Source of the DNA: Macrostomum hystrix
Taxonomy: Eukaryota > Animalia > Platyhelminthes
Assembly (NCBI GenBank): GCA_950097015.1
Contig: CATNEN010000030.1
Location: 1,860,001 to 1,924,000 of the forward strand
Length of the DNA: 64,000 nucleotides
Direction: 5' to 3'
Made by a program: the position numbers and the translations under genes. This document shows positions 1 to 64,000 of the stretch, one piece after another. The notes under the pieces are model-generated. The model had not been told where the DNA came from and did not search any database. It saw nothing but the letters and a program-made list of their open reading frames with translations. Position 1 is the stretch's first letter; each line of letters starts with the position of its first letter.

Positions 1-800
1 CACCATCCCCAATTCAGCTATCCCACACCATCCCCAATTCAGCTATCCCACACCATCCCCAATCCAGCTATCCCAGACCATCCCTAATCCTCCAGCTATC
101 CCACACCATCCCTAATCCTCCAGCTATCCCACACCATCCCTAATCCTCCAGCTATCCCACACCATCCCTAATCCTCCAGCTATCCCACACCATCCCTAAT
201 CCTCCAGCTATCCCACACCATCCCTAATCCTCCAGCTATCCCACACCATCCCTAATCCTCCAGCTATCCCACACCATCCCTAATCCTCCAGCTATCCCAG
301 ACCATCCCTAATCCTCCAGCTATCCCACACCATCCCTAATCCTCCAGCTATCCCACACCATCCCTAATCTTACAGCTATCCCAGAGGACCCAGACCATCC
401 CTAATCCTCCAGCTATCCCACACCATCCCTAATCCTCCAGCTATCCCACACCATCCCTAATCTTACAGCTATCCCAGAGGACCCAGACCATCCCTAATCC
501 TCCAGCTATCCCACACCATCCCTAATCTTACAGCTATCCCAGAGGACCCAGACCATCCCTAATCCTCCAGCTATCCCATACCATCCCCAATCCAGCTATC
601 CCACACCATCCCCAACCCAGCTATCCCACAACATCCCCAACCCAGCTATCCCACACCATCCCCAACCCAGCTATCCCACAACATCCCCAACCCAGCTATC
701 CCACACCATCCCCAACCCAGCTATCCCACAACATCCCCAACCCAGCTATCCCACACCATCCCCAACCCAGCTATCCCACACCATCCCCAAACCAGCTTTC
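1..800. repeat. ~28-bp C-rich minisatellite (ccacaccatccctaatcctccagctatc) in intron upstream of the first visible LRR exon
   Basis: Tandem units read directly; array decays into the pyrimidine tract/AG acceptor at 838-839. Confidence 0.95.
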
Positions 801-839
801 CCACACCATCCCCAATCCTCCCGAATCCCCACTCCCCAG

Positions 840-1187
840 GTGACTGGACTATCAAATCTGCACACCTTGGAGCTGTCAAGAAACCGCCTGACGACGATAC
901 CTTTGGGCCTGCCGGCGCAGCTGACTCAGCTGTTTCTGAGCGGCAACCGGATTCAGCTGGTGCCCGAAGGCAGCTTTCTCAGCCTGACTCACCTGACCCG
1001 GCTGGACCTGTCGCGCAATTATTTGACCTCAGTCAGCGGCGCTTTCAACTTTGCCTGCCGAGCTCCGTCCCTGACTGAACTGGTGCTGGACCTGGCCGAA
1101 CTGGAAGTGATGAAGCGCAGAGGCCGCTTCAACGCGCCGCCGCCCGATATTCCAGCCGGTTCATCGATGGGGAAGAAAAGAAAAAAG
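840..1187 (+). CDS. LRR-TM-TIR-like receptor, LRR exon (gene continues upstream of window)
   Basis: ccccag acceptor at 839, gtgagc donor at 1188, 348 nt phase 0-0; LxxLxLxxN repeats (LHTLELSRN, LTQLFLSGN, LTRLDLSRN). Confidence 0.85.
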
Positions 1188-1339
1188 GTGAGCTTCAATC
1201 GAGAGCATGGGAGCATCGAAGCAATGTGGAAAGTGGAATTTAAGTAGCGAAAACTGACAAGCTTGAAAGGATTCGAAGCTCGAAGATTGAAATTTCTCAC
1301 GAGTTGAATTAAAAAACCGGGATTTTTTAGGCGGGACTT

Positions 1340-4300
1340 CCACAGCTTGGTGATCCGAGGCGAGTTTGGGATCTGTGGAAGTTGGGTATTTGGTGCAAAT
1401 TTGGGATCTGATTCGAATTGGGGATCTGGGGCGAGTTTGGGATCTGGGCCGAGTTTGGGATCTGATTCGAATTGGGGATCTGGGGCGAGTTTGGGATCTG
1501 GGGCGAGTTTGGGATCTGGGGCGAGTTTGTGATCTGGGGCAAGTTTGGGATCTGATTCGAATTGGGGATCTGGGGCGAGTTTGGGATCTGCGGCGAGTTT
1601 GGGATCTGATTCGAATTGGGGATCTGGGGCGAGTTGGGGATCTGATTCGAATTGGGGATCTGGGGCGAGTTGGTGATCTGATTCGAATTGTGGATCTGGG
1701 GCGAGTTGGGGATCTGATTCGAATTGTGGATCTGGGGCGACTTGGGGATCTGATTCGAATTGAGGATCTGGGGCGAGTTTGTGATCTGCGGCGAGTTTGG
1801 GATCTGATTCGAATTGGGTATCTGGGGCGAGTTGGTGATCTGATTCGAATTGTGGATCTGGGGCGAGTTTGGGATCTGGGGCGAGTTTGTGATCTGGGGC
1901 AAGTTTGGGATCTGATTCGAATTGGGGATCTGGGGCGAGTTGGGGATCTGATTCGAATTGGGGATCTGGGGCGAGTTGGGGATCTGATTCGAATTGGGGA
2001 TCTGGGGCGAGTTGGGGATCTGATTCGAATTGGGTATCTGGGGCGAGTTGGTGATCTGATTCGAATTGTGGATCTGGGGCGAGTTGGGGATCTGATTCGA
2101 ATTGAGGATCTGGGGCGAGTTTGTGATCTGCGGCGAGTTTGGGATCTGATTCGAATTGGGGATCTGGGGCGAGTTTGGGATCTGGGCCGAGTTTGGGATC
2201 TGATTCGAATTGGGGATCTGGGGCGAGTTTGGGATCTGGGGCGAGTTTGGGATCTGGGGCGAGTTTGTGATCTGGGCCGAGTTTGGGATCTGATTCGAAT
2301 TGGGGATCTGGGGCGAGTTTGGGATCTGGGGCGAGTTTGGGATCTGGGGCGAGTTTGTGATCTGGGGCAAGTTTGGGATCTGATTCGAATTGGGGATCTG
2401 GGGCGAGTTGGGGATCTGATTCGAATTGGGGATCTGGGGCGAGTTGGGGATCTGATTCGAATTGGGGATCTGGGGCGAGTTTGTGATCTGCGGCGAGTTT
2501 GGGATCTGATTCGAATTGGGGATCTGGGGCGAGTTTGGGATCTGCGGCGAGTTTGGGATCTGATTCGAATTGGGGATCTGGGGCGAGTTTGTGATCTGGG
2601 GCGAGTTGTGATCTGATTCGATTGGGATCTGATTCGAATTGGGATCTGGGCGAGTTTGGATCTGGGGCGAGTTTGGGATCTGATTCGAATTGGGGATCTG
2701 GGGCGAGTTGGGGATCTGATTCGAATTGGGGATCTGGGGCGAGTTTGTGATCTGATTCGAATTGGGGATCTGGGGCGAGTTTGTGATCTGATTCGAATTG
2801 GGGATCTGGGGCGAGTTTGTGATCTGATTCGAATTGGGGATCTGGGGCGAGTTTGTGATCTGGGGCAAGTTTGGGATCTGATTCGAATTGGGGATCTGGG
2901 GCGAGTTGGGGATCTGATTCGAATTGGGGATCTGGGGCGAGTTGGTGATCTGATTCGAATTGTGGATCTGGGGCGAGTTGGGGATCTGATTCGAATTGGG
3001 TATCTGGGGCGAGTTGGTGATCTGATTCGAATTGTGGATCTGGGGCGAGTTGGGGATCTGATTCGAATTGAGGATCTGGGGCGAGTTTGTGATCTGCGGC
3101 GAGTTTGGGATCTGATTCGAATTGGGGATCTGGGGCGAGTTTGGGATCTGGGCCGAGTTTGGGATCTGATTCGAATTGGGGATCTGGGGCGAGTTTGGGA
3201 TCTGGGGCGAGTTTGGGATCTGGGGCGAGTTTGTGATCTGGGGCAAGTTTGGGATCTGATTCGAATTGGGGATCTGGGGCGAGTTTGGGATCTGCGGCGA
3301 GTTTGGGATCTGATTCGAATTGGGGATCTGGGGCGAGTTGGGGATCTGATTCGAATTGGGGATCTGGGGCGAGTTGGGTGATCTGATTCGAATTGGTGGA
3401 TCTGGGGCGAGTTGGGGATCTGATTCGAATTGTGGATCTGGGGCGAGTTGGGGATCTGATTCGAATTGAGGATCTGGGGCGAGTTTGTGATCTGCGGCGA
3501 GTTTGGGATCTGATTCGAATTGGGGATCTGGGGCGAGTTTGGGATCTGGGCCGAGTTTGGGATCTGATTCGAATTGGGGATCTGGGGCGAGTTTGGGATC
3601 TGGGGCGAGTTTGGGATCTGGGGCGAGTTTGGATCTGATCGAATTGGATCTGGGGCAAGTTTGGGATCTGATTCGAATTGGGGATCTGGGGCGAGTTTGG
3701 GATCTGCGGCGAGTTTGGGATCTGATTCGAATTGGGGATCTGGGGCGAGTTGGGGATCTGATTCGAATTGGGGATCTGGGGCGAGTTGGTGATCTGATTC
3801 GAATTGTGGATCTGGGGCGAGTTGGGGATCTGATTCGAATTGTGGATCTGGGGCGAGTTGGGGATCTGATTCGAATTGAGGATCTGGGGCGAGTTTGTGA
3901 TCTGCGGCGAGTTTGGGATCTGATTCGAATTGGGGATCTGGGGCGAGTTTGTGATCTGCGGCGAGTTTGGGATCTGATTCGAATTGGGGATCTGGGGCGA
4001 GTTTGTGATCTGGGGCGAGTTTGTGATCTGATTCGAATTGGGGATCTGGGGCGAGTTTGTGATCTGATTCGAATTGTGGATCTGGGGCGAGTTGGGGATC
4101 TGATTCGAATTGGGGATCTGGGGCGAGTTTGTGATCTGATTCGAATTGGGGATCTGGGGCGAGTTTGTGATCTGATTCGAATTGGGGATCTGGGGCGAGT
4201 TTGTGATCTGATTCGAATTGGGGATCTGGGGCGAGTTTGTGATCTGATTCGAATTGGGGATCTGGGGCGAGTTTGTTATCTCGGGCGAGTTTGTGATTTG

Positions 4301-4500
4301 ATTCGAATTGGGGATCTGCGGCGAGTTTGTGATCTGGGGCGAGTTTGTGATCTGGGGCGAGTTTGTGATCTGGGGCGAGTTTGTGATCTGCGGCGAGTTT
4401 GTGATCTGGGGTGAGTTTGTGATCTGCGGCGAGTTTGGGATCTGGGGTGAGTTTGTGATCTGCGGCGAGTTTGGGATCTGGTTCAAGTTGGGGATCTGGG
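1340..4500. repeat. 18-bp two-unit minisatellite (ggggcgagtttgggatct / gattcgaattggggatct), intronic
   Basis: Two 18-mers sharing the ggatct end alternate irregularly; explains the 600-1190 aa ORFs. Confidence 0.95.
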
Positions 4501-4615
4501 AGAATTAAGTAATCTATTATAACTGAGGATCTGAGGGAATCGGGGATCAGGTTAAATGAGGATCTGAGGCGTGAAACCCGTATCTTGCTAACCAAGTAAA
4601 ATCGCTCACCGCTAG

Positions 4616-4896
4616 GCCCTGCTGGAGTACACATCCACCCTTCTGGACTCCATGCGAGCCTCCTGTGCCAGCGACCCCCTGCCGGTCTTGCAGCCGGCTC
4701 CCCCAGATCCACCGGCTGGCGCAGAAGAGCCGCAGTCACTTCGGGACGCCCAGAGACTCGACGACTCGACTGCCCTCGCCAGCCTAGGCGATGCGGGTGG
4801 GGGCGGCCGGATGTCTGCAGTCGGAATTGTTTTAATCATCGTCGGCATCGTTGCGCCCGCGGTGGCGGTCATTGTCGGGTGCAAGTACAGGCGCAG
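4616..4896 (+). CDS. LRR receptor, juxtamembrane + transmembrane exon
   Basis: gctag acceptor at 4615, gttaga donor at 4897; AVGIVLIIVGIVAPAVAVIVGC followed by KYRRR stop-transfer. Confidence 0.8.
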
Positions 4897-4946
4897 GTTA
4901 GATAATTCTGAAGCTTTTGCGAATTGCACAGCTTTAACTTGGCTCC

Positions 4947-5460
4947 TATCCCTTCAGTTATCCCATAGTTTAATCCCTATTCCTTCAGTTATCCCATAGT
5001 TTAATCCCTATTCCTTCAGTTATCCCATAGTTTTATCCCTATTCCTTCAGTTATCCCATAGTTTTATCCCTATTCCTTCAGTTATCCCATAGTTTTATCC
5101 CTATTCCTTCAGTTATCCCATAGTTTTATCCCTATTCCTTCAGTTATCCCAGAGTTTTATCACTACTCCTTCAGTTATCCCATAGTTTAATCCCTACTCC
5201 TTCAGTTATCCCATAGTTTAATCCCTACTCCTTCAGTTATCCCATAGTTTAATCCCTACTCCTTCAGTTATCCCATAGTTTAATCCCTACTCCTTCAGTT
5301 ATCCCATAGTTTAATCCCTACTCCTTCAGTTATCCCATAGTTTAATCCCTACTCCTTCAGTTATCCCATAGTTTTATCCCTACTCCTTCAGCTATCCCAT
5401 AGTTTAATCCCTAGTCCTTCAGTTATCCCAGAGTTTTATCCCTATTCCTTCAGTTATCCA
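4947..5460. repeat. 31-bp minisatellite (ccttcagttatcccatagtttaatccctatt), intronic
   Basis: About 16 tandem units. Confidence 0.95.
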
Positions 5461-5524
5461 ACTTTTAGCCTGGCAAAACTGGCAATGCACCGCATTTACA
5501 CAATCGATCCGTTGGCGTGTCCAG

Positions 5525-5743
5525 GTTTCGCTGCTACCGATCTTTGCGAGGTACGAACAGTGCCTCTGCAGCAGCAGCCGTAGCAGCTTCCAACCGCAGC
5601 AGGCAGGCGGCCAATAGTCGGGACACTCTGGTGACCAACAATCATTCGAATCGAACCTACGAGCATATCGGTGGTTCGTTTGAGATGAGATCTGTACTGC
5701 AGCAGCAGCAGCTGCAGCAGCAGCAGCAGCCAGAAGTTCCAGG
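5525..5743 (+). CDS. LRR receptor, cytoplasmic linker exon (YEHI motif, polyQ)
   Basis: Acceptor at 5524 completes AG|G Arg codon; donor gtgtgt at 5744 (phase 2) matches acceptor at 6414. The frame also stops at 5774, so a short isoform is possible. Confidence 0.65.
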
Positions 5744-6058
5744 GTGTGTACTTTTAGTTTGTGCACCAAATTGAGCTTGTATCTCAGTGGTCAGAGCTTT
5801 TGACTTCTGACCGAGAGGTCAGCTGGGGTAGAAATTATGGTCAGTCCAAGGGCTGAACAGTTGTACACAGCTTTGGACGCGCCGCACAATAGCTGCGGCA
5901 GTGCCGCTTGCTGTACACCTGGACTAACTAGGCTAGTTAATATTTTTATCTTTTATTATCGAATCTTTTGCGCCAATTTTTTAACCTGAAACTTTTTCGC
6001 AAGACCCGCTTCCTAGACTCTGGTATAGACCTTTGAACCAATTTTAAACCTCTTATAA

Positions 6059-6365
6059 CACTTTGATAAGAGCCGCCACCCACTTCTTAGACTCTGGAAC
6101 ACTTTGATAAGAGCCGCCACCCACTTCTTAGACTCTGGAACACTTTGATAAGAGCCGCCACCCACTTCTTAGACTCTGGAACACTTTGATAAGAGCCGCC
6201 ACCCACTTCTTAGACTCTGGAACACTTTGACAAGAGCCGCCACCCACTTCTTAGACTCTGGAACACTTTGACAAGAGCCGCCACCCACTTCTTAGACTCT
6301 GGAACACTTTGACAAGAGCCGCCACCCACTTCTTAGACTCTGGAACACTTTGATAAGAGCCGCCA
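6059..6365. repeat. 41-bp minisatellite (ctttgataagagccgccacccacttcttagactctggaaca), intronic
   Basis: About 7 units. Confidence 0.95.
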
Positions 6366-6414
6366 GCCAATCCAGGCTAGCCAAAATTTCCAAGCCATCT
6401 GCTCTCTTTGCCAG

Positions 6415-6691
6415 GTCTAATCCCAATGACGAGCGAGTTCAAAGCCCGATGTCCCGCTCAGAATCGCAAGAATCCTTCGAAGAAGACGAGATGGCGGAGG
6501 CTGAAGCGCTTCGCCTTCCTCGGGCGGAGGGCGGCATTCGCAGGAGCGCCTCACTGTGCAGTATTCGACGAATGGCACTGCTGATTGGCCTGTCCGCGGA
6601 GCTATATTTCACCGACAAATTGAACGAGGATTATGACAACATAGCTTCTAACTTTATTTTTGTGAACGAGGCCACCTGCCAAACTCTGCCT
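6415..6691 (+). CDS. LRR receptor, acidic linker + N-half of TIR-like domain
   Basis: gctctctttgccag acceptor, phase-compatible (GG|G); gtgagg donor at 6692, phase 0; ...RMALLIGLSAELYFTDKLNEDYDNIASNFIFVNEATCQTLP. Confidence 0.7.
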
Positions 6692-6699
6692 GTGAGGCT

Positions 6700-7337
6700 T
6701 GACTCTATCTTACCAGACATGACTCTATCTTACCAGACATGACACTGCCTCACCAGACATGACACTGCCTCACCAGACATGACACTATCTTACCAGACAT
6801 GACACTATCTCACCAGACATGACACTGCCTCACCAGACATGACACTATCTTACCAGACATGACACTATCTTACCAGACATGACTCTATCTCACCAGACAT
6901 GACACTGCCTCACCAGACATGACACTATCTTACCAGACATGACACTATCTCACCAGACATGACACTATCTCACCAGACATGACACTATCTCACCAGACAT
7001 GACACTATCTTACCAGACATGACTCTATCTCACCAGACATGACACTGCCTCACCAGACATGACACTGCCTCACCAGACATGACACTGCCTCACCAGACAT
7101 GACACTGCCTCACCAGACATGACACTATCTCACCAGACATGACACTATCTTACCAGACATGACACTATCTCACCAGACATGACACTATCTTACCAGACAT
7201 GACACTATCTCACCAGACATGACACTATCTCACCAGACATGACACTATCTTACCAGACATGACACTATCTCACCAGACATGACACTATCTTACCAGACAT
7301 GACACTGCCTCACCAGACATGACACTATCTTACCAGT
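6700..7337. repeat. 20-bp minisatellite (gacactatcttaccagacat), intronic
   Basis: About 31 units starting ~10 nt after the donor. Confidence 0.95.
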
Positions 7338-7380
7338 TGGCAAATTCATTCCAGTTCTCAATCTTAACTAAACATTGCAG

Positions 7381-7656
7381 GACTTGTCGTCCGTGCAAAC
7401 CGTATTTGTCATGCTGAGCGAACACCTGCTGGATAACTCCGAACTTCTTAATTTGCTAAGAACGCTATTGAAAGATTCGGGCGTCAAAGAAAAGACAAAA
7501 ATAATCTGCAATATCGAGAACGACACCCCGGAATTCGGCGGTCGCTTGAGCTCCGCTTGCCCAATTCTGCACAGGATTTATTTGAAATATCGGATTCGCC
7601 TGATTCCATGGAAGACGTCGGAAAGGTCACTCCGTGCGCTAGCCATGTGCATCTGA
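7381..7656 (+). CDS. LRR receptor, terminal exon: C-half of TIR-like domain
   Basis: ctaaacattgcag acceptor, phase 0; VQTVFVMLSEHLL / KIICNIE / CPILHRIYLKYRIRLIPW resemble TIR betaC, betaD and alphaD-betaE; stop TGA. Confidence 0.65.
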   Translation, partial: DLSSVQTVFVMLSEHLLDNSELLNLLRTLLKDSGVKEKTKIICNIENDTPEFGGRLSSACPILHRIYLKYRIRLIPWKTSERSLRALAMCI

Positions 7657-7688
7657 TTGAAAGTTCTTGTCTGAAAACTATCAGAGTA

Positions 7689-7850
7689 GGGGGGTGAGTA
7701 GCAGAGCGGTCCAGCGCGTTTGCATTCCGCACCAAGGTCCTTGAGCTCGATTCCGCGTGAGATTGTACAGTGCCTGACGATGAGTCAGGGCAGATGTATA
7801 CACCCCTGTGTGCGTGTGGCTCGAGAGTCAGCGGAATGAGCTGCGTGCCT
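7689..7850 (+). mobile_element. tRNA-derived SINE family A, copy 1 (internally deleted), just 3' of the LRR gene stop
   Basis: Head ggggtgagtagcagagcggt (A-box-like) ... gagctcgattcc (B-box-like); body shared with copies at 10188, 11870, 51235. Confidence 0.7.
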
Positions 7851-8884
7851 ACTGTCACTAAATCATGTGCAAGTGCCCACGGCAAATATTGTGCAAATAA
7901 TTGTGCATATTTTCTCAATAGGCAAATATCAATCATATTAGTTTAATAGTTCTGTCTGACAGCTTTTGTCAGTTGTTCATATAGTGAATTATCGAGCTTC
8001 TGTAATCGTTTAATGAAAATACATCCGCAGTTTGTTGAATCGTAAGGCAGATTAAGTATTTGTTTGCTATTCTTATAATCCCTCCGACACCTCGCTAGTT
8101 TTTTGTTTTAACGGATTTTTCTTAACAATTTTTTACTAATTTTTCCTAACCTAAAATCATAACAATTAGGATTTTTCACTTGTTTATTTTAGCACTTGGC
8201 AAATAACAATTTGGCAAATTTAACAATTTGACCTCTAGAATTCATTTATATTTATTTATATTTCATCTTCACTATTTTTATTTTTGCGAAGTCCAACAAA
8301 ATTCATTTTAATTTAATTACTTTAGTCCTCATACAGGTATCTAGAAGGCTCACTGATTTCTCGTCTCAAGTGCATTGATGTTCTATGTTAAAGTACAAGC
8401 TGAAATCATGTGTGCACTTATCTAAATTCCGATAATCAAAGTGTTGCATTAAAGATTTAATAAAGCATATGGCTTCATAATTAACTTTTACTTTATAAAC
8501 TTCATAATTAACTTTAAACTACTATTTGAAATACTTTTGATATTCAAATGCAAGGACAGATACGATTTCACGCATAATAATCACAAATCGTAGATAATCG
8601 CATATCGCATGAATAAGATAAAAGAAAACTCATAGTTTAAAAAAGAACGCGTAGAATTACAAAAATTGTTACGCTAAAGAATACATTCAAGTCCATAAGG
8701 CGGAAAAGAAGAATCAACAAAACTTGTGTTTATAAACAGTACAATTTTGTTACTTCGCGCTTTCGCGTCAGAAGCACGATTCAGTTTCTTTTTTTTCATG
8801 CAATTTAGAAATACTAGTTTTGTCCGTAAAGTAGCGAAAGTCACTTGTCTGATATCTCTTGTATTCACAGATTCAATAAATAAA

Positions 8885-9047
8885 ACACATAAAATCTTTA
8901 AAATGAAGACTTTTAATAATTGTTAAGTTTTAGCACTTGCAAGCGATTAAATGAAAACAGCAAAATAAATAACTAAAATAAAATTTGCAAAACCATATTC
9001 TTTAAAAAAAGACAACGATTTTTTTCTTAAGCGAATGGTCTTAACAA
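8885..9047. repeat. AT-rich repeat, left arm of an inverted pair with 11025-11200
   Basis: ttttttcttaagcgaatggtcttaacaa is the exact reverse complement of 11025-11052; similarity continues ~160 bp. Confidence 0.8.
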
Positions 9048-9756
9048 GGTTTAGATTTTAGCTTACCTATATTATTCAATAAATCGTAAAGTATGAAGAA
9101 CATTTAGTACAAGGAACAATCAAACAAAACAAACGGCAATTAAATTATTATGGAAAAATAAATTATAGCGCACTATTCGAAGCCACGTAAAATAAAGTTT
9201 ACCTATAGTAGATTAAGTTGATTATATTATCTCTACACGACTCTAGTTATGTAGGATCTACAGATTATTGTTTAAACTATTATTAACTTTGCATTCACTT
9301 TTATTTTCCATTTAACAGACAAGGGACGGTGTATCGGTCATTTTGCTTAGCTTTTTATTTCCATTATTCTCAAATACAAGAAATATTTGTGACAAGCTAT
9401 TAGCTAATCATATCTATCTTAAAAAGAACTGCATATTACTTTGAATATTCAATTACATAAGCAAATGCTGTAATAGGTAACGATGAAAATCTCTTCTAAA
9501 GGTCTATTACATTATTTTTGTAATTCTTGCTTCACTCGAATAAAATGATAAATATTTGAATATTTAAATTCTACTATAATAAAAATATGAATTTTATGAA
9601 TTATTACAATTACAAAAATACTATGCTTTTATAATATTTTTTCGCTTGGACTCTTTGTGCGTTAAAATTTCAAAGCGTGAATCAATATATTAACTTATAT
9701 GCATTAAAAATGAAAATTTCAGCCTCTGCATTAGAAAACTTTTTAAACAGGACGAC

Positions 9757-10095
9757 ATGAGCCAGCAGCCGCCGCCACCTCCGCCTTACGGATTCGCCCT
9801 GCAGGGCTATCCCATGGCTGACCAGACTGGTGGCTACAATGCTCTCTCGCCTGAGCAGCAGCAGTTGCAGCAGCAGCAGTTTGAGCAACAGCAGCAGCAG
9901 TTCATGCAGAATCAGCAGCAGCCAGTCACGGCCAGTGTCAACCAACAGCAGTCGCAGCCTCCGCCCTACGGTCTGGCGCCCACAGGCGGCGGCTACGGCT
10001 ACGGCTACGGCATGATGCAGGGCTACCCAATTCAGGGCGCAGTGGCGGGCGGCAGCACTTATTATTATCAACAGGGCTACGGGCAGCAGCCGCAG
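9757..10095 (+). CDS. P/Q/G/Y-rich low-complexity protein, exon 1
   Basis: ATG 6 nt after ttttaaacag acceptor; 113 codons; gtattt donor, phase 0. Confidence 0.7.
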
Positions 10096-10187
10096 GTATT
10101 TCAAAATGTGTTTACTTTTTTTCAAACGGTTAAATATTTAAGGATTCGAGGAGGCAGCAAAATGATGTACTTTTTGAGAGGCTCAAA

Positions 10188-10530
10188 GGGGGTGAGTAGC
10201 TGAGCGGTTAACGCGTTTGCCTCTCGCATCAAGGTCCCTGAGGCCACATTAATTTGGGGCGCAGCCGCCGGAGAGAAGACTTGGGGGGCTTGTCGTGCAA
10301 TATTTACGCCTTTGAGTGCCAACCTCCAAGACACAGTGACAGTGCCTGACGATGAGAAATTCACTGCAGATGTACACACCTGTGTGTGTGTGCCTGCGGA
10401 CAGTATCTGTGTGCGTGTGTGCTCAGGAGTCAGTGAAATGGGCAGAATTGCCTCTCTCTGGCTGCGGGTCAAGTGTCACCAAGTGATTTGCGATGGCCGC
10501 AGCCCATCTGTAATTATTAATATTATTATT
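10188..10530 (+). mobile_element. tRNA-derived SINE family A, copy 2 (most complete, (ATT)n-like tail), intronic
   Basis: Same head (ggggtgagtagctgagcggttaacgcgtttgcc) and body as the other copies. Confidence 0.75.
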
Positions 10531-10564
10531 GACAAGCTTAAAATAATAACTGTTCCAACAGCAG

Positions 10565-10894
10565 GTCGGCTTCGGGCAGTTCGGCCAGCAGCCGCAACAG
10601 CAACCGGCGGCGGCTCCGACTCAACAGCCACCAAGTCGACCGCCGCCACCAGTGCAGCCGCCGACGCAGACTGCACTGCAGGCTCCAAGTCGGCCGCCGC
10701 CTCCACGATCACCAGCAGCGGCTCATCCGTCGACAAAGCCGCGAGCTCCGCAGCCGCCGCAACAGTCGACTCCTCAGTCTTCAGCTTCAACTGGCGGAGC
10801 CTGCGACAGCGCGCGCAAGGAGGCGGCTCTGGACGAACTGGAGCGGCTGATGAGTGCGGATGTGGATTTGAGCAAGTTCAAGAGGGATGGCTGA
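10565..10894 (+). CDS. P/Q/G/Y-rich protein, exon 2 (ends ...ALDELERLMSADVDLSKFKRDG*)
   Basis: NAGNAG acceptor (10562/10565) in frame with exon 1; stop TGA. Confidence 0.7.
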   Translation, partial: VGFGQFGQQPQQQPAAAPTQQPPSRPPPPVQPPTQTALQAPSRPPPPRSPAAAHPSTKPRAPQPPQQSTPQSSASTGGACDSARKEAALDELERLMSADVDLSKFKRDG

Positions 10895-11024
10895 TCGGAG
10901 CACAGCTCGGCTGCACCGCAACATTCCGTCATTAAAGTTTTTAGATATTCAGGGAGGAGCAGCGGTAAAGTCTGTTTCACACTGACAGCTTACTCAAATA
11001 TAACTCAAAGGTAATATATAAGCG

Positions 11025-11200
11025 TTGTTAAGACCATTCGCTTAAGAAAAAATCTTTGTACTTTTTTAGAAGGATATGATGTTGCAAATGTACATTTAGT
11101 TTTTCTTTTTGCTGTTTTCATCTAACTGCTTGCAGGTGCTAAAACTCAACATTTAAAAAATTCTGCTGAATTTGTCTTTATTTTGAAGATTTTTATATGT
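11025..11200. repeat. AT-rich repeat, right arm of the inverted pair with 8885-9047
   Basis: Reverse-complement similarity, see left arm. Confidence 0.8.
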
Positions 11201-11869
11201 TTTCTTGGACCAGATTTGAATGAGTCCTGTGATTCTACAGCTCATGAGGCCAAACTTTTTATCTGAATTTTGTTCAATGTTATTTTTACAATATGTGTCA
11301 AATTTCGTGCTAAATTTTGTTTAAATGCTTTCACGCTATTGTTGAATGTCCAGAAGTTAAATATTGGATTACATTTTTATACTTATAATTTGATGTGAAG
11401 GACATTTTATTATTGTTTCATCTTCCCCTTTTTCGACTAAAGTTCCTGGAAAGGACCTCACATTTCTGCTATCTACTTCAGTCGTGTATTTTAACCTGAA
11501 ACCGTGCTATTACTCGTACTACGTTTGTAACACCAATTTTTTTTCTCGGCTGGTATCCACTTTTCAACTATTTTTTTAACAAATGACTTACAAGCTGAAG
11601 TACACTAAAAGAAAATATTAAATAAAATATTTTAGAAAGGTTCAACCTAACGTTTGTTTTTCTTGACTAATTGAAGAAAATCTTCAACATTGTTTTTTTG
11701 ACAACTCAATAACCAAGGAAAGGAAACGAAATGGATGAATTGATGCACACAATAAGAAAATTTAAAATCGAAGGGTTGAATTTCTCAAAAGCAGGCACTA
11801 TGTCTATGGGCTTATAATTTAAATAATGTTATAAAAGTATTTGCTGGAGGGCTGTGCGCATTGTACATC

Positions 11870-12132
11870 CTTTGGTTTCATGCATTTCTGCCCATTCCGC
11901 TGACTCCTGGGCACACACGCACAGCTGCCGTGCGCAGGCACACGCTCACACAGGGTGTGTACATCTGCCAGGACACTTTCATTTGGAGGTTGGCCCTCAA
12001 GGCGGTAAGTTTCGTAAAAAGCCCCCTAGACTCCGCAGCTGCGCCCCAAATGAATGTGGCCTCGCGTCGTCGCGAATCAAGATTGGGGTCCCGAAAGGCA
12101 AACGCGTTAGACCGCTCTGCCACTTACCCACC
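11870..12132 (-). mobile_element. tRNA-derived SINE family A, copy 3
   Basis: Reverse strand reads ggtgggtaagtggcagagcggtctaacgcgtttgcc...; shared gagtcagcggaatgggcagaa segment. Confidence 0.75.
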
Positions 12133-12543
12133 TGGGCTAAAGTTAGAGCAAAGCATAATGTTCCCTCCATGAGGACCGTGCAGCACAATAGTTTAGAGAA
12201 ATAATTATAGTTAAATTAATCAGCATTGAGTATTTTAAAGATTTCAGAAAAAATGAATTTCAGGCAAAGTACTTCTCAGAGTTCAAGTTAAACAAGCATA
12301 CCGAAGTACAGCAATTGTAGCGACATTAAAAATACGTTATTCAGATTATTCAGTAGTTCTAAAGCTTTTAACTACTGAAACTGTGACTATTAAGTACGAA
12401 TTTTATTTCTACTAACTGTAGTAAAGAGAGACATGTATTCAGAAAAATCTAGATTTTTCCATTTTAGTTAATAAATACTAAATCAAAAGTAGACTCCAGG
12501 TAGCAAAGGCTCCGAACAAGCTCCTGAGCATCACTGAGCTGAC

Positions 12544-12984
12544 TCAGAAGGAGGTCCTGCGCATCGACATAGCTGCGCCCAGCGATGCGGCTGCTGCCAC
12601 CGCTGCCGAAGCATCGGCCGTTGTTGTTGTCGAGTTCCGATCAAGGCCATCATCGTCAGTGCTGGCCACCGTGGCCTGACTAGGGTGGCGCTGCTGCAGC
12701 TGCTCGCTGGTATCGGTGTTCGTGTACTGAGTGTTAGTCTGGCAGGTCGACCCGTTCGGCTCGTTCAATATAACGTCATCTGTTATGTCCTCCTCATCAG
12801 GCTGATCGGCATCCTGTTCGTGTCGGCTGCATTCAGCAGCCTGCAGCTCTCGTTCAGCCACCGTAGCAGCTGCTGCCGCGGTCTCTTCTTCGTCGTCTAG
12901 ATCAGCGATGAAGGACGTCGCCGCAGCGCCGCACATCGCCTCTATATCAACCGCATGCGAGCGCGACCTCCGCTGATGCTGCTG
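12544..12984 (-). CDS. SLC9B: SLC9B/NHA antiporter exon 4 (acidic disordered C-tail)
   Basis: cctcag acceptor followed by CAG CAG (tandem acceptors), phase 0, stop TGA at 12544-12546. Confidence 0.7.
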   Translation of the reverse strand, partial: QQHQRRSRSHAVDIEAMCGAAATSFIADLDDEEETAAAAATVAERELQAAECSRHEQDADQPDEEDITDDVILNEPNGSTCQTNTQYTNTDTSEQLQQRHPSQATVASTDDDGLDRNSTTTTADASAAVAAAASLGAAMSMRRTSF

Positions 12985-13275
12985 CTGAGGTTGAGCGAGA
13001 AAATGGTCAGCGAGTTAGGGTGATAGCTCTGAACTTTTCCTTGAGTAGAAAAAATGTGCTGTAAAAATATACAGTAAAAGAAACGCGGGGAATCCTCAGC
13101 GCTTGCCAGAGGGGGGACTCAATTTGCTAGTCGATTATACGAGTCGTACAGCGGCTCGTACTAATTGTCAGATTCTAGATAAACTACAGAAATCATGAGA
13201 CAAAAGTTTTGCATTAGCAGGTGCTTCACCTAAGCTTGCCAATATGCTACGTGTAGAGTCGAAACAACAACCCAC

Positions 13276-13907
13276 CTTTGCAGTGTTATGCTGCTGCTGC
13301 TCCGGCTGCTGATGCTGCTGCTGTTGAGTTGGCTGTCCGTGCGGATGGAGCGACATGCCGTGGCAGTTGGCGTGCCCGGCCAGATCGAAATGCTGCATCT
13401 CCCAGTTCTTGTCGCGCTCCAGCAGCCGCGGGCCGAGCAGGGAAATGAGGAAGGCGCCCAGCGGTGCGGTGAGCATGATCACGATGGCGGCTATGGTGAG
13501 TATCTGGCGCGCCATGTCCACGGAGCGACTGTCTCTTGGCACCTGGGCCAGCGCCATGTCCAGCGCCACCGGCCCGATGGCCGCCTGCACAGTGGCCTTG
13601 GGCAGCCAGGAAAATGGCACAAACAGGCGCTCCCGGAAGCTCAGGTCCGTGCCCAGCATGCACAGGAAGCTGGCTAACATGCGGAACGCCAGGCCGATGC
13701 CAACTACGGCCAGGCCTTTGGCCAGCGCAGGCGGCTGAATCTTTTCGAAGTTGATCTGGCCGCCAATCAAGCCGAACAGCATCGGCTGCATGAACCACCA
13801 GAGAGTGTCCAGGGGCGCCAGCATGGGGTTATCCTCCTCCGCCCAGCCGTCCCAGCGGCGCCAGCCGTAGCCCGCCACGAAGGCCAGTGTGAGTACGCCG
13901 AGGGCGC
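13276..13907 (-). CDS. SLC9B: SLC9B/NHA antiporter exon 3
   Basis: QPMLFGLIG...FRERLFVPFSWLPKATVQAAIGP...IVIMLTAPLGA; canonical AG/GT, phase 1 in, phase 0 out. Confidence 0.92.
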
Positions 13908-14002
13908 CTGGGCAAAGTCAGTGAGTAAATTGAGCAGGTCGGAGCTGCTTCTGACTGCTCACGGGATGCGAGACAATGAGGCCTGAGCAGAAGAGGAGGC
14001 AA

Positions 14003-14240
14003 GGAGTGGCAGAGGAAGAGAGAAGAGGAGTGGCAGAGGAAGAGAGAAGAGGAGTGGCAGAGGAAGAGAGAAGAGGAGTGGCAGAGGAAGAGAGAAGAGG
14101 AGTGGCAGAGGAAGAGAGAAGAGGAGTGGCAGAGGAAGAGAGAAGAGGAGTGGCAGAGGAAGAGAGAAGAGGAGTGGCAGAGGAAGAGAGAAGAGGAGTG
14201 GCAGAGGAAGAGAGAAGAGGAGTGGCAGAGGAAGAGAGAG
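14003..14240. repeat. 24-bp purine-rich minisatellite (ggagtggcagaggaagagagaaga)
   Basis: About 10 units in NHA intron 2. Confidence 0.95.
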
Positions 14241-15504
14241 AAGAGGAGTTTTGACGAGAGAAAGTAAACAGGGAGTTAAAACAGGAGATCAAGCGAAGAA
14301 ACAGGCAGGGGTTCAGAAGAGTGCTGAGAAATCAGGAAGATGCTGCTCTAAGAGAGTATCTTATCACACTCTCTCACTCTTCTGGTCTGTTAGGCATATG
14401 TAGAGGCCTAGCCCAATCCAACACCATAATTTCTAGAATGCACAAATGCGGCACGCATAAATAATGAATCTATTCGCCAATCTATCAGTCCCGAGTCGCT
14501 CCCCCCAAACCAGCAACGCCGAGTCCCCGGGCCAGCCAAAGGCGCTCGATTTACCACCTAGTAAAGCTGCTGCGGCAAAGCCTGCATTGGTCGCGACGCC
14601 CAGAGGGCCAGGAAATGTAAAACGAATTTTTGCCGACTAAGAAGAATTGAAGCAGGCGAAGAAGTTTTGGAGTAGGAGGCAGAGGAGAATCGGTTACTAG
14701 GCCCAGAGGCGAATGCGCCACGCACCGCATGGGGGGGATCAGCGCCGTGGAGAAGCGGGGGGGATTTACTCGAGACCGGAGACTACAGACGGGGTGGTTT
14801 GGCCGGATCCAAAGGCTGCTGCAGTTAATTAGAATCTTCTTGCGCGAGCACACACACACAACCCAGATGCTCCCCAGAAGAGAATTCTCCCAGTAAACAG
14901 CCAAATCCGCGCGTACTCATTGCCTGTATGTGGACTGCGGAGTGGGGTGGGTGCACATCCACATCCTGTGACATCCAACTTTGGCGAATGCTCTCATTTT
15001 GTTAAAAATTACAACACGGTGATTGCGATATTTATAAATGTTCGCGACCCTTTAATGATAAGCAAGCAGGAAGGAAGGAAATTTTGCGAAATTGAAATGT
15101 TTTTTCTTTTCTACCTTCTATTTCTTGTCTTTCTGCATAAAAAATGAATTAAGTTGGACATGATTAAAATACCTTCTTAATACGCTAGTTTTTCATTATA
15201 AAGCGAATCTCATGCTTTGTTTAAACTATGAAGCGTCACACCCAAGCCGGAGATTTTCTGTGTCGATTTGCTGTCAGTCAGAAATTTTTGCACTTTTATC
15301 TAGAAACTTCAAAACTCTATAGCAGGAGGTACAGCAGCATATTTTGCTAGAGTTTCTAAGAAAATCATTTTGCTTTATGAATATTTAATAGCAGAATGAA
15401 AAACAGCGAATCAAATGTGTTTTTCTCTTTATCATATGCTGATATGGGGAAAAAGTTCACTTCCTTTTTCTTTTTTCTGTCATTTGCTCATCACTAAAAA
15501 CAGA

Positions 15505-17157
15505 TGGCATCCGCCACCTTCCTCTCAAATGAGTTCTCGTGGCATCCGCCACCTTCCTCTCAAATGAGTTCTCGTGGCATCCGCCACCTTCCTCTCTAAT
15601 GAGTTCTCGTGGCATTTGCCACCTTCCTCTCTAATGAGTTCTCGTGGCATTTGCCACCTTCCTCTCTAATGAGTTCTCGTGGCATTTGCCACCTTCCTCT
15701 CTAATGAGTTCTCGTGGCATCCGCCACCTTCCTCTCTAATGAGTTCTCGTGGCATTTGCCACCTTCCTCTCTAATGAGTTCTCGTGGCATTTGCCACCTT
15801 CCTCTCAAATGAGTTCTCGTGGCATTTGCCACCTTCCTCTCTAATGAGTTCTCGTGGCATCCGCCACCTTCCTCTCTAATGAGTTCTCGTGGCATCCGCC
15901 ACCTTCCTCTCTAATGAGTTCTCGTGGCATCCGCCACCTTCCTCTCAAATGAGTTCTCGTGGCATCCGCCACCTTCCTCTCTAATGAGTTCTCGTGGCAT
16001 CCGCCACCTTCCTCTCAAATGAGTTCTCGTGGCATCCGCCACCTTCCTCTCTAATGAGTTCTCGTGGCATCCGCCACCTTCCTCTCAAATGAGTTCTCGT
16101 GGCATCCGCCACCTTCCTCTCAAATGAGTTCTCGTGGCATCCGCCACCTTCCTCTCAAATGAGTTCTTGTGGCATCCGCCACCTTCCTCTCTAATGAGTT
16201 CTCGTGGCATTTGCCACCTTCCTCTCCAATGAGTTCTCATGGCATCCGCCACCTTCCTCTCTAATGAGTTCTCGTGGCATCCGCCACCTTCCTCTCAAAT
16301 TAGTTCTCGTGGCATCCGCCACCTTCCTCTCTAATGAGTTCTCGTGGCATCCGCCACCTTCCTCTCAAATGAGTTCTCGTGGCATCCGCCACCTTCCTCT
16401 CAAATGAGTTCTCGTGGCATCCGCCACCTTCCTCTCAAATGAGTTCTCGTGGCATCCGCCACCTTCCTCTCAAATGAGTTCTCGTGGCATCCGCCACCTT
16501 CCTCTCAAATGAGTTCTTGTGGCATCCGCCACCTTCCTCTCTAATGAGTTCTCGTGGCATCCGCCACCTTCCTCTCTAATGAGTTCTCGTGGCATCCGCC
16601 ACCTTCCTCTCAAATGAGTTCTTGTGGCATCCGCCACCTTCCTCTCTAATGAGTTCTCGTGGCATTTGCCACCTTCCTCTCTAATGAGTTCTCGTGGCAT
16701 TTGCCACCTTCCTCTCTAATGAGTTCTCGTGGCATCCGCCACCTTCCTCTCTAATGAGTTCTCGTGGCATCCGCCACCTTCCTCTCAAATGAGTTCTCGT
16801 GGCATCCGCCACCTTCCTCTCTAATGAGTTCTCGTGGCATTTGCCACCTTCCTCTCAAATGAGTTCTCGTGGCATTTGCCACCTTCCTCTCTAATGAGTT
16901 CTCGTGGCATCCGCCACCTTCCTCTCAAATGAGTTCTCGTGGCATCCGCCACCTTCCTCTCAAATGAGTTCTCGTGGCATCCGCCACCTTCCTCTCAAAT
17001 GAGTTCTTGTGGCATCCGCCACCTTCCTCTCTAATGAGTTCTCGTGGCATTTGCCACCTTCCTCTCTAATGAGTTCTCGTGGCATTTGCCACCTTCCTCT
17101 CTAATGAGTTCTCGTGGCATCCGCCACCTTCCTCTCCAATGAGTTCTCATGGCATCT
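15505..17157. repeat. 35-bp minisatellite (gagttctcgtggcatccgccaccttcctctcaaat)
   Basis: About 47 units in NHA intron 2. Confidence 0.95.
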
Positions 17158-17551
<394 letters not shown>

Positions 17552-17565
17552 TGGCTATAGCTCAC

Positions 17566-17985
17566 CTGCGCCCTGCAGGTGGGCTCTCTCGCAGCCGAGC
17601 AGCGCGATGACGCCACCGCCAACAAGGAAGATGAAGCGGAACATGACCGGCCGCTTGTGGCTCTTGTGCGGGATGAACCAGAGCAGCGCGCCCAGGCACA
17701 GCCCGTAGAGGATGCCGATGACGGCGTCGCGAGGACCGCGCAGAATAGCCCCGGCAACGCCGCGACCACCGCCGCCGCCGGCGCCGCTGCCGTCGCCACC
17801 GCTTTCAGCGTCGCTCGAAGCGATGCCCAGAGCCAAGCTGAAGCCGGTGATGGCCAGAACATCGTCCATGGAGGAGGCGGCGATGATGAGGGTGGGGATG
17901 CCCTTCTCGACGCCGTAGCCGCGGTACTCCAGCTTCAGCATGCCGAGAACCACGACGGCGGGGGACACCGCGCCCAGGACGAAGC
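17566..17985 (-). CDS. SLC9B: SLC9B/NHA antiporter exon 2
   Basis: GFVLGAVSPAVVV...GYGVEKGIPTLIIAASSMDDVLAITGF (SLC9B DD motif); phase 1-1. Confidence 0.93.
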
Positions 17986-18081
17986 CTGATTGAATAATAT
18001 CAAATAAAAATCCCAATCATAATCTTATCATCCCAAGTCTGAATCTCAATCATACTGTAATTATCCCTAGTAGGAATCGCA

Positions 18082-21000
18082 GACCTCAAACTCACACAAA
18101 AGGAATCCACAGTCTAGACCCCAATAGCTCTCAGACTCACACAAAAGGAATCCACAGTCTAGATCCCAATAGCTCTCAAACTCACACAAAAGGAATCCAC
18201 AGTCTAGACCCCAATAGCTCTCAAACTCACACAAAAGGAATCCACAGTCTAGACCCCAATAGCTCTCAGACTCACACAAAAGGAATCCACAGTCTAGATC
18301 CCAATAGCTCTCAGACTCACACAAAAGGAATCCACAGTCTAGACCCCAATAGCTCTCAAACTCACACAAAAGGAATCCACAGTCTAGACCCCAATAGCTC
18401 TCAGACTCACACAAAAGGAATCCACAGTCTAGATCCCAATAGCTCTCAAACTCACACAAAAGGAATCCACAGTCTAGACCCCAATAGCTCTCAGACTCAC
18501 ACAAAGGAATCCACAGTCTAGACCCCAATAGCTCTCAGACTCACACAAAAGGAATCCACAGTCTAGACCCCAATAGCTCTCAGACTCACACAAAAGGAAT
18601 CCACAGTCTAGACCCCAATAGCTCTCAGACTCACACAAAAGGATCCACAGTCTAGACCCCAATAGCTCTCAGACTCACACAAAAGGAATCCACAGTCTAG
18701 ACCCCAATAGCTCTCAGACTCACACAAAAGGAATCCACAGTCTAGACCCCAATAGCTCTCAGACTCACACAAAAGGAATCCACAGTCTAGACCCCAATAG
18801 CTCTCAGACTCACACAAAAGGAATCCACAGTCTAGACCCAATAGCTCTCAGACTCACACAAAAGGAATCCACAGTCTAGACCCCAATAGCTCTCAGACTC
18901 ACACAAAAGGAATCCACAGTCTAGACCCAATAGCTCTCAGACTCACACAAAAGGAATCCACAGTCTAGACCCCAATAGCTCTCAAACTCACACAAAAGGA
19001 ATCCACAGTCTAGATCCCAATAGCTCTCAGACTCACACAAAAGGAATCCACAGTCTAGATCCCAATAGCTCTCAGACTCACACAAAAGGAATCCACAGTC
19101 TAGACCCCAATAGCTCTCAAACTCACACAAAAGGAATCCACAGTCTAGATCCCAATAGCTCTCAGACTCACACAAAAGGAATCCACAGTCTAGACCCCAA
19201 TAGCTCTCAGACTCACACAAAAGGAATCCACAGTCTAGACCCCAATAGCTCTCAAGACTCACACAAAAGGAATCCACAGTCTAGATCCCAATAGCTCTCA
19301 GACTCACACAAAAGGAATCCACAGTCTAGACCCCAAAAGCTCTCAAACTCACACAAAAGGAATCCACAGTCTAGATCCCAATAGCTCTCAGACTCACACA
19401 AAAGGAATCCACAGTCTAGATCCCAATAGCTCTCAGACTCACACAAAAGGAATCCACAGTCTAGACCCCAATAGCTCTCAAACTCACACAAAAGGAATCC
19501 ACAGTCTAGATCCCAATAGCTCTCAGACTCACACAAAAGGAATCCACAGTCTAGACCCCAATAGCTCTCAGACTCACACAAAAGGAATCCACAGTCTAGA
19601 CCACAATAGCTCTCAGACTCACACAAAAGGAATCCACAGTCTAGATCCCAATAGCTCTCAGACTCACACAAAAGGAATCCACAGTCTAGACCCCAATAGC
19701 TCTCAAACTCACACAAAAGGAATCCACAGTCTAGATCCCAATAGCTCTCAGACTCACACAAAAGGAATCCACAGTCTAGATCCCAATAGCTCTCAGACTC
19801 ACACAAAAGGAATCCACAGTCTAGATCCCAATAGCTCTCAGACTCACACAAAAGGAATCCACAGTCTAGACCCCAATAGCTCTCAAACTCACACAAAAGG
19901 AATCCACAGTCTAGATCCCAATAGCTCTCAGACTCACACAAAAGGAATCCACAGTCTAGATCCCAATAGCTCTCAAACTCACACAAAAGGAATCCACAGT
20001 CTAGATCCCAATAGCTCTCAGACTCACACAAAAGGAATCCACAGTCTAGAACCCAATAGCTCTCAGACTCACACAAAAGGAATCCACAGTCTAGATCCCA
20101 ATAGCTCTCAGACTCACACAAAAGGAATCCACAGTCTAGATCCCAATAGCTCTCAGACTCACACAAAAGGAATCCACAGTCTAGACCCCAATAGCTCTCA
20201 GACTCACACAAAAGGAATCCACAGTCTAGACCCCAATAGCTCTCAAACTCACACAAAAGGAATCCACAGTCTAGACCCCAATAGCTCTCAGACTCACACA
20301 AAAGGAATCCACAGTCTAGATCCCAATAGCTCTCAGACTCACACAAAAGGAATCCACAGTCTAGACCCCAATAGCTCTCAGACTCACACAAAAGGAATCC
20401 ACAGTCTAGATCCCAATAGCTCTCAGACTCACACAAAAGGAATCCACAGTCTAGACCCCAATAGCTCTCAAACTCACACAAAAGGAATCCACAGTCTAGA
20501 CCCCAATAGCTCTCAGACTCACACAAAAGGAATCCACAGTCTAGACCCCAATAGCTCTCAGACTCACACAAAAGGAATCCACAGTCTAGATCCCAATAGC
20601 TCTCAAACTCACACAAAAGGAATCCACAGTCTAGACCCCAATAGCTCTCAGACTCACACAAAAGGAATCCACAGTCTAGACCCCAATAGCTCTCAAACTC
20701 ACACAAAAGGAATCCACAGTCTAGATCCCAATAGCTCTCAGACTCACACAAAAGGAATCCACCAGTCTAAGATCCCAATAGCTCTCAGACTCACAACAAA
20801 AGGAATCCACAGTCTAGACCCCAATAGCTCTCAAACTCACACAAAAGGAATCCACAGTCTAGACCCCAATAGCTCTCAGACTCACACAAAAGGAATCCAC
20901 AGTCTAGACCCCAATAGCTCTCAGACTCACACAAAAGGAATCCACAGTCTAGACCCCAATAGCTCTCAGACTCACACAAAAGGAATCCACAGTCTAGACC

Positions 21001-21966
21001 CCAATAGCTCTCAGACTCACACAAAAGGAATCCACAGTCTAGACCCCAATAGCTCTCAGACTCACACAAAAGGAATCCACAGTCTAGACCCCAATAGCTC
21101 TCAGACTCACACAAAAGGAATCCACAGGTCTAGACCCCAATAGCTCTCAAACTCACACAAAAGGAATCCACAGTCTAGACCCCAATAGCTCTCAGACTCA
21201 CACAAAAGGAATCCACAGTCTAGACCCCAATAGCTCTCAGACTCACACAAAAGGAATCCACAGTCTAGATCCCAATAGCTCTCAAACTCACACAAAAGGA
21301 ATCCACAGTCTAGACCCCAATAGCTCTCAGACTCACACAAAAGGAATCCACAGTCTAGACCCCAATAGCTCTCAACTCACACAAAAGGAATCCACAGTCT
21401 AGATCCCAATAGCTCTCAGACTCACACAAAAGGAATCCACAGTCTAGATCCCAATAGCTCTCAGACTCACACAAAAGGAATCCACAGTCTAGACCCCAAT
21501 AGCTCTCAAACTCACACAAAAGGAATCCACAGTCTAGACCCCAATAGCTCTCAGACTCACACAAAAGGAATCCACAGTCTAGATCCCAATAGCTCTCAGA
21601 CTCACACAAAAGGAATCCACAGTCTAGACCCCAATAGCTCTCAGACTCACACAAAAGGAATCCACAGTCGAGACCCCAATAGCTCTCAGACTCACACAAA
21701 AGGAATCCACAGTCTAGACCCCCAATAGCTCTCAGACTCACACAAAAGGAATCCACAGTCTAGATCCCAATAGCTCTCAGACTCACACAAAAGGAATCCA
21801 CAGTCTAGACCCCAATAGCTCTCAGACTCACACAAAAGGAATCCACAGTCTAGATCCCAATAGCTCTCAGACTCACACAAAAGGAATCCACAGTCTAGAC
21901 CCCAATAGCTCTCAAACTCACACAAAAGGAATCCACAGTCTAGACCCCAATAGCTCTCAAACTCAC
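18082..21966. repeat. 45-bp minisatellite filling NHA intron 1; each unit carries GTGAGT on the - strand
   Basis: About 86 units (ctcacacaaaaggaatccacagtctagaccccaatagctctcaga); array starts at intron base +1. Confidence 0.97.
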
Positions 21967-22882
21967 CCAGTATGAATCCCCAGGCCCAGGGGAAGCCCAG
22001 GATGAAGTGGGCCGCAATGGCTCCCACAGCGCTCTCCACCAGGCAGGGAATGAAGGCCAAGCGGAACACGGTGGCCGACAGTCGCCGGAGCGTGTTGGGA
22101 TCCAGACTCAGGCCGGCCCTCAGCAGAATGGTGCACAGCGCCAGCTCGCGCAGCTTGTTAAAGTACACTTTGCTGATGTGGCGAGCCACGTTGATGCCGG
22201 GCGCGTTGCCAAGGACGCAGCCGACAATGAGCATGCCCAGCAGCGGGGGGAGGTTGAATTTCTTAGAAAGCGAGCTTGCGGTCATGGAGCAGACAAATAG
22301 GACGAATAATCCGAAGAAATTTCCGCCTAAACAGTTGCTAGCCGCCTCCGCCGCATCCGTGCCGTTGCCATCCGACCGGCTGGTGTTCGGTCCGACTTTG
22401 GCGACGGCGGCTGAGCAGCTCCTGGGTAGGGCCTCGTCGCCGACAATTACAAAGAGCAGGCCGTACAGCACCAGGATTGATAGGAGGCCGGCGATCCAGC
22501 GGGCCGCCTGGCCGTGCGGCGGGCACATGAAGGCGTAGCGCAGCCGCTGCCAGCACTTCGGCTCCTCCGGCAACGGGTTGGCCGCGGTTGACATCGCCTG
22601 GCGGAGTCGGTCGAGCAGGCGGCCGCAGCGGCTTCTGCCGGCGGTTGAACTGGTCGAGTCAGAAGGCGGTAGTTGCTGCCGCTGCTGCCGCAGCTGCTGC
22701 TCTGGCTCGAGTTGTAATGAGATTGGCGACGGCGGCTGATGCGTCGTTGAAGGCTGCTGCATCTGGCGGTGATGCCGAGGACGACCCGGAGACGGCGGCG
22801 GGTCTGGACGGAGCGCCACGGAGCTGCGCCGCTGCCGGGCTCGCGACTCGTGGCGCCGAATCGACTGGCGCAGGGCGCGCAT
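21967..22882 (-). CDS. SLC9B: SLC9B/NHA antiporter exon 1 (first in-frame ATG; frame open to a possible acceptor at 22967)
   Basis: AFMCPPHG...LPPLLGMLIVGCVLGN...LRELALCTILLRAGLSLDP...AFIPCLVES...PWAWGFILG; donor gtgagt. Confidence 0.9.
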
Positions 22883-23484
22883 GCTCTGCGGGCGGCAGTC
22901 GGGACAGTGCTCTTTCTTAGAAATCTTTCTCAGAGTCGATTTTTGATGAAAATCCCCATCGATGAGCTGGGTATTTAGTCGAAAGCCCCATTGGTGGCAC
23001 GACAACGCCAGAAATCCATGGGGTTTAATCTAAAATGAGAAATCTTTAAAGAAGCAAGCAAATTTGTGACAATCGCAATTAGTTGAAGCCTACGAAAAGG
23101 CCGTTGAAAAGACAGTTGGAACGGTCGAAAACTTTAAGACTGCCGCTTTAAAGTAGCAGAAATAGCTGTCAAGCCATTGTCCAGGAGCTTTATTGAAGAA
23201 GAACCAGATTCCACCCGCCCACGCGCAGCTACGCCGACGAAATGCAACTTCTTTCGATTGAAGATTGAGAAAGATTGGGAAATACGGAAATGACAGATTG
23301 GCTGGGTGTCCCATCTGCGTTGGACTTAGTGTAATCCCCTGCGGCTCCTCTCGGCAACCACGGACCTTCGTCTCACATCATGCTCAGAGTTGCAATGCTC
23401 AGCAGAGTATGCCCAGACATTACCACGCAGCTGTGATTGATGCCCTGGTTCGATTCCCCTTCCTAAAACACTAGGAAACACTCT

Positions 23485-25230
23485 CCCTGTCTCTCTCTCT
23501 CCCTCTCCCTCTCTCTACCTCACCCTCTCTCTACCTCTCTCTCTACCTCTCCCTCTTTCTACCTCTCCCTCTCTCTACCTCTCTCTCTACCTCTACCTAT
23601 TTCTCCCTCTCCCTCTCTCTACCTCTCTCTCTACCTCTCTCTCTACCTCTCCCTATATCTACCTCTCCCTCTCTCTACCTCTCTCTCTACCTCTCCCTCT
23701 CTCTACCTCTCTCGCTCTACCTCACCCTCTCTCTCCCTCTCCCTCTCTCTACCTCTCTCTCTACCTCTCTCTCTACCTCTCCCTATATCTACCTCTCCCT
23801 CTCTCTACCTCTCTCTCTACCTCTCCCTCTCTCTACCTCTCTCTCTCTCCATCTCTCTACCTCTCCCTCTCTCTACCTCTCTCTCTCTACCTCTCCCTCT
23901 CTCTCCCTCTCTCTACCTCTCTCTCTACCTCTCCCTCTCTCTACCTCTCTCTCTCTCTCCATCTCTCTACCTCTCCCTCTCTCTACCTCTCTCTCTCTAC
24001 CTCTCCCTCTCTCTCCCTCTCTCTCTACCTCACCCTCTCTCTACCTCTCCCTCTCTCTACCTCTCCCTATATCTACCTCTCCCTCTCTCTACCTACCTCT
24101 CTCTCTACCTCTCCCTCTCTCTCCCTCTCTCTCTACCTCACCCTCTCTCTACCTCTCCTCTCTCTTCCTCTCTCTCTACCTCTCCCTCTCTCTCCCTCTC
24201 TCTCTACCTCACCCTCTCTCTACCTCTCCCTCTCTCTTCCTCTCTCTCTACCTCACCCTCTCTCTACCTCTCCATCTCTCTACCTCTCCCTCTCTCTACC
24301 CCTCTCTCTACCTCTCCCTCTCTCTCCCTCTCTCTCTACCTCTCTCTCTACCTCTCCCTCTCTCTACCTCTCTCTCTCTCTCCATCTCTCTACCTCTCCC
24401 TCTCTCTACCTCTCTCTCTCTACCTCTCCCTCTCTCTCCCTCTCTCTCTACCTCACCCTCTCTCTACCTCTCCCTCTCTCTACCTCTCCCTATATCTACC
24501 TCTCCCTCTCTCTACCTACCTCTCTCTCTACCTCTCCCTCTCTCTCCCTCTCTCTCTACCTCACCCTCTCTCTACCTCTCCCTCTCTCTTCCTCTCTCTC
24601 TACCTCTCCCTCTCTCTCCCTCTCTCTCTACCTCACCCTCTCTCTACCTCTCCCTCTCTCTTCCTCTCTCTCTACCTCACCCTCTCTCTACCTCTCCATC
24701 TCTCTACCTCTCCCTCTCTCTACCCCTCTCTCTACCTCTCCTCTCTCTCCCTCTCTCTCTACCTCTCTCTCTACCTCTCCCTCTCTCTACCTCTCTCTCT
24801 CTCTCTCCATCTCTCTACCTCTCCCTCTCTCTACCTCTCTCTCTCTACCTCTCCCTCTCTCTCCCTCTCTCTCTACCTCACCCTCTCTCTACCTCTCCCT
24901 CTCTCTACCTCTCCCTATATCTACCTCTCCCTCTCTCTACCTACCTCTCTCTCTACCTCTCCCTCTCTCTCCCTCTCTCTCTACCTCACCCTCTCTCTAC
25001 CTCTCCCTCTCTCTTCCTCTCTCTCTACCTCTCCCTCTCTCTCCCTCTCTCTCTACCTCACCCTCTCTCTACCTCTCCCTCTCTCTTCCTCTCTCTCTAC
25101 CTCACCCTCTCTCTACCTCTCCATCTCTCTACCTCTCCCTCTCTCTACCCCTCTCTCTACCTCTCCCTCTCTCTCCCTCTCTCTCTACCTCACCCTCTCT
25201 CTACCTCTCTCTCTACCTCTCCCTCTCTCC
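23485..25230. repeat. CT-rich compound microsatellite (ctctctctacct variants) with higher-order blocks
   Basis: Direct reading; a second CT tract lies at 25437-25655. Confidence 0.95.
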
Positions 25231-25330
25231 CAACAGTTTTTGACACCCTCTTTGGCACAGCTCATTTCGCTATCGTTCTCTTACACCTTTATCTGACCGT
25301 TTTCACTGCATTTATGAAAATCGATAATTT

Positions 25331-25369
25331 TGCCCTGACGAAGACTATAATATAATCGAAAATTCGGCA
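25331..25369 (+). ncRNA. Minimal type-I hammerhead ribozyme motif (Penelope-like-element type)
   Basis: TGCC-CTGACGA-A-GACTAT(AAT)ATAATC-GAAA-AT-TC-GGCA: stem I TGCC/GGCA, both core boxes, stem II 5 of 6 pairs, palindromic AATT stem III, UC cleavage site at 25365. Confidence 0.65.
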
Positions 25370-26397
25370 CTTTTCAATTCTTGACGGACTCTCTTACTTT
25401 TTTGCCGTGTCAGTGCCTGCGGGGTTTGAGGCGCTCCTCCTCTCTCCCTCTCTCTCCCCTCTCTCTCCCCTCTTTCTCCCCTCTCCCCCCTCTCTCCCCC
25501 CTCTCTCTCCCTCTCTCTCCCCTCTCTCTCCCCTCTCTCTCCGTCTCTCTCCCCTCTCTCTCCCCTCTCTCCTCTCTCTCCCCTCTCTCTCCCCTCTCTC
25601 TCCCCTCTCTCTCCGTCTCTCTCCCTCTCTCTCCCTCTCTCCCTCTCTCTCTCCCTACAGTTTTTGACACCCTCTCCGCATTTCTCAGTCCCTGACTCAT
25701 TGTAATTACTTGCTACGGTTTTATGCAACTGAGCTACCTCTCTCCCTCTTACTTTCTCAGTCTCACTCAGTGGCAGTTTTGGATGTGAAGCAAGTGCAGT
25801 TTTAATAGTTAACATCCGTCACAATGCCGTTTGCATGCAATGCTAGCCGGTAAAGTAACTGTAAGATGGGAGAATCGGATTGGGAATACAGTGCCAGGTG
25901 GGAGGAGACAATAATTAGAGTGGATAGATTTTAAGATAGAAACGGCTAAGTTTAGACCCAGCAAGGCAATTTTATGCACTTTTTATGCCCCTCTGCCTCC
26001 TGGACGACAGAGGCTTGTCGAATAGGGGAGGTGGGGAAGTAGTGGAATATTCTCGTGCGAATCCTACAGAACATCAGATCGAATTACTGCCACACCCCGC
26101 ATCACAGAGACCCGCCCAATGCCCAGTCTGTCTGTCTGTCAGGTCAACTTTCTGACCAAGAGATTGAGTGGATGGACACTAATTTAAAACCCTAAAAATT
26201 CGAAACTTTTTTCGAGTTCCACAACTAAGCCAACCAGAGAAAAATTCCCAAAAAATCGATGGCGCCATAAATGCTGCACTGGTCTTGATTACTTTAGTTC
26301 TACATTCAGCAATAAAGTTAGATTAGAATTTGGTTCGACTGTGGCTTGATTCTGCGGAAATCTTGCTCGATGTGGAACAAACTTCAGGCGTCTGTCT

Positions 26398-26770
26398 CCA
26401 TCCCAACTCAGTGACTCCTGAAGCATCACATCCGTGTTCTGTGTCTATCCCAGCTCAGTGACTCCTGAAGCATCTCATCCGTGTTCTGTGTCCATGCCAA
26501 CTCAGTGACTCCTGAAGCTTCTCATCCGTGTTTTGTGTCCATGCCAGCTCAGTGACTCCTGAAGCATCTCATCCGTGTTCTGTGTCCATGCCAGCTCAGT
26601 GACTCCTGAAGCTTCACATCCGTGTTCTGTCTCCATCCCAGCTCAGTGACTCCTGAAGCTTCACATCCGTGTTCTGTCTCCATCCCAGCTCAGTGACTCC
26701 TGAAGCTTCACATCCGTGTTCTGTCTCCATCTCAGCTCAGTGACTCCTGAAGCTTCACATCCGTGTTCTG
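26398..26770. repeat. 47-bp minisatellite (ctcagtgactcctgaagcttcacatccgtgttctgtctccatcccag)
   Basis: About 8 units. Confidence 0.95.
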
Positions 26771-26940
26771 TCTGTACAACAGATTGAACTGAAGTGAGCT
26801 TGTCTGCAGTTTGAAACCAAGGCGCCGCAGTCCCTATTGATTATCCCAATGTTGAATTCTCTCTCATCGGATCATTGGGAGTCAAGTGGGACTGAAGATC
26901 AGTCTGACCCCGGTCGATACCAGGCCCGCGCTCAGTGCTG

Positions 26941-27105
26941 TCAAGTGCCGCTGGAACAGAAACTATTTGTGTCCAGCGTTTCCTTCGATCTCATCAGCTC
27001 GAGGCTTGCCGCACTAAAAGTGCAGATTTCACTGGTCTTTAAGAAACTCGACGGGAGTTGATACGAGCCGTGAGGCGGGTCGGATTTTATCCACTCCACT
27101 TTATC
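26941..27105 (-). CDS. Putative second exon of the polyQ orphan gene (DKVEWIKSDPPHGSYQLPSSF...)
   Basis: Phase-0 AAG acceptor compatible with exon 1; acceptor weak, no family recognised. Confidence 0.35.
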   Translation of the reverse strand, partial: DKVEWIKSDPPHGSYQLPSSFLKTSEICTFSAASLELMRSKETLDTNSFCSSGT

Positions 27106-27397
27106 CTTGGCTGATAGTCGGGCTTGGAGGCACGGCGGGCGTGAGCCACTGTCGCCAGTCGCTTGAGGCCAAATGAGAAACAGCACGATGCAGAAGGCTG
27201 AGCGAGAGAGCCTGTGGCCTCTTCATCAGTCAGTTGAGAATACTGAGGCTCAGGTTGTCATGCATACTCGGGAGTGACTCCTCGCAGTGGCAGGATTCGG
27301 CGCTGACTTGCGGCGCGCTAATTAATACAGAGACCTGAGTGCACCTGGGATTTAATTCTTTTGCACAGCTAAAGCAACCAAGTCAGTCAAAATACGA

Positions 27398-27660
27398 TAT
27401 CTCAAACTGCAATCTACTCAAACTGCAATCTACTCAAACTGCAATCTACTCAAACTGCAATCTACTCAAACTGCAATCTACTCAAGCTGCAATCTACTCA
27501 AACTGCAATCTACTCAAGCTGCAATCTACTCAAACTGCAATCTACTCAAACTGCAATCTAGTCAAATCTTGTCTAGTCAAATCCGAATCCACTCAAATCC
27601 GAATCTACTCAAACTTGAATCTACTCAAACTGGAATCTACTCAAACCCGAATATCCACAA
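27398..27660. repeat. 16-bp minisatellite (ctactcaaactgcaat), related to the 33-bp array at 31105
   Basis: Direct reading. Confidence 0.9.
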
Positions 27661-27782
27661 TTCCAAAAATATACTCAAACCCGATTTCTAAGGAAATCGC
27701 GTTTATCACAATGTACTTTTGGTATTAGATATTAGAGGTGTTGTGGGTCTGTTTCCCACCTCCCGGATCTTCACAGACCAAC

Positions 27783-27886
27783 CTTGTGCCCAGCCGCCTC
27801 CATCTTGAGGGAACTCGTCCTGGACATGTCTCCCAGTGCGTCCTCGATGCGGAACTTGGCTTGATAGATCAACACTCCATCCTCCG

Positions 27887-27950
<64 letters not shown>

Positions 27951-28001
27951 GCACCTGAGAGGCGAAAGCTCAGGTTCGGCTAGGGGAACTTGGAAGTCCA
28001 T
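27783..28001 (-). CDS. Hypothetical polyQ protein, exon 1
   Basis: ATG 3 nt after a gcag acceptor; 73 codons including ~21 Gln; AAG|gttggt donor. Confidence 0.5.
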
Positions 28002-28414
28002 GTCCTGCGAATCCAGTGCACTGCAAACTGCTGCCTACAATAAATTTACCACTTTGACTTGTAGGCTGAGAAAACGAGTCGGTAGGAGGGACTTGAGCAC
28101 TTATGAGCTCGCCTTTTCCGAACTGAACTCACGACTGGTGGACAGTGAATGCTGCTGTCTCATTGGGGCGGGCAGGCGAGACTGAATATTCAAGCCATGC
28201 TATTGGTTGGCTTGAAGTGCTCACTATTTCGCTTTGAGCTTTATTCTCAAATTAGGGACCCACAGCTTTACATCCCAACACAAACGAGCGAATGTTCGGC
28301 TTTGACTGTTTGTGTGAAATTGTTTGAGTATATAGTACAGAGTATTTGAGTATTTTCATTTTTCCAGTAAGTGACGGTCTTTGTCCGTCTGTCTTTGTTC
28401 GTCTGTCTCACCGC

Positions 28415-28646
<232 letters not shown>

Positions 28647-30030
28647 CACAAAAATTTTCTTTCTGTTTTTCTGCCTCTCTGTATTTTTCCGTCTATTTGA
28701 AATCCATCTCAATATTTGCTAGCCGAGTGTCCATCTGAGCAGTGCTCACAACTGACTAGTACCTAAAAGTTCAATATTGTCACGTAGTCCTCATGAGATC
28801 TGCTTACTGACTGTCATACCTGCGCATGCGTCCCTGGGCACTACGCGCAGTATTTCGCACGAGGGTGCCCCATATCAAGGGAATTCGATGTGTCTGTTAA
28901 TAATATCTGGAGGATGTGATTAGTTACAAGGACGGGCGCATATTTCTCCTACTCTCAATATCCTGCTACATTCGTCTCGTCACGTGCTGCGAGAGTTTTT
29001 TGTAATGCATCGTCAAATTTGTCTAAAAAATAGGATTCATCATTCTAACTATCCTAGAATTCGTTCACTAATTACCGGTTGGTGGGTACAGGTGTACAAT
29101 TTCTAGCTGAGAATGAATGCGTTTCCGATGTGAAGTGCTTAGGCTATACTGCTGAGCACGAAATTCCGTATCAATTTTTAAGTCGGCGACTTAGAAACCA
29201 ATGTTATCTTGTTATCTTGACTGATCAGAAAGTCAGTATGGTTTTTTTAAACAAAAATCCGGAAATTAGGTAATTCCAAAACTCAGTAATTTGAGAATTC
29301 AGAAATTCAGAAATCATTCGGAATTTTCGAGATTTAGAAATTCAAACTATTTTCGGAGTTCCGAACTTGATTATATTTTGTCGATTTTAATTTAGTAAGT
29401 CGTTGTTTAGAATCTGAAATAAAAAAACATGTATTTAGAAAATAGGTTCTTTCGAGAGAAAAAATGTTTGTATCATTTTTTCTGAAATCTCTGCTATTTA
29501 CCAAGTTAAATATTAGCCAGAAATTCGGGCTTTTCCTGATGCATCTGAAACTGAGCCTCACTAACATTCGCTGACAAAAAGATGGCGAGAAAGTGCGGAC
29601 TGGCCCCTTCCGTCTGGCGTGCTCAATATACAAAAAGCGGTGAAGTGTTGCGAGCGTCTCCCCGCGGTCGGCACTCCAGCAAATTTCAGGGATTTGGAAG
29701 CTGGGACCCCGGCAGGATGAAACCAAGGCCGAGACGCCAGTCCTAATGAAGACTGGCCAGTTCCCAATTAGGAGTCCACAAAGCTTCCATCTACTTGTCC
29801 TCCCTTTTTGTGCTCTCTTCCCCCTTCCTTCCCCAAGGCCCTCGTTCCCCAGTTTTTTACCCAGACAAAAATTGCCGACCCAATCCGGAGCGTTTGGACT
29901 TGCGAGTAAGTTAGTCATTGCGAGAACTTAAACTAGGGGTCGCTGCAGCGTCTGCTGGGCCGTGAATATTAACCCCATCTAAACACTTCGGATTTAATGT
30001 CAGTCTAGCATCCATCCCTTCCAAATATCT

Positions 30031-30180
30031 CTACCCCATCTCCTCTCTGATTGGCCACAGCCCTCCTGTGAGTATTATTACTTCCGTATCCCTACCCCAC
30101 CTCCTCTCTGATTGGCCACAGCCCTGCTGTGAGTATTATTATTTCTATATCTCTATCCCACCTCCTCTCTGATTGGACAT
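30031..30180. repeat. 61-bp unit x ~2.5, each with an ATTGG (CCAAT) box
   Basis: ctacccc...ctcctctctgattggccacagccc recurs at 30031, 30092, 30153. Confidence 0.8.
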
Positions 30181-31104
30181 CACTCCAACACCCATCCCTC
30201 CAAAATATATCTAAGCATCTACTCATCGATCGAATGTCACCCTTTACCCCACTCATCCCACCAAAGAAAAGCTATTCGAGTTTTTATTGGCCTTTCTGAT
30301 GCAATCCAAGCTATTTTTTGTGCTCGAGAGTTTCAAATCGTCAACGAATTTTTAGTAACACAAAAAGGTAAATAATTAATTTATTCAGTGGCAAAACGCA
30401 GTTAGTGAACAAAAAGAAAAAAACACTAAATTGTTTTAAAGAAGTCAGCTTGTACTTAAGCAGCCTCAGGTGCGCGCAGTGCCGTCAATCGCTTTCACTA
30501 TAGGACTAAAATATGAACCAGGAGTTACAGTACACAGGAGTATAGGTACTGTTCAGGTGCTGTGATAATCAAAGTAAGTCAGTCAGTTATACTAAAATCA
30601 AACGTGTACAGGTTTTAATTTTAGTTTACAAGATTACACTTAACCCTTCTATACAGTTTTCGGGATGTATCTAAAATATCTTTGAAAATATTAGGATTAA
30701 AAAACAGCTATATTTGAAGGTTATCTGCACTCACAACACGCACGAAACAGATAGATTATTAACATAGCACTACTTAAAAGCAGTAGTGCCATACGAGTAT
30801 TTGTTTAGATGACACTAAAACAGAGACAGTAACAAGGAAATTCTGATTTGAAAAAAAGCGAATTCGGGCTAAAGAGTTATCGAGACTGATAACCATTAGG
30901 AAATCGACCCATTACGGTCGAAGTAGGGCAAAGTTTGAGGCATCGATGAAGTAATTTCGACTAACTTTGACCATAGCATTGACAGAAAAAACGGCAGTAA
31001 AAGTTCTCATCGTCTAAGCACGCATGATGGGACATTTTTGTCAAGCTTAGGATACGCTCGTATAGCTAAGTTATATCTTTTCGAACTAGATTCTACACAA
31101 ACCC

Positions 31105-31935
31105 GAATCAACTCAAACCCGATTATACTCAAACTTGAATCCTACTCAAAGCCGAGTATACTCAAACTTAAATCCTACTCAAAGCCGAGTATACTCAAAC
31201 TTGAATCCTACTCAAAGCGAGTATACTCAAAGTTGAATCCTACTCAAAGCCGAGTATAGTCAAGCTCAATTTCTACTCAAAGCCGAGTATACTCAAGCTC
31301 AATTTCTACTCAAAGCCGAGTATACTCAAGCTCAATTTCTACTCAAAGCCGAGTATACTCAAACTAGAATCCTACTCAAAGCCGAGTATACTCAAACTTG
31401 AATCCTACTCAAAGCCGAGTATACTCAAGCTCGAATTCTACTCAAAGCCGAGTATACTCAAACTTGAATCCTACTCAAAGCCGAGTATACTCAAGCTCGA
31501 TTTCTACTCAAAGCCGAGTATACTCAAACTTGAATCCTACTCAAAGCCGAGTATACCCAAACTCGAATCCTACTCAAAGCCGAGTATACTCAAACTTGAA
31601 TCCTACTCAAAGCCGAGTATACTTAAACTTGAATCCTACTCAAAGCCGAGTATACTCAAACTTGAATCCTATTGAAAGCCGAGTATACTCAAACTTAAAT
31701 CCTACTCAAAGCCGAGTATACTCAAACTTGAATCCTACTCAAAGCCGAGTATACTCAAACTTGAATCCTACTCAAAGCCGAGTATACTCAAACTTGAATC
31801 CTACTCAAAGCCGAGTATAGTCAAGCTCAATTTCTACTCAAAGCCGAGTATACTCAAACTTGAATCCTACTCAAAGCCGAGTATACTCAAACTCGAATTC
31901 TACTCAAAGCCGATTACACTCAAGCTCGAATCTAC
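31105..31935. repeat. 33-bp minisatellite (ctcaaacttgaatcctactcaaagccgagtata)
   Basis: About 25 units, each made of two ~16-bp ACTCAAA subunits. Confidence 0.95.
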
Positions 31936-32373
31936 TCAATTTAATTTCGCACTAAAAAGCTTATTTACGATGATAAACTTTGACATTGTGAAAGGGCCTA
32001 GCGCAAGTGTGCATTGGGAAAAGTGTAGCAACAACAAACACAAATAGTTATGTCTGCTAAATATATTAGGATCTTTGACGGTCAGTGCGAATTGCAGTAT
32101 TGCTTCTCCTAGAAGTCTTAGGCTCGTGGCGCTCTTAAGCAGTGAGCAGCCCTTGCCTTGTCGACAGCGAACACGCGAGACAGAAAGATAGACAGTAAAA
32201 AATGAAGTGGGGAAATGCAAAGGTGAGAAGAGATAAACAATTTTTTGTTAAATAAAGTAAAAAATAATTCACTTGGAGTGCAACAGTGAGACCAGTGCTC
32301 AGTTAACACCGCCTTGAGGGAGCTGATAACTGGAACGTTTACTTCCCGTCTAATCATTGACCTACTGAGCAGG

Positions 32374-32481
32374 TCAGTGGGATATGCTGGGCAAGTGGCT
32401 CTGCTTCTTTCCTTGCTTTGAGTTTCCCTGCGGCGACTTCGAGATGGGATTAGTCATGTGATTCTGCTGCAGCGACGGCCA
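32374..32481 (-). CDS. CDKL1: CDKL1-type kinase exon 9 (…SHLPSISH*)
   Basis: ctaacttcag acceptor, phase 0; ends in an HLPxI-like motif as in CDKL1 C-termini. Confidence 0.8.
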   Translation of the reverse strand, partial: WPSLQQNHMTNPISKSPQGNSKQGKKQSHLPSISH

Positions 32482-32768
32482 CTGAAGTTAGCAAGGAGAA
32501 AATTGCTTCAATTAATTTCTGATACGGAACGAATGCTTTAACAACGAAAGCTTCTGATTAGCTGAAATTTGCTGATTGGCTGTTTGCTGATCACTCACTT
32601 GCCCAAATGTTTCTATCCTATCTCGTTGCTGATTGGCTGTTTGCTGATCACCCACTTGACCAAATATTTCTATCCTATATATGGTCGCTGATTGGCTTCA
32701 GTGTCAAAATGTCAATTAATGTCAAAACCACGCTTCGAATAAAATTAGTTGATCGGCAGCCCTCCTAC

Positions 32769-32924
32769 CTGTGGCCGCTGCTTGGCGTCCATCGCTTTAA
32801 TTTTCCGTCGGCCGGCAGCGTCCTCGTCTCTATAAACGTCGCTGTACATGGAGCGGTCGAAGCAGTCGAACCGTTTCAAATCCTCGCAGGTTGCCCGCTG
32901 CACCGGGTCCATTTTGAAGCAGAA
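32769..32924 (-). CDS. CDKL1: CDKL1 exon 8 (FCFKMDPVQRATCEDLKRFDCF…)
   Basis: Kinase subdomain XI; 156 nt, canonical splice sites. Confidence 0.88.
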
Positions 32925-33017
32925 CTGCAGAGAAGAAGCGTGCAGTTATTTTTATAATGGAGACTAAATTTAGTTTTATCGCTGTGTACTGGACAGTAAA
33001 CTAATCTGCAGTCTCAC

Positions 33018-33086
33018 CTGCATTAACTGCAACTCCTTTGGCAACAATGGCTCCTTCATGTGACTGAACTTTTCCTCGAGGCCCTC
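33018..33086 (-). CDS. CDKL1: CDKL1 exon 7 (EGLEEKFSHMKEPLLPKELQLMQ)
   Basis: ttttttcag acceptor, gtgaga donor, phase 0-0. Confidence 0.85.
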
Positions 33087-33173
33087 CTGAAAAAAACATG
33101 AGGAAAGAAGTTTTTAATTGCTGTTTAAATTGCACTGGAAAATGTTTCAGCTATGAGCAGATTCTCTGCTCAC

Positions 33174-33256
33174 CTGATGCTCTGGCTCGGGTATCTTCAG
33201 GCCCCTGAAGAACGAGTTCTCCTGAAAGATTTCCTTGTGCCGTGGCAGTAGTTCGC
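33174..33256 (-). CDS. CDKL1: CDKL1 exon 6 (GELLPRHKEIFQENSFFRGLKIPEPEHQ)
   Basis: Subdomain X; phase 1 in matches exon 5. Confidence 0.9.
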
Positions 33257-34229
33257 CTGTTTGAATGAATAGTGTTGGGATCAAACAAAAGTACATCAGT
33301 AATATGTGAACTCAAATTTGTTTGCAGTAGAAAGACAATTTTTGTCAAATAGCCACATTTGTCTCTTTTCTGTATCGCCCAAAATGTTCAACCAATCGAA
33401 ATCCAGAACCATAGACAACAGCAGAGGGCGGGCTGCCGTTAATTTTGGCCATTGTTGACTATTTTTATAGACTAAATTTGTTGCAGTGGAATTTCACGAA
33501 AATCGGCCATTTGGTTTGGGAGCTATCGGGAAGTAGGCAGTATTTGTGTATTTGAAATACCCCATTGGTATTTTATCGCGCGGAGAAATAGCATGCTTTT
33601 TCTTCTGTTAACAGCCCGGTTGCCAAGTCGACCAACCAGGGCGGTGACATTGACAGCGCTTTGCAACCCTAGATATTTTTATAAAGACTGATTGAAGCAG
33701 TTGGTTAGCAAGTTGGTTGGCTAAAATATAATTTGAATTGCAGATTTTTCGAGATTCTAACTGCGAGCTATGAGTTAGTTTATGCAACTTTAGTGCTCAA
33801 GAAACGATATTAAGTCGATAAACACTGTAGATAATTAGGACACAGAAGTGAGTCAGCGGCCTCATCAGAGAGGCTTCTGAGGTGAGCAAACACAAGAGTT
33901 TGCTGAAATAACTCCTTCGAAATTGACGAGTTTGGGCACAAACAGACCTGAGCCAAGCTGAAACGGACTCCAGTGTAAATACACAACTGGCTGCTGCTCA
34001 TCAGCTTACTTTGCTGGGCCCTAGTGTACAGGGAGAGCTTCATGAGATTCCAGATGACCAGATAAGATAAATGAGATAAGTAAAGTCTTCTGGGCAATTG
34101 TGAAGTCGATTTAATCTTCGGTTTTAGATAAATTTGGATGGATTTAAGACCAAACCAATCAATGGGACTTCTCATTTATTTACTGGGAAAACTTGGGGCT
34201 GCTTTAAAACAGTCCTAACCAAATTCACT

Positions 34230-35400
34230 TTCCCAGTCCCAGTCCTGGTCCCAGTCCCAGTCCCAGTCCTAGTCCTAGCACCAGTCCCAGTCCTAGCCCT
34301 AGCCCCAGTCCCAGTCCCAGTCCTAGTCCTAGCCCCAGTCCCAGTCCCAGTCCTAGTCCTAGCCCCAGTCCCACTCCCAGTCCTAGTCCTAGCCCCAGTC
34401 CTAGTCCTAGCCCCAGTCCCAGTCCCAGTCCTAGTCCTAGCCCCAGTCCCAGTCCTAGTCCTAGCCCCAGTCCCAGTCCTAGTCCTAGCCCCAGTCCCAG
34501 TCCCAGTCCCAGTCCTAGCCCCAGTCCCAGTCCTAAGCCCAGCCACAATCCCAGTCCTAGTCCTAGTCCCAGTCCCAGTGTTTCCAGTCCCAGTCCTAGT
34601 CCTAGTCCCAGTCCCAGTCCTAGTCCCAGTCCCAGTCCTAGTCCCAGTCCTAGTCCCAGTCCTAGTCCCAGTAAAATTCACATTCCCAATCCCAGTCCTA
34701 GTCCTTAGTCTCAGCTCTAGTCCTAGTCCTAGTCCCAGTCCTAAGCCCAGCCCCAGCCCAAAGTCCCAGTCTAATTCACATTCACAGTCCCAGCCCAAAG
34801 TCCCAGTCTAATTCACATTCCCAGCCCCAGCCCAAAGTCCCAGTCTAATTCACATTCCCAGTCCCAGCCCCAGTACCAGTCCCAGTCCCAGTCCCAGTCC
34901 GAGTCCCAGCCCCAGTCTCTTTTCTCAGTCCGAGTCCCAGCCCCAGTCCCAGTCCTAGCCCAAGTCCCAGTCCTAGTCCTAGCCCCAGTCCCAGTCCCAG
35001 TCCCAGTCCCAGTCCTAGCCCCAGTCCCAGTCCTAAGCCCAGCCACAATCCCAGTCCTAGTCCTAGTCCCAGTCCCAGTGTTTCCAGTCCCAGTCCTAGT
35101 CCTAGTCCCAGTCCCAGTCCTAGTCCCAGTCCCAGTCCTAGTCCCAGTCCCAGTCCTAGTCCCAGTCCCAGTCCTAGTCCCAGTCCTAGTCCCAGTAAAA
35201 TTCACATTCCCAATCCCAGTCCTAGTCCTTAGTCTCAGCTCTAGTCCTAGTCCTAGTCCCAGTCCTAAGCCCAGCCCCAGCCCAAAGTCCCAGTCTAATT
35301 CACATTCCCAGTCCCAGCCCCAGTCCCAGTCCGAGTCCCAGCCCCAGTCCCAGTCCGAGTCCCAGCCCCAGTCCCAGTCCGAGTCCCAGCCCCAGTCCCA
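34230..35400. repeat. Hexamer (ccagtc/ctagtc) array with an internal ~500-bp duplication
   Basis: Block ctaagcccagccacaatccc…gtaaaattcacattccc recurs at ~34533 and ~35033. Confidence 0.92.
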
Positions 35401-36129
35401 GGTCCAGTTCGCATTTTAAAGCGTCTCCACTGATAATTTCGCAAAGTTTTTCAGTTGCATTGGCACTGAAAAAGCTGTCTGAAACAGTCGCTTTAATTGT
35501 TGCACGTCACAGAAGGCTGGGGCGGTCCCGGGGGTACACCGGGGCACGATATCATCCTCCGGTGGTCCAAAGAGATAATCAGTTGTTTGTAAATCGAGAC
35601 AATGCCCTCAAGCCGTGAGAACACGCAAGCAGACAAGCGAAGCAGAAATGAGGCATCGTGAGTTAATTCGCACAATTACAACTCGCACTCACTGCTGGTG
35701 TCTCTGAGACTGGTCGTTCGGCTGCTTCTGTTAATTGCTTTGCGCCCATTTCTGCTCGACAATTTTCTTGTTTCTTTTCTACATTTAACTCCAAGGGGCA
35801 AACTGCGTGGCAGTTTGTTTAACAAAAATCCTTCGCAGCCACAGGTGGGCAGTCAGGTGTGCTTTGTGCCGCCAAACAACAGGGGAAAACTAATTAGTAT
35901 TTCACTCTCACTATTGCTTGGTTCGTCTATTGGGCTGCCTAGATAAGCTAGCTAAGCTGCGAGCTCAATCAGCATCATTAGCGAGCTAAATTATTGAGTT
36001 AGTTTGCCCGCAATGTAGAGATGAGGCTGGGTAATGCAGAGTGGAGTGCATAATGTAGAGTGCATCCATTGATGCCGATTTGCATGAAGTTTTAAAGGTT
36101 TGCGTCCCGGTTCTTGGAAATATTGATTC

Positions 36130-36885
36130 TTAGAAATCCAGATTCTTAGCTATCCGCATTCTTAGAAATCCTGATTCATAGAAAACCAGATTCTTAGAAA
36201 TCCAGATTCTTAGAAATCCAGATTCTTAGAAATCCAGATTCTTAGAAATCCAGATTCTTAGAAATCCAGATTCTTAGCAATCCGCATTCTTAGAAATCCT
36301 GATTCATAGAAATCCTGATTCTTAGAAATCCTGATTCATAGAAAACCAGATTCTTAGAAAACCAGATTCTTAGAAATCCAGATTCTTAGAAATCCAGATT
36401 CTTAGAAATCCTGATTCTTAGAAATCCTGATTCATAGAAATCCAGATTCTTAGAAAACCAGATTCTTAGAAATCCAGATTCTTAGAAATCCAGATTCTTA
36501 GAAATCCTGATTCTTAGAAATCCTGATTCATAGAAAACCAGATTCTTAGAAAACCAGATTCTTAGAAATCCAGATTCTTAGAAATCCAGATTCTTAGAAA
36601 TCCAGATTCTTAGAAATCCTGATTCTTAGAAATCCTGATTCATAGAAATCCAGATTCTTAGAAATCCTGATTCTTAGAAATCCTGATTCATAGAAATCCT
36701 GATTATTAGAACTCCTGGTTCATAGAAATCCTGATTCATAGAAATCCTGATTCATAGAAATCCTGATTATTAGAACTCCTGGTTCATAGAAATCCTGATT
36801 CATAGAAATCCTGATTCTTAGAAATCCTGATTTTTTGAAATCCTGATTCTTAGAAATCCCGATTCTTAGAAATACCGATTCTGAG
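36130..36885. repeat. 16-bp minisatellite (tccagattcttagaaa)
   Basis: Direct reading; CDKL1 intron 5. Confidence 0.95.
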
Positions 36886-37514
36886 AAATTATCGTTTATA
36901 GCAACTAGTTTTTGTTAATATCTTATATACAAGATAAGATATAATATATAGAATCTTAAATTCTAACGCACACACACACGAATGGACAGACAAGATTCAG
37001 TTTCAGCTTGTCTGTCACTCTAATAAAAAACTTTTATAACTCAAATTTTGACTGCGAGCCCTGTAAACAGCCTCATCAGATCCATGTCACTCACTCTCAC
37101 TGAGTCATTGGACAGCATCTTTGGCTCTTCATCTCACTCATCTCTTACTCAATGCAGTTTGCAGCGAGTCAGTAGGGCGAGTCGGCCTTTAAAATCTACT
37201 ACAATGGATGAAGATGAAAATTAAGAAGAATATGCATAAAACTAGCTGCTTATCACTTTGACAATAAACCAGTTTTATTGTTTAAGATAAAAATCTCTTT
37301 GATTTCCTTCGCAAATAAAGCTGCTTCTACCCGTATCTAGATGCAAATGATAACAAAACATTCGCTATTGTTGACCATTGCGAAACAAAGCAATAGCTTG
37401 ATTGTTGAGTGTGAGAAAATATAGAATGACTACCCTCATAAATGTGTATCTGTGTTAAACAAAAGTTAATAAAATTTGTTAATCTGATTATTCCTATTAA
37501 GCATTCAGTGACTC

Positions 37515-38553
<1,039 letters not shown>

Positions 38554-38564
38554 TCAAATGCGTG

Positions 38565-38795
38565 TGTGGTTGCTATGGAAGTTGGTTGCTATGGAACTGG
38601 TTGCTGTGGGAACAGGTTACTATGGGAAATGATTGCTGTGTGGAACTGGTTGCTATGTGAAATGGTTGGTATGGGAGCTGGTTGCTATGGGAACTGGTTG
38701 CTATGGGAACTGGTTGCTATGGGAACTGGTTGCTATGGAACTGGTTGCCATGGGAACTGGTTGCTATGGGAACTGGTTGCTATAGGAACTGGTTG
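38565..38795. promoter_or_regulatory. 16-bp minisatellite made of RFX X-box motifs (GTTGCTATGGGAAC) in CDKL1 intron 4
   Basis: Six 14-mers matching RTHNYY-WT-RRNRAC at 38681, 38697, 38713, 38744, 38760, 38776 plus degenerate copies; function untested. Confidence 0.6.
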
Positions 38796-38945
38796 GTATT
38801 TGAAGCATGATCTGGTTTCTATCTAAATTATTAGCGGGTTACTATAGTGAATATGAACAGGTTGCTATCGGAAATACTATGCGCGGTTACAATGGGGAAT
38901 ATTATCTGGCATTATTGGCAATAACGAATAGTAATGTACTAGCTA

Positions 38946-39068
<123 letters not shown>

Positions 39069-39184
39069 TTAAGCAGACAGATAAATTTGGTGCTTTTTAG
39101 CTAGAAAAATTCTGACTTATTATAAAGGATACTATCTCATCTTATTTGGAAATTATAATGGGACATCATCTGATTGAGTGAGAG

Positions 39185-39500
39185 CTAACCTGTTACAATG
39201 GGACATTACCAATTACGATGGGACATTACCTATTACAATGGGACTTTACCTACGCAATGGGATTTTATCTATTACAATGAGACTTTACCTATTACAATGG
39301 GAAATTACCTATTACAATAGGACATTACCTATTACAATGGGACTTTACCTACGCAATGGGATTTTATCTATTACAATGAGACTTTACCTATTACAATGGG
39401 ACATTACCTATTACAATGGGATATTACCTATTACAATGGGATATTACCTATTACAATGGGATATTACCTATTACAATGGGACATTACCTATTACAATGGG
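39185..39500. repeat. 20-bp minisatellite (attacctattacaatgggac)
   Basis: Direct reading; CDKL1 intron 3. Confidence 0.9.
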
Positions 39501-39580
39501 ACGTATTATTTTGTCGCAACAGTAAATAAGGAAATCACAGTACTTTCGGGACAATAATAGAATCAAATGCAGCGGCTTAC

Positions 39581-39653
39581 ATTGTGCGAATGGCAGAAGC
39601 TGACTGCATCCAACAGTTGGTAGGTGATTTTTCTTATCTGGTTGCGGTCCATT
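39581..39653 (-). CDS. CDKL1: CDKL1 exon 3 (MDRNQIRKITYQLLDAVSFCHSHN)
   Basis: Subdomain VIa; phases fit neighbours. Confidence 0.93.
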
Positions 39654-39737
39654 CTGAGAATTGAAATTTGAAAATGATTTTTTGCGAATTTCTGGGAAAA
39701 AATTCTAAGCACTGTCGTAGAAGCAAATTCCTGCTCA

Positions 39738-39893
<156 letters not shown>

Positions 39894-39899
39894 TCACCA

Positions 39900-41665
39900 T
39901 AGCAACGGAATATGGATGGTCATAAGAAAAGGATAGGGATGATCATAGCAACGGGATATGGATGATCATAGCAACGGGATATGGATGATCATAGCAACGG
40001 GATATGGATGACCATAAAATGGGATATGGATGATCATAGCAATGGGATATGGATGACCATAAAATGGGATATGGATGATCATAGCAATGGGATATGGATG
40101 ACAATAGCAATGGGATATGGATGACAATAGCAATGGGATATGGATGACAATAGCAATGGGATATGGATGACAATAGCAATGGGATATGGATGACAATAGC
40201 AATGGGATATGGATGACAATAGCAATGGGATATGGATGACAATAGCAATGGGATATGGATGACAATAGCAATGGGATATGGATGACAATAGCAATGGGAT
40301 ATGGATGATCATAGCAATGGGATATGGATGACAATAGCAATGGGATATGGATGACAATAGCAATGGGATATGCATGACAATAGCAATGGGATATGGATGA
40401 CAATAGCAATGGGATATGGATGATCATAGCAATGGGATATGGATGATCATAGCAATGGGATATGGATGATCATAGCAATGGGATATGGATGATCATAGCA
40501 ATGGGATATGGATGACCAAAGCAATGGGATATGGATGACAATAGCTATGGGATATGGATGACCATAAAATGGGATATGGATGATCATAGCAATGGGATAT
40601 CGTTGATCATAGCAATGGGATATCGATGATCATAGCAATGGGATATGGATGACAATAGCAATGGGATATGGATGATCATAGCAATGGGATATGGATGATC
40701 ATAGCAATGGGATATGGATGATCATAGCAACGGGATATGGATGATCATAGCAATGGGATATGGATGATCATAGCAATGGGATATGGATGATCATAGCAAC
40801 GGGATATGGATGATCATAGCAATGGGATATGGATGATCATAGCAATGGGATATGGATGATCATAGCAATGGGATATGGATGATCATAGCAATGGGATATG
40901 GATGACCATAGCAATGGGATATGGATGACAATAGCTATGGGATATGGATGACCATAAAATGGGATATGGATGATCATAGCAATGGGATATCGTTGATCAT
41001 AGCAATGGGATATCGATGATCATAGCAATGGGATATGGATGACAATAGCAATGGGATATGGATGATCATAGCAATGGGATATGGATGATCATAGCAATGG
41101 GATATGGATGATCATAGCAACGGGATATGGATGATCATAGCAATGGGATATGGATGATCATAGCAATGGGATATGGATGATCATAGCAACGGGATATGGA
41201 TGATCATAGCAATGGGATATGGATGATCATAGCAATGGGATATGGATGATCATAGCAACGGGATATGGATGATCATAGCAACGGGATATGGATGATCATA
41301 GCAATGGGATATGGATGATGATAGCAATGGGATATGGATGATCATAGCAATGGGATATGGATGATCATACCAATGAAATATGGATGATCATAGCAATGAA
41401 ATATGGATGATCATAGCTATGAAATATGGATGATCATAGCAATGAAATATGGATGATCATAGCAATGAAATATGGATGATCATAGCAATGAAATATGGAT
41501 GTTCATAGCAATGAAATATGGATGATCATAGCAATGGGATATGGATGATGATAGCAATGGGATATGGATGATCATATCAATGGGATATGGATGATGATAG
41601 CAATGGGATATGGATGATCATAGCAATCTGACATGGATGATCATAGCAATGGGATATGGATGATC
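39900..41665. repeat. 23-bp minisatellite (atagcaatgggatatggatgatc)
   Basis: About 76 units; starts within the X-box-like GTCACCATAGCAAC at 39893-39906. Confidence 0.95.
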
Positions 41666-42469
41666 AAAATATATTTGTCTTAATTACATAATTGAAAATT
41701 GGTATTGAAATATTGTGGCTTTTCGTTTGCGGAGTAATTAAAAAATATAATTTGAAGAAAATGATATTGAAAATATCGCTTTTTTACTGCCCTAAAGCAC
41801 TTTTCGATCATTTCCATGCTCGGCAGGCAGCACGGAGCAGATGGGCGGGGCCAACGAGGACTGCTTCACTCTAATCTGGCAGGGCCAGAAGAGAAGATAG
41901 AAGGGGCTGCCAGCAGCAGAAGCAGGCAGACAGGGAGGATGGGAAGACTGAGGTGAGTACGAGGCGGCGGCACTCGAGCAGGCAGTGCTCAGGTAGAGAA
42001 AGGTGGGGAGGCCGTATAGGTTTGGGAATTTTATCCCTGAGCTGAGCTGTGCGGAGTGAGGCGGGAGAAAGCGATTGCAGGGGGGAGTGGTACGCTTTGG
42101 GGCGGTTGCTATGGATACGAAAAGCAACTCGGATCGCAACACAGGGCTGGGGGAGCATCAGAGCAGATAGGCGACCCGCGCTGTCTCCAAACCCTGCCAC
42201 CTGAGCTGAGCATACTCTGAGTATAGGGCCCGCATCTCCAGGGTATCCGTCAGGAAACTCATGGGATGAGAGAGGGACTTATCCCGCAGCTCATTTTCAC
42301 CTATATAGTCATGCCCTTTTTATCCCGAAATCGAAGACGGAGGGGGCAGAAATTTATTGATTTTTCCAGCCGAACTATGAGCGCAAGACAGGGCGGCGAC
42401 GCGTACGACTCGATTTCACGACGAAGCCGCCCCATTAGTTTGGACCAAGAAGGCTTATATTCGGGGCTT

Positions 42470-42875
42470 GTATGAGTGTGTGCCTGTGTACGGTGTCTGT
42501 CTGTGCCTGTGTACGGTGTCTGTCTGTGCCTGTGTACGGTGTCTGTCTGTGCCTGTGTACGGTGTCTGTCTGTGCCTGTGTACGGTGTCTGTCTGTGCCT
42601 GTGTACGGTGTCTGTCTGTGCCTATGTACGGTGTCTGTCTGTGCCTGTGTACGGTGTCTGTCTGTGCCTATGTACGGTGTCTGTCTGTGCCTATGTACGG
42701 TGTCTGTCTGTTCCTGTGTACGGTGTCTGTCTGTGCCTGTGTACGGTGTCTGTCTGTGCCTGTGTACGGTGTCTGTGTGCGCCTGTGTACGGTGTCTGTC
42801 TGTGCCTGTGTACAGTGTCTGTGTGTGCCTGTGTACGGTGTCTGTGTGTGCGTGCCTGTGTACGGTGTCTGTGTT
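42470..42875. repeat. 23-bp minisatellite (tgtgtacggtgtctgtctgtgcc)
   Basis: Direct reading; CDKL1 intron 1. Confidence 0.95.
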
Positions 42876-43129
42876 TCATGCTTTAATACACGCAATGGAT
42901 TATTGCGAACGTCTCCGGAGTAGAATTAGTCAAGCAGTTGTGGGATCTTGAGCAGGTGTGGGGGTTTCGCAGACTGTGTGAATTATTTGATGAATACTGT
43001 CTAATTTTATATCTAAGTCTCACTCTATTATGGCTAGAATTCTCTGATGCAGTCGGTAACAAAGAGAGACAGCTTCTCAATGATTGTCGTTAGGCTCTCT
43101 AGTACATTTTTCATACCCTAACACATGTG

Positions 43130-44598
43130 TCTGCTGCTCCGTCCAGATTCTATGGGTTCTGCTGACCTCTCCAGATTCTATGGGTTCTGCTGCTCCGTCC
43201 AGATTCTATGGTGTCTGCTGCTCCGTCCAGATTCTATGGGTTCTGCTGCCCTCTCCAGATTCTATGGGTTCTGCTGACCCCTCCAGATTCTATGGGTTCT
43301 GCTGACCCCTCCAGATTCTATGGGTTCTGCTGACCCCTCCAGATTCTATGGGTTCTGCTGACCCCTCCAGATTCTATGGGTTCTGCTGCCCTCTCCAGAT
43401 TCTATGGGTTCTGCTGACCCCTCCAGATTCTATGGGTTCTGCTGCCCTCTCCAGATTCTATGGGTTCTACTGCCCTCTCCAGATTCTATGGGTTCTGCTG
43501 ACCCCTCCAGATTCTATGGGTTCTGCTGCCCTCTCCATATTCTATGGGTTGTGCTGCCCTCTCCATATTCTATGGGTTCTGCTGCCCTCTCCAGATTCTA
43601 TGGGTTCTGCTGACCCCTCCAGATTCTATGGGTTCTGCTGCCCTCTCCAGATTCTATGGGTTCTGCTGACCCCTCCAGATTCTATGGGTTCTGCTGACCC
43701 CTCCAGATTCTATGGGTTCTGCTGCCCTCTCCAGATTCTATGGTGTCTGCTGCCCTCTCCAGATTCTATGGGTTCTGCTGACCCCTCCAGATTCTATGGG
43801 TTCTGCTGCCCTCTCCAGATTCTATGGTGTCTGCTGACCCCTCCAGATTCTATGGGTTCTGCTGCCCTCTCCAGATTCTATGGGTTCTGCTGCCCTCTCC
43901 AGATTCTATGGTGTCTGCTGCCCTCTCCAGATTCTATGGGTTCTGCTGCCCTCTCCATATTCTATGGGTTGTGCTGCCCTCTCCATATTCTATGGGTTGT
44001 GCTGCCCTCTCCAGATTCTATGGGTTCTGCTGCCCTCTCCAGATTCTATGGGTTCTGCTGCCCTCTCCAGATTCTATGGGTTCTGCTGCCCTCTCCATAT
44101 TCTATGGGTTCTGCTGCCCTCTCCAGATTCTATGGGTTCTGCTGCCCTCTCCAGATTCTATGGGTTCTACTGCCCTCTCCAGATTCTATGGTGTCTGCTG
44201 CCCTCTCCATATTCTATGGGTTGTGCTGCCCTCTCCATATTCTATGGTGTCTGCTGCCCTCTCCATATTCTATGGTGTCTGCTGCCCTCTCCATATTCTA
44301 TGGGTTGTGCTGCCCTCTCCGTATTCTATGGTGTATGCTGCCCTCTCCATATTCTATGGTGTCTGCTGCCCTCTCCATATTCTATGGTGTCTGCTGCCCT
44401 CTCCATATTCTATGGGTTGTGCTGCCCTCTCCATATTCTATGGTGTCTGCTGCCCTCTCCATATTCTATGGTGTCTGCTGCCCTCTCCATATTCTATGGG
44501 TTGTGCTGCCCTCTCCATATTCTATGGTGTCTGCTGCCCTCTCCATATTCTATGGGTTGTGCTGCCCTCTCCATATTCTATGGTGTCTGCTGCCCTCA
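43130..44598. repeat. 28-bp minisatellite (ccctctccagattctatgggttctgctg)
   Basis: About 52 units; variant gradient along the array. Confidence 0.95.
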
Positions 44599-45250
44599 GC
44601 AGAAAAAATTAGCTCAGCAGCTGATAGAACTAGCTAACAAAAAATTAGCTAGTTTTTACTTTTCATTCAGGCATTTTGTGAATAAAATACCTTTGACTTA
44701 AAGCACAGGTCTTAGTTAGATATTATTGTTGACCTTGCAGGATTGATAACTTGACAGCTTAACAGACAGGCAGGCATACAGGAGCATCCATTTTACTTCT
44801 GGTCCATTTGCCGATCACAGGACTTATATTTCTTCGCAATTCATTGCGCAACTAATACGCGGCTACCTCACAATTATTCTGATCCACAGCGCAAAAACTC
44901 TTAATGATGGGCAGTTGCATCAATATTTAATGAGCAATTCAATAATAACTAATGCAAATAGAGGGGGTAAAGAGTAACGAGTAATACTGAGATATCTCTA
45001 CGGAACACTGAGAGACACTCAATTATATCATGGCGCCAGGGTTTATATACACTCATTAGACTGCAAGGAGTATAAGTGCACTTTTATCGATATATTAACT
45101 ATATAGCCAGCAAGGACCGATAAAAGAAGAAGAACGGGACAATGTTCCTATCTTGCTAGTGAATTTTCCGTAAAAATCTGCCTTCGATAAATTTTCCAAG
45201 AAACGAAGTGTCCCGTCCTGTCTATGGCAAAATGTCTAACAAAATGTCTA

Positions 45251-45553
<303 letters not shown>

Positions 45554-45589
45554 TTAGAAGCCTCACTTATAAAATTTTCCCTGGTTTTC

Positions 45590-46132
45590 CTGTTTCCTAG
45601 ACTCTAGAATCCTCAGTTTCCTAGACTCTAGAATCCTCAGTTTCCTAGACTCCATAATCCTCAGTTTCCTAGACTCTAGAATCCTCAGTTTCCTAGACTC
45701 CAAAATCCTCAGTTACCTAGACTACAGAATCCTCAGTTTCCTAGACTCTAGAATCCTCAGTTTCCTAGACTCCATAATCGTCAGTTACCTAGACTCCATA
45801 ATCCTCAGTTTCCTAGACTACATAATCCTCAGTTTCCTAGACTCCATAATCCTCAGTTTCCTAGACTACAGAATCCTCAGTTTCCTAGACTCTAGAATCC
45901 TCAGTTTCCTAGACTCCATAATCGTCAGTTACCTAGACTCCATAATCCTCAGTTTCCTAGACTACAGAATCCTCAGTTTCCTAGACTCTAGAATCCTCAG
46001 TTTCCTAGACTCCATAATCCTCAGTTTCCTAGACTCCAAAATTCTCAGTTACCTAGACTACAGAATCCTCAGTTTCCTAGACTCCATAATCCTCAGTTTC
46101 CTAGACTCTAGAATCCTCAGTTTCCTAGACTA
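45590..46132. repeat. 24-bp minisatellite (ctcagtttcctagactctagaatc)
   Basis: About 22 units upstream of the CDKL1 ATG. Confidence 0.95.
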
Positions 46133-46599
46133 CGGACTTTATTGATGACGGAGTAGGACTTTATGCACAACACGAATATAATACAGTTGCAAGCAAGGTA
46201 TACAGGAGGTAATAAACAGCACAGGGAGAACGCGGATAGAGTTTAATTGCATTAGTATTTATTCGTCATTAAAATCACAATCTTTTTTGATACATTTGCT
46301 TCAATGCCTGTCTCTTTAGAAATAATAACCATTTAATAAACTTTCAAAGGGCGGTTCAGTCAAAGAGAGAGGAAATAGAGAGGCCCTGATAATCTTCTAA
46401 AATTGCAAGCACTCACGAAGGGCTTAGCAGGATGAATTTGAAAAATAAAAGATCACGCAAGGACTAGGAAAGTATGCTGTAAAGCTCGAATATTAATTTT
46501 AAAAAATTACTTTTCGTTATTCTATGCATTCTATATTTGCACACTAGAGCCTGTGGGATATATGATATATGATAATAAGAAAGAAAGCAACAATAGATA

Positions 46600-46647
46600 G
46601 ATGGATCTAGATAGATAGATAGATGGATCTAGATAGATAGATAGATG

Positions 46648-46746
<99 letters not shown>
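46600..46746. repeat. (GATA)n microsatellite
   Basis: Direct reading. Confidence 0.97.
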
Positions 46747-47387
46747 CCTAGAAGCGAATCGTCAAGATAAAGACGATTTCGCAAGTTGACTGCAATCACT
46801 AATTTAGCTTTAATTTCACCTGTGCTGCGTTGGTTGTGTCTTTGAATAGTTCAACTTGTTAATTCGCTCTGCAAAAAAATAAAACAAATTCAAAAAATGG
46901 CAACATTAACTATGAAGCTAAATATTAAGCCAAAAAAATCAATACCGGATTGCAATAATGCACAAAATAATAATCAACGGAACATACTCAACAAAAAGAT
47001 GATTATAAAACTGTTCTTCTATACACAAATACTCGTAGTTATGGGCGATTCACAAAATGGGGCAACAACAGAAGTTGCATGCTGTTATCATGTAACTCGT
47101 ATTTAATCATTGCTTGCTGGCTTCGGCGTCTCAGGTGTGCGGCGTGCAAAATTAACGACTTTAAATAATATACAAAAAGCAAAATAGCTGCTTGTTTCGG
47201 ATCGGCAAAAAATAGAAAATAATTAACTATCTTCCCTTCCGATCACAGCCGGACAACAATGTCTATAAGCCAACGGGTTATCAACACAACGCAAAGTGAT
47301 TTGTTAAAAAAATTATTAATTAAATAATTTGATTTCTTTCGTGACTCTACCTGCCACGCCGCTGGTGCCAGTTTAGGCTAACTGATG

Positions 47388-47504
47388 GCACAGGTGCTGG
47401 CACAGGTGCTGGCACCGGTGGCGGCACAGGCACAGCTGAGCCTCGGTGCTTATATTCGGCTGCAGCTTTTCCGCCTGTGCCAGCACCTGTGCCAGCACCT
47501 GTGC
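47388..47504. other. Inverted repeat with perfect 28-bp arms
   Basis: 47388-47415 gcacaggtgctggcacaggtgctggcac is the exact reverse complement of 47477-47504. Confidence 0.9.
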
Positions 47505-50500
47505 AGCAGCAACAGCAGCAGGAGCAACAACTGGCACATTGGGGCGAGCAGCCGGCCGCCACGCCGGCACTGCTGCCTGGTGGCTGCAGCAGCAGCAGAG
47601 GTGGCAGGCGGGCATTCTTGGGAATCGCCGGGTGGAAGCTTTAGCAGCAGCAGTCAGGAGCATTTGGTTAAAGAGGCAGAGGATGTTAGACACTTTTTAA
47701 GTCAATCTTTTTAAAAAATTCTAGAATGCCCCCAGCGCCATCGAAGGCGTTTTACCTCGGCTTCCTTCGTTGAGCATTGTGATTTGAAAGCGAGTTGTAC
47801 TGACTAGACAGCCACATCTGACTCGCGCGGACTGCTTAATCCGATTGGTCGAAGATCGTGTTTGAGGTTTTAACTCTTGGAAATATTTTCAGACAAATAA
47901 CTGTGAGCCACTGACTGCGCTCAATGTTGACTGCTCACAGTGAGGCTAACAGATTATAGAGCGGTCGAGCTCGGAGCTCGGAGGCAAGGGGGGGTGCAGA
48001 GCATGTGGGTCGAGTGCGGGATCTAATAATGAAATTTCGGGGTTGGCGGGGTGTGCTACGCTCGCCTGTGCAGCATCCTCAGCCAACCGCATCCGACTGC
48101 AGCTCTCATTGGACAATGGGCCTGGCCCAGGTAAGCCTTGCTGTTTGCAGCCTAGTCTGAGTCGCTCATAGTCTGAGCACAGTATAATGAGCTACCTGAT
48201 AGGTGATGACAAAAAATCTGCACTAAATAGTGACTTCAGCTAAAAGATAAGTTAAAAACACTATTGCATTTATTACTTTTGTGGCTGTTGTGTTACCTGT
48301 CAAGATTTGTTTGCCTTTTTATGCAAAAACGAATTTACTGTAATGCCCTGCACGATTTAAACGTCTCAAGTTGGAGCTCATTTATTTAATTGACCCCTTC
48401 ATAATGCCTCTTGGAGGTGTGATATAAGTTCAACTTAAAACTTTTCACCTAAACTTAACAATATATAGTTGTTTGGTTAGAGTCAGAAAAATATAAAATT
48501 ACGCAAAACGTTTGCTAGTATAATATTAATAATAAGTTACATAATTTAATTACATCATTATCAATTTAATTAATTTGGTTCATAAAGTAAATTATGTTTT
48601 TTTTAAAGCACAAAAAATATTTTTATCAGTCTTCCTCATTTTAATGGTTCCGGAGAAGAGAACGACTGTTTTGTTCATTTCATTAAAATTGAGAATAAAT
48701 ATTAAAATACCGAAATCCAAAGTGCCAGAAACATTCAGAGAGTTTATATATACAAAGTACGGACAACGAAACGAACAACGAAACGTTGTTCAGATTTCCG
48801 AAACGTTAGCTGAAGTTATAAACAGTTTAAATACAGATTACTAATTTTTTCCATTTCACATTCCAAAATATTTAGTTTGTTCAAGACGAAAGTAAAAATA
48901 CAAAAAAGCTTATTAAATCAAATCAACCTCAAGCATACGAATTTACTTTTACTTTTCTGCTTCTGATTTTAAACGCAAGCATGGTCAAATATGAAAATGA
49001 TATGTTTAAACAGTTTAAACAGAACTTTAAACGCAGATTTGTGTTCTTGCAAAACTGTTCAGAATTTAAGTTACCTACCCCTTTTCCCTTGGGTGCGGAA
49101 TTTCTTCGCTGTTATGTGGACTATCGATCAAAAAGCATTTGTATCACAACAAAAAAGATTCTTATGTAACGGATTTCTAGATTTTTTTAGCTTACTAGCT
49201 GCTACGTCAAAATTTCTACAGTTTTTCAGCTGCTCTGCGTCGGACCTTCCAATTTTACATGAATTAATTCCAGATCAGCGTTTTAATTCAAATATATTTG
49301 GGTTCATTGTCAACTTGGTTAATAATAGTTAAAAACAATAAAACAATTAAATAGTTATCTTTTTCATTTATATAAACATAATTGCCCTTTAAGGAGACCT
49401 TCAGTCGGTTTATGATAAATTGAAATGTTTGATTTTGTTTAATCTCCTTGCTAATACCGGTGTGCTGAAAGGTTGATGTGTATTTTGCGAAATGTTGGGC
49501 ACTGGTGCGTTGCTGCCAGTCGAATGAGCTTTTATTTAAATATTTCAGAGAACTTTTCTTATTTGTTTATTAGGGACTTTTTATGTAAACCATTTTCAAA
49601 AGTATGAATTTACGCATGTACATGCGGGCACATGCATGCTGACAATGACATCTCTAGAATACTGGAATATAGAATATATTATTCTTGATGTGCTTGCATG
49701 CAGACTTACTTCTTTCAGTTGTTGCCGTATGTGTCTTACTTCCCGATAAAAAAATATGCTATGCATAGACGACACACCCGATAGGCTAAAAAACGCATTA
49801 CTTTTAAGTGAATTGGGATATGTGTATTACATTATAGCTATACTTTTTGTTGTATCACCCGAAGGTAATTGCAGCTAGCTTGTAAACTACTTTAATTTTT
49901 TGCGCAAAGACGTTCCGATATACATACCTTAAGTTATGCATGTTAACTGTGTTAAAGTAATCGTTTCAATGCGTATGCGTATTAGGGATTGTGTCATTGC
50001 AAATTTTTATGAAAGCAACTATTTTCTGTGCTACTTAAAGTTGTATTCGCTTCTGATTTGACCTTGATATTTTCGTAGGCACAGAGGATAAATGCTCACA
50101 CTAACATATTTTAAAGGCCTATAATTACAATAGGCTTGCAGTACTGGAGTACTGCTCCCCTCTGAGTACGCGTGTGCAAAAACGTTTGCAATGAAGCCAG
50201 AATCTCAACTGTCGCATGGAAGCGTGAAGTGTTTGCATAAATAATTACAAGGCAAGAAGAGAGAAACCTTTACCCGGCAGGAAATTTAGCGACAAGTAGT
50301 TGCATAGCAAAGCCAGGGGTTGGTGATTTGGCTGAGAGCGCACGGGAGAGAGACAGAAACTGGCAATCCAAAGTACACTGGAAGCAAAGCCGTCTCTCTC
50401 AAGCAAATTATCCTGCGAAGCCCAGAGTTTCCTGAGCACGCTCTGCCCCACGTCAGCGAATGGAGGGTGGGCGATGACACCAGGTGAGAGATTTATGCGC

Positions 50501-50803
50501 ACTCAGTCTGCATCGGCGGGGGTTTGTTGACTGCGTAACCCTGGTGAGCAGGGGCTGCCCCAACCCGACAGTACAGTGACTGTTGGATAGAGCGATTCCT
50601 TCTGTTTTGGTTGCGTTATGACAACCAACAGGCCGCCACATGCACAGTTAACAAGCTGGCAATGGGACCGGGCAATCGACTGCTCGGCGAAGATTGCTGG
50701 CGAAGAACGCAATTTCACAAGTTTCAAGAACGACAGCGAAGACTTGACAGGTTGCCGTACAGCTGGTCAAGCATCGATGTCGCCGCTTCAACTGCCGCCT
50801 TGA

Positions 50804-51074
50804 ATGGCTGCCAGGCTGCCGACGCCGCTGCAGCCGACACAAGCGCCGCCGCCTCCCATACCGGTGCCACTCAGTGTGGCACAGGTGCTGCCCCTGCTGC
50901 TATGCCTGTGCTGCTGCATCCGTCTGGCTGCACCGTTGACAGAAGCCAACTGGCCGCCACTGAAGATGCACAAGGACTTCACAAATGTCACCGCTGGGCT
51001 CACCTATGAACAGGATGTCCTGCTCAGGGAGACAGTCCGAGTGGCAGTGGCCCGTCTTGAATCGTTGCTGAAAG
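50804..51074 (+). CDS. Leishmanolysin(M8)-like SEA membrane protein, exon 1 (signal-like hydrophobic stretch)
   Basis: VAQVLPLLLCLCCCIRLAAPLTEA-NWPPLKMHKDF…RLESLLK; gtttgt donor, phase 1. Confidence 0.7.
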
Positions 51075-51234
51075 GTTTGTGGCTTAATTTAGCACTTGCT
51101 TGCAGTCGTGGGCAGAATATCGTTAAAGAGATGTCAACGAATGAAAATATTTATTTCGTTCATACTCATGGGTTCGCAGAATAGAACGACAAAACGTTTT
51201 ATTAAACAATAAAAATGAAAAAAATATTTTTATG

Positions 51235-51520
51235 AGGGCTGTGGGCAATGGCACATCATTTGGTGACACTGGACCCGCAGCCAGCCAGAAGGCAATTCTG
51301 CCCATTCCGCTGACTCATGAGCACACACGCACACCTTATTTGTACACAGGCACAAGGGTGTGTACATCTGCCCTGACGTTCTCATCAGGGCAGATGTCTC
51401 ACAAGGCTCACTAAGCCTTGCCTTTAAAGGCATAAATAACACGACAAGCCCCTAACCTTCTCTCCGCGACACGCCACAAATGAATTTGGCGGTTTAAGTG
51501 CGAGAGGCAAACGCGTTAGG
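51235..51520 (-). mobile_element. tRNA-derived SINE family A, copy 4 (5' head truncated), intronic
   Basis: Shared body and 3' segment; head replaced by ttagggttaggg (+ strand). Confidence 0.75.
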
Positions 51521-51670
51521 GTTAGGGTTGGACCTCTGCCACGCAACCTCCACGATAGTGTTTCTTTCCCAAAGATCATTCTAATTTCATGTTTCATGCT
51601 AATTCGTTTCTCATGTGTCCGCATTGAAATTGTCTCCGAGTTGTGATAGTACTGTTTTTTAATTCTACAA

Positions 51671-51993
51671 GAGGTTGTAGCCTAGTGGTTAGGGCGTCGG
51701 ACTCACGACTTGAAGGTCGGGGGTTCGATTCCGAATCCACTGAAAAAAATTGTGTCCTTTAGCAAGACACTTAACTCTGCAGTGCTTCAGTTCACCCAGC
51801 TGTTTAATGGGTACCAGCATTAGCTGGGATAATTGAAGGTGGGTGTGGCGTCCCCCCAGTCCATGGACTTAACAGCTGTACGCAGCCTTCAGATGCGCCG
51901 CGCAATAGCTGCAGGCTGTGCTGTCGGCTGCACATTTAGCCCAATTGGGGCAGGTGTAATAAATTATTCTTAGTTATTATTATTATTATTATT
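51671..51993 (+). mobile_element. CORE-SINE (tRNA head + CORE domain + (TTA)n tail)
   Basis: A box tagcctagtggt, B box ggttcgattcc; gtgtcctttagcaagacacttaactct…cacccagctgtttaatgggtacc resembles the MIR/CORE consensus. Confidence 0.85.
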
Positions 51994-52321
51994 AATTCTA
52001 AACAAGAATGTTCTTGTAATCTCTATTCTTCAATACCTCAGAAATCTCTCCTAACTTGCGAAAAGTACTTCTACGATATAAAATCGTATAAAATATCTGA
52101 GCTTCTTTAAATATCAACATTTGATGTATAGCTTTGATTAAAAAATCTTAGTTTATCATTTTCAAATTAATGACCAATTTTTAAATTCACGGTGTTTAAA
52201 ATTTAGAAACGATATGCTCAAACAGGCTTTCAATTAAACAAGTTATAACTTTTTAACGATATCCCCCACTAGCAGAACAATTCTGGCCATTTTAATCAAT
52301 TAATTTGTTTTTCTTTTATAG

Positions 52322-52468
52322 TGGTCGATTTGAACCCTGGGCAAAGATTGAGACTGAACAGGTCTCGCTCCTACTGCTTCAAAGTGGCTGGAGACAGACA
52401 AGTGCGGCCAGGCTAACTCGACCTACATGAGCACTGGCGAGTTGTGCTCTTCGGACTCAACGTTTCGT
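52322..52468 (+). CDS. M8-like protein exon 2 (needs removal of one A at 52381-52383)
   Basis: Canonical AG/GT; corrected frame YCFKWLETDKCGQANSTYMSTGELCSSDSTFR joins exon 3 in phase. Confidence 0.6.
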
Positions 52469-52546
52469 GTAAGAATATATTATCAAATTTCAACCCACAT
52501 TAGTCATTTACTGTTTAAACTAAGCTATAACTCATTGCGATTTCAG

Positions 52547-52694
52547 ATCCCAGAGGAATACCTATCTGAAGTTTCGATCTACAATGGCTCGCAGGTGGTG
52601 CCTGAAAACTGCTGGCAAGGGCGCTCAAACTGGCGCCAATTTCATCCTATTCGTGAGCCTTCAGCAAAGCAGCAGTTTTTGCATCGCATCTAAT
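52547..52694 (+). CDS. M8-like protein exon 3 (needs removal of one A at 52605-52608)
   Basis: IPEEYL…VVPE/TAGKGAQTGANFILFVS matches M8 IPxxHL and G-GV-ADFVLYV motifs. Confidence 0.65.
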
Positions 52695-52770
52695 GTAAGA
52701 ATATTAATTTATAATGAAATTGCGACACAAACTTATTCAAATTATCTTTCAATCAACTCAGCCAACGCAG

Positions 52771-53992
52771 GTAGTCGCGGCCACATGCTCACAACAATGG
52801 ATGGTCCGTCGGCCATTGGCGGGACTGCTTCGCGTTTGCCCACAGCTGATCAGCTCGGAGCTGGCGTCTCGGCACGGTCGACTCCTGCAGCTAATTCTGG
52901 CCGGGCTAGTTCGCATGCTCGGCTTTTCCACCAACCTCATGGCCGACTACCAGCGTCTTTTGAAGTCGCCTTCGAGTCCAATGGCTGCTAATGATGAATG
53001 GGAACTGTTGCAGGAGAGCAGCATTCTCGCTAGACAACATGGCCTCACTTTTGTGCGCTCTCCGGCAGTTCGCAGGTTTGCGGAGCGCCACTTCAACTGC
53101 AGTGTGGGCCTGCCGTTGGCCCCCGGGCGTGGAGCAGATGCCTGGGACCCTGTCTTCATGTTTCCGTCAGTCCTCTCGGCAGTCCCAGCTTCGCCAGGTG
53201 TATCTGGGCTTGACGAAGGCACGCTAGCACTTTTAGAGGACTCTGGGTGGTACATTGTGAACTACTCTCTGGCTAACAGATTTGCTTGGGGTAAACAAGC
53301 TGGTTGCGGGTTCTCAACAAACTGCTCAACAACTGAATCGGCACATCCGAGCCCAATGTTCTGTTCAGCTGCCGACCTACTGCCGAGTGCTCTGAAGCCG
53401 GACTTCTCACACAGGTCTGCGGGGTCCTGCGATCGCATTGCTGGCACAAACTGCAGCACGATTTTGCCTCAGGACAGTGAATTGTGCAAATTTGATGGCA
53501 ACTTTCGCAGCCTGCAGCTGATTAATGCAGCCAGCAATGAGACACAGTGCTTATCAGTAGAATGCCCATCTAAAGCTGATGCAAGCAGCGCCAGTTATGT
53601 AGTAACTCGAAACAAACTCCGAGCTGTCTGTCCGGCAAATGCTTCGGCTGTTGATTTCGGCGATGGCGTCCAGCTGCTCTGCGTCCACATCAGCCTCGTC
53701 TGCCCGGCCCAGTCGTCTGTGCTGGACCTCCTGGCAGGGTTTTCCTGGCCGCAGAGTATTAGCAATGCCAGCACTACCACCACCATGGAATATCACAATG
53801 GAATCAGCACGCGCGGAGGCCTGGCCAGCAGCGCCGACACCGCATCTCAAGGCCCAGTTGCTAGCAGGTCTGGCGCTAGCACGGGCACCACAACATCCAC
53901 TAGCAGCCCTAGTGCACGCACAAGAGCTGTCAGCAACGAACTTTCTACGTCCGCTACAACGGTTCCAATGTCTTCCATTCAAACAACGCCGA
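52771..53992 (+). CDS. M8-like protein exon 4: degenerate catalytic domain, Cys-rich region, Ser/Thr stalk
   Basis: RPLAGLLRVCP, LGFS, RHFNC, TLALLEDSGWYIVNYSLANRFAWGKQAGCGF are leishmanolysin/invadolysin motifs; gtaagt donor. Confidence 0.88.
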
Positions 53993-54436
53993 GTAAGTTT
54001 TCAACAGATGTGCCAATATTTATCAGCCATCCCGAAGCCTTATTTTTGAATATCTTAACAATTTTCTCGAGCCTCGGAACTTCAGGTCATCCCCAATTCC
54101 CCTTTTTCGATCATATTTTGCAGCTGTACAGGATCATTCAGTGAGACAAAAAATTCCTCCGATGAAAAGGAGTCTACTAGCGACACCTTTGAATCAGAGC
54201 TGTAAGCGTCAAATAGGTCGGAAACGGAAATTCCATTGACTAAATGCAGCTTTTGGTGAAGGAAAATATTCACTTAATGCGAAAAATTCTTTGTTTTGTT
54301 ACGCAAGCTAAATAAAATAACTATGAGAAAGCACTAACTACGAGTCACCTGCACTCAATATATATTTGATGCTTTAAATTGTTGTGATTTCAGTTCGCGG
54401 TGCATGCAGCGAAAGATTGCTCAAGCCGCATAATCT

Positions 54437-54769
54437 CAAGGGCCATTAGGAATTGAAGGACGGGAAGCTATGTTTCTTTAAAAAAGTTTAGGAGGCTTGC
54501 AGCTTTTCGCCAAAAAATAGACTTTTTCACATTCAAATTTTAAGAAGCAGTTCCAATGCTTTTATTTTGATATAACTAACCTAGCTCTAACGAATTTAGA
54601 AAAAACCTAGTTTTAAAGTGGTTTTGTTGCTTCAGGAGCTTAATGAATATTTAATTTGTGTAGAAAAAAGTAAGAATTGCCAACCACCGTCGTGTTTTCG
54701 TTGAAAACCAGCCCGCTGAAGGTTTTCTAAGAAACTTAGTTTCCCGTCCAATTCCTTAAGTGGTCCTTG
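54437..54769. mobile_element. MITE-like element with ~45-bp imperfect terminal inverted repeats
   Basis: caagggccattaggaattgaaggacgggaagctatgtttctt vs reverse complement caaggaccacttaaggaattggacgggaaactaagtttctt; no clear TSD. Confidence 0.55.
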
Positions 54770-55000
54770 CATAAACTTCAGTGGTTAAGTTTAACTTTCT
54801 ACGCATAGTGTGTACTCTAGCAACTAAATGGTTTTATGTGAACTAATTCTATTAGCAGTAATTGCTAACTAAACATGTTTTATAGTGCATGTTAAAAGGC
54901 ACATGAAAACACGTATGTAGCTCGTAGATTGCAAATTTAATTGACATAGTTAACCCGTTTCATCTAAAATTATCCAAGTTAAATTATGGTTTGATCGCAG

Positions 55001-55198
55001 ATGCGCCAGCAAGATTCACGATCCGCTTTGAAAAAATGGAATACTTTCAACTGGTCAACAAGGACCTGATGCAGGAGTTCAAGGCGTCACTGCAGAAGGT
55101 CCTGGCGGACGCTTTTAGCATTTCTATCGATTTCATTTCAATTATCGACGTGAAGCCCGGTTCTGTGATTGCAATATTTGAAAACTCTGATCCCAATG
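55001..55198 (+). CDS. M8-like protein exon 5: SEA-like domain N-part (…VKPGSVIAIF)
   Basis: Phase 1-1; FTIRF…LQKVLADAF…GSVI pattern. Confidence 0.8.
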
Positions 55199-55306
55199 GT
55201 GAGCAATAATGTGTCAATTCAAGTAGACTTTGCAAAGCCTTAACTCGTACTCATTGAATTGCTTGGTTAAGTTAACTCTGTAAAAACCCCATGTCCACTC
55301 ACTCAG

Positions 55307-55406
55307 CTGATGCACCCACCAAGCTGGCGTTGATTAAGGCCAAAGTGGATACCGGAGCAGTTGTCGTGAGAGTTGACGGTATCGAATACTCAGCAACATC
55401 GGTTAA
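55307..55406 (+). CDS. M8-like protein exon 6: SEA-like C-part
   Basis: cactcag acceptor, gtaagt donor, phase 1-2. Confidence 0.78.
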
Positions 55407-55560
55407 GTAAGTTATGCCATTTAGTTTTGTAGACTCATTAGAACCTTTTCAAAGCTGGTTACCTACTGTTCATGTGGTTCTCTCGTTTTCAATTTTAAAA
55501 GCATATACGCAATCGATTCGATACATTTGGCATGCCTTCAACTCCGCACTAAAGCTACAG

Positions 55561-55981
55561 TCACGGCAACGACGGGCTGAGCTTTCCGCTGATGGAGGTG
55601 GTCATCGGCTCGGTGGTCGGCGGCCTCCTGCTAATCGGTTTCATCCTAGTGATAGCCCTGGTGACAATGAAGCACAAGCTCAACCGACCGAGGATGCAAG
55701 TTCGGCCGCGCAGTGAGGACATATCGCCAAGCAGCTCGGCGCAGACTTCTCGCCAGTGCTCGGCCGCGACCTCTGGCATAGTTCAACTAGCCGTCCTTGG
55801 TAGCTACAGCGCCGCTCCGTCGGCTCGCGCTGTTGCTGATGTTGAGTCGACATTCAACGGCGGTCGTCGAGGCAAAGGCGGTCGCGGAGGCCGCGGAAGT
55901 GGCGCCGGAGTTGAACGAGGCATTTCAGCTGGTAGCGTAGGCTTACAGTTTAGCGACTCTGCTTTGTACTTTGAAGCCTAA
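55561..55981 (+). CDS. M8-like protein exon 7: TM helix and RGG-rich cytoplasmic tail
   Basis: VVIGSVVGGLLLIGFILVIALVTM-KHK; stop TAA. Confidence 0.82.
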
Positions 55982-57370
55982 TGAAAATTCGTGCTCTTAG
56001 TTTTTTAATCAGCATGTCCTTGCTACCTACTAAAAGTAGAAACAGCAGAAAATGTTGCGAAAAGTGTTAACGGTTAAAAATCGTTTCTGGATACTTGATT
56101 CCTAGACATGGGCAAGATCATTCAAGAAGAAATGTGTTGAATGAAATCTAGGCTAGAAAATTCCTAACGAAGACAGGGACATGCATGTATTGCGCTTTTC
56201 TTAATCGGCCGTTTTTTCCCCCATCCTGTTTTCACATACTTTAAGTAGTAACAACCAAAAGGCCTTTTGAACCGAAAGTCCGACATTTTGTGAGCATTTA
56301 TTTGAGTCCTCGTTTTGATTCCTTTGTCTGTTTACCTGATACAAATTATCTTTTTGGCATTCTTAAACCGCGCTCAAGAAATTGAATCCAGCCTTTTTAC
56401 ATGTGTATACGAAAGCGGTGTCCTTTATAGACTATTTGACCGATACACTCAATTTAGTTCCACGGAAAGGAAGGCAGTTCTCGCTTTGGGAAAGTACTTG
56501 AAGATTTTCAGCAGCTTTTGCTGGAAATTTGTCCCACATACATACACCAACTATGTGGGAATAAAAGCAGCAGATAATATGCTCGCATGACAACGGAACT
56601 CGCCCCTTCCATCGAGTAATTGATCTCACAGTGCATGCACCACGCCTTATATCGTCAGGCGGGACATAGGCCTTGTATTTCGGATCATTATAATTGACAA
56701 ATATATTTCCGTGGCCCTTTTTGCGTTGTGTTCAGCCATGAAAGTTGTAAAAAGTAAAAATAATTTTTTTTCACAGGATATTTTTATGTATTTTTTACTA
56801 TATTCTCATGCATTATTATGATTTTAACCTTATTTCACTATTTTACTTGGTATCGGACGAATTTAATTCGATTAAGTTACGATTACTAAGTTACGATTAC
56901 TTAAATTTAAACTATACGAGCAAGGCTTCTTTGAAAAATTATTGTAAGGAGTCAGAATAGCAAGTCGTATAAGGATTGAACAAAGGCGAATGGATTTCCT
57001 AGGCAATAGCGAATAATCAGCAAGTGCAGTGTCTATATTTTGACATCGGCTCCCCAGAAAACAAAGCAGCCACCTGAGTGCTGGACTTGGTAAGTGGCCG
57101 TAGGATCAGAAGTGCTCCTGCAGATCATCGTGTGTCTTATCATTGCCTCCAAACTCTATACGACGTTAAACAGCAGGGTTGACCACGAAGCGCGACTCAC
57201 CTCACATTGCAGAGTTTAAAGCAGGTGATAACTGTGTGTGATAATCGCCCCCTGGAGCGATACCACCGCAGTTTAGCAAACATATTCGAGACTCCGTTGT
57301 AGCAATTCCAACGAAAGATACACAAATTGAATCCCTGATCGATCTATTATATATAAAAGCATAGTGACTA

Positions 57371-58654
57371 CGAGGGGCACTAAAAAAGTTTGGAGCCTGA
57401 CCAAGATCTTATAGTGGCAAAGTGCTGCAGAAACTTCAGGCTCTAAAGGCGGCACATGTTAATAGTCGATTGCCAACTGTTCAGAATTCACTGCATTCCC
57501 TAAGTCGCACTGCACCATTATATTTCCAGCACCCCATGGCATTTTCTCAAGAACTGAATCTTGAGCACAGGGCAGTGATCAAATTTCTGATTCTGAAGGG
57601 CTCAAAGCCTGCTGAAATTCAAAGCCGCATGGCTGGTGTGTACGCTGACGCTTCCCCCTCATACGCCACCATCAAGCGCCGGGCAGCCGAGTTTAAGCGT
57701 GGCTGCGACTCGCTCGAAGATGACCCCCGATGTGGACGACCCCAGACTACTGTCACTGCCGACAACATCCAGCGCATCCAGGCTCTGGTTGACAGTGACC
57801 GGCGATAGTCAGGGAACTTGTGGCAGACACAGGACTCTCTGACCCGCAAGTCATTGAGATCCTGCACCAGCATCTTCATCTGTCCAAGGTTTCTCTGCCA
57901 GATGGATCCCACGAATCTTGACAAGGGACCAAAAGACCGCACGGGTGCAGTACTCAAAGCTTGTCCTGGACTCCTACGATCCGGACCCTACCAACTTACT
58001 GTCCTGCTGCGTGACCGGGGATGAGACGTGGATCCATCACCACGATCCTGAGTCCAAGCAGGAGTCCAAGCAGTGGCTGCCAGTTGGTTCACCTGCACCA
58101 CTGAAGGCACGGACTGCATGCAGTGCGGGCAAAATTATGCTGACCGTCTTCTGGGATGCCAAGGGCCCGCTGCTGCTGGACTTTCAACCGCACAAGCAGA
58201 CAGTCACAGGCGCCTATACTACGCTGACCTTATCGCCCGTCTGCGCGATGCAATCAAGGAAAATAGGCGAGGGATGCTGAGCAGTGGTGTTGTGCTGCTG
58301 CTCGACAACGCACCGGACCACACCAGCAGGATTGCCAAGGCTGCTGTCAGTGTCGCAGGGTTCCGAGAGCTACCGCACCCGGTCTATTCACCGGACCTGG
58401 CCCCGAGCGACTTCCACCTGTTTTCACATCTCAAGCGGGCGCTTCATGGACAGCGATTTGGCACTGATGACGCGCTGAAGGATGCTGCAACTGCTTGGTT
58501 TGAGGGCTGCTCGGTGCAATTCTTCCAGAGTGGCATTGAGGCGCTGCGATCAAGATGTCATAAGTGCATCTTGGTTGGGGGAGACTATGTTGAGAAAAGC
58601 TGATCTCACTTTGCCCATATCTCCTCTCTTTCAGTCCTTTAATAGTGCCCCTCG
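57371..58654 (+). mobile_element. Decayed mariner (DD34D) transposon, probably irritans/Hsmar2-like
   Basis: TA-flanked TIRs cgaggggcacta…/…tagtgcccctcg, 1284 bp; motifs VTGDETW, LLDNAPDH, YSPDLAPSDFHLF; in-frame stop and frameshifts near 57806-57960. Confidence 0.93.
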
Positions 58655-59539
58655 TAAAAAACCTACGGAAATATCTTGTAGGAGGCTAAAAGATAATTCA
58701 TATTTGTTGTTTAATTATTCTATTGTTGTTACGATTATAATAACACATGAGGTTTATACTTGGTTCAGCAATAATGAAGCATTTGATTATACTTCATGGA
58801 TTATGGAACGTATTATCGATTCTCTATGAACCGCTTGCGCCATGCGCGACCACTCACCCAATTCATTGGGGAGGAGGGTTAGGAGTGGGGTTGAATTCGT
58901 TCTGTCTATCCGCTGGGTGGGGAAGCACCGTGTACGCCCACCGCCCTCCAATACTGCAGTTGGTTGACTCTTCAACGTCCAGAAACCCAGAAACCCGTCC
59001 CTGTGCATCGGCGTATCGTAAATTCGACCGAGAATGTACAAACTTGTGCATGCTTTTCAGACACAACTATAGTGACTGGACAAGCTGTGTGACCCCACTT
59101 ACGTTACTTTTAAGTCGACCCCTTATGGCATTACTCTTATTTAAACGAGAAAGTCATGAGTAAAACGAAAAGGTCTAGTCTAGGACAGTCTATACTGTAA
59201 TAAAGTAAGCATAGGGCCTACCTGAATCGTTCATCCCATAGCCCATACTCTCCATAGCTAGGGAGATTCATATATTAATTAAGCAGCTTAGGAAGGAAGA
59301 CATGGAATTGTTTAACACCAAGTGTAAAATGCCAGAGCCCACCAAATAAAGAAAAACAAACTCATCTATAAATAAATGACATTGGCCTATGTAAATACAT
59401 TATCTCAACACTTTAACCACAATAAATATAGACTTTAGTCTGCCCAAGCAACATAGGGGTAGCCTGGGTAGGGCCTATTGGCACAAAGGATTTTAGAATT
59501 TAGAATTAGGAAAGCTCACATTGAAAGCTGATGTCCTCT

Positions 59540-60200
59540 TGGGTAGGCCTAATAACATTTTTTGCTTTTGAAAAGATATAGATAGACCTATTTTATTTTT
59601 TGTAGAGCATGATCTAATTACACTATAGGCCTAACTAGATTTTAGCCTAGCTATTAGCACTAGACTCTAGACTAGAGGATGCTTGCAAAAAAAGTTAATG
59701 ATTTATAGCCATAGGCCTAGCTAGGCCTAGGGACTAGCTAAAAAGCCTAAGCTCTATTTCTATCTGATTCTTTTGTGGCTTTGCTTAGGGCCTACAGACT
59801 TACAGGCTTAATAATTGGCCCTACATAGGCCTAGTTTAATATAAAGTATATTTTATGACAAATTGAGTCAATCAATCATTATGCACGCATTAGGCCTAGG
59901 CCTATTCACATAGTATATATGCATTTTTTCTTGATTGCTATGTTTCCATAACAGAACAATATTGGAAATTTAGCAAAATGTATTATTGTCTTTATTTAGC
60001 CCATTTGTTTAGGTTTTCTTAGGATTCTGGTAAGAAATCTAGTCTATTAGGCCTAGGCTTAGAATTAATAATGAAAACATATATTTACATAGACATACAT
60101 TGATATGAGATCTTGTATATACTAGGCCTATTATAGGTAGATTATGCTATTTTAGATAGAAGCCTAGCTAATATGATTTAGTGTGTATAGGCCTACCATC
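59540..60200. other. Cluster of 10 perfect TAGGCCTA palindromes in non-tandem AT-rich DNA
   Basis: Counted at ~59544, 59626, 59712, 59722, 59826, 59891, 59897, 60048, 60123, 60188. Confidence 0.9.
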
Positions 60201-60241
60201 AATGATGAGAACCTAAATCCAGCTAAGATAGATTTATTAGC

Positions 60242-60820
60242 TACTTACTTACTTAATTGCAGGGGGGCCTGGGGCACTTGACGCACAAGCGCAGGAACGG
60301 CATGCCCCCAGGCCGGCGAACTAGGCGGGAGTCGCCCATCGCGCCATCTAGACCCCTGAACACAGGCACCTCATACACAGCCGCAAGCCAAGCGGGGAAG
60401 GGGGCGGCAGCCGGAGTGCCTCTCACCCCAGGCCCGCACACACACAGAGCCGACCAAACCAGGGGAGGACTTAGATGCCTGAGGGGTTGGGACGAGAGGA
60501 CCAAGCCACGCGCGCAGACGGCTGGTGAAACCTCGCCGCTCAGAGCACGCATGGCTGGTGCACACCCGCCCCACCCCCATACAACGCCTCACACCCGGCC
60601 CAACGCACAAACACAAACACAAACAAGCAGGCATGCAGAAGGCAGGAGCGAAGCTATTATTTCAAGCTTTGATTGCACGAAATATGGTGCACCTCCGCCG
60701 GTCGCTACTGTCCAAACCCCCCCAACAAGTACCGAAATTAATCGTGACTTGAAGGGTGAATCGAACTAGCGTCCTTTGGAGTGCGAGGCAGCGACGTTAG
60801 CCGCTGACCCCACTCGCCCG
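60242..60820 (-). mobile_element. Long (~570 bp) tRNA-headed SINE-like element with (TAAG)n tail
   Basis: Minus strand starts cgggcgagtggggtcagcggctaacg…gctagttcgattc (A/B-box-like); GC-rich body; ends ccccctgcaattaagtaagtaagt. Confidence 0.65.
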
Positions 60821-61459
60821 ATTTATTAGCTATCTTGATAGTATAATAGGTGATACCAATAGCTTAGTATAACTATCTATTTCTGACTTAGCTAGCTAAT
60901 ATTAGGTAGATTTTTGTTAAGAATTAGGCCATTGACCAGGTAAATTAATGTCAATTAAATTAACCAAAAAGTATCAAAGTTGATATTTAAATTGAAGTTT
61001 CTAATTTATTAAAGCTAAATTTTCATAAGCTAAGTTGTAAAGAAATTGAAAAAATATAGACACTTGAGTCATGGCTATGTTTAAGTTAGCTATATAGTCC
61101 TATATAGGCACTATCCTATATTACCTGTCTGAGCTTAATTAACAAAAATTAGGCCTGTAGTCATACGAGCAAGTTTCATATATAGACAAAAAACAAATAT
61201 AAAGATAAAACATGGCATAGAATTTCACAAAATAAATATTTTAAAATTTATAAATTCAGCTAAAATTGTTTTATGAAGCTAGGCTATAGGCCACTACAGC
61301 ATGCCTAGCTAGATTCTAATAAACTAGATGATTCATTTCTAGGTCATCTGTTCCACTGGAGGCAGCATCAGTGGCAGAAGTTCGAGCATAATCTCACCTT
61401 TTGGCGGTGCACCTGTGCACAGTCTCAGTGGCAGTAGCAACAGTGCTGGCCTTGTTGCC

Positions 61460-62035
61460 ATGACAACAACAACCACTGGCATGGATGCCTCTAGCAGTGG
61501 AATCTGCAGCTACAATGCCACAATGGCAGCTGCAGCAGTCCCGCCATTTTGCAACGATGGCGGCGGCAGTGGCGGGTACATTTCCTTGAGCTATCAGCAT
61601 CCAATGCAGCAGCCGCATCACCAGCAGCTGCAGCAGATGCTGGGCGGCGGTCATGGCTATAGTGATATGCCTCATCATCTGCACAGTCCGCACCTGCATC
61701 ATGTTCAGCCACATAGTCAGCAGCCCCAGCATCTCCTTCATCATCAGCAGCATCAGCACTATGTTCAGCAGTTGCAGCTGCCCCTAACTGAGCCCCTATT
61801 GCAGCCGCAGCAGCAGCAGCATCCCGTTTCCATAGTAACCATTCGCGGTGATGAATTTAATATCGGCGACATCGAGGAAGACGAGGACGATGAGGATGGA
61901 GTGGGTGATGACAGAGACTCGAGTGGTCTATCGTCAGCTATGAGAGACAGTGGCGATTGTGGAAACAACGGCATCGCGCCTCCTAAAAATAGACCGCAAC
62001 GCGGTGGTGGAACTCGTAAATTCAAGGCTGAACAG
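61460..62035 (+). CDS. Fos/ATF3-type bZIP factor, N-terminal exon (His/Gln-rich, acidic); frame open back to acceptor at 61342
   Basis: Open frame ending RKFKAEQ at a cag|gtaaag donor, phase 0. Confidence 0.75.
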
Positions 62036-62269
62036 GTAAAGAAAATTCACATTGTTTATGCTGCTTTGAATATGTTCGCAATTCCAAAGTCAGAGTGTCG
62101 CCGTTTTCAGATGCCAATGGAATTAAAATCCCATCCAAATAGGGGCAGGATCCTCGGTTGTTAAATAACTGATCTGAGTATTGAAATCCTGACATCTTGA
62201 GTTTGAGATCCCCAGGTCTGGGATATGAGATCCATATATCTCGGATATGGGATATGAGATCTGGGATAT

Positions 62270-63607
62270 CCACGCCAGTCACACTCCCCCCAATTCCACG
62301 CCAGTCACACTCCCCCCTATTCCACGCCAGTCACACTCCCCCAAATTCTACGCCAGTCACACTCTCCCCAATTCCACGCCACTCACACTCCCCCCAATTC
62401 CACGCCAGTCACACTCCCCCCCCAATTCCACCCCAGTCACACTCCCCCCCAATTCCACGCCAGTCACACTCCCCCCAATTCCACGCCAGTCACACTCCCT
62501 CCCCCAATTCCACCCCAGTCACACTCCCCCCCAATTCCACGCCAGTCACACTCCCTCCCAATTCCACGCCAGTCACACTCCCCCCAATTCCACGCCAGTC
62601 ACACTCCCCCCCAATTCCACGCCAGTCACACTCCCCCCCAATTCCACGCCAGTCACACTCCCCCCAATTCCACGCCAGTCACACTCCCCCAAATTCTACG
62701 CCAGTCACACTCCCCCAATTCCACGCCACTCACACTCCCCCCAATTCCACGCCAGTCACACTCCCTCCCCCAATTCCACCCCAGTCACACTCCCCCCCAA
62801 TTCCACGCCAGTCACACTCCCTCCCAATTCCACGCCAGTCACACTCCCCCCAATTCCACGCCAGTCACACTCCCCCCAATTCCACGCCAGTCACACTCCC
62901 TCCCCCAATTCCACCCCAGTCACACTCCCCCCCAATTCCACGCCAGTCACACTCCCTCCCAATTCCACGCCAGTCACACTCCCCCCAATTCCACGCCAGT
63001 CACACTCCCCCCAATTCCACGCCACTCACACTCCCCCCAATTCCACGCCACTCACACTCCCCCCAATTCTACGCCAGTCACACTCCCCCCAATTCTACGC
63101 CACTCACACTCCCCCCAATTCTACGCCAGTCACACTCCCCCCAATTCTACGCCACTCACACTCCCCCCCAATTCCACGCCAGTCACACTCCCCCCAATTC
63201 TACGCCAGTTACACTCCCCCCAATTCTACGCCAGTCACACTCCCCCCAATTCTACGCCAGTCACACTCCCCCCCAATTCTACGCCAGTCACACTCCCCCC
63301 AATTCCACGCCAGTCAGATTCCCCCCAATTCCACGCCAGTCAGACTCCGGGAATTCCACGCCAGTCACACTCCCCCCAATTCCACGCCACTCACACTCCC
63401 CCCAATTCCACGCCACTCACACTCCCCCCAATTCCACGCCAGTCACACTCCCCCCCCCAATTCTACGCCAGTCACACTACCCCCAATTCTACGCCAGTCA
63501 CACTCCCCCCAATTCCACTCCAGTCAGATTCCCCCCCCCCCAATTCTACGCCAGTCACACTCCCCCCAATTCCACGCCAGTCACACTCCCCCCAAATTCT
63601 ACGCCAG
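62270..63607. repeat. ~26-bp C-rich minisatellite (ccacgccagtcacactccccccaatt) whose last CAG is the splice acceptor
   Basis: About 50 units; terminal ttctacgccag|GCG CAC. Confidence 0.95.
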
Positions 63608-64000
63608 GCGCACCCGGAGGAGTCGCAGCGTCGCGAGAAGCGCCGAGAGCGCAACCGCGTTGCCGCCGCCAAGTGCCGCAAGAAACGGCAGGACCGTATC
63701 GAGTGCCTGACGGAGGCTGTGCGCGACCTGGAAACCGACAATGCCCAGTTGGAGGCGACCGTCTCGCAGCTGATTGGTCGCCGCAGTCAGCTCATTAGCG
63801 AGGTTCGCGCGCACCAGCTTCGCTGTCACGATTCTGGCAAACTACTTGCTGAAGCAGCCGCCGCCGCTGCCGCCGCCGCCGCCGTCACAACTGAGCTGCC
63901 GCAGGCGCCGTTATCGTCAATCGGCGACGAGCTAGACGAAGGTAGCGAGTCCTGTCCGAGTTCGTCTAGCCGCTGCGGAGTCGGGGCGCCGCCTAGTCTA
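63608..64000 (+). CDS. Fos/ATF3-type bZIP factor, bZIP exon (runs off the window)
   Basis: EESQRREKRRERNRVAAAKCRKKRQDRIECLTEAVRDLETDNAQLEATVSQLIGRRSQLISEVRAHQLRC: AP-1 basic region, zipper and Fos-type HxxxC end. Confidence 0.92.

What the first reader, a model, noticed from the sequence alone, without database searches (positions are those of the whole stretch)
840..7656. Toll-like architecture: LRR-TM-long linker-degenerate TIR-like domain
Seen: five exons join in phase (840-1187, 4616-4896, 5525-5743, 6415-6691, 7381-7656). They give LRRs, one TM helix, a ~130-aa linker (NRTYEHI, polyQ, RRSASL) and a ~125-aa alternating beta/alpha C-terminus. The ORF track splits this domain, so it is easy to miss. 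Known: TIR betaC-alphaC, betaD and alphaD-betaE read like RKTIFVLSxNF, ILILLE and LRKIM..TYLEW. Here they read VQTVFVMLSEHLL, KIICNIE and CPILHRIYLKYRIRLIPW. Box 1 (YDAFISY) and the BB-loop RDxxPG are not recognisable. Inference: a divergent TLR-like or SEFIR-like receptor that may not use MyD88. As I recall, canonical TLRs are reported as scarce or absent in flatworms, so this would matter if the host is Macrostomum.
Basis: partly seen in the sequence, partly recalled or inferred. Interest (0 to 1): 0.75.

Follow-up and report, generated by a model that had tools for sequence, protein, structure and literature searches.

The report
Flatworm Toll-like receptor, degenerate TIR
This is the 3' part of a real five-exon flatworm gene for a membrane receptor with leucine-rich repeats outside the cell and, after an unusually long linker, an inner domain that is most likely a badly eroded Toll/IL-1 (TIR) signalling domain, in a phylum that published surveys say has no Toll-like receptors.

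Summary
The five exons have AG/GT borders and keep the frame. Each aligns, in order, to one Macrostomum lignano protein (UniProt A0A1I8HY75, 789 aa; 30-54% identity per exon), so the splice chain is conserved in a sister species. Exon 1 is LRR (Pfam 6.9e-14). Exon 2 holds one TM helix.

No standard test calls the C-terminal domain a TIR. Pfam, NCBIfam, PADLOC, PDB sequence search, BLASTP and Foldseek are all blank, and 1.84 billion representative proteins give only the M. lignano relative.

Five weaker lines do point to TIR, in one register:
- Language-model features: best cluster is TIR_2, score 0.93.
- hhalign against 19 Toll/TLR TIR domains: P 0.003, 1 of 300 column shuffles as good.
- Smith-Waterman of the M. 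lignano domain: collinear over nearly a whole TIR; 0 of 1000 shuffles and 8 of 1500 real segments as good.
- Structure search with the exon-5 model: 14 of the top 50 solved chains are TIR proteins.
- Atlas shape search: the two best rows are TIR clusters.

Box 1, the BB loop and the FW motif are gone. My reading is a TIR-derived, degenerate domain (about 0.68).

Earlier notes of this scan report other Toll-like receptor genes elsewhere in this genome.

The parts
1..839 (+). 3' end of the upstream intron, filled by a 25-28 bp minisatellite; earlier LRR exons lie before the window
   Evidence: Tandem Repeats Finder 1-821, period 28, 29.6 copies; AG at 838-839; exon 1 aligns to P0004 from residue 343 onwards
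840..1187 (+). Exon: last three LRRs plus a capping repeat and the juxtamembrane stalk ending in KKRKK
   Evidence: Pfam LRR_8 6.9e-14 and LRR_4 3.6e-13; 53% identity to P0004 343-460
4616..4896 (+). Exon: Pro-rich extracellular stalk and the single transmembrane helix (about 4814-4879), then a basic stop-transfer stretch
   Evidence: Kyte-Doolittle maximum 3.09 at residues 69-87 of the exon; aligns to P0004 462-548, which includes its TM helix
5525..5743 (+). Exon: low-complexity cytoplasmic linker with the conserved block NSRDTLVTNNHSNRTYEHIGG (5613-5675), then polyQ
   Evidence: 43% identity to P0004 549-623; the block reads NSRETLMSQNHGNPTYERING in M. lignano, which contains NPxY and YxxI
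6415..6550 (+). Exon 4, first part: acidic Ser-rich linker (SESQESFEEDE) and the conserved RLPRAEGG
   Evidence: Aligned to P0004 627-675
6551..6691 (+). Exon 4, second part: N-terminal third of the TIR-like domain. Proposed betaA SLCSI, alphaA RRMALLIGLSAEL, betaB NFIFV and a shortened BB region. The register is uncertain.
   Evidence: ALLIGLSA is identical in M. lignano. The collinear Smith-Waterman alignment of the M. lignano copy to Toll TIRs covers this part. This piece alone gives no signal.
7381..7656 (+). Exon 5: C-terminal two thirds of the TIR-like domain (betaC to alphaE) and the stop codon
   Evidence: ESM features: best cluster TIR_2, 0.93. hhalign against the TIR alignment: P 0.015, 31% identity over 77 columns in the relaxed alignment. 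AlphaFold secondary structure beta-alpha-beta-alpha-coil-alpha. 14 of 50 VIA rows are TIR proteins.

Best explanation
The window holds the last five exons of a type I membrane receptor of a Macrostomum-type flatworm. The protein has an LRR ectodomain, one TM helix and a roughly 125-residue low-complexity cytoplasmic linker with a conserved tyrosine block. It ends in a 138-residue domain that descends from a protostome Toll-type TIR domain but has lost the box 1, BB-loop (RDxxPG) and FW signatures.

Shown here: the exon chain, the LRR, the TM helix, conservation of the whole layout in M. lignano, and weak but consistent sequence and shape similarity of the last domain to TIR.

Inferred: ligand binding by the LRRs brings two tails together, and the eroded TIR still works as a homotypic docking surface. 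It could act as a non-canonical signalling unit or as a regulatory or decoy receptor. The conserved N(P/R)TYE(R/H)I block may add a phosphotyrosine, PTB or endocytic input.

NAD-cleaving activity is unlikely. The glutamate that aligns with the catalytic position in this species is a glycine in M. lignano.
For: Gene model:
- GT-AG borders and carried frame.
- Collinear match of all five exons to M. lignano P0004; P0001, a cluster mate of P0004, matches exon 5 at E 8.5e-13.
- LRR: Pfam 6.9e-14. TM: hydropathy 3.09.

TIR descent:
1. ESM feature search with exon 5: best cluster TIR_2, score 0.93, 175 shared features, and all ten best family-bearing hits are TIR.
2. hhalign of the domain alignment A4 against 19 Toll/TLR TIR domains (A3): P 0.0026, in the alphaB-betaC-alphaC-betaD register. 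The column-shuffle null is 12.0 +/- 2.95 against an observed 24.2, with 1 of 300 as good.
3. The relaxed alignment pairs CPILHRIYLKYRIRLIPW with DPDL-RLYLKTNK-CIVW, and SLRALAM with KLRFAMP.
4. A Toll-TIR HMM against the M. lignano domain gives E 0.0016 for one comparison, with 4 of 2000 shuffles as good.
5. Smith-Waterman of the M. lignano domain against Toll-6/7-like TIRs gives z 4.7-6.3 and is collinear over nearly the whole TIR. The family-wise maximum is 57, against 35.6 +/- 4.7 for shuffles (0 of 1000) and 8 of 1500 real LRR segments.
6. VIA search of 48,161 solved chains with the exon-5 model: 14 of the top 50 rows are TIR proteins. They include RPP1, AtTIR, IL-18Rbeta, TLR1, MyD88, TRIF, SARM1 and Hydra TRR-2, each aligned to the C-terminal two thirds of its TIR.
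7. Atlas shape search: the two highest TM-by-query rows (0.58 and 0.55) are TIR clusters.
Against: - No curated model sees a TIR: Pfam at E up to 10, NCBIfam and PADLOC.
- PDB sequence searches with single pieces and with profiles list no TIR chain.
- BLASTP against single TIRs is not significant.
- Both AlphaFold models are poor (pLDDT 51 and 62), and Foldseek on both gives nothing.
- The longer model of the M. lignano domain gives ferredoxin-like noise and no TIR in VIA.
- The window's own exon 5 alone is weak: HMM E 0.019 with 168 of 2000 shuffles as good, and Smith-Waterman family-wise 91 of 1000.
- The exon-4 part alone shows no signal.
- The register of the N-terminal third is ambiguous. 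AlphaFold makes ALLIG a strand; the alignments make it helix alphaA.
Confidence: 0.68

Rival explanations
1. The C-terminal domain is a Macrostomum-specific alpha/beta domain unrelated to TIR. The resemblance would then be what any beta-alpha-beta cytoplasmic domain shows. The protein would be an LRR adhesion or guidance receptor, like chaoptin, artichoke or capricious, with its own novel tail.
Against: Five different methods point to the same family in the same register. A real-sequence null still gives 8 of 1500. The shared P.L.R.YLK...W...LR.AM string is specific to Toll-type TIRs. The reversed domain and the linker score at background, 33 and 32.
Confidence: 0.24
2. The gene model is wrong. 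Exons 4 and 5 would belong to another transcript, or the gene would end at the 5774 stop, and the 'domain' would be an accident of joining ORFs.
For: No RNA evidence could be obtained. The introns are full of minisatellites, which can confuse assembly.
Against: One M. lignano protein carries all five pieces in the same order with 43-54% identity in exons 3-5, and the boundaries fall at the same residues. All junctions are canonical and in phase.
Confidence: 0.04
3. The domain is a SEFIR domain (IL-17-receptor/Act1 type) and not a TIR.
For: SEFIR and TIR are distant relatives, and SEFIR lacks the TIR BB-loop signature. This is from general knowledge and was not tested beyond Pfam.
Against: No Pfam SEFIR match at E up to 10. 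No SEFIR structure is among the 50 VIA rows, while 14 are TIR proteins. The shared motifs are those of Toll TIRs.
Confidence: 0.04

Closest known systems
Macrostomum lignano A0A1I8HY75 / A0A1I8GD08 / A0A1I8IMJ0 (P0004, P0001, P0003)
   Same: Same layout: LRRs, KKRKK stalk, TM helix, linker with the N.TYE.I block, acidic Ser stretch, RAEGG, ALLIGLSA, then the DTPEFG and CP.LHRIYLKY domain. Identity is 30-54% per exon, and the exons align collinearly.
   Different: The M. lignano models lack a start and stop 21 residues before this gene's end, so betaE and alphaE are missing. P0001 lacks 17 residues of the TM helix. UniRef calls them 'PPM-type phosphatase domain-containing protein', although Pfam finds only LRRs.
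Protostome 'long' Toll receptors (Toll-6/7-like and Tollo; for example P0096, P0100, P0116, P0074)
   Same: LRR ectodomain, single TM helix and a C-terminal domain collinear with their TIR. Shared strings: R.I..LS.N(F/L) (betaC), (R/K).I. (betaD), P.L.R(L/I)YLK...W (alphaD-betaE) and LR.AM (alphaE).
   Different: No Pfam TIR call. Box 1 (YDAxxSY) is replaced by RRSASLCSI. There is no LCLHxRD / BB loop and no FW. alphaC is about 4 residues shorter. About 125 residues separate TM and domain, where these Tolls have a few tens as I recall. No LRRCT cysteine cluster lies next to the membrane.
TIR-less or LRR-only TLR-like proteins (Hydra HyLRR with HyTRR; vertebrate RP105/CD180)
   Same: LRR membrane proteins that take part in Toll-type sensing without a canonical TIR of their own. 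The Hydra case is as cited in PMC8609888; RP105 is from general knowledge.
   Different: Those proteins have essentially no cytoplasmic domain. This one keeps a conserved 138-residue domain and a conserved linker motif.
SEFIR domain receptors (IL-17R family)
   Same: A cytoplasmic STIR-superfamily domain without a classical BB loop, placed well after the TM helix (general knowledge).
   Different: Their ectodomain is fibronectin-III, not LRR. There is no SEFIR match here.

Membership tests
Toll-like receptor (criteria of PMC8609888: at least one LRR, a TM region and a TIR domain in one protein) | At least one extracellular LRR | tested here: met
   Pfam LRR_8 6.9e-14 in exon 1; the M. lignano orthologue scores LRR_8 5.3e-32
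Toll-like receptor | Single transmembrane helix between LRRs and cytoplasmic domain | tested here: met
   Hydropathy 3.09 over 19 residues in exon 2, basic residues after it
Toll-like receptor | TIR domain recognised by a curated model (Pfam PF01582 / PF13676) | tested here: not met
   No Pfam family at E up to 10 for exons 4 and 5 or for P0004:600-789
TIR domain (homology and fold) | Significant profile or structural similarity to TIR domains | tested here: inconclusive
   For: hhalign P 0.0026, Smith-Waterman family-wise 0 of 1000 and 8 of 1500, 14 of 50 VIA rows, ESM 0.93. Against: BLASTP, Foldseek and PDB sequence searches blank; models at pLDDT 51-62
TIR domain | Box 1, (F/Y)DAF(I/V)SY at betaA | tested here: not met
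   The aligned stretch reads RRSASLCSI here and NRSPSICSV in M. lignano, against LFDAYVSYS in Tolls
TIR domain | Box 2 / BB loop, LCLHxRDxxPG | tested here: not met
   The aligned stretch is ASNFIFVNEAT here and AAAAF--IRVDET in M. lignano. There is no RD and no Pro/Gly, and it is two or more residues shorter
TIR domain | Box 3, FW in alphaE | tested here: not met
   ERSLRALAM aligns with KWFWQKLRFAM. The FW is absent, while LR.AM is kept
TIR NADase (SARM1, plant and bacterial TIR enzymes) | Conserved catalytic Glu in the WCxxE stretch of alphaC | tested here: inconclusive
   In the low-confidence relaxed alignment, the E of SELLNLL sits under the Toll E of CRFEF. The M. lignano copy has G there, so it is not conserved within the family
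SEFIR domain | Match to the SEFIR model or to SEFIR structures | tested here: not met
   No Pfam hit; no SEFIR chain among the VIA rows
scc/mcc Toll ectodomain types | LRRCT cysteine cluster next to the membrane | tested here: not met
   No LRRCT (PF01463) in exon 1 or in P0004; only a weak LRRNT at the N-terminus of P0004 (E 0.019)

The most novel reading that the evidence does not exclude
A Macrostomum-specific receptor class in which a Toll-derived TIR has been rebuilt into a non-canonical module. It has no box 1, BB loop or FW and sits on a 125-residue linker. It would signal without MyD88-type TIR-TIR contacts, for instance through the conserved N(P/R)TYE(R/H)I phosphotyrosine/PTB-type block. 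That would be an alternative output wiring for an LRR pattern receptor in a phylum thought to lack TLRs.
Probability: 0.15. Interest if true: 0.75.

Novelty: new variant of a known kind. Interest (0 to 1): 0.55.

Why it matters
Surveys that require a model-recognised TIR report zero TLRs in flatworms. PMC8609888 (Table 1) lists M. lignano at 0, and PMC7958881 reports no LRR linked to a TIR in Schmidtea. A conserved LRR-TM receptor whose tail is a TIR eroded beyond the reach of Pfam would show that such surveys miss diverged members. It would give a concrete candidate for how these animals sense microbes or guide cells. It would also show which TIR parts can be lost (box 1, BB loop, FW) while the domain stays under selection. 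M. lignano is a transgenic and RNAi model, so the orthologue A0A1I8HY75 can be tested directly.

Tried and rejected
- Joined spliced protein: never sent to any tool. Exons were searched singly by reference, and the M. lignano protein served as the by-reference stand-in for the joined domain.
- Word search with exon 5: blank.
- Whole-library HMMER search with exon 5: only the M. lignano relative and a low-complexity false hit, P0002.
- Pfam, NCBIfam and PADLOC on the domain: nothing, or noise such as RT_UG26 at 0.048 and 3-dehydroquinate synthase at 0.1.
- PDB sequence searches: only short TRAP1/HSP75 and HGPRT noise.
- ESM feature search with the exon-4 half: uninformative PAS/MEKHLA rows under 0.9.
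- AlphaFold of P0004:655-789: pLDDT 51. Foldseek and VIA on it gave RRM or ferredoxin-like noise.
- Foldseek with the exon-5 model: nothing under E 0.7.
- BLASTP of the M. lignano domain against single Toll TIRs: not significant.
- Metagenome scan for further relatives: none.
- Paralogues in the window: none by tblastn.
- The PP2C phosphatase reading suggested by the UniRef name: rejected, because no PP2C domain is found.
Full report
**1. What is in the sequence**

The region holds five open stretches at 840-1187, 4616-4896, 5525-5743, 6415-6691 and 7381-7656. Each is preceded by AG and followed by GT. The cumulative lengths are 348, 629, 848, 1125 and 1401 bases, so the frame runs through to the TGA at 7654-7656.

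- Exon 1 is leucine-rich repeat (Pfam LRR_8 6.9e-14, LRR_4 3.6e-13).
- Exon 2 holds the only strongly hydrophobic stretch. Its 19-residue Kyte-Doolittle mean is 3.09, at VGIVLIIVGIVAPAVAVIV, and KYRRRFR follows it.
- Exons 3 and 4 give a low-complexity tail.
- The second half of exon 4 plus exon 5 give an alternating hydrophobic/amphipathic pattern.

Every intron is filled with its own minisatellite. The window begins inside such an array, so the gene's 5' exons lie before the window.

**2. Is the splice chain real?**

Each exon was searched by reference.

A whole-library HMMER search with exon 5 against 1.84 billion representatives returned one true relative, P0001 from Macrostomum lignano (E 8.5e-13), and one low-complexity false hit. 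Its 90% cluster holds three M. lignano UniProt entries. The most complete is P0004 (A0A1I8HY75, 789 aa).

All five window exons align to P0004 in order and without overlap:

| Exon | P0004 residues | Identity |
|---|---|---|
| e1 | 343-460 | 53% |
| e2 | 462-548, including its TM helix | 30% |
| e3 | 549-623 | 43% |
| e4 | 627-717 | 45% |
| e5 | 719-789 | 54% |

The junctions fall at matching residues: KKRKK|, RR|, and P|(E)D.

A sister-species protein therefore carries exactly this chain. I take that as good evidence that the model is right and that the gene does not end at the 5774 stop. Identity of about 50% also shows that the host is a Macrostomum-type flatworm but not M. lignano itself.

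By this comparison at least 342 residues, about a dozen more LRRs and a weak LRRNT, are encoded upstream of the window.

**3. What standard tests say about the C-terminal domain**

They say nothing.
- Pfam at E up to 10 gives no family for exons 2-5 or for P0004:600-789. NCBIfam and PADLOC give only noise.
- phmmer and profile searches of all PDB sequences list no TIR chain.
- BLASTP of the M. lignano domain against single Toll TIR domains is not significant.
- AlphaFold with the shallow alignments available gives poor models. pLDDT is 51 for P0004:655-789 and 62 for exon 5.
- Foldseek finds nothing with either model.
- A metagenome scan found no further relatives.

**4. Evidence that it is nevertheless TIR-derived**

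(a) The language-model feature search with exon 5 puts a TIR_2 cluster first. The score is 0.93 with 175 shared features. The tool states that nine in ten true family hits reach 170, against one or two in ten chance hits. All ten best family-bearing hits are TIR.

(b) A word search with the whole of P0004 showed that the ectodomain's relatives are generic LRR proteins: podocan, chaoptin, artichoke, Tollo and TLR7/8. It also supplied real Toll/TLR proteins. I located their TIR domains and aligned 19 of them as A3.
- hhalign of the flatworm domain alignment (A4) against A3 gives P 0.0026. It covers 54 columns, pairing ..TSAQRYFIMLTENL..LLEDS..KVKIIAN..TPE with ..SSKRTIVILSKNFL..VLKDRR..RRLIVIV..VPS.
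- Permuting the columns of A4 300 times gives 12.0 +/- 2.95 against an observed 24.2. One permutation is as good.
- For the exon-5 alignment (A2), P is 0.015, again with 1 of 300 as good.
- With a relaxed alignment threshold, exon 5 aligns to the end of the TIR at 31% identity over 77 columns. CPILHRIYLKYRIRLIPW pairs with DPDL-RLYLKTNK-CIVW, and SLRALAM with KLRFAMP.

(c) An HMM built from A3 scores the M. lignano domain at E 0.0016 for a single comparison, with 4 of 2000 shuffles as good. It scores the window's exon 5 at E 0.019, with 168 of 2000 as good.

(d) Smith-Waterman of the M. lignano domain against Toll-6/7-like TIRs gives z 4.7-6.3. The alignment is collinear over almost a whole TIR. 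The best score over all 19 TIRs is 57.
- Shuffled queries give 35.6 +/- 4.7, with 0 of 1000 as good.
- Real 114-residue LRR segments give 8 of 1500 as good.
- The reversed domain scores 33 and the linker 32.
- The window's exon 5 alone is weaker, at 91 of 1000. The exon-4 part alone gives no signal.

- Thirteen are TIR domains or align within one: RPP1, AtTIR, IL-18Rbeta, RPS4/RRS1, SpbK, SARM1 twice, TRIF, TLR1, Hydra TRR-2, AbTir, MyD88 and IL-1RAcPb. Each is aligned to the C-terminal two thirds of its TIR, which is the expected register.
- The fourteenth is Cat1. I count it as a TIR protein from memory, and I did not check whether the aligned range 50-141 is its TIR.

The other model, searched the same way, gave no TIR, so the method does not favour TIR by itself.

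(f) In the Atlas shape search, the two rows with the highest TM by query (0.58 and 0.55) are TIR clusters.

**5. What has been lost**

Against the Toll alignment, the changes are these:

| Feature | Toll consensus | This gene | M. lignano |
|---|---|---|---|
| Box 1 | YDAxxSYS | RRSASLCSI | NRSPSICSV |
| betaB / BB loop | LCLHxRDxx.. | ASNFIFVNEAT | AAAAF--IRVDET |
| Box 3 | FW | absent (LR.AM kept) | region missing from the model |

- The betaB / BB-loop stretch has no Arg-Asp and no Pro/Gly, and it is shorter.
- alphaC is about four residues shorter.
- The Glu that aligns with the catalytic Glu of TIR NADases in this species is Gly in M. lignano.

The register of the first third is uncertain. 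The alignments make SLCSI betaA and ALLIGLSAEL helix alphaA. Either way, RRSASL lies at or near the domain's start and not in mid-linker.

**6. Other conserved features**

The linker is mostly low complexity, but it keeps a 20-residue block. It reads NSRDTLVTNNHSNRTYEHIGG here and NSRETLMSQNHGNPTYERING in M. lignano. The M. lignano version contains a classical NPxY, and both contain YxxI.

An acidic Ser-rich stretch (S.ESF(E/D)ED) and RAEGG follow.

The tail domain is as conserved as the LRRs (54% against 53%), while the extracellular stalk is not (30%). That pattern speaks for selection on the tail.

**7. Reading**

The most likely reading (about 0.68) is a Toll-derived receptor whose TIR has eroded below the reach of curated models. 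By the survey criteria of PMC8609888 it is not a TLR, because it has no model-recognised TIR. I therefore file it as a TLR-like variant and not as a member.

How it signals is inferred only. The options are homotypic docking through what remains of the TIR surface, a regulatory or decoy role, or input through the conserved tyrosine block.

The main rival (about 0.24) is an unrelated lineage-specific alpha/beta domain on an adhesion-type LRR protein. A wrong gene model and SEFIR are each unlikely (about 0.04).

**8. Context**

PMC8609888 lists zero TLRs for M. lignano and other flatworms. PMC7958881 reports no LRR linked to a TIR in Schmidtea. A further search found no paper reporting a Macrostomum TLR.

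Earlier notes of this scan, which I did not check, report other Toll-like receptor genes on other pieces of this same genome. They include intact classic ones and one diverged spliced one. This gene would therefore be one more, and unusually eroded, member of a wider flatworm repertoire and not the only one.

**9. Limits**

- There is no RNA evidence.
- The complete joined domain was not folded or searched.
- The family has only two effective sequences, so profiles and models are shallow.
- The shuffle nulls do not preserve secondary-structure periodicity. The real-sequence null partly covers this.

Noticed in passing
window 1-821, 1347-4500, 4951-5459, 6057-6369, 6700-7336: Every intron of this gene is filled by a different minisatellite: 25-28 bp x 30, 18/36/54 bp x about 88 (3.1 kb), 31 bp x 16, 41 bp x 7.6 and 20 bp x 32. 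The arrays make up most of the intron length and create long spurious ORFs on both strands.
   Followed up: partly
P0001 versus P0004 (M. lignano), residues about 530-548 of P0004: P0001 lacks 17 residues that form most of the TM helix of P0004. The gap ends exactly where this gene's exon 2/3 junction lies. This could be an alternative donor inside the TM exon or a gene-model artefact.
   Followed up: no
P0001, P0003, P0004 (UniRef names): The M. lignano orthologues are named 'PPM-type phosphatase domain-containing protein', although Pfam finds only LRR families in them. The name looks like an automatic mislabel, perhaps from PHLPP-like LRRs.
   Followed up: partly
window 13171-13878 (-) and 21695-23005 (-): Two minus-strand ORFs match the C-terminal and N-terminal parts of the Na+/H+ exchanger transmembrane domain (Pfam PF00999, 6.9e-09 and 6.8e-10). 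This suggests one NHE gene spanning about 10 kb.
   Followed up: no
window 52714-54141 (+): An ORF with a partial leishmanolysin (Peptidase_M8) match, 2.8e-08.
   Followed up: no
window 9757-10203 (+): An ATG-started 148-aa ORF just downstream of the receptor gene. It begins with a PPPPPPPY stretch and is very rich in Gln, Gly and Tyr, so it may be the first exon of a low-complexity PY-motif protein.
   Followed up: no
window 17104-17862 (-): An ORF with a weak match to the cysteine-rich C_tripleX repeat (6e-05).
   Followed up: no

What the first reader, a model, noticed from the sequence alone, without database searches (positions are those of the whole stretch)
38565..38795. A minisatellite made of RFX X-boxes inside the ciliary kinase gene CDKL1
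Seen: the 16-bp unit tgGTTGCTATGGGAAC contains a 14-mer matching the X-box consensus RTHNYY-WT-RRNRAC. There are six full matches (including GTTGCCATGGGAAC at 38744) plus ~6 degenerate ones, immediately upstream of the exon-5 acceptor. Known: RFX/DAF-19 factors activate ciliary genes through X-boxes, and CDKL kinases (Chlamydomonas LF5, C. elegans CDKL-1) control cilium length. Inference: tandem amplification has turned one RFX site into a homotypic, copy-number-tunable enhancer or RFX sponge. This suggests the intronic minisatellites of this genome can be regulatory rather than junk.
Basis: partly seen in the sequence, partly recalled or inferred. Interest (0 to 1): 0.75.

Follow-up and report, generated by a model that had tools for sequence, protein, structure and literature searches.

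The report
X-box-bearing minisatellite in CDKL1 intron
A short tandem repeat inside a flatworm cilia-kinase gene really does carry six good copies of the binding motif for the cilia regulator RFX, but it looks like one of this genome's countless young, private intron repeats that happened to amplify such a motif, not a purpose-built regulatory device.

Summary
Window 38567-38799 is a 16-bp x 14.6-copy minisatellite. Six units match the X-box consensus on both strands. It lies 38 nt upstream of the acceptor of coding exon 5 of a minus-strand CDKL1-like gene.

The motif is credible. The genome encodes at least 4 RFX DNA-binding domains. The exact variant GTTGCYATGGGAAC occurs 57 times against 0 for the reversed control.

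The regulatory reading is not supported:
- Tandem arrays cover 38.5% of the window.
- Tandem pairs of X-boxes are barely commoner than pairs of a control pattern (1102 vs 790; palindromic form 62 vs 50).
- Three old CDKL1 paralogues carry different, X-box-free arrays in the same intron.
- Eight of the 14 units have already lost the motif.
- Six sites cannot act as a sponge against about 3,800 similar sites.

Each paralogue does hold one isolated good X-box inside the gene. A full X-box also sits at the edge of the neighbouring 23-mer array. So the seed was probably a real X-box-class site that was amplified neutrally.

The scan judged a similar case (a CCAAT array in NF-YA) a coincidence on other DNA of this genome. 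No binding, accessibility or sister-species data could be reached. Interest is low to moderate.

The parts
38567..38799 (.). 16-bp minisatellite, 14.6 copies, consensus TGGTTGCTATGGGAAC on the + strand (GTTCCCATAGCAACCA on the gene strand)
   Evidence: TRF; unit-by-unit listing
38681..38789 (.). Young, homogeneous core of the array. It holds the six full palindromic X-box matches, starting at 38681, 38697, 38713, 38744, 38760 and 38776.
   Evidence: 1-2 mismatches to GTTGCCATGGCAAC
38800..38900 (.). Strongly decayed copies of the same unit, filling the donor-side half of the intron
   Evidence: read directly
38529..38965 (-). Intron 4 of the CDKL1-like gene (437 nt), from GTGAGT donor to CCCCAG acceptor
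38328..38528 (-). Coding exon 5 (activation segment to the alpha-F/G region of the kinase)
   Evidence: 4agu CDKL1 residues 153-219, E 1e-34; boundaries
38966..39056 (-). Coding exon 4 (HRD and DFG motifs)
39581..39653 (-). Coding exon 3
39739..39860 (-). Coding exon 2
45335..45502 (-). First coding exon (ATG at 45502)
   Evidence: 4agu residues 2-57, E 1e-24
39893..39906 (.). Isolated palindromic X-box match GTTGCTATGGTGAC (gene strand), 32 nt upstream of exon 2. Its left half is the last unit of the 23-mer array. Its right half is unique flank.
39898..41666 (.). 23-bp x 77 array in intron 1. Every unit carries the X-box half-site GTTGCTATG (gene strand), a 9-mer shared with the 16-mer array.
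39188..39502 (.). 20-bp x 16 array in intron 3. It shares the ATGGGA core with the 16-mer.
42105..42118 (-). One-strand X-box consensus match GTATCCATAGCAAC in intron 1

Best explanation
This is an ordinary, young, locus-private intronic minisatellite of a flatworm genome in which about 40% of genic DNA is such arrays. Replication slippage or unequal exchange amplified a 16-bp segment that contained an X-box-class word. That word was most likely a pre-existing intragenic RFX site of this CDKL1 paralogue. The six intact copies could bind RFX in ciliated cells. The amplification itself is a neutral by-product of the genome's rampant array formation, not a selected, copy-number-tuned enhancer or sponge. 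Shown: the array, its motif content, the gene, the genome-wide statistics and the paralogue comparison. Inferred: the seed was an RFX site, the array is neutral, and RFX can bind it.
For: 1. Arrays are everywhere. They cover 38.5% of the window and 41% of the 149 kb sampled. Every intron of this gene and of its three paralogues has its own array.
2. X-box arrays are not enriched. The palindromic form gives 62 against 50.
3. Intron 4 of the three paralogues (C3, C32, C39) holds unrelated arrays with no X-box. Only exons align between the paralogues.
4. Decay runs from three identical central units to eight units that no longer match, so individual sites are not being maintained.
5. The word is real. 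GTTGCYATGGGAAC occurs 57 times against 0 control, about 2.8 expected from base composition, and 51 are dispersed sites with unrelated flanks. Sites within 2 mismatches of the perfect palindrome number 3840 against 436. Four RFX DNA-binding-domain loci exist.
6. A seed was plausible. Each other paralogue has one X-box within 2 mismatches inside the gene, where 0.21 is expected per gene. A full X-box at 39893 is formed by the last unit of the 23-mer array plus unique flank.
7. Neighbouring arrays tend to share cores. The 16-mer and 23-mer arrays share the 9-mer GTTGCTATG. Other neighbouring pairs share 9-15-mers (p 0.014-0.06).
Against: - No data on RFX binding, chromatin or expression could be reached, so a real regulatory effect is not excluded.
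- The paralogues are old, so absence of the array in them says little about recent selection.
- A chance origin of the match is also possible. With roughly 10^5 arrays, a handful with an X-box within 2 mismatches are expected by chance.
- The only other strong X-box minisatellite in the genome (C1:7038755) has almost the same 14-mer. This could hint at something non-random.
Confidence: 0.55

Rival explanations
1. Pure coincidence. The unit never was an RFX site. It drifted from, or was copied from, a local repeat core shared with the neighbouring arrays and happens to fit the X-box consensus. RFX binding is absent or irrelevant.
For: Roughly 100 arrays in this genome should therefore match it, and at least 5 such arrays lie in the first 10 Mb of contig C1. 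The control pattern gives similar counts. The 16-mer shares cores with the 20-, 23- and 28-mer arrays of the same gene. The scan's CCAAT array in NF-YA was judged a coincidence (s1-348872).
Against: The exact 14-mer is about 18 times over-represented as single-copy sites, so any given occurrence more likely belongs to the non-random class. All four paralogues carry a good intragenic X-box. A full X-box straddles the edge of the 23-mer array.
Confidence: 0.28
2. The array is a selected homotypic RFX enhancer, tunable by copy number, that raises or tunes transcription of this CDKL1 copy in ciliated cells, or a local RFX sponge.
For: There are six palindromic X-boxes within 1-2 mismatches of the optimum. 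RFX genes are present. The gene class is a known RFX target elsewhere (PMC5846859). This copy has no other X-box within 2 mismatches in the 20.5-kb stretch scanned around the gene (window 28001-48500), so the array holds its best sites.
Against: X-box arrays are not enriched over control. The array is not shared by the paralogues. Older units decayed freely. The 16-bp period leaves only 2 bp between 14-bp dimer sites, so neighbouring sites probably cannot all be occupied (inference). Six sites against about 3,840 similar sites cannot titrate RFX. The array lies 7 kb downstream of the ATG, unlike the promoter-proximal X-boxes of model organisms.
Confidence: 0.12
3. The repeat acts at the RNA level, as an intronic splicing element or structure near the 3' splice site, and not as a DNA site.
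For: It ends 38 nt from the acceptor. Earlier notes report that arrays in this genome often hug exon borders (s1-402488).
Against: A plausible branch point (TTGAC) and the acceptor lie in unique sequence between the array and the exon. The paralogues splice the same exon junction with unrelated arrays. No RNA data were available.
Confidence: 0.05

Closest known systems
X-box / RFX (DAF-19) promoter elements of ciliary genes (C. elegans, Drosophila, vertebrates)
   Same: A 14-bp imperfect palindrome made of two GTTRCY-type half-sites. The host gene class matches: C. elegans cdkl-1 is expressed in ciliated neurons, 'likely due to' a promoter X-box, and controls cilium length (PMC5846859).
   Different: Known functional X-boxes are single or double and promoter-proximal. 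Here six copies at a 16-bp period sit in intron 4, about 7 kb downstream of the ATG. They are not shared by the paralogues, and decayed copies lie beside them.
Tandem repeats that work as transcription-factor site arrays (e.g. GGAA microsatellites bound by EWS-FLI, expression-associated VNTRs; from my own knowledge, not checked here)
   Same: Homotypic head-to-tail binding motifs whose number could scale occupancy.
   Different: Those cases rest on binding and expression data. Here there is only sequence, and the genome-wide counts show no excess of such arrays.
Private intronic minisatellites of Macrostomum genomes (scan notes s1-402488, s1-291362; M. lignano has 15% simple plus tandem repeats, PMC5730564)
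   Same: Period, copy number, intron location next to an exon, locus-specific unit, rapid turnover between paralogues, and cores shared with neighbouring arrays.
   Different: The unit coincides with a word that is otherwise strongly over-represented as single-copy sites. Only one other array in the genome does the same (C1:7038755).
CCAAT-bearing minisatellite in the NF-YA intron of this genome (s1-348872)
   Same: A transcription-factor motif repeated in an intron array of a thematically fitting gene. That case was judged a coincidence.
   Different: The motif here is 14 bp and highly specific. The paralogues carry isolated copies, so a real seed site is more likely than for the 5-bp CCAAT.

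Membership tests
X-box (RFX binding site) | Match to the published consensus RTHNYYWTRRNRAC, with two inverted half-sites | tested here: met
   Six units match on both strands and lie 1-2 mismatches from GTTGCCATGGCAAC. One half-site is optimal (GTTGCY). The other (GTTCCC) was the rarest type in the 50 sites listed.
X-box (RFX binding site) | The same word is non-randomly frequent in this genome | tested here: met
   GTTGCYATGGGAAC 57 vs 0 control; GTTGCYATRGGAAC 71 vs 3; perfect palindrome 264 vs 0.
X-box (RFX binding site) | The organism encodes RFX factors | tested here: met
   Four loci match PF02257 above its cut-off (70-97 bits).
X-box (RFX binding site) | Promoter-proximal position upstream of the start codon | tested here: not met
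   The array is in intron 4, about 6.7 kb downstream of the ATG at 45502. There is no consensus match between 45503 and 61453.
X-box (RFX binding site) | Conservation at the homologous position in relatives | tested here: inconclusive
   The three paralogues have no X-box array in intron 4. Two of them have a single X-box somewhere in that intron. The introns are unalignable. No sister species could be reached.
X-box (RFX binding site) | RFX occupancy and RFX-dependent expression | not testable with these tools
   No ChIP, ATAC or RNA data were available.
Minisatellite (neutral tandem array) | Head-to-tail units of 10-100 bp with a homogeneous core, decayed edges and a locus-specific unit | tested here: met
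CDKL1-4 kinase subfamily | Kinase-domain exons closest to CDKL1 among solved CDKL structures | tested here: met
   Exons were searched one by one by reference, and the joined protein was not built or searched. Four paralogues share the exon structure.
Regulatory tandem-repeat enhancer | Excess of motif-bearing arrays over control motifs, or concentration in target genes | tested here: not met
   1102 vs 790 and 62 vs 50 pairs. Concentration in ciliary genes could not be tested because only two strong arrays exist and the host gene of the second is unidentified.

The most novel reading that the evidence does not exclude
A recent tandem amplification turned a single intragenic X-box of one CDKL1 paralogue into a six-site RFX cluster. 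The cluster measurably changes that paralogue's expression in ciliated cells and varies in copy number between individuals. It would be a natural, repeat-encoded dial on a cilium-length kinase.
Probability: 0.12. Interest if true: 0.55.

Novelty: new member of a known kind. Interest (0 to 1): 0.25.

Why it matters
If the array were functional, it would show that this genome's hyper-abundant intron minisatellites can create copy-number-variable transcription-factor clusters. It would also give a tractable test case, because Macrostomum has transgenesis (PMC5730564). As it stands, the value is mainly cautionary. In a genome that is about 40% tandem array in genic regions, a repeat unit matching a 14-bp factor motif inside a thematically fitting gene is expected now and then. 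The genome-wide controls show no excess. A useful by-product is that the X-box is an extremely over-represented word here (264 perfect palindromes against 0 control), so an RFX regulon can be mapped from sequence.

Tried and rejected
1. Sister-species intron. The exon-5 ORF was searched, but the exon is too conserved to pick out flatworms. The contigs fetched were a fish-like CDKL1 locus (L041), a 652-bp metagenome scrap (L040) and two loci of assembly GCA_977066385.1. Those two have TG microsatellites and no minisatellites, so they are not Macrostomum-like. None was taken for human, and none was pursued further.

2. Random sampling of the genome for an array census. Much of it had gone on 30 overlapping loci of one array. 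The background therefore rests on 149 kb and on whole-genome pattern counts.

3. Host gene of the second X-box array (C1:7038755). Pfam and the ESM Atlas gave nothing for its first coding exon.

4. Ciliary enrichment of the single-copy GTTGCYATGGGAAC sites. Pfam families near 29 sites are mixed: BBS2, WD40, SLC26, XPC/Rad4, an eEF1A-like GTPase, a kinase and EGF. No clean conclusion follows.

5. Three-X-box pattern. It was too long for the tool.

6. Conserved non-coding blocks between paralogues. None were found; only exons align.

7. Exons were searched singly by reference.

8. The flatworm (Macrostomum) identity is taken from earlier scan notes and was not verified here.

Full report
**What is there**

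TRF reports one array at window 38567-38799: period 16, 14.6 copies, 85% matches, unit TGGTTGCTATGGGAAC. Read unit by unit, it has:
- a homogeneous core, with three identical units at 38680-38727 and near-identical ones up to 38790;
- eight outer units carrying substitutions or 1-bp indels.

Still weaker copies fill the intron to about 38900. The consensus RTHNYYWTRRNRAC matches six units, each on both strands. They therefore also fit the stricter palindromic form GTYNYYATRRNRAC. They lie 1-2 mismatches from the ideal GTTGCCATGGCAAC. The shuffle statistic (22 vs 3.1) overstates it, because the six copies are one amplification event.

**The gene**

The gene is on the minus strand. Exon by exon, by reference, the best solved relative is human CDKL1: 4agu at 120.9 bits against 90.5 for CDKL2 on exon 5, and 87.5 against 69.4 on exon 1. 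Splice sites give these exons:

| Exon | Window coordinates |
|---|---|
| e1 | 45335-45502 |
| e2 | 39739-39860 |
| e3 | 39581-39653 |
| e4 | 38966-39056 |
| e5 | 38328-38528 |

Intron 4 is 38529-38965, and the array ends 38 nt from its acceptor.

Earlier scan notes call the genome a Macrostomum flatworm. I did not verify that. The assembly is 220 Mb in 42 contigs.

**Is the motif meaningful in this genome? Yes**

The assembly has four loci encoding an RFX DNA-binding domain above Pfam's cut-off. Word counts against the same pattern read backwards:

| Pattern | Sites | Control |
|---|---|---|
| Palindromic X-box pattern | 3151 | 797 |
| Within 2 mismatches of the perfect palindrome | 3840 | 436 |
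| Perfect 14-mer | 264 | 0 |
| The array's own variant, GTTGCYATGGGAAC | 57 | 0 |

About 2.8 copies of the array's variant are expected from base composition. Fifty-one of the 57 are dispersed single sites whose flanks are unrelated. So the unit is a credible RFX site by sequence.

In C. elegans, cdkl-1 is expressed in ciliated neurons, 'likely due to' a promoter X-box, and it sets cilium length (PMC5846859).

**Is an X-box array more than this genome would make anyway? No**

- Tandem arrays cover 38.5% of the window and 41% of the 149 kb I could sample.
At least five unrelated arrays match it in the first 10 Mb of contig C1.
- For the palindromic form the counts are 62 against 50.
- Many of the 62 come from two dispersed double-X-box repeats, not from minisatellites.
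- Only two minisatellites carry a strong X-box. One is this array. The other is a 20-bp x 26 array at C1:7038755-7039257, in the first intron of a gene I could not identify.

**Paralogue comparison**

The genome has four CDKL1 paralogues with the same exon structure. They are old: only exons align, at 75-85% nucleotide identity.

Intron 4 of the other three holds unrelated arrays with no X-box:
- C3: a 13-mer;
- C32: a 38-mer x 102 and a 23-mer;
- C39: a 16-mer, a 34-mer and a 43-mer.

So the array is private to this copy. However, each other paralogue has exactly one X-box within 2 mismatches inside its gene body: C3 in intron 1, C32 in intron 4, C39 in intron 5. About 0.21 is expected per 12-kb gene at the genome-wide density. 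All three having one has a probability of roughly 0.007.

In the window's copy, the only sites of that quality are those of the array. In addition, a full palindromic match (GTTGCTATGGTGAC on the gene strand, 39893-39906) lies 32 nt before exon 2. Its left half is the last unit of the 23-bp x 77 array, and its right half is unique flank. This suggests that array grew out of a pre-existing X-box.

The 23-mer and 16-mer arrays share the 9-mer GTTGCTATG. The 16-mer also resembles the 20- and 28-mer arrays of the same gene (11-12 of 16 positions, p 0.014-0.06). Sharing of cores by neighbouring arrays is general in my sample.

**Reading**

The most economical account is that CDKL1 genes here are probably RFX targets through isolated intragenic X-boxes. 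In this copy, the genome's ordinary array-making process amplified one such site, or a local relative of it. Nothing points to selection on the array:
- It is young, with identical central units.
- Its older units have drifted out of the consensus.
- Its 16-bp period leaves 2 bp between 14-bp dimer sites, so full occupancy is doubtful (inference).
- Six sites are about 0.2% of comparable sites, which rules out a sponge in any useful sense.

A pure-coincidence origin remains possible, because a handful of chance X-box arrays are expected among roughly 10^5 arrays. I give it about 0.12.

**Limits**

- The sister species could not be reached.
- The ciliary status of genes next to other X-box arrays could not be tested.
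- No fetched contig was taken for human.

**Verdict**

The feature is real, the gene call is correct and the motif is credible. The regulatory interpretation is unsupported and is most likely wrong as a claim of selected function. Earlier notes of this scan reached the same kind of conclusion for a CCAAT array in NF-YA, on other DNA of this genome.

Noticed in passing
L058, L060-L087 (site at 1501-1514 of each); L081 = G000:C13:573098-576111: Of the 29 dispersed GTTGCYATGGGAAC sites, 18 have their longest open frame in register with GTT GCC ATG GGA (V-A-M-G-T, or V-P-M/I-A-T on the other strand), often over 100 codons. One third is expected by chance. In L081 the site lies inside a coding exon of BBS2. 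Exonic, frame-biased X-boxes, or X-boxes centred on a Kozak-like GCCATGG, are unexplained.
   Followed up: partly
window 61454-61467 and 61826-61839: Two good palindromic X-box matches lie inside a long Gln/His-rich ORF (61415-62164, + strand), read as V-A-M-T-T and V-S-I-V-T. They are coding-sequence matches, not promoter elements.
   Followed up: partly
G000:C1:19004793, C1:26444345, C7:1980398, C7:4621988, C8:3079224, C8:3091925, C11:5856930, C38:3034887, C38:3047514, C38:7509942 and others: A dispersed repeat carries two perfect X-boxes separated by the same 8-bp spacer (CCGTGAGG or its complement) at a dozen or more loci. A second family with spacer GCGCTTTG sits at about six loci.
   Followed up: no
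G000:C1:7038755-7039257 (L054 1411-1930): This is the only other strong X-box minisatellite in the genome: a 20-bp x 26 array with unit GGTTGCTATGGAAACTCTGA. It starts about 60 nt after the donor of a first coding exon of an unidentified gene. The next array (21-mer, L054 2369-2906) shares TAGCAAC..AGAG with it.
   Followed up: partly
window, C3, C32 and C39 loci: Arrays lying near each other in the same gene often share 9-15-nt cores. Examples are C3 3711 and 10536 with a 15-mer, C32 13036 and 14397, and window 27401 and 31111. This suggests local spreading or splitting of repeat units across exons.
   Followed up: partly
G000:C3:6006295-6026294, C32:1089228-1109227, C39:14496321-14516320: Three further CDKL1 paralogues have identical exon structure but fully diverged introns. 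That makes four CDKL1-type genes in a 220-Mb genome.
   Followed up: partly
G000:C1:24640897, 24652019, 24662037, 24672053: Perfect X-boxes recur at a spacing of about 10-11 kb. This suggests a tandem gene array in which each copy has its own X-box.
   Followed up: no
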